From Pseudomonadota bacterium (lineage in GTDB: Bacteria > Pseudomonadota > Gammaproteobacteria > Burkholderiales > Burkholderiaceae_C), in assembly GCA_041169755.1 (NCBI GenBank), contig JBEEIS010000135.1:8439-72438 (forward strand): DNA of 64,000 bases. The letters run 5' to 3'. A program made the position numbers and the translations under genes. A model generated the notes under the pieces. That model did no database searches, was not told the DNA's origin, and saw nothing but the letters and a program-made list of their open reading frames with translations. Shown piece after piece: positions 1-64,000 of the stretch; positions within the stretch are counted from its first letter, which is position 1; each line of letters starts with the position of its first letter.

Positions 1-9756: not shown

Positions 9757-10362
9757 TTGCTGCCCCATCTTGAACCAGCGGATTCGCATCCTGCAGCGGA
9801 TCCGGGCACGACCCGTCCCGGCGGCCGACAGCTCAGCGACTCCGACGAGGCTCTGTTCAAGCAACTCGTCCACTCCCACCACCAGCGCCTGTACCGTTTC
9901 GTGGTGAAGCACATCGGCTGGAGTTCGGACGCCGAAGACATCACCCAACAGGCATTCGTCGAGGCCGCGCAAAGTTTCGCCACCTTCAAGGGCCAGTCCG
10001 AGCTCTCCACCTGGCTTTACGGCATCGCCATGAACCTGGTGCGCAACTACCTGTCCCGATCGCCGCATCGGCGTTATGCCTTCGAAGGAGAAGACGCACT
10101 CGCCGAAACCAGCTGCGCGCGTCCCACCCCTTTCGAACAACTCGCCCAATCTGAAACCGTCCGAGCGCTCGAGCAGGCCCTCGCGGAGCTAGCGCCTGAA
10201 ATGCGAGACGTCCTGCTACTGGTCGGCATGGACGAAATCAGCTACGAAGACGCGGCCGTCATGCTCTCCATCCCGATCGGAACCGTCCGCAGCCGGGTCT
10301 CACGCGCGCGCAGTGCACTGCGCAAGCGCTTCAACGCGCAAAACATCGACCTGGGCTTCTGA
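9757..10362 (+). CDS. ECF sigma factor, HrpL/BtrS-like
   Basis: Region 2 DAEDITQQAFVEA...STWLYGIAMNLVRN; region 4 SYEDAAVMLSIPIGTVRSRVSRAR; TTG start with GGAG SD; embedded in the T3SS locus. Confidence 0.9.
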   Translation: MLPHLEPADSHPAADPGTTRPGGRQLSDSDEALFKQLVHSHHQRLYRFVVKHIGWSSDAEDITQQAFVEAAQSFATFKGQSELSTWLYGIAMNLVRNYLSRSPHRRYAFEGEDALAETSCARPTPFEQLAQSETVRALEQALAELAPEMRDVLLLVGMDEISYEDAAVMLSIPIGTVRSRVSRARSALRKRFNAQNIDLGF

Positions 10363-10375
10363 GGTACACCCAGGC

Positions 10376-12076
10376 TCAAGGCAGCGGCCTGCCCACCGGT
10401 GTCTCGCTGACCAGTCTTGGCCGAATGAGGAATATCCGTTCGCGTTTCTGGACCAGACGAGCCTTCGTCGAAAAGAGCGCTCCCACCCACGGCAAATCAC
10501 CCAGCACCGGCACCTTCTGCTCGCTGGCGATGGTTTGGTCGGAGCTGTAACCGGCAATCACGAGGGCCTCGTTCTGCCGCACCACCGCCTGGGTGCTCAC
10601 AGAGCTACGGCGCACGGTCGGCAGCGCATCCACCTGACGGTCCTGGATCTGGCCATCCTCGATATCCACAGTCAACTGTATCGATGCCGCGGCACCATCC
10701 ACCAGGCGAGGCGTCACGCGCAAGGTAGTCCCTGCTGTCACCGGCGACACGCTGGCTACCCGCTCGCCCTGCACCCGGATATAGAACGTCTCGGAGAGAT
10801 CCAGCAGGGCCCCAATGTTGTCGGTAGTCAGGACCGACGGACGACTTTGAATGCGCGCATCGCCGGTGGATTCGAGCAAACGGATCTGCGCCAGGAAGTT
10901 GCTGTCCTGCTCACCGGGCAGCGTGCCCGAACCTGCACTGCCCAGCGTCAAGGCGAGCGCTCCAGGGCGCAAAGTCTGCGCTACGCCGAAACTGGCGGAA
11001 ACCGAGCCGCCCCTCAGGGACCAGTTGACTCCCAGTTCGCGGGCCCGCTCCGAATTGACATCGATGATCATGGCCTCGATCTCGATCAAAGGCGAAGGAA
11101 CGTCCAGCTGCGCGATCAGGCGCTCGTACAGCACCATCCGCTCCGGGGTGTCGGTGACGATGATGGCGTTCAAGCGCGAATCCGACTGGATCGAAGCGCC
11201 TGGTCCTCCCCCAGAAGAGGGCGCTGCGGACCGGGCAGGCGCAGCGCTCGTGACGGACGCGCCGCGGGCGGTCCCTCCCCCTGGCGCCGCGGCGCCAGAC
11301 GCGGGCGGAGAGGCCGGGGCAGAAGCCCCCAGCGCGGGCAAGGGAACCACCGCACCGGGCTGTGCGTTCACTTTCTCGTCCAGCAGCGCGCCACTGGCCC
11401 CGGTGCCGCCTGACCCCATCAGCCCGCGCAGCACTGTGGTCAGGCCGGGCTGGGTGATCTGCCGATCACGAAACTGGATCACACGATCATCCGCCGAGGC
11501 ATGCCGCAAGCGGAACACGCTTACCTGGAGAGCGCTCCTGGGCTGACTGGGTAATTGCTTGAGCGTCGACTCGACCAAGGCGACATAACTGGCTGGCCCG
11601 GAAATCAGCAGCACCCCGTGCTCGGGCAACTCGCCCCAACCAAAGCGGGTGTCGACCACGCCCAGCTCGGTGAGCGTCTGGCGCAGGCGCCCTGCGCCTG
11701 CAGCGGGCAGGGGCACGGTGCGCATCACCATGTCCCTTGATCGGCTCACATGCAGCGTCCCACCATGCGCATACCAGGTGAAGCCATAGACCCCTCCCAG
11801 TCTTGAAAGGAATTCAGTCGGACTCGCGCTGGTGAAGCGCCCATTCACTGTGCCCGAAACACCAGGCTCGAGGGCCAGCCCCAGGCTAAAGCCTGTTGCG
11901 AAATCGCCCAGAACGGACTCTAAGGACGAACCCTCAGCAAAGTAGCTGTAGGGCGATTCAGGCCAGGGCGCAGGCGCCGCCCAGGTCGATACGCAAGCGG
12001 CCAGGAGCCATTGCAGCACCCATCGGAGCCGTCCCACGCTATATCGACTCCAGCTGCACCACGTTACTCGCTTCAT
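10376..12076 (-). CDS. sctC: T3SS outer membrane secretin (YscC/BscC/HrcC)
   Basis: Signal peptide, N domains (FRLRHASADDR), secretin domain LIEIEAMIIDVN...LGVNW, KVPVLGDLPWVGALF...RIFLIRPR. Confidence 0.95.
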   Translation of the reverse strand: MKRVTWCSWSRYSVGRLRWVLQWLLAACVSTWAAPAPWPESPYSYFAEGSSLESVLGDFATGFSLGLALEPGVSGTVNGRFTSASPTEFLSRLGGVYGFTWYAHGGTLHVSRSRDMVMRTVPLPAAGAGRLRQTLTELGVVDTRFGWGELPEHGVLLISGPASYVALVESTLKQLPSQPRSALQVSVFRLRHASADDRVIQFRDRQITQPGLTTVLRGLMGSGGTGASGALLDEKVNAQPGAVVPLPALGASAPASPPASGAAAPGGGTARGASVTSAAPARSAAPSSGGGPGASIQSDSRLNAIIVTDTPERMVLYERLIAQLDVPSPLIEIEAMIIDVNSERARELGVNWSLRGGSVSASFGVAQTLRPGALALTLGSAGSGTLPGEQDSNFLAQIRLLESTGDARIQSRPSVLTTDNIGALLDLSETFYIRVQGERVASVSPVTAGTTLRVTPRLVDGAAASIQLTVDIEDGQIQDRQVDALPTVRRSSVSTQAVVRQNEALVIAGYSSDQTIASEQKVPVLGDLPWVGALFSTKARLVQKRERIFLIRPRLVSETPVGRPLP

Positions 12077-12525
12077 CCGATCTCCAAGGGGACATCAAAC
12101 CAACGCGGGGCTTCCTGGCGACAGACCCAGCACCACATCGCCAACGCATTGACGAAATCCGCAAGCGCATCCTCCAAGCCACGAACATCGAGTCGGTGGG
12201 GTAGGCGCTGCTGCAATTCGAGGCGCTGCCGTGAAGGGTCGATCGCCAAGCCACAAACATGCTCTCGGACCACGCCTGCAGATACCCCCAGAAGACGAGC
12301 CAAGAATGCATCCCTTGAGGCTGCTGGCAGGCCCGACAGCCTCACCAGGGCGGACACCATGGCCAGCTGACCAGCTCCAACCGGCCGCAATTCAACCCGG
12401 TACTGGGTGTCCACCTGCAGCTTCAAGCTGCCGTCGGGTCGCAGCGCTGACAGTGCCATCCCGTGACGCTCCATGTAGGCCTTCAACACGGGGATAGGCT
12501 GCGGGTCACGAGGGAAGACCGTCAT
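12073..12525 (-). CDS. Class I T3SS chaperone, YscB-like (BscW position)
   Basis: 150 aa; LELQQRL..LDVRGLEDALADFVNAL resembles the YscB/CesT fold; lies between sctU and sctC. Confidence 0.6.
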   Translation of the reverse strand: MTVFPRDPQPIPVLKAYMERHGMALSALRPDGSLKLQVDTQYRVELRPVGAGQLAMVSALVRLSGLPAASRDAFLARLLGVSAGVVREHVCGLAIDPSRQRLELQQRLPHRLDVRGLEDALADFVNALAMWCWVCRQEAPRWFDVPLEIG

Positions 12526-13574
12526 GACGCGTATCCCTCAGGTGGGACCTCACGCACCATGCGCAAAACGGCCGCCACTGGCACGATCAGTTCGGCCGGT
12601 ATGTACTGCTCGATCGAGGCCGTTCGCATCAGGTCCCAGGCCAGAGGAACATTCTCGAACACCGGAACACCCGCCTCACGGGCCGCCGCCACCATGCGCG
12701 CGGCCTGCGCACCTTCCCCCTTGGCCGTCACCATGGGCAGCGACGTCTTGCCTTCCACGTAATACAACGCGATGGCCAGATGCACGGGATTGGTCACCAG
12801 GACAGAGGCTGTTCGGGCCTGCTCGACCGACCGATCCTCCAGCATCTGCAGGTGCAGGTTCTTGCGCTCTCCCTTCAGGAGAGGGTCGCCTTCGGTCTCC
12901 TTGAACTCCCGGCGAACTTCATCGATCGACATCATCAACTGCTTGCGATGGTGGCGGCTTTGCCACAACCAGTCGGCCGCTGCGATGAAGGCGTAGATCA
13001 CGACCAGCTTCAGGACGATCGCACTCACCAGCGCCGCGAGCACAGCGCCCACCCCCTCCAGGCCGCCCATTGGAAGTGTGATGAGGGCGCCCATCGCATC
13101 CCGCAGGGTCACAAAAATCACGGCAGACAGGACTGTGATCTTCAGGATCGACTTGAAGAACTCGAAAATCCCCTTGGCGCCGAACATGTTCTTCACGTTT
13201 TCGACGATATTGAGCTTCTTGGCCGACGGCGTGAGCGCCTTGATCGAAAACAGCAACTTCGTCTGCCACATCTCAATCAGCAGCCCCAGGGAGATCACGA
13301 TCAGAACAAAGGGCAGCAGCAGGACGATCACATCTTCCAAGAAATGCGCGGCCAAGACCTTCAAGGCCAGGTAGAAGTCCATGCCCAAGACGCTGGCAGG
13401 CAGAACCATCATCTCGCTCAGGCGCCTGGAGATCGACTGCATGTCGAACAGCATGTAGCCAAAGATCGCCGCGAACAAAACGCCCTGCGTGATGTCCTTG
13501 CTGTGGGCAACCTGTCCTTCCTTCCGCGCTTCTTTGAGCTTCTTGGGCGTGGGCTGCTCGGTCTTTTCTGTCAT
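12522..13574 (-). CDS. sctU: T3SS export apparatus switch protein (YscU/FlhB family)
   Basis: MTEKTEQPTPKKLKEARKEGQVAHSKD, EVRREFKETEGDP, variant autocleavage motif NPVH. Confidence 0.96.
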   Translation of the reverse strand: MTEKTEQPTPKKLKEARKEGQVAHSKDITQGVLFAAIFGYMLFDMQSISRRLSEMMVLPASVLGMDFYLALKVLAAHFLEDVIVLLLPFVLIVISLGLLIEMWQTKLLFSIKALTPSAKKLNIVENVKNMFGAKGIFEFFKSILKITVLSAVIFVTLRDAMGALITLPMGGLEGVGAVLAALVSAIVLKLVVIYAFIAAADWLWQSRHHRKQLMMSIDEVRREFKETEGDPLLKGERKNLHLQMLEDRSVEQARTASVLVTNPVHLAIALYYVEGKTSLPMVTAKGEGAQAARMVAAAREAGVPVFENVPLAWDLMRTASIEQYIPAELIVPVAAVLRMVREVPPEGYAS

Positions 13575-14386
13575 CGCGTCACCTGCTGCGGGGATCGCCA
13601 GGCCTCGTCAAGCGCGGGAAGGATCTGACGCAAATCATCCAGCGTCCCCTGCGCGTACTCAAACAAGGTGGTCATATACAGCGCGAGGACCAGGAATGCC
13701 AGGGCGCTCTTGATCGGCATGGCCAGGAAGAACACCTGCAACTGCGGAACAAAACGGCTGACGATAGCCAATCCCATTTCCGCCAGGAACATGGCGACGA
13801 TCGCCGGCGCGCAGATGATCAATGCCAGGCGGGCCAGCCCCAGGATCTGCTCGATGAACAAGCCAGCAGACTCCGCTCGCAGGTGGGGCATCCACTCAAA
13901 GACGTTCCAGAGCGAAAAACTGGCGTAAAGGATGTCGAGTATCAGCAGGAAGCCTCCGCTGATGAAGAAGAAAACGATGAAGGCCTGGCTGAAGATCGCA
14001 CCCAATGGCGAGCTGTCATTACCTGTCAGCGGGTCAAGCGTTGCGCCCATCGTCGCCCCCCGCTGGTTGTCTATCAGGAAGCCCATCGCCTCGAACGCCC
14101 AGAAAGGAACCGCGACCAGGCACCCTAGCACCAGGCCAACGAACAACTCCTTCACCAGCAAGAGGAACATGCGACCAGGGGGTATGTCGAGCGCCATTAC
14201 CGCTGGCATCAAGGTCGGCGCCACCATCAACCCCAAACCCGCCGATAGCGCCACCCGCAGGGTCCCCGGGAAATGACTGCGTCCGAATACCGGGATCGGA
14301 ATGAACATACCCAGGATACGAGCCTGCGCCCACCCCAGCGACAGAAGGAAAGTCTTTAATTGGGAGAGTTCGGTCAATTCGCCCAT
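13571..14386 (-). CDS. sctT: T3SS export apparatus protein (YscT/SpaR)
   Basis: ARILGMFIPIPVF, KELFVGLVLG, GFLIDNQRGATMG, QVFFLAMPIKS. Confidence 0.95.
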   Translation of the reverse strand: MGELTELSQLKTFLLSLGWAQARILGMFIPIPVFGRSHFPGTLRVALSAGLGLMVAPTLMPAVMALDIPPGRMFLLLVKELFVGLVLGCLVAVPFWAFEAMGFLIDNQRGATMGATLDPLTGNDSSPLGAIFSQAFIVFFFISGGFLLILDILYASFSLWNVFEWMPHLRAESAGLFIEQILGLARLALIICAPAIVAMFLAEMGLAIVSRFVPQLQVFFLAMPIKSALAFLVLALYMTTLFEYAQGTLDDLRQILPALDEAWRSPQQVTR

Positions 14387-14397
14387 GGCCTCACCGC

Positions 14398-14667
14398 TCA
14401 GCGCCCCACCCGTGGCAGGTTTTCGAAAATCGAAACCGTGAAGTTGTACATTTCGCCCCCGACCCAACCCGCCGTCAGGGCCAGGGTGAACATCACGGCG
14501 ACCAGCTTTACCGCGAATGACAGTGTCTGCTCCTGTATTTGGGTCAGTGCCTGGAACAGCGCGAACAAGGTCCCCACGACGGAAGCGACCACGATCGTGG
14601 GTAGCGACAGCCACAGCGTGAGGTACATCGCCTGGCTCATATAAGTGACAAGTTCGGCAAGCTGCAC
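14398..14667 (-). CDS. sctS: T3SS export apparatus protein (YscS/FliQ)
   Basis: LSLPTIVVASVVG...FQALTQIQEQTLSFAVKL. Confidence 0.95.
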   Translation of the reverse strand: MQLAELVTYMSQAMYLTLWLSLPTIVVASVVGTLFALFQALTQIQEQTLSFAVKLVAVMFTLALTAGWVGGEMYNFTVSIFENLPRVGR

Positions 14668-14674
14668 AGGTCAC

Positions 14675-15319
14675 TCACGTGTAGGTCAGTACCAGGCCCT
14701 GGATCAAGCGGGTCCATCCATCAGCAGCGATGAAGAGAAAAAGCTTCAAGGGCAGCGAAATCGTGACCGGCGACACCATCATCATCCCCATGGCCAGGAG
14801 GATGTTGGAAACGATCAGGTCGATCACCACAAATGGCAGGTAAATCAGAAACCCGATCTGAAAAGCCGCCGTCAACTCGCTCACAAGGAAGGCTGGCATC
14901 AGGATCAAGAAGTCCGTGGGTTTCACGTCGGCCGACATCGCGGGCCCCCACATGCGGTGGCTCGTGCGCAAGAAGAAATCGCGCTGCTCGGGACGGGAAT
15001 TACGAACCATGAACTCGCGCAGGGGCTCCAGACCCCGGCGCACACTTGTGACCACCGACTCGGCGCTGCGCAGGTTCCCAGCCTGGATCGTCGTTTCGTA
15101 GATCCGATTGCCAATCGGTGCCATCACGTAGGCGGTCAGGATCAGGGACAGGCCATACAAGGCGATGTTGGGCGGCACCTGCTGAACGCCCAGGGCATTT
15201 CGCAGCAACATCATCACCACCGAGATCTTTAGGAACGAAGTCGTCACCACGACCAACGTGGGCAGCAGCCCTAGAAGTCCGAACACCAGCAGCAGGGTGA
15301 CGGGATCCGGGATGTTCAT
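14675..15319 (-). CDS. sctR: T3SS export apparatus protein (YscR/FliP)
   Basis: TSFLKISVVMMLLRNALGVQQVPPN, AFQIGFLIYLPF, GMMMVSPVTISLPLKL. Confidence 0.97.
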   Translation of the reverse strand: MNIPDPVTLLLVFGLLGLLPTLVVVTTSFLKISVVMMLLRNALGVQQVPPNIALYGLSLILTAYVMAPIGNRIYETTIQAGNLRSAESVVTSVRRGLEPLREFMVRNSRPEQRDFFLRTSHRMWGPAMSADVKPTDFLILMPAFLVSELTAAFQIGFLIYLPFVVIDLIVSNILLAMGMMMVSPVTISLPLKLFLFIAADGWTRLIQGLVLTYT

Positions 15320-16443
15320 AGCGATTCGACGTCCGATTCGGTGTCTAGCGCTGGCGCGGCCTCTTGGCCTAGCGTCATACGAGGCGCATCCGTAGTCTTG
15401 CGACGGGCCAAGGAAGTGACGGTCACGCCCATGCGCCCGTCGATATCCACCAATTCACCCAGCCCGATCAGGAGACCGTTGACTCGCACGCGTACAGCGC
15501 TGGTCAGGGGTTGCCCCAGGTCAATGGACTGACCGACCTGCAGTTCGCGCACCTGCCCCAGGGTCATTGCGAGGTCCCCAAGGTCAAACGTGACCCGCAG
15601 GGGCAACTGATCGATCGAATCGGGGCCCTCCGACAATACGACCTCTTCGCCATTGGCTTGCATGGTCCATCCTCCTGCCTTGAACGGGGTAGTCACCACC
15701 AGACTCGCGCCTTGCATGACGGCACGCAGGCCTAACGACCCGCAGGCGATCCAAAGTTGTCCGTCGTCATGAATCAGGCTGTCCTCGAGCAGCACGGAGT
15801 CGCCGACCGACAGGCGCGCGACCTCATTCACGGCCAACCAGGTACACCCAATATGCGCACGCCACGCCATTGGCAGGTCCTCGGACGGCAAGTCATTGCG
15901 GACCTGCGGTCTCTCCGCAGCCAGACGCGCCAGGAGCGATAGGCCTAGCGGGCCCACGGCGAGCCGCCCCACCAAAACGGATTGCGCGTTCACGGCCTGC
16001 ACATCGAAGGCAAGTTCCATGGGAGCGCCCTCGGCAGGGCCACGTGACAGGCGATCAATTCGGATCGGCCCGAGATCGGCTCCGGCAACCGTGGAGACCA
16101 TGGCCTCGCAGGCCTCCTCCATGGCAACTGCGGCCATGGAGTCGGGGATTTCACCGGCATCGAGTTCAGGCCACTTGGCGAGCAGCCAGGCCTGGACGAG
16201 GCCCGCTGGCAAGACCAAGTCGATCGGGACACCCGCCCAAAGGACCTGCACGCACCACTCAGTCTCCCCCGCGCACAACGGACCAGGCACTACGCTTGGC
16301 GTCAGGGTCAACCGCCAGGATTGCTCACCCCAAACGATCTCCAGGCTACGAACGCGCTGGGCCAGCGAGCTACGAGCCTGCGCTTGCGCCCATGGCAGTC
16401 GATGGAGCTCCAACTTGCGGGGCGCGGATTCATGCCGGGTCAT
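15316..16443 (-). CDS. sctQ: T3SS cytoplasmic ring/sorting platform protein (YscQ), with internal start at 15663
   Basis: C-terminal SPOA/FliN domain LPLRVTFDLG...VRVNGLLIGLGELVDIDGRMGV; position between sctP and sctR. Confidence 0.92.
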   Translation of the reverse strand: MTRHESAPRKLELHRLPWAQAQARSSLAQRVRSLEIVWGEQSWRLTLTPSVVPGPLCAGETEWCVQVLWAGVPIDLVLPAGLVQAWLLAKWPELDAGEIPDSMAAVAMEEACEAMVSTVAGADLGPIRIDRLSRGPAEGAPMELAFDVQAVNAQSVLVGRLAVGPLGLSLLARLAAERPQVRNDLPSEDLPMAWRAHIGCTWLAVNEVARLSVGDSVLLEDSLIHDDGQLWIACGSLGLRAVMQGASLVVTTPFKAGGWTMQANGEEVVLSEGPDSIDQLPLRVTFDLGDLAMTLGQVRELQVGQSIDLGQPLTSAVRVRVNGLLIGLGELVDIDGRMGVTVTSLARRKTTDAPRMTLGQEAAPALDTESDVESL

Positions 16444-17384
16444 GCGCGCCCCAAAACCTCGACCGATAAGAAGACAGGAACTTCCGGATCGTCGTCATTT
16501 GCGCGCGCCCGATGCACTCTGAGCGTGACATCCCGCCGACAGCGACGCGCGACGCCATCAGCTTCACGCTGAACCAGGGCGCAGAGTTGGGCGTGCGTGG
16601 CCTCATTGGGGCAAGCCAGACTCACGTCGATCCTGCCACTGGCCTCCTGCAAGGTGACCCAGACGCCGGAGAACGCATCACTGCCCAATTCGAACCGGAC
16701 CTGGCGGTGCAGCGTCAGCGGGTCGCTGACGATGAACCGCGTCACAGCATCCGCCAGTAGCGCCTGGACCTCCGACGCCTGCGACTCGGCGTCAAAGGTA
16801 CTTGTCGCAAGCGTTGCGGCAGGGACTCGCGGCGTTACGTCCATCGCCTGTATTGACCCGGGCAGCACTGTTGCTTCGGGCAGGGGAGTGGCCTCGGCAA
16901 TACGCTCTGTGACGAGCTCGGTGCTTGGGGCCATCGGCTCGACTCGAGCGACGGCGATCGCGTTAACGGGCTTTTCCGCCTCGGTAAGTTCTATCGGGGG
17001 AGAAGTTAGGGGCCAACCGTTCAACCCATATCGTTTTACCCCCGGCGCAGGCACAGGCACAGGCGTAGGCACAAGCGTAAACACAGGCGTCGGCGGCAGT
17101 ATCTTCGGCGCAGGCTGCGGTGCCAGCACCACAGCAGACACCTGGATTGTCACTGTGAGAACAGCAGGTGTACTACCCAACCCAGGCTCGACAACCACCT
17201 GGGGCATCTCCAGCGAAGGACCGACCGGGTCGTCCGGCTGGTCGGCCAAGGCTTTCTCGAAAAGCTCCTTGGTCGAAATGTCATATCCGCCAATCGGCAT
17301 CCTGGTAATCTGAGATACCAAGAGCGAACCAGTCGCGGATCCAGGCATGACCGTGGACGACAGAAGATCGGCGGGTTCAGACAT
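16440..17384 (-). CDS. sctP: T3SS needle-length ruler (YscP/FliK-like)
   Basis: Pro/Val/Thr-rich N-terminal part; C-terminal T3S4-like domain (VRFELGSDAFSGVWVTL...IDVSL); position sctO-sctP-sctQ; GGAGG SD. Confidence 0.75.
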   Translation of the reverse strand: MSEPADLLSSTVMPGSATGSLLVSQITRMPIGGYDISTKELFEKALADQPDDPVGPSLEMPQVVVEPGLGSTPAVLTVTIQVSAVVLAPQPAPKILPPTPVFTLVPTPVPVPAPGVKRYGLNGWPLTSPPIELTEAEKPVNAIAVARVEPMAPSTELVTERIAEATPLPEATVLPGSIQAMDVTPRVPAATLATSTFDAESQASEVQALLADAVTRFIVSDPLTLHRQVRFELGSDAFSGVWVTLQEASGRIDVSLACPNEATHAQLCALVQREADGVARRCRRDVTLRVHRARANDDDPEVPVFLSVEVLGRA

Positions 17385-17886
17385 TGCCACCTCCCGCACG
17401 GTCAGTCGATCGCTCGGGGCTGATCGCGCCGTCCATCACTTCGCCCACCTCAGATTCCTCGCGACGCTCGCCTTGCCTCGCACTGCGCAGCGCTTCGCCC
17501 TGCACAAGATCTGTGATCTTTTGTTGGTGACGCCACGCGACCGAATGCGCCGCTTTTCTCTCGGTCAGCGCGTCCTGGACCTGGACGCGGGCCTGTTCCG
17601 CCTTCTGCACCGCTTCATCCAGAATTTTCAAGTTCGCGCGCAACTCGCCGATCTCGCTGTTGACGGCAGAAATCTCACGAATCCGAACCGTCTTTCCGAC
17701 CAATCCCTGGAGTAGTTCCGCTTCGCGGCGATCGGCCTCCTCGCGGAACACGCAGAGCCGATCCTCGGCGGTCTGATGGGTCCTGGTTGCCTGAACCAGT
17801 GCGGCCTGGACCTCACGGACCGCGGCCTGGGCGCGCGCCTCCCTGTAGTCACTGACCGCCAGGATCTTCTGCAGAACGAGTGCCAT
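17377..17886 (-). CDS. sctO: T3SS stalk protein (YscO/FliJ-like)
   Basis: Coiled-coil MALVLQKILAVSDYREARAQAAV... directly after the ATPase. Confidence 0.85.
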   Translation of the reverse strand: MALVLQKILAVSDYREARAQAAVREVQAALVQATRTHQTAEDRLCVFREEADRREAELLQGLVGKTVRIREISAVNSEIGELRANLKILDEAVQKAEQARVQVQDALTERKAAHSVAWRHQQKITDLVQGEALRSARQGERREESEVGEVMDGAISPERSTDRAGGGNV

Positions 17887-17890
17887 GGCT

Positions 17891-19219
17891 TCAGGCCCCC
17901 ACGACGTCACGCAAGCTGGCCACGGTTTGGGCGAAGTCCGCATGCTCGCGGGTCTGTTGCCGCAAGAAAAGCCGGATGTCCGGATTGCGCGCGATGGCTT
18001 CGTCTGTCTGTGGATCGGTCCCCGCCTTGTATTCACCAATGCGCAGCAAAAGCTCGACTTCGTCATACCGCGCCAGCAGCTCCCGCAGCCGCCCGGCCGC
18101 CGCACGGTGCTCCGGCGTAACCACCTGGTTCATCACACGGCTCGCTGAGGCCAGAACGTCAACCGCAGGGAAGTGATTCGCAGCTGCGAGCTTGCGAGAG
18201 AGGATGACGTGACCATCCAAGATCGAACGCGTTTCGTCGGCGATCGGCTCGGTCATGTCATCGCCTTCCACCAGCACGGTGTACAGGCCCGTGATCGATC
18301 CATGTTCGTTCATGCCCGCCCGCTCCATCAGCCGGGGCAGGAGCGCGAAAACGCTGGGAGGAAAACCTCGCCGCGTCGGTGGCTCGCCCGTAGCCAGGCC
18401 GATCTCGCGTTGCGCCCGGGCAAACCGCGTGACGCTGTCCATGAGAAGCAGCACCCTGCGTCCCTGGTCTCTGAAATACTCGGCGATCGCCGTCGCCACA
18501 TACGCCGCCTTGGCACGCTCCATCGGACTGCGGTCCGAAGTGGCGCACACCACCACGCTGCGCGCGCGTCCCGCTTCGTCGAGTTCATGCTCCAGGAACT
18601 CGCGCACCTCACGACCGCGTTCTCCAATAAGGGCGATGACGGTCACGTCCACAGAGGCCCCCCTCACAAGCATGCCCAGAAGCGTCGACTTACCCCCCCC
18701 CGCCGCCGCGAAAATCCCCATCCGCTGGCCTTCAGCGCAGGTCAACAATCCATCCAGCACGCGCACGCCTAAGGGCAGTGGACGCTCGATCAGCTTGCGT
18801 CGTAAAGGATCCGGCGCATCCGCAAATACAGGGTAGAACTTGTCTGTTCGCAGCGGCCCATGGGTCCTCTCATCCAGCGGCCGGCCCAGGCCGTCCAGCA
18901 CACGCCCAAGCAGGCCTGGGCCCACCGGAACCTGGTGCGCCAAGCCGGTCGGGATCACCTCGGTGGCGGCACTCAGCCCTTGCAGCTCTCCCAAGGGCGT
19001 CAAGATGGCTGCATCCCTGACGAAACCGACCACTTCGGCCTTCATCTGGGTGGGTTCGCCAGGATTGCGCAACAAGCAGATCTCGCCGACCTTGACCCGC
19101 GGAACCGCCGCCTTGATCACCGTGCCGATCACCTGGACGATTCGCCCCTTGATCCGAAGCGTCTGCGCGTCTTCCAGCGCATGCGCCATCATCTCTGTGA
19201 CATGGTCAAAACCACTCAT
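17891..19219 (-). CDS. sctN: T3SS ATPase (YscN/BscN)
   Basis: Walker [54 protein letters not shown]; N-terminus closely recalls BscN. Confidence 0.98.
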
Positions 19220-19235
19220 GGTGCTTCGATGCGCG

Positions 19236-27969: not shown

Positions 27970-28317
27970 ATGGCCTCCCGAGAGACCTCAGCCCTTTACC
28001 TTCTGGCCTTGGCGCACCTACAGAACGCGCATCCTGAAAAGGCTGCCACCCTTCTAGCCGCTCTGGATGCCCTGGAATCTGGCCAGCCCGCGACGCTGAT
28101 GGCACTGGCTTGGTCTCAGGTTCGCAGCAACCAGCCCGCGCAAGCTCTGTCCACCCTGGGCCGGATCCGAAGTGGCGGGGGGGTGTCCGCCTCCTATTAC
28201 CTTGTGCGCGCCCAGGCGCTAGAAGCCCTGCAACGACAACCCGAGGCCTACCTGGCCATTCGGACCTTCCTTCGTCTGCGCGGCCCGGTAGCGCGCAACA
28301 ACCCACCGCAGACCTGA
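27970..28317 (+). CDS. sctY: YscY-like TPR chaperone
   Basis: LYLLALAHLQNAHPEKAATLLAAL; between sctX and sctV. Confidence 0.75.
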   Translation: MASRETSALYLLALAHLQNAHPEKAATLLAALDALESGQPATLMALAWSQVRSNQPAQALSTLGRIRSGGGVSASYYLVRAQALEALQRQPEAYLAIRTFLRLRGPVARNNPPQT

Positions 28318-28318
28318 C

Positions 28319-30421
28319 ATGCGAGCACTTCAATCCCGGATCCAGGCCCTGGCCCTTGCGGCGTCCAACCGCAACGACATCGTATTGGCCGTGATGCTGG
28401 TGGCGATCGTCTTCATGATGATTCTGCCGCTCCCCACCTGGCTCGTCGACATCTTGATCGGTATCAACATGACCTTGTCGGCCATGCTGCTGATGGTGGC
28501 GATGTACCTGCCCTCGCCACTGGCTTTTTCGAGTTTCCCCTCGGTGCTGCTGGTGTCCACCCTTTTCCGACTGGGCATTTCGATCGCCACCACGCGCTTG
28601 ATCCTGCTGCAGGGCGATGCAGGTCATATCGTCCAGACCTTCGGCAATTTCGTGGTGGGTGGCAATCTGGTGGTGGGCCTGGTGGTGTTCCTGATACTAA
28701 CCATCGTTCAGTTCATCGTGATCACCAAGGGGGCCGAGCGCGTCGCCGAGGTGGGGGCCCGGTTCTCGCTGGATGCGATGCCTGGCAAGCAGATGTCGAT
28801 CGATGGCGATATGCGGGCGGGCACCATCGATATGGAGGAAGCCAAGCGGCGCCGGCGCCTGGTGGAAAAAGAGAGCCAGCTGTATGGCGCGATGGACGGC
28901 GGCATGAAATTCGTCAAGGGTGATGCAATCGCCGGCCTGATCATCGTGGCGGTGAACCTACTGGGCGGAATTCTGATTGGAACTCTCCAACGCGGCATGT
29001 CCCTGAGCGACGCGGCCAGGACTTACTCGGTACTCACCATCGGTGACGGCTTGATCGCGCAGATTCCGGCGCTTTTCATTGCCATCTGCGCAGGCATGAT
29101 CGTGACTCGCGTGCAAAGCGACGAGGACGTCTCGAACGTCGGACGCGACATCGGCTCACAGATCCTGGCCGAGCCACGCGCCCTCATCATCGCTGCGGCT
29201 GTAGCCCTGGGCATGGGGTTGATCCCTGGGATGCCGACACTGACCTTCCTGGCCTTGGCCGCGTTGCTCGGCGGGATCGGCTGGATCGTTTTGCGTCGAG
29301 GCGCGGCGCAGCGGGCCGGAAAGAGCGACGACGTCATGGCGATACCCGGACTGAAAGCTGCTGGCGATAGACGCAGGGTCGGCCGCAGCGATACGCCCGA
29401 GGAATTCACGCCAACCTCGCCACTGATCATCGACGTCTGCGCAGGCCTGCGCGCAAGCATCCAGGCCGACGACCTGAACAACGAGCTGGTGATGATCCGC
29501 CGCGCCCTGTACTCCGACCTCGGCGTCCCCTTCCCAGGCATCCATCTGCGCTTCAATGAAGCTCTCCCGGCCGAGACGTACCAGATCTTGCTCTCAGAGG
29601 TGCCGGTGGCTCGGGGCCAGTTGCGTCCCGACTTCCTGCTGGTACGCGAGCGGATCGAGCACCTGCAAGCACTGCGTATCCCCCACGAGACGGGCGACGG
29701 CTTCCTACCCGACATCCCGACCGTCTGGGTCGCCGCCAGTCTGAAGGCGTCCCTGGTCCAGGACGGTATTTCGTTCATGGCACCGGGCCAGGTGCTCGGC
29801 TACCACCTGGCCCTGGTGCTCAAACGGTATGCATCGGACTTTCTAGGCATCCAGGAGACCAAGTTCCTGATGTCGTCCATGGAAGCGAGTTTCCCTGACC
29901 TGGTCCGTGAGGCGACCCGAGTGCTGCCGATCCAGAAGATCGCCGAGATCCTGCAACGCCTCGTCTCCGAGGAGATCTCTGTGCGCAACCTGCGTTCGGT
30001 GCTCGAAGCACTGATCGAGTGGGGGCAAAAAGAGAAGGATTCAGTGTTGCTGACCGAATACGTGCGGTCGAACCTCAAGCGTCACATCAGCCACAAATTT
30101 TCCAGTGGCCAGAACGCCTTGCCGGCCTACCTGCTCGCACCAGGCGTGGAAGACATGCTGCGTAGCGCGATCCGCCAGACCAGTGCCGGCAGTTATCTGG
30201 CCCTGGATCCCGCCAATAGCAAGCGGGTGGTCGAGGCGATCCGTCTGACAGTAGGTGACCTGTCACGGAGCACCCACAAGCCTGTGCTCCTGACTTCCAT
30301 GGACATACGGCGCTACCTGCGCAAGATGATCGAATCGGAGCTGTATGAGCTGCCGGTCCTGAGCTACCAGGAGCTGACGCAAGAGATCAATATCCAGCCG
30401 CTGGCCCGGGTCGACCTTTGA
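28319..30421 (+). CDS. sctV: T3SS export gate (LcrD/BcrD/FHIPEP family)
   Basis: ILPLPTWLVD, ITKGAERVAEVGARFSLDAMPGKQMSIDGD, GAMDGGMKFVKGDAIAG, VLSYQEL. Confidence 0.98.
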   Translation: MRALQSRIQALALAASNRNDIVLAVMLVAIVFMMILPLPTWLVDILIGINMTLSAMLLMVAMYLPSPLAFSSFPSVLLVSTLFRLGISIATTRLILLQGDAGHIVQTFGNFVVGGNLVVGLVVFLILTIVQFIVITKGAERVAEVGARFSLDAMPGKQMSIDGDMRAGTIDMEEAKRRRRLVEKESQLYGAMDGGMKFVKGDAIAGLIIVAVNLLGGILIGTLQRGMSLSDAARTYSVLTIGDGLIAQIPALFIAICAGMIVTRVQSDEDVSNVGRDIGSQILAEPRALIIAAAVALGMGLIPGMPTLTFLALAALLGGIGWIVLRRGAAQRAGKSDDVMAIPGLKAAGDRRRVGRSDTPEEFTPTSPLIIDVCAGLRASIQADDLNNELVMIRRALYSDLGVPFPGIHLRFNEALPAETYQILLSEVPVARGQLRPDFLLVRERIEHLQALRIPHETGDGFLPDIPTVWVAASLKASLVQDGISFMAPGQVLGYHLALVLKRYASDFLGIQETKFLMSSMEASFPDLVREATRVLPIQKIAEILQRLVSEEISVRNLRSVLEALIEWGQKEKDSVLLTEYVRSNLKRHISHKFSSGQNALPAYLLAPGVEDMLRSAIRQTSAGSYLALDPANSKRVVEAIRLTVGDLSRSTHKPVLLTSMDIRRYLRKMIESELYELPVLSYQELTQEINIQPLARVDL

Positions 30422-30478
30422 GACCGATACGCGCACATCACCCCGGATGCGCTCCAGCATCCAGAAGGACCTGAGCTG

Positions 30479-30814
30479 TCAGAAGTGCCTGAGGGCGTCC
30501 TGCGCGTTGTCGGTAACGGCGAACAGGTCCAGAAAGCCGCTCATCTCGAAGACGCCGCGGACCTCCTCGCGCAGGCCGCATAACACCAGCTGCCCCTGCG
30601 CTGCGCGCAACTTTTTTCCCGTCACGAGGATGACCCGTAGCCCCGCTGAACTGATGTAGTCCACGTCCGACAAGTCCAGGACCATTCGGGTGCTGCCGGC
30701 CTGCAGGCGCTCCAGGACGGAGGCTTCGAAGGCTGGGGAGGTGGCGCTGTCCAGTCGCCCCGAGGGCCGAAGGATGGCGATGTCACTGCCGGGGGTTTCG
30801 CAAGTGGAGCTCAT
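30479..30814 (-). CDS. STAS anti-sigma factor antagonist (RsbV/BtrV-like)
   Basis: GRLDSATSPAFE, DLSDVDYISSAGLRVIL with the phosphorylatable Ser, VFEMSGF. Confidence 0.92.
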   Translation of the reverse strand: MSSTCETPGSDIAILRPSGRLDSATSPAFEASVLERLQAGSTRMVLDLSDVDYISSAGLRVILVTGKKLRAAQGQLVLCGLREEVRGVFEMSGFLDLFAVTDNAQDALRHF

Positions 30815-30858
30815 GCACTTCTTTCCTAATGCTGAAGGCTGTAGTGTAATTACTTCGT

Positions 30859-32148
30859 ATGAATCGCGACAGTATGCTGGAGCTGCGTGTCTTGAGCGGT
30901 ACCCATTCGGGGGCCCGGGCGCTGCTGGCTGCATCGCCTCAAGTCATCGGGAGCGGTGAGAACTGTGCCCTGATCCTGTCCGACGAAGGCGTCCTGGCCC
31001 AGCACGCCAGCCTCGAGCATCAAGCGGACGGCAGCACCGTGTTGCGCTGGCTCAACAGTGAAATGTCGCCCTTGATCGTGCGGCCGGGCCAGGGGGCGCA
31101 AATGGGCCCGGTTCGGGTGGCGATTGAGCAGATCGACACGCCGTGGCGAGAAGATGTTCCTATCCTGGTGCCGCCCCCGGCGCAGCCCTCGCCTCAGGTG
31201 TCCGAGCGCCGAACCGGGCTCAGCCCCAACCAGGTGCTGCTGCGTACTGGGGCGATGCTGGCGGTCCTGGCCCTGCTGGGCTTGGTCTTCTGGGCCGGCC
31301 TGACCATCCTCCAGGAGGCGCCCGACGCCCCGCAAGACATCGCGAGTTCGGCCGGCCCAGCGGCAAGCTCGGACCACGCGCTGGCCCTCGCTATCGCTCG
31401 GCTAGGACTTGCCGGCCGTGTACGCATCGACCGCACCGATCCGCAGTCGCCTGCAGTCAGCGTGGGGTTCCTGCCTGAGGAGGACATGCTGGCCTTGGCA
31501 CAAGAGTTGTCCCGGTTGTCGCCCCGCCCCCGGCTGGTCCGGGCGGATGAGTCGGAGTTGGTGAACGCAGTGACACAAGCGGTCCAGCAGCTGGCGGGGC
31601 CGGGTTTACCGGCCACTGCGCGCTACCTCGGAAACGGACGATTCCGCCTGGAGGGGCGCGTGACCGACGAAGTCCATCGCGCCCGTGTGATCGCCCAGCT
31701 GGAGCGGGAGTTTCCCTTTGCCGCAGGTTTCGAGTCGAACCTCACAACGCAGGCAGATGGCGCAGCCGCCATGCTCGAGGCGTTACGGCGACAGGGCCTG
31801 GGGCGAATCCACGGCGAGTGGACCGAGGGCATGCTGGTCCTGGAGGTCACGCTGGCCCCCGGCGACCAGGTCCGCTGGGAACAAGCGCTGCTGGCGGTAG
31901 CAACGCGCCACGATCTGCCCTTCAGGGCGCAGGTGCGATTGCAACCCGGTACGCAGCGGCCGACAGCCGCCGAGCTTCCGTTCACCATCCGAAGTGTTGT
32001 CAACAGCCCCCTGCCGCACGTGACCCTTTCTGACGGTCGCAAGCTGATGGCGGGCGGACGGCTGGACGGGTGGCAGCTCCAGGAGATCGGAGCAAGTCAC
32101 TTGGTACTCGACGGCCCTCAGGGCCAACGAATCACGATGGAGAGATGA
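30859..32148 (+). CDS. sctD: T3SS inner membrane ring protein (YscD/BscD)
   Basis: FHA-like N-terminus LRVLSGTHSGA...IGSGENCALILSD, single TM helix, C-terminal PLPHVTLSDGRKLMAGG. Confidence 0.9.
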   Translation: MNRDSMLELRVLSGTHSGARALLAASPQVIGSGENCALILSDEGVLAQHASLEHQADGSTVLRWLNSEMSPLIVRPGQGAQMGPVRVAIEQIDTPWREDVPILVPPPAQPSPQVSERRTGLSPNQVLLRTGAMLAVLALLGLVFWAGLTILQEAPDAPQDIASSAGPAASSDHALALAIARLGLAGRVRIDRTDPQSPAVSVGFLPEEDMLALAQELSRLSPRPRLVRADESELVNAVTQAVQQLAGPGLPATARYLGNGRFRLEGRVTDEVHRARVIAQLEREFPFAAGFESNLTTQADGAAAMLEALRRQGLGRIHGEWTEGMLVLEVTLAPGDQVRWEQALLAVATRHDLPFRAQVRLQPGTQRPTAAELPFTIRSVVNSPLPHVTLSDGRKLMAGGRLDGWQLQEIGASHLVLDGPQGQRITMER

Positions 32149-32366
32149 AGATGACACCAGCATTGACTGAACTCGAAGAACGCCTGGCGGGGCCCGACGG
32201 CGAAGCGGTCCGGATGACTTCGATCGCGGCCATCGCCGCCTTGCAAGCCCGTTGCCGAGCAGAGCCAGGTGACACGCGGCTCGATCCCATCGAGCTGAGT
32301 CGGATCAGGATCCTGCGGACGGCCTGCGAAGCCGCATTCAGGACATTGAAAGCTCAACCGCGGTAA
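32145..32366 (+). CDS. YscE-like needle co-chaperone
   Basis: MTPALTELEERLAG...; about 73 aa, between sctD and the needle gene. Confidence 0.7.
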   Translation: MKMTPALTELEERLAGPDGEAVRMTSIAAIAALQARCRAEPGDTRLDPIELSRIRILRTACEAAFRTLKAQPR

Positions 32367-32411
32367 ACAGTCGCTGCGTCTTGCTCAACCACCCATGGAA
32401 AGGAAACTGCC

Positions 32412-32654
32412 GTGCCCTCCACTAGCTTCAGCCCTCTGTACTCGCTTGAAAAACTCACCCTCGCCGTCAATGCCAGAAAAGGGCCATTGGATACTCAGAT
32501 CCAAGCCATGGGAACCAACACCGAGCCCATGACACCTGACCAGGCAATGCAGTTCAATTACAACGTGTCCAACTACAACCTGATGGCGCAACTGGCCGCC
32601 GACGTGCAGAAGAACATCTGGGACACGCTCAGGAGCATCATGAGCAAGACCTGA
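32412..32654 (+). CDS. sctF: T3SS needle subunit (YscF/BscF)
   Basis: 80 aa, PMTPDQAMQFNYNVSNYNLMAQLAADVQKNIWDTLRSIMSK helix-turn-helix; after sctD-yscE. Confidence 0.85.
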   Translation: MPSTSFSPLYSLEKLTLAVNARKGPLDTQIQAMGTNTEPMTPDQAMQFNYNVSNYNLMAQLAADVQKNIWDTLRSIMSKT

Positions 32655-32764
32655 CAGGCGCTCCTGGCAGGGCGCCTGCGCCACCGCCGCGCGGGGACCG
32701 CGCGGCGGACCTTGTTTATTGATGAGCAGGTTACCATCCGACCCCTGTGTGCACAGGCGTCGCG

Positions 32765-33259
32765 ATGCCCCCCTCACCTGCCTCAACCCGTCCGTCCTTT
32801 CAGGCCGTACAACCCAGCCGGATTTCTGAGTTCGAGGGCTTGGTCCGTGCGCTGACCGCCTGGTGCAATGAGGCGCAGGTACCACCGCAGACCGTAAGCC
32901 GACTGGTCCTGGTACTCGACGAGTTGTTTACGAACATCGTGGTCCACGGCTACCGCGAAGACCCCCATGGCGAGATCGTGGTGCAAGCCCAGGTGCGTGA
33001 CGGGGCGGTGGACGTTACGCTGACCGACCACGCGCCCGCCTTCAATCCCCTGCTCGTGCCGGAGACGGACACCACCCTCTCCCTGGAGGCGCGTCCTCTC
33101 GGTGGACTCGGCTTGCTTTTCGTGCGCAACACGTCGGATGAGTTGCGCTACCAGCTGCTCACGGACGCGCCCCAGGCAAAAAACTGGCTGCAGTTCACGC
33201 TGAAATTCGGTGCAGGCGGCAACCAACTCCGGGACCACGCGCTCGCCAGACCGCGATAG
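32765..33259 (+). CDS. RsbW/BtrW-like anti-sigma factor Ser kinase (HATPase_c)
   Basis: N-box LDELFTNIVVHG, D..PAFNP, G2 box GGLGLLFV. Confidence 0.92.
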   Translation: MPPSPASTRPSFQAVQPSRISEFEGLVRALTAWCNEAQVPPQTVSRLVLVLDELFTNIVVHGYREDPHGEIVVQAQVRDGAVDVTLTDHAPAFNPLLVPETDTTLSLEARPLGGLGLLFVRNTSDELRYQLLTDAPQAKNWLQFTLKFGAGGNQLRDHALARPR

Positions 33260-33271
33260 CGGCAAGGCGCG

Positions 33272-34213
33272 CTACGCGCTGGCCAGGGTCAGCAGCCCCT
33301 CACGTGGCGTCGGAAAGCGAAGCCGTACGCGCAGCTCCCGTTTCAGGCGCCGGTTGACGAGGCGGCGGGACTCCCCCATGAAACTCAGGAGCATGAGGGG
33401 CAATTCGGATTGCGCTGCGTCGCGCGCAATTCTGCGGGGACGCGGTAACCCGTACAAATCGGCGGCGAGTTCGAAGTAATCGCCCATCTTCAATTCGCCG
33501 TCATCGCTGGTGTTGTAGGCCCGCTGCGCCCACCCGCGCCACAGGGCTGCAACCGCGGAACGAGCGAGGTCGTCGGCGTGGATGTGGTTGGTATAGACAT
33601 CGTCCTGCGCCTGCAGCACAGGGGTACCGCGCAAGAGCCTTTCGCGCGGCGTGCCACCGGGTCGATCCGGAGCATAGATGCCAGGCACCCGCAATACGTT
33701 GATCCGGGTGCCATGGGTACGGCCGAAGTGCCGCACCAGCGCTTCGGCATCGGCCCGGCGCTGCGCGCGCGGGGTGGACGGTGCAATGGGTCTCGATTCC
33801 GCAACCTGCGCACCCGCGCAATCGCCGTACACGCCACTGGTCGAGGCATAGGTGAAAGACTTCGGGAGACTGCGCCGTCCCAAGGCGCGGAGCAGGGCCT
33901 GGGTACGCAGGTCTCGCCACCACTGGGGCTGATTCTCGGCGGAGGACGGCGGCGCCAGGTGGACGATGCGTGTGGCCAAGCCCGCCAACCGGGCGAGGCT
34001 GGCCGGGTGATCCAGGTCACCCGCCAGGGGCGTGATACCGCGACTGCGCAAGAGGGGCGCACGCTCGGGGCTGGAGGTCAGCGCCATCAGCCGGACCTGC
34101 GCGCCCTGCATGCGGGCCACGCGCAGGCCGATATCGCCGCAACCGACGATCAGGAGACGCTCGCGGCGAAAGCGCGCGGGCAAGGCGCCGAGGGGACTCT
34201 GGTTTGAGGGCAA
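33272..34213 (-). CDS. NAD-dependent epimerase/dehydratase (extended SDR)
   Basis: LIVGCGDIG, YASTSGVYGD, LRVPGIYAP, IHADDLA. Confidence 0.9.
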   Translation of the reverse strand: MPSNQSPLGALPARFRRERLLIVGCGDIGLRVARMQGAQVRLMALTSSPERAPLLRSRGITPLAGDLDHPASLARLAGLATRIVHLAPPSSAENQPQWWRDLRTQALLRALGRRSLPKSFTYASTSGVYGDCAGAQVAESRPIAPSTPRAQRRADAEALVRHFGRTHGTRINVLRVPGIYAPDRPGGTPRERLLRGTPVLQAQDDVYTNHIHADDLARSAVAALWRGWAQRAYNTSDDGELKMGDYFELAADLYGLPRPRRIARDAAQSELPLMLLSFMGESRRLVNRRLKRELRVRLRFPTPREGLLTLASA

Positions 34214-34255
34214 AATCGCAAGCTTTGGCTATGTAAGCACCCAAGGATACTCAAG

Positions 34256-35338
34256 ATGACGAGCGCCACGGCCCCGGCAGGCCCTTTCCAAGTGACCGTG
34301 CAACCGAGCGGCCGCAGCTTCAGCGTCGAGGCGGGCGAAACCGTGCTGGCGGCGGCTATCCGCCAAGGGGTGGGTCTGCCCTATGGCTGCAAAGACGGCG
34401 CCTGCGGCTCGTGCAAGTGCCGCAAGCTCGAAGGAGAGGTCGCCCACGGCCCACATCAGAGCAAGGCGCTGAGCGTCGACGAAGAGGCGGCAGGCTATGT
34501 CCTGACCTGCAGCGCCAACGCGCAATCGAATCTGGTGCTGGAATCGCGCCAGGTCACCGACGAGGGCGCCTTCCCGGTGCGCAAGATGCCCGTACGCGTG
34601 CAAGCCCTGCAAAAGCTTTCGCACGACGTCATGCTGGTGCGCCTGCAGCTGCCTGCGAACGACACCGTGCGCTATCACGCCGGCCAGTACGTGGAGTTCA
34701 TCCTGCGTGATGGTGCACGCCGCAGCTACTCGATGGCCAACGCCGCCCACCTGCTAGTGCGAACCGAGGACGGTGTCACGCAAGGACCAACGATCGACCT
34801 GCATATCCGCCACATGCCAGGCGGCAAGTTCACCGACCATGTGTTCTTGAATATGAAGGACAAGGAGATCCTTCGGATCGAAGGCCCCTTCGGCAGCTTC
34901 TTTCTGCGCGAGGACAGCACCAAACCCCTCGTGCTCCTGGCCTCCGGCACCGGCTTCGCGCCGATCAAGGCCATTCTCGAACACATGCAGTTCAAAGGCA
35001 TCACGCGGCCCGCGGTGCTGTATTGGGGCGGGCGACGTCCCGCCGACCTGTACCTGGACGACTGGGTGCGCGCGCAGTGCGCACAAATGCCAAACCTGCG
35101 CTACGTGCCCGTCGTGTCCGACGCCCTGCCCGAGGACAACTGGACCGGCCGCACCGGCTACGTGCACCGCGCCGTTCTAGAGGATCAGCCTGACCTGTCG
35201 GGCCACCAGGTCTATGCCTGCGGCGCGCCAGTGGTCGTCGAATCTGCACAGCGCGATTACACGAGTCAGGCCGGCCTGCCTTCTGAAGAATTCTTCGCCG
35301 ACTCGTTCACCAGCGAAGCCGACAAGCACGGCGCCTGA
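34256..35338 (+). CDS. 2Fe-2S/FAD/NAD oxidoreductase (CDP-6-deoxy-delta-3,4-glucoseen reductase family)
   Basis: CKDGACGSCKC ferredoxin, RSYSMA, LASGTGFAP, VYACG. Confidence 0.9.
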   Translation: MTSATAPAGPFQVTVQPSGRSFSVEAGETVLAAAIRQGVGLPYGCKDGACGSCKCRKLEGEVAHGPHQSKALSVDEEAAGYVLTCSANAQSNLVLESRQVTDEGAFPVRKMPVRVQALQKLSHDVMLVRLQLPANDTVRYHAGQYVEFILRDGARRSYSMANAAHLLVRTEDGVTQGPTIDLHIRHMPGGKFTDHVFLNMKDKEILRIEGPFGSFFLREDSTKPLVLLASGTGFAPIKAILEHMQFKGITRPAVLYWGGRRPADLYLDDWVRAQCAQMPNLRYVPVVSDALPEDNWTGRTGYVHRAVLEDQPDLSGHQVYACGAPVVVESAQRDYTSQAGLPSEEFFADSFTSEADKHGA

Positions 35339-35368
35339 CCATCCCATTCGCAGTACCGCAAAGAACCC

Positions 35369-36349
35369 ATGAACGCCATTCCACGCCGCCCCCTCCTTGC
35401 CCTCGCGCTCGCCTTGGCTGCCGCAGCCGCCAGCCCGCTGGCCTTCGGCCAGGCCCGACCGATCCGACTGATCGTGCCTTATGGCGCGGGCGGGCCGATC
35501 GACGTGACTGCGCGCCTGCTGGCCGAGCGCGTGAAGGACACGCTGGGTACGGTGATCATCGAGAACCGTCCAGGTGGCGGCGGGAATATCGGCGCCGATG
35601 CGGTCGCCAAGGCCGCACCCGACGGCCTGACCATCGGCATTTCCGCAGTGGCCACGCACGCGATCAACCCTTGGCTGTTCTCGAAGATGCCCTACGACGC
35701 AGGCAAGGACTTCGCGGCGATCACCCAGATGGTGCGGGTACCCAACGTACTGGTCATGAACGCAGACACCGCCGCGCGTCTGAAGATCAACACCCTGGCC
35801 GATCTGATCGCGTATGCCAAGGCGAATCCGGCCAAGCTCAATTACGGCAGCGGCGGCAACGGCAGTGCCGGCCACCTGGCCGGTGAGATGTTCAAGCGCG
35901 ATGCGGGTATCTTCGCGGTGCACATTCCGTACAACGGCGGTAACCCCGCGCAGCTGGCCCTGTTGTCTGGCCAGGTGGACTTCAACTTCGACAACCTGGC
36001 CACCGCCGCGCCCAACATCCGGGCTGGCAAACTCAAGGCCCTGGGCGTGACCACGCTGCAACGCTCGGCCAGCCTGCCCGAGGTGCCGCCGATCGCCGAG
36101 ACCCTGCGCGGTTTCTCGATCGATACCTGGTGGGGGCTGGTCGCGCCCGCAGGTACACCGCGCGAGACGCTGCAGCGCCTGAACCAGGCCTTTGTCACCG
36201 CCTTGCAGTCGCCAGAAGCCAGGGCGCGCTTCGCGCAGCTCATGGCTGACCCTGTCCCCACCACGCCAGACGAATTCAGCGCGTTCATGCGCGCGGAACT
36301 GGCCAAGTACGAGCGAGTGGTCAAGGCCTCGGGCGCCAAGGTCGACTGA
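35369..36349 (+). CDS. Bug/TctC tripartite tricarboxylate transporter substrate-binding protein
   Basis: Signal peptide; IVPYGAGGPID, ENRPGGGGNIG, YGSGGNGSAGHL, HIPYNG. Confidence 0.93.
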   Translation: MNAIPRRPLLALALALAAAAASPLAFGQARPIRLIVPYGAGGPIDVTARLLAERVKDTLGTVIIENRPGGGGNIGADAVAKAAPDGLTIGISAVATHAINPWLFSKMPYDAGKDFAAITQMVRVPNVLVMNADTAARLKINTLADLIAYAKANPAKLNYGSGGNGSAGHLAGEMFKRDAGIFAVHIPYNGGNPAQLALLSGQVDFNFDNLATAAPNIRAGKLKALGVTTLQRSASLPEVPPIAETLRGFSIDTWWGLVAPAGTPRETLQRLNQAFVTALQSPEARARFAQLMADPVPTTPDEFSAFMRAELAKYERVVKASGAKVD

Positions 36350-36479
36350 CCTGGCCCCCGTCGGGCGCTGAAAAAACGCCCGAGCGGCGTCCTACGGCCG
36401 CTCTAAGCGTTTTCCGACAGGTCCTGTGTGGGTCGTTTCCTAGAGTGAATCTCCAGCGAAACACCAACAAGGCCCCGTC

Positions 36480-37157
36480 ATGCACCGATCCTCTTTCCCC
36501 TTCCCCTCCCTCTTCACGCACCCGGGTGCACGCCTGGCCGCCCTGGCGTGCACGCTGACACTGGCCATCCCGACTTACGCTCAAGGCGTGGCCGACACCG
36601 TGCCTGCCGATACCAGTACCTCGGGCGCCGCCAGCGGTACACAGACGTCCACCTCCTCGTGGTGGGCGCCAGGCAGCGGCCGTTCGGCCATCGGTCTGAA
36701 CGTGGGACGCTCGAACTTCCAGGCGCCCTGTGGCAGCGTGTACGCCTGCGACGACACGGATCGCTACTGGACGCTCTACGGCCGCGCCATGGCCAACGAC
36801 ATGTGGGGCAGCGAGATCGCATTCGTGGACATGGGCAGCATGGAGCGCGGTGGTGGTACGACACGCGCTCGCGGCGTCAACCTCAGCCTCGTCGGCAAGG
36901 TGCCGATCGCCCAGAACTTCGGCGTGTTCGGCAAGGTGGGAGCGATGTATGGCCGCACACGCACGTCCACGGCAGCGGGTTCGGACATCGCCGGCGGTAA
37001 CGAGCACGGCTTCGGTCTGACGCTCGGCGCGGGTCTGAGCTGGGATTTTTCGCCCCGAGTGTCGGCCGTCTTGGAATGGGACCGCTACAACTTCCGCTTC
37101 CAGGGCGGGCGCGACCCGGTGAATACGGCGAGTGTGGGCCTGCAGTATCGCTATTGA
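36480..37157 (+). CDS. Outer membrane beta-barrel protein (OmpA-like TM domain)
   Basis: Signal peptide, alternating strands, terminal VGLQYRY. Confidence 0.8.
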   Translation: MHRSSFPFPSLFTHPGARLAALACTLTLAIPTYAQGVADTVPADTSTSGAASGTQTSTSSWWAPGSGRSAIGLNVGRSNFQAPCGSVYACDDTDRYWTLYGRAMANDMWGSEIAFVDMGSMERGGGTTRARGVNLSLVGKVPIAQNFGVFGKVGAMYGRTRTSTAAGSDIAGGNEHGFGLTLGAGLSWDFSPRVSAVLEWDRYNFRFQGGRDPVNTASVGLQYRY

Positions 37158-37167
37158 GTGGAGCTGA

Positions 37168-37884
37168 TCATTCGCCCAGGTACGCGGCGCGCACCTGGGG
37201 GTCGTCCAGCATCTTGCGGGCCTCACCCGAGAGGGTGATGAGGCCCGATTCCATGACGTAGCCGCGGTCGGCGATCTGCAACGCACGGCTTGCGTTCTGT
37301 TCGACCAACAAGATGGTGACGCCCTGCGCGTACACCTCGCGGACGACCTCGAAGATCTTGTCGACCATGATGGGCGACAGACCCATGGAGGGTTCATCGA
37401 GCAGCAGCACGCGCGGGCGACTCATGAGGGCACGACCCATGGCCAGCATCTGCTGTTCGCCACCCGAGAGCGTACCGGCCAGCTGGTCGTGCCGCTCCTT
37501 CAGGCGAGGGAACGTCGCGAAGACCTTCTCCATGTCCTGCGCAATACCCGACGAGTCGCTGCGGATGTAAGCCCCCATCTGCAGGTTCTCGGTGATCGTC
37601 ATGCGGGTGAACACACCGCGCCCCTCGGGCACCATGGCCAGGCCCTTTTTCACCAGGTCCCAGGCACCCTGGCCGCGGATGCTCTGTCCCAAGTACTCGA
37701 TATCGCCACCGGCCAGGGGCAGCGTACCGGTGATCGCCTTCATGGTGGTGGTCTTGCCGGCGCCGTTGGAGCCGATCAGGGAAACGAGTTCTCCCTCGCG
37801 GACTTCGAAGTCCACCCCCTTGACTGCCTCGATACCCCCATAGGAGACCTTCAGTCCCTGAACCTTGAGCAGAACGTCGGCCAT
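37168..37884 (-). CDS. livF: Branched-chain amino acid ABC transporter ATPase
   Basis: GSNGAGKT, VPEGRGVF, LSGGEQQMLAMGRALM. Confidence 0.95.
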   Translation of the reverse strand: MADVLLKVQGLKVSYGGIEAVKGVDFEVREGELVSLIGSNGAGKTTTMKAITGTLPLAGGDIEYLGQSIRGQGAWDLVKKGLAMVPEGRGVFTRMTITENLQMGAYIRSDSSGIAQDMEKVFATFPRLKERHDQLAGTLSGGEQQMLAMGRALMSRPRVLLLDEPSMGLSPIMVDKIFEVVREVYAQGVTILLVEQNASRALQIADRGYVMESGLITLSGEARKMLDDPQVRAAYLGE

Positions 37885-37885
37885 G

Positions 37886-38686
37886 TCAGTTCTCCTCCTG
37901 CGCGGTAGCGGGCCCGCTGGCATGGCCCTGGCCCAGGTAGGCCTCGATCACTTTCTCATTGCGCTGCACCTGCGCTGGCGTGCCTTCGGCGATCTGCTTG
38001 CCGTAGTCCAGCACGGTGACACGGTCGCACAGCCCCATCACCAGCTTCACGTCGTGTTCGATCAACAGGATGGTGCGGCTGTCCTTGCGGATGCGGTCGA
38101 TCAGTTCGCGCAGTTGCACCTTCTCGGTGGCGTTCATGCCGGCGGCGGGTTCGTCCAGTGCGATCAGCTGCGGGTCGGTGGCCAGGGCCCGCGCGATCTC
38201 CAGGCGGCGCTGATCGCCATAGGACAGCGTGCGCGCCTTGAAGTCGGCGTAGCGGCCGATGCCGACGTAATCGAGCAGCTCCTGGGCACGGGCGGCGATG
38301 GCGGCCTCTTCGTCGCGAAAGCGGCGGGTGCGAAGGATCGCGCCCAGCAGGCCGGATTCGGTACGGATGTGGCGGCCGACCATGACGTTTTCCAGGGCGG
38401 TCATGTCGGCAAAGAGACGGATGTTCTGGAAGGTCCGCGCGATGCCGGCCCGCGCCACCTCGTGGACGGCGGTGGGCTGGTAGGGCTTGCCCGCGAGCTC
38501 GAAGCTGCCGGTATCGGGCGTGTACAGACCGGTGATGACGTTGAAAAAGGTGGTCTTGCCCGCGCCGTTCGGGCCGATCAGGCCATAGACCTGACCGCGC
38601 TCAATGGTCAGGCCCACATCGGAGAGTGCCTGCAAGCCGCCAAAGCGCTTGGAGATGCCGGCCACGCGAAGTACGGTGTCTGCCAT
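37886..38686 (-). CDS. livG: Branched-chain amino acid ABC transporter ATPase
   Basis: GPNGAGKT, RTFQNIRLF, LSYGDQRRLEIARALA. Confidence 0.95.
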   Translation of the reverse strand: MADTVLRVAGISKRFGGLQALSDVGLTIERGQVYGLIGPNGAGKTTFFNVITGLYTPDTGSFELAGKPYQPTAVHEVARAGIARTFQNIRLFADMTALENVMVGRHIRTESGLLGAILRTRRFRDEEAAIAARAQELLDYVGIGRYADFKARTLSYGDQRRLEIARALATDPQLIALDEPAAGMNATEKVQLRELIDRIRKDSRTILLIEHDVKLVMGLCDRVTVLDYGKQIAEGTPAQVQRNEKVIEAYLGQGHASGPATAQEEN

Positions 38687-38696
38687 GGTGCGGGCC

Positions 38697-39785
38697 TCAG
38701 AGCGACTGGGTGAGCGACTTGCCGTGCTCGGGCGTGGGCCACAGCCCGCGAGGTCGCATCAGCATGATGATGATCATGGCCAGCGCGATCAGCAGCTGGC
38801 GCAGGATGGCAGCATCCAGGCGGCCGCCGGTCATGGCCTGCAGGTCCAGGAGACCCGAGACCCAGCGCAGGACCTCGGGCAAGGCCGCCAGCAAGACGGC
38901 CCCCAGGATGACGCCCGGTAGGTGGCCGATGCCCCCGAGCACCACCATCGCCACGATCATCACGGACTCCATGAGGCTGAAGGATTCGGGGGAGATGAAG
39001 CCCTGGAAGGCGGCGAACATCGAGCCCGAAACACCGCCGAAGGTAGCGCCCATGCCGAAGGCGAGCAGCTTCATGTTGCGGGTGTTGATGCCCATGGCCT
39101 TGGCGGCGATCTCGTCCTCACGGATCGCCATCCAGGCGCGGCCGATGCGCGAGAGCTCCAGCCGGTGGCAGATGATGACGCTCACCACCACGAGGAACAG
39201 GAACAGGTAGTAGTACAGAGTGACCGAGGACAGGGTGTAGCTACCGATCTCCAAGGGCCGCGCCAGTGGGATACCGAAGATAGTCGCGCCGTCGATCTGA
39301 CCCAGGCCCTTGGGGCCGTTGGTGATGTTGACCGGGTGGTCCAGGTTGTTCATGAACACCCGGATGATTTCGCCGAAACCCAGGGTGACGATGGCCAGGT
39401 AGTCGCCGCGCAACTTGAGCGTGGGCGCCCCCAGAAGAATGCCGAAGATACCCGCCAGCATGGCCGACAGCGGAATCACGATCCAGATCGGTGTGTGCAG
39501 CCCATTCGGGAAGGCTTGCGCGATCCACTCGAAGGTTTCGGCCAGGTGCGGCGACGCCATCAGGCCATAGAGGTAGGCCCCAATGGCGAAGAAGGCGACG
39601 AAGCCCAGATCCAGCAGGCCGGCGAAGCCCACGACGATGTTCAGGCCCAGAGCCAGCAGCACATAGAGCAGGGCCACGTCGGCGATACGCACCCAGAAGT
39701 TGCCCATGGACTGCAGGACCAGCGGCAGCACCAGCAGCAGCAGGGCCGCCAGGACCAACGCGCGCTTGTTCTTGAAATCGAGCAT
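38697..39785 (-). CDS. livM: Branched-chain amino acid ABC transporter permease
   Basis: GLNIVVGFAGLLDLG, LRGDYLAIVTLGFGEI. Confidence 0.95.
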   Translation of the reverse strand: MLDFKNKRALVLAALLLLVLPLVLQSMGNFWVRIADVALLYVLLALGLNIVVGFAGLLDLGFVAFFAIGAYLYGLMASPHLAETFEWIAQAFPNGLHTPIWIVIPLSAMLAGIFGILLGAPTLKLRGDYLAIVTLGFGEIIRVFMNNLDHPVNITNGPKGLGQIDGATIFGIPLARPLEIGSYTLSSVTLYYYLFLFLVVVSVIICHRLELSRIGRAWMAIREDEIAAKAMGINTRNMKLLAFGMGATFGGVSGSMFAAFQGFISPESFSLMESVMIVAMVVLGGIGHLPGVILGAVLLAALPEVLRWVSGLLDLQAMTGGRLDAAILRQLLIALAMIIIMLMRPRGLWPTPEHGKSLTQSL

Positions 39786-39802
39786 GGTGTTCGCTCCTTG
39801 CC

Positions 39803-40732
39803 TCAAGCGCGGTCGGCGACGCGCTCACCGAGCAGGCCCGAAGGCCGCAGGGTCAGGACCACGATCAGGACGACGAACGCGAAGATATCGGTGTAGTGGC
39901 TGCCCAGGACACCGCCCGTGAGGTCGCCGATATAGCCGGAGCCGATCGATTCGATCAGCCCCAGGAGCACGCCGCCCACCACCGCCCCGGCCAGGTTGCC
40001 GATGCCACCGAAGACCGCCGCGGTGAAGGCCTTGAGCCCTGGCAGGAAACCCATGGTGTGCTGCACAGTGCCGTAGTTGGAGGCGTACATGACACCCGCG
40101 ATGGTGGCCAGCACCGCGCCGATGATGAAGGTGGCCGAGATGACGATGTCGGGCTTGACGCCCATGAGTGCCGCGACCCGGGGATTTTCGGCGGTAGCGC
40201 GCATGGCGCGGCCCAGGCGGGTGTAGTTCACGAGGTACATCAACACCGCCAGCGAGATGGCCGTGACGGCCAGGATCATGATCTGTGTGGGTGTGATGAC
40301 GGCGCCACCGATGTCGATGGGCGCGGTCGGAAGCAGCGCGGGAAAGGCCTTGTGATTGGGCTTGAAGATGATCATCGCCAGCGTCTGCAGCAGGATGGAC
40401 ATGCCGATGGCGGTAATCAGGGGGGCGAGCTTGGGGCTGTTGCGAAGCGGTCGGTAGGCGATCTTCTCGATGGCGTAATTGATGGACGCGGTCACGACGC
40501 AGGCAATCACGAGGGCCACGATCAGGAGCACCCAGCCCGGCACGCCCGGCATCGCTTCCTGGGCGGTGACGATGATCGCCCAGCTCGTGAGCGCCCCGAT
40601 CATCAGGACTTCGCCATGGGCGAAGTTGATCAGGTTGATGATGCCGTAGACCATGGTGTAGCCCAGGGCGACCAGGGCATACATGCTGCCCAGGACCAGG
40701 CCGTTGATGATCTGCTGCAGCAGGATATCCAT
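39803..40732 (-). CDS. livH: Branched-chain amino acid ABC transporter permease
   Basis: QQIINGLVLGSMYALVALGYTMVYG, GLKAFTAAVFGGIG. Confidence 0.95.
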   Translation of the reverse strand: MDILLQQIINGLVLGSMYALVALGYTMVYGIINLINFAHGEVLMIGALTSWAIIVTAQEAMPGVPGWVLLIVALVIACVVTASINYAIEKIAYRPLRNSPKLAPLITAIGMSILLQTLAMIIFKPNHKAFPALLPTAPIDIGGAVITPTQIMILAVTAISLAVLMYLVNYTRLGRAMRATAENPRVAALMGVKPDIVISATFIIGAVLATIAGVMYASNYGTVQHTMGFLPGLKAFTAAVFGGIGNLAGAVVGGVLLGLIESIGSGYIGDLTGGVLGSHYTDIFAFVVLIVVLTLRPSGLLGERVADRA

Positions 40733-40879
40733 ATCGAGTTGTCTCCGTTGCGCGCCGCCAGCGATCGAGCAAGAAGCCCGCCAGGGGAGGGCTTTTTCCA
40801 AGCGTCGCGGATTGTAGCGAGAGGCTCCGCCGCGAGCAGCGCGGGGTTTCCCTTCAAAGCCCTCCTCAGGGATAGGAAA

Positions 40880-42190
40880 TCAGTGGCCTTCGCGCGAGGC
40901 GGCATCGTCCAGGGTGCGCAACTGGCGAAGCTTTTCGGCAATGCGGATTTCCAGGCCCCGTTCGACTGGCCGGTAAAAGCGAGCGGGGGGCATGTCCTGC
41001 GGGAAATAGTTCTCACCCGCGGCATAGCCCCCTTCCTCGTCGTGGGCGTAGCGATAGCCCTTGCCGTAGTCGAGGTCCTTCATCAGGCGGGTCGGTGCAT
41101 TGCGAAGGTGCATGGGCACCGGTCGAGTGCCATCGCGCTGCACGAAGGCGCGCATCTCCTTGTAGGCGGCATAGACCGCATTGGACTTGGCCGCCACCGC
41201 GAGGTAGACCACGCATTCGGCCAGGGCCAGCTCGCCCTCGGGCGAACCCAGGCGCTCGTAGGTCTCGGCGGCGTCCAGGGCCAGGCGCAGGGCGCGCGGG
41301 TCCGCCAGACCGATGTCCTCGGCGGCCATGCGAACCAGACGGCGCGCCAGGTAGCGCGGGTCGGCACCGCCATCAAGAATGCGCACGAACCAGTACAGGG
41401 CGGCGTCGGGATCGGAGCCGCGCACGCTTTTATGCAGGGCGCTGATGGTGTCGTAGAACTGCTCGCCCCCCTTGTCGAAGCGGCGCATGCGCTCGCCCAG
41501 GACTTTGAGCAGCCAGTCGTCGGTGATTTCCGGCAGGCGCTGCGCACGCGCTGTGACGGCCAGCGTCTCCAGCGTATTGAGCAGGCGGCGCGCGTCACCG
41601 TCAGCGTAGGCGATCAGCCGCTCCAGGGCCGCCGCCGACAGGGGAGGTACCGCGCCCAGCGCCTGGGCGCGCGCGACCAGCTGCCCGAGGTCGGCTTCAC
41701 CCAGGGGCTGCAGCACATAGACCGCGGCACGCGAAAGCAAAGCGGAATTGACCTCGAAGGACGGGTTCTCGGTGGTGGCACCGATGAAAGTGAAGAGGCC
41801 CGATTCGACGTGCGGCAGGAAGGCGTCCTGCTGGCTCTTGTTAAAGCGGTGCACCTCGTCGACAAACACGATGGTGCGCTGGGGCGTGAGGCCGGTTTGC
41901 GCCAGGCGCGCCTGTTCGACCGCTTCGCGGATGTCCTTCACGCCCCCGAGCACCGCGCTGATGGTGATGAACTGCGCGTCGAAGGCCTGCGCCATGAGGC
42001 GGGCGATGGTGGTCTTGCCCACGCCCGGCGGCCCCCAGAGGATGCAGCTGTGAGGCTGCCCGGACTCGAAGGCGATGCGCAGGGGCATCCCCTCTCCCAA
42101 CAGGTGCTGTTGGCCGATCACGTCGGCCAGGGTGGCCGGTCGCAGCTGTTCGGCCAGGGGCGAGTGCAGGTTGGCTTGCGGGGACGTCAC
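40880..42190 (-). CDS. rarA: Replication-associated recombination protein A
   Basis: PLAEQLRP, WGPPGVGKTT, DEVHRFNKSQQD, SALHKSVRGSDPD. Confidence 0.96.
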   Translation of the reverse strand: MTSPQANLHSPLAEQLRPATLADVIGQQHLLGEGMPLRIAFESGQPHSCILWGPPGVGKTTIARLMAQAFDAQFITISAVLGGVKDIREAVEQARLAQTGLTPQRTIVFVDEVHRFNKSQQDAFLPHVESGLFTFIGATTENPSFEVNSALLSRAAVYVLQPLGEADLGQLVARAQALGAVPPLSAAALERLIAYADGDARRLLNTLETLAVTARAQRLPEITDDWLLKVLGERMRRFDKGGEQFYDTISALHKSVRGSDPDAALYWFVRILDGGADPRYLARRLVRMAAEDIGLADPRALRLALDAAETYERLGSPEGELALAECVVYLAVAAKSNAVYAAYKEMRAFVQRDGTRPVPMHLRNAPTRLMKDLDYGKGYRYAHDEEGGYAAGENYFPQDMPPARFYRPVERGLEIRIAEKLRQLRTLDDAASREGH

Positions 42191-42250
42191 ACGGCTAGTG
42201 TAGGCGGGCGGCTTGCGAGCATGGGTCCCGGCAACAAGGCGCGGCTCCGA

Positions 42251-42904
42251 TCAGGGGCGCAGCACGTCGGCGCCCGGCGGCGGCCTGAACTGGAAGGTCT
42301 CGGGCGGCAGCGTGATGTTGGTCTCCATGCGGCCAAAGCGAAGGAGCGAGAGCTGCCCCAAGCTGTCTTGAATCTCGAGTGCCGCGAGTTCTCCCCCGCG
42401 AAAACCCACACGCATCCCGCGCAGCACGCCGTCGCGAGCCCGAGGCGTCGCCTGCACCCATTGAAGGCCATCGCGGTCTGGCGCGGCGGACAGCTCGAAT
42501 TCCTGGCGCAGGGCCGTGAGGTCGGGGGCACCGGCGATCAGAACCGCCGGCGTGGTACCCAGGGCCTGGGCCTGGCGGCGCGCGGTGACCTGGTTCAGGT
42601 CGGGGTCATGCAGCCACAGGGTCTGACCGTCGGCCACCAGGGTCTGGGCAAAGGGCTTGCGGTAGGTGAAGCGGAACCGGTTGGGGCGCTGGAACTCGAA
42701 GCTGCCCGAGGACTGCCTGCTGCGTGGCGCCTGGCCTTCGCGCGCCGGGGCAGTGACCACCTGAGTGAAGTCGGCGCGGCCAGTCCGGGTCGTGCGCAGA
42801 AAATTCTCCAGGGCCTGCAGGCCATCGTCCTGCGCAGCGGCCTGCAGGGACAGCGCCAGGAGTACCCCGGCGAGCAGAACCTGGCGGCGTTTGGGGGTCG
42901 TCAT
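42251..42904 (-). CDS. lolA: Outer membrane lipoprotein carrier
   Basis: ADFTQ...FQRPNRFRFTY...DGQTLWLHDPDLNQV; ftsK-lolA-rarA synteny. Confidence 0.93.
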   Translation of the reverse strand: MTTPKRRQVLLAGVLLALSLQAAAQDDGLQALENFLRTTRTGRADFTQVVTAPAREGQAPRSRQSSGSFEFQRPNRFRFTYRKPFAQTLVADGQTLWLHDPDLNQVTARRQAQALGTTPAVLIAGAPDLTALRQEFELSAAPDRDGLQWVQATPRARDGVLRGMRVGFRGGELAALEIQDSLGQLSLLRFGRMETNITLPPETFQFRPPPGADVLRP

Positions 42905-42951
42905 CGTCGGTGTGAAGAGGCGCAGGTCCGCGCGGCCAGAGCGCGTCGGGC

Positions 42952-47129
<4,178 letters not shown>

Positions 47130-47378
47130 GGGGTCCTACCCGCCCCCCGCAAGGGGCTGGCAGGCCTTGCGGCCTATTTCGCCTATAATGGAAGGCTTTG
47201 CTGAGCCTGCCCCGGCTGGAGCAGCAATCTAAAGCAGCGATCGACGGCAAGGGCCCGATCTAAAGCAGCAAATGGGTTACCGCCACCCGACTGGCGAGGT
47301 GAGGCGAGAGCGAGGCAGGAACGAGCGGTCAAACCGCGGGTCCTACCGGCAGTGATCGCCGTTTCAATGGAGTGCGTC

Positions 47379-47612
47379 ATGGCACGCGTCTGCGAAGTCA
47401 CGGGCAAGGCCCCGATGGTCGGGAACAATGTTTCCCACGCCAACAACAAAACCAAGCGCCGGTTCCTGCCGAACCTGCAACACCGCCGTTTCTGGGTCGA
47501 GAGCGAGAACCGCTGGGTGCGCCTGCGTGTCTCGAGCGCCGCGCTGCGCCTGATCGACAAGAACGGTATCGATAGCGTGCTGGCGGACCTGCGTGCCCGC
47601 GGCCAAGCCTAA
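47379..47612 (+). CDS. rpmB: 50S ribosomal protein L28
   Basis: [10 protein letters not shown]...[19 protein letters not shown]. Confidence 0.98.
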
Positions 47613-47627
47613 TCAAGGAGCAGCATC

Positions 47628-47798
47628 ATGGCGAGCAAAGGCGGACGCGAAAAGATCAAGCTGGAGTCCACTGCGGGCACCGGCCACTTCTACACCACCA
47701 GCAAGAACAAGAAGACGATGCCTGAAAAGATGTCGATCATGAAGTTCGACCCGAAGGCGCGCAAGCACGTCGAGTACAAGGAAATCAAGCTGAAGTGA
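47628..47798 (+). CDS. rpmG: 50S ribosomal protein L33 (not in the ORF track)
   Basis: [28 protein letters not shown]...[18 protein letters not shown]; AGGAG SD. Confidence 0.97.
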
Positions 47799-47815
47799 TT
47801 CAGCCTGGCGCCCAG

Positions 47816-47844
47816 TAAAAAGCCCCGCAATGCGGGGCTTTTTA
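47816..47844. terminator. Bidirectional intrinsic terminator
   Basis: TAAAAAGCCCCGCA-A-TGCGGGGCTTTTTA between convergent rpmG and the desaturase. Confidence 0.85.
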
Positions 47845-47923
47845 TTGGCCAGTCCGTTTGTTGGCCAGTCCGTTGGCCTGGCTGCAAAACCGGAGGAGCT
47901 GCGGCAGGCTGCCGCAGTCCTGA

Positions 47924-49138
47924 TCAGGCGTGGGCCGCGCGCAGCCGCTGCGAGAAGGCTTGCAGGCGCGCGATGCCGCTGTCCTCGGCGCGCTTGCACC
48001 AGGCCGCCAGGTCGTGGGCGAGCTGCTCGCGGGACACCGTGGTGTTCAGCCACATCTGGCGCAGTTCCTCGCGCATGGTGAGCATCTGGTCCAGGGCGGG
48101 CGAGGCCGCCCGAGCCTGGTCGACCTGGTCACGGGCCGTGGCCGGCACGCGGTCGTCATCGCGGTGCAGCCAGCGGCGAGCGGCTTGGAGGATGGACAGG
48201 TCTTGACCACGGGCCTTGAGCACCGAGATCTCATCGGAGCAGGCACGGCGCATCTCGCGGGCGTAACGGGCCATGACCTCGTAGCGGTTGGTGATGACCG
48301 CTTCCAGGGTCTTTTCATCGGCTACGGGGCGAATGTCTCCCAGTTGGAGCTTGGGCGGGACCTTCTTGACCTTGGCCCAGCCAATGGCCTGCATGGCACG
48401 GATGTAAGCCCAACCCAGATCGAATTCGTAGCGCTTGACGGAGAACTTGGCCGAGGTCGGGTAGGTGTGGTGGTTGTTATGCAACTCTTCGCCACCGATG
48501 ATCAGGCCCCAGGGCGAGATGTTGGTGCTGGCGTCTGCCGCCTCGAAGTTGCGGTAGCCCCAGTAGTGGCCGATGCCATTGATGATGCCGGCGGCGGTGA
48601 TCGGAATCCAGAGCATCTGCACGGCCCATACGGTGGCGCCCAGGGCACCAAAGAGAGCCACATCGATGATCAGCATCAGGCCCACGCCTTGCCAACTGAA
48701 ACGGGTGTAGAGGTTGCGCTCGATCCAGTCGTCCGGCGTGCTGTGGCCAAACTTGGCCAGGGTTTCCTTGTTCTTGGCCTCGGCCCGATAGAGCTCAGCG
48801 CCCTGCCAGAAGACGGTCTCGATGCCACGGGTCTGGGGGCTGTGGGGGTCGTCAGGCGTCTCGCACTTGGCGTGGTGTTTGCGGTGGATGGCGACCCATT
48901 CCTTGGTCACCATGCCGGTGGTGAGCCACAGCCAGAAACGGAAGAAATGCGAGGGGATGGGCCCCAGGTCCATCGAGCGGTGCGCCTGGGTGCGGTGCAG
49001 GAAGATGGTGACCGAGGCGATGGTGATGTGCGTCACCACCAGGGTGAAGATCACCACTTGCCACCAGGATAGGCGCCACAAGCCGTGCGCGATGAAGTCG
49101 ATCGCCGCGTCGAGGACGGCCCAATCAGGTAGCAGCAT
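47924..49138 (-). CDS. DesA-family acyl-CoA/fatty acid desaturase
   Basis: His boxes HRTQAH, HRKHH, HNNHH. Confidence 0.92.
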   Translation of the reverse strand: MLLPDWAVLDAAIDFIAHGLWRLSWWQVVIFTLVVTHITIASVTIFLHRTQAHRSMDLGPIPSHFFRFWLWLTTGMVTKEWVAIHRKHHAKCETPDDPHSPQTRGIETVFWQGAELYRAEAKNKETLAKFGHSTPDDWIERNLYTRFSWQGVGLMLIIDVALFGALGATVWAVQMLWIPITAAGIINGIGHYWGYRNFEAADASTNISPWGLIIGGEELHNNHHTYPTSAKFSVKRYEFDLGWAYIRAMQAIGWAKVKKVPPKLQLGDIRPVADEKTLEAVITNRYEVMARYAREMRRACSDEISVLKARGQDLSILQAARRWLHRDDDRVPATARDQVDQARAASPALDQMLTMREELRQMWLNTTVSREQLAHDLAAWCKRAEDSGIARLQAFSQRLRAAHA

Positions 49139-49245
49139 AGAACGAAGAAATGAAATCCAAAGTGGGATGGCAGGATTCTACGGCCGAGAGCCCGATGGAC
49201 CCCAACAATTTGAGCTCTTTTTGACTCATCTCAAGCTAATTCGGG

Positions 49246-50502
49246 TTAAACGCGCACCCAAACTGCGGCAAAAAAACCGTCCGTCTGGTGCCGGTGGGGC
49301 CACAGGCGCAGGTAGTCGCCGCTGCACAGGGCCTGGGCGTCGGCCAGCTTCAGGGGGGCGAGGGCCTCTGCGGCAGGCAGGATCCGCCAGCCACTTTCCT
49401 GGTCGCCAAAGGCCTGGGCGACCGCCTCGTTTTCCTCCCGCAGCAGGCTGCAGGTGGCGTAGACCAGCCGGCCCCCGGGCTTGAGCAGGCGGGCAGCGCT
49501 GCGCAGGATGGCCAATTGCTTGGCCGCCATCTCGCGCACGCCTTCAGGCGCCTGCCGCCACTTGAGGTCCGGGTTGCGCCGCAGGGTGCCCAGGCCCGAA
49601 CACGGGGCGTCGACCAGCACCCGATCGATCTTGCCGGCCAGGCGCTTGATGCGGTCATCGCGCTCATGCGCGATGGCGGCGGGGTGGACGTTGGACAGGC
49701 CGCTGCGCGCCAGCCGGGGCTTGAGAGCGTCCAGGCGATGGGCGGAGGTGTCAAAGGCGTACAGGCGCCCGGTGTTGCGCATGGACGCGCCGACGGCGAG
49801 CGTCTTGCCTCCCGCGCCGGCGCAGAAGTCCACCACCATCTCGCCCCGGCGGGCGTCGAGCAAGGCCGCCAGGAGCTGGGAGCCTTCGTCCTGCACCTCG
49901 ATGGCGCCGCGCGTGAAGGCGTCCAGCTTGGTGAGCGCGGGCTTGGCAGTCAGGCGCAAGCCCCAGGGGGAATACGGCGTGGGCCGGGCATCGATGCCCG
50001 CACTCGAGAGCTCCTTGCGCACATCTTCGCGCTTGTCGGCCAGGGTATTCACCCGCAGGTCCAGAGGCGCGGGGCGCAGCAAGCTCTCGGCCAGCGGCCA
50101 GAAATCCTCGCCGACCTGCTCCTTCAAGGGTTGCACGATCCACTCGGGCAGGTTGTGGCGATGGCGTTCCAGGAGGTCGCTCTCGGAGACCGCATCACAG
50201 GCATCGAGCCAGACCTTTTCGGTATCGGACAAGGCGCTCTTGAGGAAATCGCGCGGGCCGGCAAAGCCCAGGATGGCCATGCGACGCTCGCGCGGGCCAC
50301 TGCCCGAGGGTGCGAAGTGGTCGTAGCGCAGTTTGTCGCGCAGCACGGTGTAGACGGTTTCGGCCAGGGTCGCGCGCTCGCGCGGACCCAGGGCGCGGTG
50401 GTCGCGGAAGTAGCGCGAGACCACGGCATCGGCCGGATGTTCGAGTTTCAGGGCCAGGCCGACGAGTTCGGCGCAGGCCTCGAGCAGAGCTTTGGGGTGC
50501 AT
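49246..50502 (-). CDS. RsmB/NOP family SAM-dependent RNA methyltransferase
   Basis: VQDEGSQL, DFCAGAGGKT, DAPCSGLG, YATCS. Confidence 0.92.
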   Translation of the reverse strand: MHPKALLEACAELVGLALKLEHPADAVVSRYFRDHRALGPRERATLAETVYTVLRDKLRYDHFAPSGSGPRERRMAILGFAGPRDFLKSALSDTEKVWLDACDAVSESDLLERHRHNLPEWIVQPLKEQVGEDFWPLAESLLRPAPLDLRVNTLADKREDVRKELSSAGIDARPTPYSPWGLRLTAKPALTKLDAFTRGAIEVQDEGSQLLAALLDARRGEMVVDFCAGAGGKTLAVGASMRNTGRLYAFDTSAHRLDALKPRLARSGLSNVHPAAIAHERDDRIKRLAGKIDRVLVDAPCSGLGTLRRNPDLKWRQAPEGVREMAAKQLAILRSAARLLKPGGRLVYATCSLLREENEAVAQAFGDQESGWRILPAAEALAPLKLADAQALCSGDYLRLWPHRHQTDGFFAAVWVRV

Positions 50503-50519
50503 GGAAAGAGGCAGAGTCG

Positions 50520-51101
50520 CTACGCGGGACGCAGCAGGCGGGCGATAGCCCGGGGATAGATGACGTGTTCCTGGGTGAGGACGCGGGCGGCGAGGGTCTC
50601 GGGCGTGTCGCCCGGCATCACTGGCACCATGGCCTGGTCCAGGATGGGCCCGTGATCGAGGTCGGCGGTGACCCGGTGCACGGTCGCACCCGCGAAACGG
50701 CAACCGGCTTCGAGAGCACGAGCGTGGGTGTGCAGGCCGGGAAAGGCCGGCAGCAGCGAGGGATGGATATTGAGGAGACGGCCGGCGTAGCGCCCGACGA
50801 AAGCGGGGGTGAGGATGCGCATGAAGCCGGCCAGCACCACGAGCGCGGGGTCGTGGCGGTCGATGGCACGCGCAAGCTCAGCGTCGAACGCTTCACGGTC
50901 CGTGAAGGGCTGGTGGTCGAGAACCTCGGCAGGCAAGCCCAGCTCGCGGGCGAGGACCAGCCCAGGGGCCTGCGGCCGGTTACTGATCACGGCGGCGATG
51001 CGCGCGTCCAGTCGCCGCTCCCAGTCGTCTCGGCGCGCGGCACGCGCGATTGCGGCCATGTTGGAGCCGCCCGAGGAGATCAGGATCACGAGGTTCTTCA
51101 T
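50520..51101 (-). CDS. purN: Phosphoribosylglycinamide formyltransferase
   Basis: ISSGGSN, LAGFMRIL, NIHPSLLPAFPG, GATVHRV..DLDHGP. Confidence 0.95.
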   Translation of the reverse strand: MKNLVILISSGGSNMAAIARAARRDDWERRLDARIAAVISNRPQAPGLVLARELGLPAEVLDHQPFTDREAFDAELARAIDRHDPALVVLAGFMRILTPAFVGRYAGRLLNIHPSLLPAFPGLHTHARALEAGCRFAGATVHRVTADLDHGPILDQAMVPVMPGDTPETLAARVLTQEHVIYPRAIARLLRPA

Positions 51102-51207
51102 GAAGACCCCGATTATCCCCAGCACGAGCGACACACCACTTTGTCACCCCTCGGACACGCGGAAAAGCACGCGCGTGCTACAACCTGCGCGATACCGGAG
51201 ACACCCC

Positions 51208-52389
51208 ATGGATTTGGCTTTTACCCCTGAAGAACAGTCCTTCCGCGAGACCGTACGCGCGTGGGTCGGAGAGAACCTGCCGCAGGACATCGCACACAAG
51301 GTCCACCACAACCTGCACCTCACGCGCGAGGACATGCAGCGCTGGGCGCGCATTCTGGGCAAGAAGGGCTGGCTGGGGTACGGCTGGCCCCAGTCCTTCG
51401 GTGGGCCCGGCTGGAACGCGGTGCAGAGGCACCTGTTTGAGGAGGAGTGCGCGCTGGCCGGTGCGCCGCGCATCGTGCCCTTCGGCCCGGTGATGGTGGC
51501 GCCAGTGATCATGGCCTTCGGCTCGCCCGAGCAGCAACAGCGCTTCCTGCCCGGCATCGCCTCGGGTGAGGTATGGTGGAGTCAGGGCTACAGCGAACCC
51601 GGATCGGGCTCGGATCTGGCGTCCCTGAAGACCCGCGCCGAGCGCGTGGGCGACAAGTACATCGTCAACGGCCAGAAGACCTGGACCACCCTGGGCCAGT
51701 ACGGCGACTGGATCTTCTGCCTGGTACGCACCGATAGCTCGGGCAAGCCGCAGACCGGCATCTCCTTCCTGTTGATCGACATGAAGTCGCCGGGCATTCA
51801 GGTGCGACCCATCATCATGCTCGATGGCGGCCACGAGGTGAACGAGGTGTGGTTCGACAACGTGGAAGTGCCGGCGCAGAACCTGGTGGGCGAAGAGAAC
51901 AAGGGCTGGACCTACGCCAAGTACCTGCTGTCGCACGAGCGCACCAACATCGCCGACGTGAACCGCGCCAAGCGCGAACTTGAACGCCTCAAGCGCATCG
52001 CTCGGGCCGAGGGTGTCTGGGACGACACGCGCTTTCGGGACGAAATCGCGAAGCTGGAAGTGGACATCGTCGCCCTGGAGATGATGGTGCTGCGTGTGCT
52101 CTCGGCAGAAAAATTGGGCAAGAACTCGCTGGATATCGCCGGCCTGCTCAAGATTCGCGGCAGCGAGATCCAGCAGCGCTATTGCGAACTCATGATGCTG
52201 GCAGCTGGCCCCTACGCCCTGCCCTTCATCCGCGAGGCAATGGAGGCTGGCTGGCAGGGCGACTTCCCCGGCGGCGCCACCGGACTGGCTCCCCTGGCAG
52301 CCACCTACTTCAACATGCGCAAGACCACGATCTACGGCGGCTCCAACGAGGTGCAACGCAATATCGTGGCCCAAACGGTGCTCGGTTGA
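51208..52389 (+). CDS. Acyl-CoA dehydrogenase (PimC-like)
   Basis: WSQGYSEPGSGSDLASL, NGQKTWTT, TIYGGSNEVQR. Confidence 0.93.
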   Translation: MDLAFTPEEQSFRETVRAWVGENLPQDIAHKVHHNLHLTREDMQRWARILGKKGWLGYGWPQSFGGPGWNAVQRHLFEEECALAGAPRIVPFGPVMVAPVIMAFGSPEQQQRFLPGIASGEVWWSQGYSEPGSGSDLASLKTRAERVGDKYIVNGQKTWTTLGQYGDWIFCLVRTDSSGKPQTGISFLLIDMKSPGIQVRPIIMLDGGHEVNEVWFDNVEVPAQNLVGEENKGWTYAKYLLSHERTNIADVNRAKRELERLKRIARAEGVWDDTRFRDEIAKLEVDIVALEMMVLRVLSAEKLGKNSLDIAGLLKIRGSEIQQRYCELMMLAAGPYALPFIREAMEAGWQGDFPGGATGLAPLAATYFNMRKTTIYGGSNEVQRNIVAQTVLG

Positions 52390-52420
52390 TCCGGGTGGAA
52401 CGCATCAACAGGATCTGAAC

Positions 52421-53536
52421 ATGGACTTCGATTTCTCCGACGACCAGGAACAACTGCGCGACGCGGTACGTAAGTGGGTGGATCGCAGCTACGGCTTTGA
52501 ACGCCGTCGTGCCGCGGTGCGCGCGGGCGGCTTCGACATCGCGGCCTACCGAGAACTGGCCGAACTGGGCCTGACCGGCTTGTACATCCCAGAAGTCCAT
52601 GGCGGCATGGGCATGGGCCCGGTCGAGGGCATGGTGGTGATGGAGGAACTCGGGCGCGGGATGGTGCTCGAGCCCCTGGGCCAGACCCTCATCGCCGGTG
52701 GCGTGATCGCGGGCTACGCGCCGCAAGCGGTGCAGGCGCAGTGGCTGCCCCGCATCGCGAGCGGCGAAGCGCTGGTGGTCCTCGCCCACCAGGAGCGCTC
52801 GGCGCGCTGGCATCTGGATCGTTGCGAAGCCCGGGCTGCCAAGGCCGGTGATGGCTGGCGCGTTAGCGGCACCAAGAGCATCGTGCCGGCAGGTGACCAG
52901 GCCGACGCTTTCCTGGTGCCCGCGATGGCCGACGGCGCGATGGCGCTGTGGCTGGTCGAACGCCAGGCCCCGGGTGTCACCACGCGCGCCTACGTCACTC
53001 AAGACGGGAGCCGCGCCGCCGAGGTCGTACTGGCTGACGCGCCCGCGGTGCTGCTCACGCGCGAAGGCCTGGTCGCCCTGGAGCACGCGGTGGATATCGG
53101 CATCGCCGCCGTGTGCGCGGAGGGCGTGGGTGTGATGGACAAAACCATGGAGCTCACCGCCGGCTACCTGAACACGCGCAAGCAGTTCGGCGTGCCCATC
53201 GCCAGCTTCCAGGCCCTGCGCCATCGCATGGCGGACATGAAGATGCAGCAGGAGCTCGGTCGCTCCATGAGCTACTACGCCAGCCTGAAGCTGAACGCAC
53301 CGCCCGAGGAACGCCGCATGGCACTGGCGCGAGCCAAGTACCAGCTGGGGGTGGCAATGCGCTTCGTCGGCCAGAACGCGGTGCAATTGCACGGGGGCAT
53401 CGCGGTGACCGATGAATACATCGGCAGCCACTATTTCAAGAAACTCACCCAGCTCGAATTGAGCTTCGGCGACAGCCTGCACCATTTGGGCGAGGTGTCG
53501 GCGCGGATGAAGGAGACGGCGGGGGTGTTTGCATAG
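52421..53536 (+). CDS. Acyl-CoA dehydrogenase (PimD-like partner)
   Basis: RKQFGVPIASFQALRHRMAD, VQLHGGIAVTDE. Confidence 0.92.
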   Translation: MDFDFSDDQEQLRDAVRKWVDRSYGFERRRAAVRAGGFDIAAYRELAELGLTGLYIPEVHGGMGMGPVEGMVVMEELGRGMVLEPLGQTLIAGGVIAGYAPQAVQAQWLPRIASGEALVVLAHQERSARWHLDRCEARAAKAGDGWRVSGTKSIVPAGDQADAFLVPAMADGAMALWLVERQAPGVTTRAYVTQDGSRAAEVVLADAPAVLLTREGLVALEHAVDIGIAAVCAEGVGVMDKTMELTAGYLNTRKQFGVPIASFQALRHRMADMKMQQELGRSMSYYASLKLNAPPEERRMALARAKYQLGVAMRFVGQNAVQLHGGIAVTDEYIGSHYFKKLTQLELSFGDSLHHLGEVSARMKETAGVFA

Positions 53537-53543
53537 CTTTCCT

Positions 53544-53610
53544 CCCCCCGAAGCGGCCTGCGGCCGCCTCCCCCAGGGGGCGCCGCCAGCGGCTCGGTTC
53601 CGCGGCGGCC
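53544..53610. repeat. GC-rich REP-like intergenic element
   Basis: CCCCCCGAAGCGGCCTGCGGCCGC...CCCCCAGGGGG..., palindromic segments between convergent genes. Confidence 0.3.
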
Positions 53611-53622
53611 CACGACCAGGTT

Positions 53623-54180
53623 TCAGGCGTACAGGCGTGAGGTCCGTGGCAGGTGCGCCATCAGGAACTCCATCTGGTCGGCCAGGATGCGTCGGTTACG
53701 CAGGATGAAGTCTTCCCAGAGGCTGGGAACATAGGGCGCATACAGCAGGGGCATGTTGGCCTGCTCGGGGGTACGGCTGCTTTTGCGGTGGTTGCAGGCA
53801 CGGCAGGCTGTGACGACGTTCATCCAGTGGTCGCGGCCGTTCTGCGCGAAGGGGATGATGTGCTCGCGCGTGAGTTCAGTTTCGTGGTGCTGGCGGCCGC
53901 AGTAGGCGCAGGTGTTGCGATCGCGGGCGAAAAGCTTTCCATTGGTCAGGCCCGGCTTGAGGTCAAAGGGGTTGACGTTGGGAACGCCCTTGGTGCCGAT
54001 GATGCTGCTCACGGCGATGACCGATTGCTCGCCGGTGACGGCGTTGTGGCCACCGCGAAAAACCGCCACCTCCGCACCCACTTCCCACCGGACCTGGTCG
54101 GCGGCGTAATGCAGCACGGCCTGCTCGAGAGAAATCCAGGACTGCGGCAGGCCCTGGGCAGACAGCTTCAACACCTTCAA
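53623..54180 (-). CDS. HNH endonuclease (McrA-like)
   Basis: RDRNTCAYCG...TREHIIP...NVVTACRACNHRK. Confidence 0.9.
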   Translation of the reverse strand: MKVLKLSAQGLPQSWISLEQAVLHYAADQVRWEVGAEVAVFRGGHNAVTGEQSVIAVSSIIGTKGVPNVNPFDLKPGLTNGKLFARDRNTCAYCGRQHHETELTREHIIPFAQNGRDHWMNVVTACRACNHRKSSRTPEQANMPLLYAPYVPSLWEDFILRNRRILADQMEFLMAHLPRTSRLYA

Positions 54181-54310
54181 GAGTGACCTCCTTGAACGAC
54201 GCGAATCACTGAACAAGTTAGCCCTCACAATATAACCTCTTTCAATGACCTGAAACCGCCTGCGGGGCCCGACGCAGCACGCTATTCAAACGACATGCAC
54301 CCATCGCGCG

Positions 54311-55333
54311 ATGAAGATCTTTCGCGGCTTTAACCATCCGGACATCGCACCGGCCTGCGCCCTGACCATCGGCAACTTCGATGGCGTGCACCGGGGTCAC
54401 CAGGCCATGCTGGCCCTCTTGAACAACGAGGCCCGCCACCGCAGGGTGCCCAGTTGCGTGCTGACCTTCGAGCCGCATCCGCGCGACTACTTCGCCGGCG
54501 CGCTGCGCAAGCCCGAACTGGCGCCCGCGCGCATCGCCACCTTGCGAGACAAGCTGACCGAACTGGCGGCCTGCGGCGTGGACCAGTGCGTGGTGATGCC
54601 TTTCGACGCCCGCCTGTCCGGCCAGCAGCCGCAGGACTTCATCCACCAGGTGCTGGTGCGCGGGCTGGGCGCGCGCTACGTGCTGGTAGGCGACGACTTT
54701 CGCTTCGGCGCGAAGCGCGCGGGCGACTACGCGATGCTGGATGCGGCCGGGACGGCTGGCGGCTTCGACGTGGCGCGCATGAATAGCTACGAGGTGCACA
54801 CCCTGCGCGTGTCCAGTTCCGCGGTACGCGAGGCTCTGGCCCGAGGCGACATGCAGGCCGCCGCCACCCTGCTCGGGCGCCCCTACAGCATCAGCGGCCA
54901 TGTGGTGCACGGACGCAAGCTCGGGCGTGAACTGGGCCGCGGACCCGAGCGGGCTGAGGGCTTTCGCACCTTGAACCTGCGCTTTTCGCACTGGAAACCC
55001 GCCGCCAGCGGGATCTTCGCGGTGCAGGTGCACGGGCTGGACGCGAGGCCCCTGGCGGGGGTGGCCAACCTGGGCATTCGCCCCTCGCTGGACCCGGACG
55101 ACGTCAATGGCGGGCGGGTGCTGCTGGAAACCCATTGCCTGGACTGGCCGGCCCACCTCGGGCGCGAGGGGGCCTACGGTAAAATCATCCGGGTGGACCT
55201 GCTGCACAAACTGCACGACGAGCTGAAGTACGAGAGCCTCGAGGCCCTCACGGCCGGCATCGCACGCGACTGCGATGCGGCCCGCGCCTTCTTCGCATCC
55301 ACCCGCCGCCAGACCACGCGCGATCGAATTTAA
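54311..55333 (+). CDS. ribF: Bifunctional riboflavin kinase/FAD synthetase
   Basis: [36 protein letters not shown]. Confidence 0.97.
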
Positions 55334-55356
55334 CGGCCTGGCAACCGTTCGCTGCC

Positions 55357-55443
55357 CCTCGACAGGCTCAGGGCGGACGGCTGCAAGATCCCGCCGCCAG
55401 TGCGCCCGCCCTCCCCGTCCCGTTCGGGCTGAGCTTGTCGAAG
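55357..55443. repeat. REP-like inverted repeat pair in the ileS leader
   Basis: CCTCGACAGGCTCAGGGCGGACGG (55357-55380) and CCGTTCGGGCTGAGCTTGTCGAAG (55420-55443) are imperfect reverse complements. Confidence 0.6.
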
Positions 55444-55461
55444 CCCCCGAAACGCAACGCC

Positions 55462-58320
55462 ATGTCCGACCCGAAGAACACCGCCCCGGCGACCGATTAC
55501 CGCGCCACGCTGAATCTGCCCGACACGCCCTTCCCCATGCGGGGCGACCTGCCCAAGCGCGAGCCGGGCTGGGTGGCCGAGTGGGAAGACAAGGGCCTGT
55601 ACAAGCGCCTGCGCGAAGCCCGCTGCGGCCACGAGAAGTTCGTGCTGCACGACGGCCCGCCCTATGCCAACGGGCAGATCCACATGGGACACGCGGTCAA
55701 CAAGATCCTCAAGGACATGATCGTCAAGTCGCGTCAGCTCAAAGGACTGGATGCAGCCTATATCCCGGGCTGGGACTGCCACGGCCTGCCGATCGAGAAC
55801 GCGATCGAAAAGAAGCACGGTCGCAACCTGCCGCGCGACGAGATGCAGGCCAAGAGCCGCGCTTTCGCCACCGAGCAGATCGGCCTGCAAATGGCCGACT
55901 TCAAGCGACTGGGTGTGCTGGGCGACTGGGACCACCCCTACCAAACCATGACGCCGCGCAACGAGGCTGACGAGATCCGTGCCTTCAAGCGCGTGATGGA
56001 GCGCGGCTTCGTGTACCGGGGGCTCAAGCCTGTGTACTGGTGCTTCGACTGCGGTTCGTCCCTGGCCGAATTCGAGATCGAATACGCCGACAAGAAATCA
56101 CAGACGCTGGACGTGGGCTTCGAGAGCGACAACCCGGCCCAGCTGGCGGCGGCCTTCGGCCTCCCGGCGCTGACCAAGCCAGCGTATGCCGTGATCTGGA
56201 CCACCACCGCCTGGACGCTGCCCGCCAACCAGGCCCTGAACCTGAACCCCGAAATCGTCTACGCGATGGTGGATACCCCGCGCGGTTTGATCGTGGTGGC
56301 CGAGTCGCTGGTGGAGAAATGCCTGGCCCGCTACGCCCTGGAGGGCCAGGTGCTGGCCACCACCCCCGGCGAGAAACTGGGCGGCCTGAACTTTCGCCAT
56401 CCCCTGCACGATGTGGACCCGGCCTATCGGCGTCTGTCGCCCGTCTACCTGGCCGACTACGCCACCGCCGACGATGGCACCGGCATCGTGCACTCCTCGC
56501 CGGCTTATGGCGTGGAGGACTTCAACAGCTGCGTCGCGAATGGTGTCACCTACGACGACATCCTCAACCCGGTGCTGGGGCACGGCAGCTACACGCCCGA
56601 CCTGGCCCTCTTTGGCGGGCAGAACATCTGGAAGGCCGCGCCGGTGGTGATCGAGACCCTGCGCGAAGCCGGGCGCCTGTTCGCCACCGAGACCATCACC
56701 CACAGCTACCCGCATTGCTGGCGCCACAAGTCACCGGTGATCTACCGCGCCGCGGCGCAGTGGTTCATCCGCATGGACGAAGGCGAGGGCGTGTTCACGA
56801 AGGACAAGGCGCCCGCCACGCTGCGCCAGATGGCCCTGGCGGCCATCGAGCAGACGCAGTTCTATCCGGAAAACGGCAAAGCCCGCCTGCGCGACATGAT
56901 CGCGGGACGCCCCGACTGGTGCATCTCGCGCCAGCGTAGCTGGGGCGTTCCCCTGCCCTTCTTCCTGCACAGGGACTCGGGCGAGCTGCACCCCCGAACG
57001 CCCGAGATCCTGGACATCGCGGCGCAGCTGGTGGAAGCCGGCGGTATCGAGGCCTGGTCCAAGGCCGCTACCGAGGACATCCTGGCCAAGGTGGGCGCAG
57101 GCGCCGACGCGCCAAGCTACACCAAGAGCACCGACATCCTGGAGGTGTGGTTCGACTCTGGCACCACGCACACCACCGTCCTCAAGGGATCGCACGCCGG
57201 CAGCGGCCACGAGAGCGGACCGGAGGCCGATCTCTACCTCGAAGGCCACGACCAGCATCGCGGCTGGTTCCACAGCTCGCTGCTCACGGCCTGCGCGATG
57301 TACGGGCGCGCGCCTTACCGGGGCCTGCTCACGCACGGCTTCACCGTGGACAGCCAAGGCCGCAAGATGTCCAAGTCGCTCGGAAACGGCGTGGATCCGC
57401 AAAAGACCAGCGAGAAGCTCGGCGCCGAGATCATCCGACTGTGGGTGGCCGCTTCCGACTATTCGGGCGACATCGCGGGCGACGACAAGATCCTGGCCCG
57501 CGTAGTGGATGCCTACCGCCGCATCCGCAATACCCTGCGCTTCCTGCTCGCAAACGTGAGCGACTTCGACCCCGCGAAGGACGCCCTGCCGCTGTCCGAG
57601 ATGCTGGAGATCGACCGCTACGCCATGAGCCGCGCAGCGCAGTTCCAGGCCGAGGTGCTGGCCCACTATGAGGTGTACGAGTTCCACCCAGTAGTGGCCA
57701 AGCTGCAGGTGTATTGCTCGGAGGACCTGGGTGCGTTCTACCTGGACATCCTGAAGGACCGCCTCTACACCACCGGCCCGAAGTCGCACGCGAGGCGTAG
57801 CGCGCAGACTGCGCTGTGGAACATCACGCATGCGATGCTGCGCTGGATGGCGCCCTTTCTCAGCTTCACCGCCGAAGAGGCGTGGAAGCTGTTTGGCACC
57901 TCCGACTCGATCTTCTTCGAGACCTATGCCGAAATCGGCGGTGCCGACGAGGCACTGCTGGCGAAGTGGAACCGCATCCGCGAGATCCGCGATGTCGCAA
58001 ACAAGGAGGTCGAGGCCCTGCGCGAGAAAGGTGAAGTGGGTTCATCCCTCCAGGCCGACCTCACTCTGGTCGCGCCATCCGCCGACCACGCCCTTCTGGC
58101 GAGTCTGGGCGAGGATCTGAAGTTTGTGTTCATTACCTCGGCGATTGCACTGCAGGCCGGCGATGCGCTGGCGGTGAAGGCCACATCCTCGCAGGCCGTG
58201 AAGTGCGAGCGTTGCTGGCACTGGCGCGACGACGTGGGCCGCGACGCCGCCCACCCGACGATCTGCGGGCGCTGCACGTCCAACCTGTACGGCGCGGGCG
58301 AGACCCGGGCCCACGCCTGA
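55462..58320 (+). CDS. ileS: Isoleucine--tRNA ligase
   Basis: [29 protein letters not shown]-terminal CERCW...CGRC zinc finger. Confidence 0.98.
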
Positions 58321-58814
58321 TGACCCGCTCGGGCGCAGCGCGTGGCGGCATGCTGCCTTGGCTAGGGCTGGCCCTGCTGCTGTTCCTGGCCGACCAGTTC
58401 ACCAAGCTCCTGATCCTGGGCGCCTATGAACTGGGCGATTCGACTTACGTCACGTCGTTCTTCAACATCGTGCGGGTGCACAACACGGGCGCAGCCTTTT
58501 CCTTCCTGGCCTCGGCCTCGGGCTGGCAGCGGTGGTTCTTCACTGCGCTGGGCATCGGCGCTGCGCTTTTCATCGTGTGGCTACTGCGCTCGCACCATCA
58601 GCAGCGCCTGTTCGCGTTCTCGATGACCTGCCTGCTCGGGGGAGCGGTGGGCAATGTGGTCGATCGCCTGCTGCATGGCTACGTGATCGACTTCGTGCAG
58701 CTGCACTACGCGGGATGGGCGTTTCCCGCCTTCAACGTAGCCGATGCGGCGATCACGGCCGGCGCCATCGGCATGATCCTGGACGAACTGCGGCGGGTAC
58801 GGCGCGGGCGCTGA
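58320..58814 (+). CDS. lspA: Lipoprotein signal peptidase
   Basis: [31 protein letters not shown]. Confidence 0.97.
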
Positions 58815-58836
58815 AAGAGCAGCGCCCGCACGTGGA

Positions 58837-59820
58837 TCAAGGCAGCAAGATGGTGCAGCCCGTGGTCTTGCGCGCTTCCAGGTCGCGATGGGCCTGGGCC
58901 ACCTGGGCGAGCGGGTAGCGCTGGTCGATGCGGATCTTGACCGCGCCGCTGGCCACCACCGAGAACAGGTCGTCGGCCATGGCCTGGGTGGTCTCGCGCG
59001 TGGCGATGTGGGAGAACAGCGTCTGGCGCGTGACATAGATCGAACCCTTGGGCCCCAGCATGCCGGGCGCAAAGGGCGGCACCGGACCCGAGGCGTTGCC
59101 GAAAGACGCCATCAGGCCAAAGGGTCGCAGGCAGTCCAGCGATTTGTCCCAGGTGTCCTTGCCCACCGAGTCGTAAACGACCTTCACGCCCTGTCCGCCG
59201 GTGATCTCCTTGACGCGTGCGGCGAAGTCCTCGCGCTGGTAGTTGATCACGTGGGCTGCGCCCATCGACTTGGCCAGCGCGCATTTCTCGTCGCTGCCTG
59301 CGGTGCCAATCAGCTGCAAGCCCAGATGCTTGGCCCACTGTGTGGCGATCAGGCCCACGCCACCTGCTACGGCGTGAAAGAGCACGAAGTCACCGCGCGC
59401 GAGGCCCTCTTGGGGCAGTACGCGCTTGAGCAGGTATTGGGCGGTCAGGCCCTTGAGCATCATGGCGGCGCCGGTCTCGAAGTCGATTACATCGGGCAAT
59501 TTGCACACGCACTTGGCGGGCATCACGCGGGCCTGGCTGTAGGCGCCCGGGGGGTGGCTGGCGTAGGCGGCGCGGTCACCCGCCTTCAAGTGGGTGACGC
59601 CCTCGCCCACCGCTTCAACGATACCGGCGCCTTCCATGCCCAGGGTGGCAGGCAGGGACATCGGGTACAGGCCGGTGCGCTGGTAGACGTCGATGAAGTT
59701 CAGGCCGACGGCGTGGTGGCGGATGCGGATCTCGCCGGGACCGGGCTGGCCGACCTCGACATCCACCAGTTCCATCTGCTCGGGGCCACCGTGCTGGCGC
59801 AGGCGTATCGCTTGGATCAT
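58837..59820 (-). CDS. qor: NADPH:quinone oxidoreductase (zeta-crystallin family)
   Basis: GLNFIDVYQRTG, AVAGGVG, VVYDSVGKDT, RKTTGCTIL. Confidence 0.92.
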   Translation of the reverse strand: MIQAIRLRQHGGPEQMELVDVEVGQPGPGEIRIRHHAVGLNFIDVYQRTGLYPMSLPATLGMEGAGIVEAVGEGVTHLKAGDRAAYASHPPGAYSQARVMPAKCVCKLPDVIDFETGAAMMLKGLTAQYLLKRVLPQEGLARGDFVLFHAVAGGVGLIATQWAKHLGLQLIGTAGSDEKCALAKSMGAAHVINYQREDFAARVKEITGGQGVKVVYDSVGKDTWDKSLDCLRPFGLMASFGNASGPVPPFAPGMLGPKGSIYVTRQTLFSHIATRETTQAMADDLFSVVASGAVKIRIDQRYPLAQVAQAHRDLEARKTTGCTILLP

Positions 59821-59926
59821 GTCTGTCTCCTGATTCTCGAAGCGGCTGATCCTGCCATGAATCGAACCAGCCTGCCGGCCCGCCCCCAGAGAGCCGGTGG
59901 CGCAGTGGGCTACAGTGCGCCTTCCC

Positions 59927-60838
59927 ATGAATTCCCCCCTCACCCTGCGCACGGCCGCTGTCCTCTTGGTGCCGCCCCTGATGTGGGCAGGCAATGCGGT
60001 CGTGGGCCGCCTGGTGGCCCCGCTGGTGCCGCCCCTCACGCTCAATTTCCTGCGTTGGGCCATCGCATTCCTGATGCTGCTGCCCCTGGCCGCCTGGGTG
60101 CTGCGGCCCGGCGCGCCGCTGTGGACGCACTGGCGCCGATACACCTTGCTGGGCCTTCTGAGCGTGGGGGTCTACAACGCCATGCAGTACCTCGCGCTGC
60201 GCACTTCCACGCCCATGAACGTGACGCTGGTGGGTGCCAGCATGCCGGCCTTTACGCTGTTGCTGGGGGTGATGTTCTTTCGCCAGGCTCTGGCTGCGCG
60301 CGCACTGCTCGGGGCTACGCTGTCGATCGTGGGCGTGCTGGTGGTGCTCTCGCATGGCGATCTGTGGCGGTTGGCGCAGGTGCGCTTCGTGCCGGGCGAC
60401 CTGTACATGCTGGTGGCCACCGGCCTGTGGGCCTGGTACAGCTGGCTCCTGACACGCGCGAGCGAAGATCCGGCGGGCCTGCGCGCCGACTGGGCCGCCT
60501 TCCTGATGGTGCAGATGGCACCTGGGCTGGCCTGGGCCGGCCTGTTCGCGGGCGCTGAATGGATGATGGCCGACCCACCTGCCATCCAGTGGGGCGGTCC
60601 TCTAGCGGCCGCCCTGGCCTTCGTAGCCATCGGCCCCGCCGTCCTGGCCTACCGGGCCTGGGGCCTGGGCGTACAGCGCGTAGGACCGGCGATCGCCGGA
60701 ATCTTCAGCAATCTCACGCCGCTGTTTGCGGCATTGATGTCGGCCGCCTTCCTGGGCGAGCCGCCGCAGGTGCATCACATCGTGGCCTTCGGCCTGATCG
60801 TCAGCGGCATCGTCGTGTCGTCGCGCCAGGGGCGCTGA
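59927..60838 (+). CDS. DMT/EamA family transporter
   Basis: Ten hydrophobic segments, WAGNAVVGR, NLTPLFA. Confidence 0.9.
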   Translation: MNSPLTLRTAAVLLVPPLMWAGNAVVGRLVAPLVPPLTLNFLRWAIAFLMLLPLAAWVLRPGAPLWTHWRRYTLLGLLSVGVYNAMQYLALRTSTPMNVTLVGASMPAFTLLLGVMFFRQALAARALLGATLSIVGVLVVLSHGDLWRLAQVRFVPGDLYMLVATGLWAWYSWLLTRASEDPAGLRADWAAFLMVQMAPGLAWAGLFAGAEWMMADPPAIQWGGPLAAALAFVAIGPAVLAYRAWGLGVQRVGPAIAGIFSNLTPLFAALMSAAFLGEPPQVHHIVAFGLIVSGIVVSSRQGR

Positions 60839-60919
60839 CCCGGCCCGCCCCGCTGACTTCGGCGATTGCCGCGCCGACCTCATGCGAATACCATTGTTTT
60901 ACTTTTTGGGAGAAAAACA

Positions 60920-62110
60920 ATGCGCAAATTGCTTGTGGGTGTGTGGCTGGCCGCCCTGAGCCTGGCCGCTGCGGCCCAACCCGCACAGACCCCGGTCCGC
61001 ATCGGAGTGATCGGACCCTTCAGCGGCGGATCATCCGACTTCGGTCTGCCCATGCTGCATGGCGTCGAGCTGGCGGTCGAGGAAATCAACGCTGTGGGCG
61101 GTTATCTGGGTCGACCCATCGAGCTCGTGATCAAGGACGACAAGGCCGACCCACCCACCGGCCTGGCCCAGGCCCGCGCGCTGGCCAATGAGCGGGTAGC
61201 GGCCACGATCGGTTTTTGCAACACCGGCGTGGCGATGGCAGCCCTGGACATCTTCCAGCAGCAACGGATACCCCTGATCGTGCCCTGCGCCGCCGGCAGC
61301 CCGGTGACGGCACGCTTCCCGGCCCGTGAAAGCTACGTCTTTCGAACCTCGGCGCGTGATGGCTTACAGGCGGACTTCGTGGTCGCCGACCTGGTCAAAC
61401 GCGGATGGACACGGGTCGCGATCTTCGCCGACACCTCGGGCTATGGCGAGGCGGGCCTGGGCGATGTGCGCAAGGCACTGGCCGCACGCCAGCTCGAGCC
61501 TGTTCACGTGGCGCGCTTCGCGTTGGGCACCCAGGACATGACTGAATCGCTCAAGGCGGCTCGCGCCGCCGGGGCGAACGTGATCTTCAGCTACACGGTG
61601 GGCAAGGAGAACGCCGCGATCGCGCTCGGACGGCAGGCGCTGCGCTGGAACGTGCCACAGGTTGGCGGCTGGCCGCTGTCGTTTCCCTTCTTCATCGAGG
61701 GCGCGCGCGAAGCGGCCGAGGGGGCGCTGATGGCGCAGACCTTCATCGCCGAGCCGAGCAACGAACGCCGTGCGGCCTTCCTCTCGGCGTATGCACGCAA
61801 GTTCAAGGTGCGCAAGATCCCGGTCCCCATGGCGGCGGCGCAGGCCTATGACACGACCTACCTGCTGCTGTATGCCCTGTTCGGGATCCGCAACGGCGAA
61901 TTGGCCGGACCCGCGATCAAACAGGCCCTGGAGAACATGCAGCGCCCTTACTACGGCGTGGTCTCCACCTACGAACGCCCCTTCAGCGCGCAGGACAAGG
62001 ACGCGGTCAGCGCCAACATGCTGGTGATGGGGCAGGTCAAGAACGGCGCAGTGACCTTCGCCTACCCCGAGGACGCGCGACGCAACCTGATCGTGCAGCG
62101 CAAGCAGTGA
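60920..62110 (+). CDS. ABC transporter substrate-binding protein (LivJ/K-like)
   Basis: Signal peptide, RIGVIGPFSG, EEINAVGGYLGRPIELVIKDD, AAQAYD. Confidence 0.9.
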   Translation: MRKLLVGVWLAALSLAAAAQPAQTPVRIGVIGPFSGGSSDFGLPMLHGVELAVEEINAVGGYLGRPIELVIKDDKADPPTGLAQARALANERVAATIGFCNTGVAMAALDIFQQQRIPLIVPCAAGSPVTARFPARESYVFRTSARDGLQADFVVADLVKRGWTRVAIFADTSGYGEAGLGDVRKALAARQLEPVHVARFALGTQDMTESLKAARAAGANVIFSYTVGKENAAIALGRQALRWNVPQVGGWPLSFPFFIEGAREAAEGALMAQTFIAEPSNERRAAFLSAYARKFKVRKIPVPMAAAQAYDTTYLLLYALFGIRNGELAGPAIKQALENMQRPYYGVVSTYERPFSAQDKDAVSANMLVMGQVKNGAVTFAYPEDARRNLIVQRKQ

Positions 62111-62138
62111 GCGGGCAGCCCGTGCGCCAGACGCGCAC

Positions 62139-62936
62139 TCAGTACGTGCCCGGGTAGGCGCCGCCGTCGATCAACACGTTTTGCGCGGTGATGTAGCTGG
62201 CGTGCACGCTGCACAGGAAGGCGCAAGTGGCACCGAATTCGTCCGGGTGACCGAAGCGCTGAGCTGGAATGCCTTTGCGGCGCGCCTCGGTCACGGCCTC
62301 CAGGGGCTGGCCGGTCTTCTTCGCAGCGCCTTCCAGCGTGCCCTTGAGGCGATCGGTGTCAAAGGCCCCCGGCAGCAGGTTGTTGATCGTGACATTGGCA
62401 GCGGCCAGGCGCTGTGCCCGCGCCGCGCCCGCTACGAAGCCGGTCAGGCCGCTGCGTGCGCCGTTGGACAACCCCAGGATGTCGATCGGTGCCTTCACTG
62501 CGCTGGAGGTGATGTTCACGATGCGCCCGAAACCGCGCGAAGCCATGCCGTCCACCGTGGCCTTGATCAACTCGATGGGCGTGAGCATGTTGGCATCCAC
62601 CGCCTTGATCCAGGCCTCGCGGTCCCAGTCGCGGAAGTCGCCGGGCGGCGGGCCGCCGGCGTTGGTCACGACGATGTCGTAGTCGGCATGCGCCGCGAAG
62701 GCGGCGGCGCGGCCCTCGGGCGTGGTGATGTCGGCTGCCACTGTCAGCACCTGCGTGCCGGCCGGTAGCGCAGCTTCGGCGCGCAGAGCCGCAGCGGCCT
62801 GCTCCAGGGCCTGCCCGCCACGCGCCACCATGACCAGGTGCACGCCTTCCAAGGCCAGGGCACGCGCGCAGCCCAGGCCCAATCCCTTGCTGGCCCCGCA
62901 AACGAGCGCCCAGCGGTTCTTGATTCCCATGTCCAT
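62139..62936 (-). CDS. Short-chain dehydrogenase/reductase
   Basis: VCGASKGLG, VTNAGGPP, SNGARSGL, VLIDGG. Confidence 0.92.
   Translation of the reverse strand: MDMGIKNRWALVCGASKGLGLGCARALALEGVHLVMVARGGQALEQAAAALRAEAALPAGTQVLTVAADITTPEGRAAAFAAHADYDIVVTNAGGPPPGDFRDWDREAWIKAVDANMLTPIELIKATVDGMASRGFGRIVNITSSAVKAPIDILGLSNGARSGLTGFVAGAARAQRLAAANVTINNLLPGAFDTDRLKGTLEGAAKKTGQPLEAVTEARRKGIPAQRFGHPDEFGATCAFLCSVHASYITAQNVLIDGGAYPGTY

Positions 62937-64000: not shown

Follow-up and report, generated by a model that had tools for sequence, protein, structure and literature searches.

A BtrV/BtrW-like partner-switching pair in a Bordetella-type type III secretion island and its probable chromosomal dCache-PP2C phosphatase

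The two genes that flank sctD-yscE-sctF in the window, the whole 64,000-nucleotide stretch of DNA analysed here, encode a STAS protein and an RsbW-type kinase that probably form a BtrV/BtrW-like partner switch whose island phosphatase was lost and which a dCache-PP2C phosphatase encoded on another contig (C96) would reset in trans. The host genome, a MAG of 3.18 Mb (91.7% complete, 196 contigs), belongs to the Ramlibacter/Caenimonas group and, judged by sequence comparison, the island in the window is homologous to the Bordetella/Achromobacter bsc-btr locus. A preliminary description of the window had left two options, reset by a phosphatase encoded elsewhere or a one-way switch. The former is favoured with somewhat better than even confidence, based on a 1:1:1 inventory of phosphatase, kinase and STAS genes, on phosphatase orthologues that are linked to kinase genes and on purifying selection. 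The finding adds a variation in gene layout to a known system, an incremental step and not a new mechanism.

The STAS and kinase genes in their island

The STAS gene (30479..30814, minus strand) encodes a single-domain protein of 111 aa that matches Pfam STAS over residues 11-107 (E=4.7e-23; STAS_2, E=3.9e-14) and whose top PDB sequence matches are SpoIIAA-type antagonists (4hyl, 1.8e-18; 1th8_B, 2.9e-11). The predicted phosphorylation site, S56 in DYISSAGL, aligns with the first serine of the SpoIIAA DSSGL motif, which we take to be phospho-Ser58 in B. subtilis SpoIIAA numbering. D47, Y53, S55, S56, A57, G58, L59 and R60 are invariant across nine STAS orthologues, and in domain, size and phosphorylatable serine the protein is a stand-alone STAS of the RsbV/SpoIIAA type, as had been proposed from its SSAGL motif. 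It is 44-47% identical to the STAS proteins of the btr-like loci of Achromobacter, Yanghanlia and Castellaniella, the loci on which homology to btr components was measured in place of Bordetella itself.

The kinase gene (32765..33259, plus strand) encodes a BtrW/RsbW/SpoIIAB-type serine kinase or anti-sigma-like protein of 164 aa; its RsbW-like assignment is confirmed by Pfam HATPase_c_2 (E=4.4e-23) and by PDB matches to SpoIIAB (1.7e-7) and RsbW (7.9e-6). The N-box LDELFTNIVVHGY is present and aligns with that of SpoIIAB, and the G2 box GGLGL (residues 112-116) aligns with SpoIIAB SGMGF. The G1 box reads DHAPAF in place of DxGxG, with both glycines replaced throughout the subfamily, and ATP binding and kinase activity are therefore predictions. 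Family members encoded in operons with phosphatases carry the same DxAxxF variant, which implies that phosphorylation occurs. Identity to the BtrW-like proteins of the Achromobacter, Yanghanlia and Castellaniella loci is about 27-28%. The Pfam and PDB matches uphold the partner-switching identity that had been put forward for the pair within a Bordetella-like T3SS island.

The STAS gene is placed antisense between two structural genes. It converges with sctV, which encodes the export gate (28319..30421, plus strand; Pfam FHIPEP, 2.5e-234), with 57 bp between the stop codons, a spacer in which no strong (bidirectional) terminator was found (fold z only -1.35 and -1.84). On its other side it diverges from the inner-membrane ring gene sctD (30859..32148, plus strand; Pfam Yop-YscD_cpl, E=1.5e-9, and conserved synteny), and the 44-bp AT-rich spacer between the start codons, CTGTAGTGTAATTACTTC, is kept in the closest relatives. 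Next on the plus strand are a 73-aa ORF (32145..32366) assigned to yscE by position only, without a Pfam match and with weak tblastn similarity to the equivalent ORFs of relatives, and the needle subunit gene sctF (32412..32654), for which the T3SS_needle_F match (E=5e-4) is below the gathering score and the position is conserved. Between sctF and the kinase gene lies an intrinsic-terminator-like hairpin of 11 G-C pairs followed by a U-rich tract (32684..32719, plus strand), and the RNA fold of 32650-32730 reaches -47.5 kcal/mol (z = -4.34). A by-eye reading of the alignment places a hairpin and T-run of different sequence at the same site in L003 and L041. The pair had been described as split across the structural operon: ORF coordinates and Pfam matches bear out that the two genes flank sctD-yscE-sctF, but the kinase gene is not part of the operon, since the strong hairpin and U-run separate it from sctF. 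Additionally, an alignment of kinase upstream regions revealed a conserved element, GAGCAGGTTACCATCCGAC (32724..32742, plus strand), at a distance of 23-41 nt ahead of the kinase start codon, which is common to the phosphatase-less islands L003, G385 and G401, occurs in a looser form in the SpoIIE-bearing island of Ramlibacter sp. MAHUQ-53 and may serve the kinase gene itself as promoter or operator. A sigma-70 promoter scan of 30200-33500 returned no sites.

The kinase gene is the last gene of the island, at its far edge and about 22 kb from a BtrS-like ECF sigma gene at the opposite end (9757..10362, plus strand; Pfam Sigma70_r2/r4_2), whose product is a possible output partner of the switch. 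This sigma factor is 45-53% identical to that encoded by the sctC-adjacent ECF gene of the Achromobacter, Yanghanlia and Castellaniella loci, and the ORF upstream of it (9155..9709, plus strand; no Pfam match), in the position of the secreted anti-sigma BtrA, is 37-39% identical to the ECF-adjacent ORF of the Alcaligenaceae btr-like loci, to whose SctC the window SctC is 47-58% identical. Besides Alcaligenaceae, the island family is present in Comamonadaceae and Oxalobacteraceae, where the order sctV, antisense STAS, sctD is kept. A kinase search across the family sampled it too thinly, at about one genome per genus (301 in all), and returned distant kinases only (31-42% identity); the informative search was at genus level. 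The arrangement of the STAS and kinase genes around sctD-yscE-sctF was found again in at least nine related genomes, which excludes a chance juxtaposition. Sister islands share their chromosomal site with the window island (epimerase, Fer2 reductase, TctC), and the region is labile, with deletions of the whole island in G307, G318 and G403.

Loss of the island phosphatase and the chromosomal candidate

The absence of a PP2C/SpoIIE gene from the window, as noted in the preliminary description, extends to the whole of contig C135, which contains the window and gave no SpoIIE or PP2C_2 match in a profile search. Earlier-branching sister islands do carry a phosphatase, a 2TM-SpoIIE: in MAHUQ-53 (L005), G384 and G374 a CesT chaperone gene and a SpoIIE gene of 400 aa lie between sctF and the kinase gene, and in the G365 and Diaphorobacter islands the phosphatase gene is nearby. 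A rooted SctV tree groups all SpoIIE-less islands (the window, L003, G385, G401, G400 and G352) in a single derived clade (support 89/85) that arises within a SpoIIE-bearing grade, a topology indicating that the island phosphatase was lost once, in the ancestor of this clade. This tree was used for polarisation in place of the kinase phylogeny, which did not resolve loss versus gain (10 of 15 inner branches open). A tblastn search of the window genome for traces of island-type SpoIIE and CesT genes matched only the C96 PP2C domain (43% over 244 aa), and no pseudogene was found in the 110-bp spacer between sctF and the kinase gene. Since the loss, the kinase and STAS genes have been kept under purifying selection, with dN/dS of 0.10-0.30 and 0.14-0.32, respectively, and of 0.10 and 0.18 in the least saturated pair.

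A search of the genome returned exactly one SpoIIE-family gene, a single-copy chromosomal gene for a dCache-TM-PP2C phosphatase on contig C96 (G000:C96:22859-24925; Pfam SpoIIE, 6.8e-51), whose chromosomal neighbourhood is conserved (thiolase, PP2C, rfbA). Its SpoIIE domain, at about residues 445-688, has the metal-binding Asp motifs and the PP2C fold, 15 orthologues all keep the catalytic residues D474, D477, D492, D613, D665 and D666, and Foldseek matched the AF2 model (pLDDT 80.9) to the phosphatase domains of RsbU, SiaA, RssB, SpoIIE and RsbX (E=1e-11 to 1e-14). The putative sensor matches Pfam dCache_1 (E=1.8e-9) at 37.9 bits, under the 45-bit cut-off, and the model resembles the dCache ligand-binding domains of PctA/PctD (E~1e-8, TMt 0.69-0.73). 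The overall architecture is that of the Achromobacter BtrU-like protein, the phosphatase of the btr locus with dCache_2, HAMP and SpoIIE, and PP2C domain identity to the Achromobacter, Yanghanlia and Castellaniella loci is 39-41%.

The inventory of the window genome comprises one SpoIIE gene (on C96), one RsbW-type kinase gene and one RsbV-type STAS gene. The remaining STAS proteins are MlaB, encoded in the mla operon, and three SulP transporters; the first of these, a small protein encoded on C19, was considered as an alternative substrate and rejected because its gene is the mlaB of an mlaFEDCB-type operon. The same 1:1:1 inventory was found in G385, G401, G400 and G352 (90-93% complete), and no T3SS-bearing genome of at least 90% completeness lacks a SpoIIE gene. 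In MAHUQ-53 (99% complete) two SpoIIE genes accompany a single kinase/STAS pair, and both phosphatases therefore probably act on the same STAS protein. A link between the C96-type phosphatase and this kinase family is seen in two T3SS-less genomes, Caenimonas terrae (G415) and G072, in which kinase genes, with products 40-43% identical to the window kinase, are immediately followed by full-length phosphatase orthologues (45% identity); in G072 a STAS gene completes the kinase-phosphatase operon.

All four other genomes surveyed that have a phosphatase-less island inherited the C96-type phosphatase along with it, a co-occurrence limited to a single clade of the genus and thus confounded by phylogeny. 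The phosphatase also persists intact in the island-deleted genomes G307, G403 and G354, as well as in G376, and is thus not strictly dependent on the island STAS protein. The island ECF-type promoter box GGAACC-N14-17-YYAC is absent upstream of the STAS, kinase and C96 genes alike, so that no regulatory link between the C96 phosphatase and the island is apparent. Judged from sequence, the C96 phosphatase is most likely the stand-in for the lost island phosphatase.

Reset in trans and alternative explanations

For reset in trans, it is envisaged that the kinase would phosphorylate the STAS protein on Ser56 and that a PP2C phosphatase would take the phosphate off; the phosphorylation state would then set whether STAS and the kinase bind one another or a third partner, and this choice of binding may gate T3SS output post-transcriptionally, as in Bordetella. 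The remaining input would be the C96 protein, with its predicted periplasmic dCache sensor, two transmembrane helices and PP2C domain, through which an extracytoplasmic small-molecule cue would act on the switch. Such a sensor on the phosphatase makes plausible the earlier suggestion that secretion may be linked to host signalling. A more elaborate version of this scheme is put forward tentatively and is less probable than reset in trans as such: the switch would be rewired, with the chromosomal dCache-PP2C as its sole reset input and a transcriptional layer added by the antisense STAS gene. In relatives the same STAS/kinase pair would be served by both the dCache-PP2C and the 2TM-SpoIIE of the island, or by the latter alone, and STAS synthesis would be disturbed by transcription reading through from the structural operon.

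Two alternatives differ from this reading in how, or whether, phosphorylation of the STAS protein is reversed. A phosphatase other than that of C96, either an Stp/PrpC-like PP2C_2 enzyme encoded on contig C1 or a SpoIIE protein encoded in the unassembled ~8% of the genome, is an unlikely agent of reset. The PP2C_2 match (C1:7636-8205, E=1.6e-15) adjoins a Hanks-type Ser/Thr kinase ORF. Stp-type phosphatases normally act on substrates of Hanks kinases and not on STAS proteins. Even though the 91.7% completeness of the MAG and its 196 contigs leave room for a missed gene, four further members of the clade, 90-93% complete, likewise have only the C96-type SpoIIE, and with five of five genomes alike a common assembly gap is unlikely. 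Rather improbable is a phosphatase-independent, one-way switch, in which STAS phosphorylation would be irreversible and reset would come only from synthesis, dilution or proteolysis of the STAS protein, or in which the switch would operate by ATP/ADP-dependent binding alone. The island and window without PP2C, a C96 phosphatase that shares no regulatory motif with the island and an antisense position in which STAS synthesis could be tuned by transcriptional interference all fit such a switch. Against it, island-bearing genomes of at least 90% completeness all keep at least one SpoIIE gene, five genomes of the SpoIIE-less clade encode no other RsbV-type substrate for their single SpoIIE protein, and orthologues of the C96 phosphatase are found elsewhere in operons with the same kinase family. 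As a btrU-type gene is co-inherited elsewhere in the island lineage and sister islands still carry SpoIIE, the one-way option of the preliminary description loses ground, and its counterpart, a phosphatase encoded elsewhere, gains support from the sole SpoIIE gene on C96 and its co-inheritance in four other genomes.

A further explanation, to which we give little credence, dispenses with phospho-signalling: the pair would be decaying or re-purposed, for example with the kinase as a non-catalytic binder or anti-sigma of the BtrS-like ECF factor and the STAS protein as its stoichiometric antagonist. The degenerate G1 ATP-binding box (DHAPAF), the lability of the region with its deletions of the whole island and the presence of an ECF sigma gene in the same island are in keeping with this. 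However, both ORFs are intact with dN/dS of 0.1-0.3, the phosphorylatable serine and its surrounding motif are invariant, and the DxAxxF variant occurs in family members that share operons with phosphatases. In addition, the antagonist of BtrS in Bordetella is BtrA and not BtrW (PMC7498569), and an ORF in the BtrA position is present here.

Comparison with known partner switches

The Bordetella T3SS has been known since 2004 to require BtrU, BtrW and BtrV (Mattoo 2004 and Kozak 2005, reviewed in PMC7498569 and PMC8256260), and the output of this partner switch is unknown (PMC7498569). The switch is needed for secretion while its input signal and target are both unknown, and the island family described here offers a way in. 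The partner-switch module is older and more widespread than Bordetella, with a fixed STAS position between sctV and sctD and a modular phosphatase input that is island-encoded, a chromosomal Cache sensor, or both. Testable handles are the phosphatase that resets STAS, the periplasmic ligand of the Cache sensor and SctV or SctD as a possible partner, and they could be addressed in environmental bacteria that are non-pathogenic and in part cultivable, for instance Ramlibacter sp. MAHUQ-53. If the rewired scheme is true, the series of phosphatase layouts would be a ready-made comparative system for finding BtrW/BtrV-type targets.

The likeness to the Bordetella Btr system comprises a STAS protein with the phospho-Ser motif, a SpoIIAB/RsbW-type kinase, a SpoIIE-family PP2C, a Ysc-family T3SS, a BtrS-like ECF sigma and an adjacent BtrA-position ORF; the Achromobacter locus additionally shares a Cache-sensor PP2C, the type of the only SpoIIE protein of the window genome. 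The Alcaligenaceae loci are ordered SctC, ECF, ORF9155-like, PP2C, kinase, STAS, which agrees with Table 3 of the Bordetella review (PMC7498569). The three Bordetella genes form a cluster next to btrS. In the window, by contrast, the STAS gene lies in antisense orientation between sctV and sctD and the kinase gene follows a terminator-like hairpin, and the phosphatase gene is on another contig. Separate loci in a T3SS-bearing bacterium are also known for RsbU/RsbW/RsbV1/RsbV2 of Chlamydia trachomatis, where the membrane protein RsbU combines a periplasmic sensor domain with a PP2C domain (PMC11619594). That system differs in its proposed target (sigma-66 and the developmental cycle), its two RsbV paralogues and the lack of synteny with T3SS genes.

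One of the best structural matches to the C96 protein is the PP2C domain of SiaA (6k4e, E=5e-14, TMt 0.81). In Pseudomonas aeruginosa SiaA counteracts a small kinase on a STAS-like target, but the SiaA/SiaB/SiaC system is encoded in a single operon, has a diguanylate cyclase and cell aggregation as its output and is unrelated to T3SS. Finally, the sigma-B module of B. subtilis has two input phosphatases, RsbU and RsbP, which act on RsbV, and its output is a sigma factor, whereas none is established for the window switch. By analogy only, MAHUQ-53, with two SpoIIE proteins of different architecture and one STAS/kinase pair, can be viewed as a comparable switch with two inputs, of which the window lineage retains one.

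Partner-switching genes within the secretion island

The source MAG of the Ramlibacter/Caenimonas group (3.18 Mb in 196 contigs, 91.7% complete) carries a complete Ysc-family T3SS island at positions 9155-33259 of the window. It begins with ORF9155 (9155-9709), which has no Pfam match, and an ECF sigma factor gene (9757-10362). The minus strand encodes sctC, a CesT-type chaperone gene and sctU, T, S, R, Q, P, O, N, L, K, J and I, the plus strand sctW, tyeA, sycN, yscX, yscY and sctV (28319-30421), and a translocon and chaperone block also lies within the island. An RsbV-like STAS ORF (30479-30814, minus strand; Pfam STAS, 4.7e-23; SpoIIAA-type matches in PDB) and an RsbW-like kinase ORF (32765-33259, plus strand; HATPase_c_2, 4.4e-23; SpoIIAB and RsbW in PDB) enclose sctD, an ORF in the yscE position and sctF. 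The preliminary description had placed the two genes on either side of sctD-yscE-sctF with no phosphatase in the window, and this arrangement is borne out by the Pfam and PDB matches and by a contig-wide search, in which the SpoIIE and PP2C_2 profiles gave no match across contig C135. Its wording that the pair is split across the structural operon is refined by two details, the STAS gene being antisense and the kinase gene being located beyond a hairpin from sctF.

In the motif DYISSAGL, the STAS protein has Ser56 where SpoIIAA has its phospho-serine in the alignment, and residues D47, Y53, S55, S56, A57, G58, L59 and R60 are invariant across nine orthologues. The antisense STAS gene is 57 bp from sctV, stop to stop, and 44 bp from sctD, start to start. 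The 44-bp spacer between the divergent starts (30815-30858) contains an AT-rich block, CTGTAGTGTAATTACTTC, which the two closest relatives share unchanged and which can still be recognised in islands further off. This block may represent a shared or overlapping promoter; should it drive sctD, that mRNA would be nearly leaderless.

In the kinase, the N-box and the G2 box are present, and the G1 box reads DHAPAF rather than DxGxG in the alignment with its PDB matches; given this degenerate box, kinase activity is only putative. Between sctF and the kinase gene, RNA folding detects a strong hairpin followed by a U-tract (32684-32719; -47.5 kcal/mol, z = -4.3), and by eye the two closest relatives have a hairpin with a T-run at the same position but of other sequence. 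Since this element follows sctF and a conserved element, GAGCAGGTTACCATCCGAC, lies 5' of the kinase start codon, the kinase gene looks like a transcription unit of its own at the island edge.

A single chromosomal SpoIIE-family phosphatase

The preliminary description had suggested a phosphatase encoded elsewhere as one way of resetting the switch, and the genome search supports this: exactly one SpoIIE-family gene was found in the 91.7% complete MAG, at C96:22859-24925, and it is co-inherited within the lineage. Its 688-aa product matches SpoIIE (6.8e-51) and, below threshold, dCache_1 (1.8e-9), and its catalytic Asp motifs are invariant across 15 orthologues. In the AlphaFold model (pLDDT 80.9), a long TM helix precedes an alpha/beta sensor domain, the putative dCache region at about residues 50-345; beyond a second TM helix and its linker comes the cytoplasmic PP2C domain (about residues 445-688). 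Foldseek matched the PP2C domain to the RsbU domain of Rv1364c, SiaA, RssB, SpoIIE and RsbX, and the sensor to the dCache ligand-binding domains of PctA and PctD.

The inventory of the genome is equally small for the partners, as its only RsbW-type kinase and only RsbV-type STAS gene are the two in the window. Another small STAS protein was rejected as RsbV-type because it is MlaB inside an mla operon, and three further STAS matches are domains of SulP transporters. The sole other PPM-type gene, on contig C1, adjoins a Hanks-type kinase. The same 1:1:1 inventory of SpoIIE, kinase and STAS is found in G385, G401, G400 and G352, and in the window's clade no other STAS substrate is encoded for the single SpoIIE phosphatase. 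The cultivable relative Ramlibacter sp. MAHUQ-53 has two SpoIIE genes, one in the island and one of the C96 type, for one kinase/STAS pair, and G365 has the island type only. At least one SpoIIE phosphatase is kept in all island-bearing genomes of at least 90% completeness. Co-occurrence of the C96-type phosphatase with the island is confined to one clade, and no shared ECF promoter box linking the C96 gene to the island was found.

The C96-type gene occupies a conserved chromosomal site (thiolase, PP2C and one or two solute-binding-protein genes), usually close to L2HG oxidase or rfbA/rfbC. Most relatives have one or two genes for periplasmic solute-binding proteins between it and rfbA; these are lost in the subclade of G000 (the window genome), G386, G385 and G401. 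In the window genome, the dCache-PP2C gene overlaps the rfbA start by 4 bp (C96:21951-24925), and because of this overlap it is probably the first gene of an operon that continues with rfbA and rfbC (dTDP-rhamnose).

Island layouts in related genomes

By protein searches and contig look-ups, the island was found in several assemblies, each time at one and the same chromosomal site (epimerase, Fer2 reductase, TctC). Among the 118 species genomes of a genus survey, which included Ramlibacter sp. MAHUQ-53 (G388) and Caenimonas terrae (G415), 25 have a kinase homologue. Exactly ten encode an SctV that is at least 75% identical (G000, G385, G388, G384, G365, G374, G401, G352, G400 and G390), the same genomes that carry the island-type kinase. 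Mapping of 20-kb stretches by tblastn distinguished four layouts. Layout (a) resembles the window and is without an island phosphatase (stretch L003, G385, G401, G400, G352 and, partially, G390). Layout (b) differs in that sctF and the kinase gene are separated by genes for CesT and a ~400-aa 2TM-SpoIIE protein on the opposite strand (MAHUQ-53, G384, G374); in G365 and Diaphorobacter caeni, the phosphatase is found within 8-16 kb. Layout (c), without T3SS, clusters the kinase, dCache-PP2C and solute-binding-protein genes (Caenimonas terrae, G072). Here, a C96 orthologue (45% identical over its full length) comes immediately downstream of a kinase gene whose product has 40-43% identity to that of the window; in G072 a STAS gene stands in the same cluster, after the solute-binding-protein gene, and in C. 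terrae the STAS gene is ~35 kb off. In layout (d), the whole island is deleted from this chromosomal site (G307, G318, G403), and what is left is a chimeric ORF in which codons 1-88 of the ECF sigma gene are fused in frame to codons 63-148 of the kinase gene. Three island-deleted genomes keep the dCache-PP2C gene; in a fourth, G318, it is broken into two ORFs.

The chimeric ORFs (L051:6063-6584, L052:6066-6446 and L053:13785-14228, in G307, G318 and G403, respectively) are intact, encode 181-190 aa comprising sigma region 2 and the C-terminal kinase half, and adjoin an ORF9155 homologue; the deletion junction (…STWLY|…DP.G…) is common to all three species. The MAHUQ-53 island and the deletion remnants both have a 554-aa ORF without Pfam match after the kinase gene, and the window genome has a homologue on another contig (C54:63090-64466; 30% over 483 aa).

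Acidovorax soli, Diaphorobacter caeni and a Janthinobacterium MAG likewise have an antisense STAS gene between sctV and sctD. In A. soli (L059:5578-7677), the gene order continues with yscE, sctF, a 699-aa ORF and CesT-type chaperone genes, and neither kinase nor SpoIIE gene was detected within 10 kb on the sctF side. A second T3SS class of the same genus (L152-L155, from G381, G311, G359 and G321; SctV 66-68% identical) contrasts naturally with the STAS-bearing one: sctV is directly followed by sctD, without a STAS gene between them or a kinase gene nearby. In an SctV tree rooted on this STAS-less class, the layout (a) islands form one clade (support 89/85) nested among layout (b) islands, which form a grade (Diaphorobacter, G365, G388, G384). 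Because of this nesting, the simplest reading of the tree is that the island CesT-SpoIIE pair was lost once, in the common ancestor of the clade to which the window belongs. A kinase tree lacked the resolution to polarise loss against original absence.

Operation of the switch and known systems

That the kinase/STAS pair is a decaying remnant is disfavoured, because every clade member has both ORFs intact, the phospho-Ser motif does not vary, and dN/dS is 0.10 for the kinase and 0.18 for STAS in the least saturated pair (0.10-0.32 in the window's closest subclade; up to ~0.57 for the kinase against the more distant G400, where dS is saturated). The preliminary description had also considered a one-way switch without phosphatase, to be abandoned if a btrU orthologue proved to be co-inherited. 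The lineage does have a co-inherited SpoIIE gene, for a predicted Cache-sensor protein built like the phosphatase of the Achromobacter btr locus, and local SpoIIE genes are present even in sister islands; the one-way switch is therefore disfavoured. We consider it reasonably probable that the pair is a Btr-like partner switch and that the chromosomal dCache-PP2C provides its resetting phosphatase in trans. Weighing against this reading are the co-occurrence in a single clade, the survival of the phosphatase gene after island loss, the lack of a common ECF promoter box, the degenerate G1 box and the incompleteness of the MAG. Its output could be the ECF sigma factor, SctV, SctD or something else.

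The two-phosphatase design of the Bacillus sigma-B pathway offers a functional analogy. Another is RsbU of Chlamydia, a PP2C with a periplasmic sensor to which the rsbV genes are not linked (PMC11619594). Of known systems, BtrU/W/V of Bordetella comes closest, being alike in components and T3SS context, but here the genes are arranged differently and the phosphatase gene is not linked to the others. The output of the Bordetella switch is likewise not established (PMC7498569, PMC8256260). Loci of Alcaligenaceae (Achromobacter, Yanghanlia, Castellaniella) follow the order SctC, ECF, ORF9155-like, PP2C, kinase, STAS, in agreement with the table of the Bordetella btr locus (PMC7498569). ORF9155 is 37-39% identical to the ORF adjoining the BtrS-like ECF sigma gene in these loci, consistent with a BtrA-position protein. 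The Achromobacter btr-locus phosphatase (dCache_2, HAMP, SpoIIE; 704 aa) is similar in overall design to the C96 protein. In layout, the arrangement described here is a variant of an already known kind of system.
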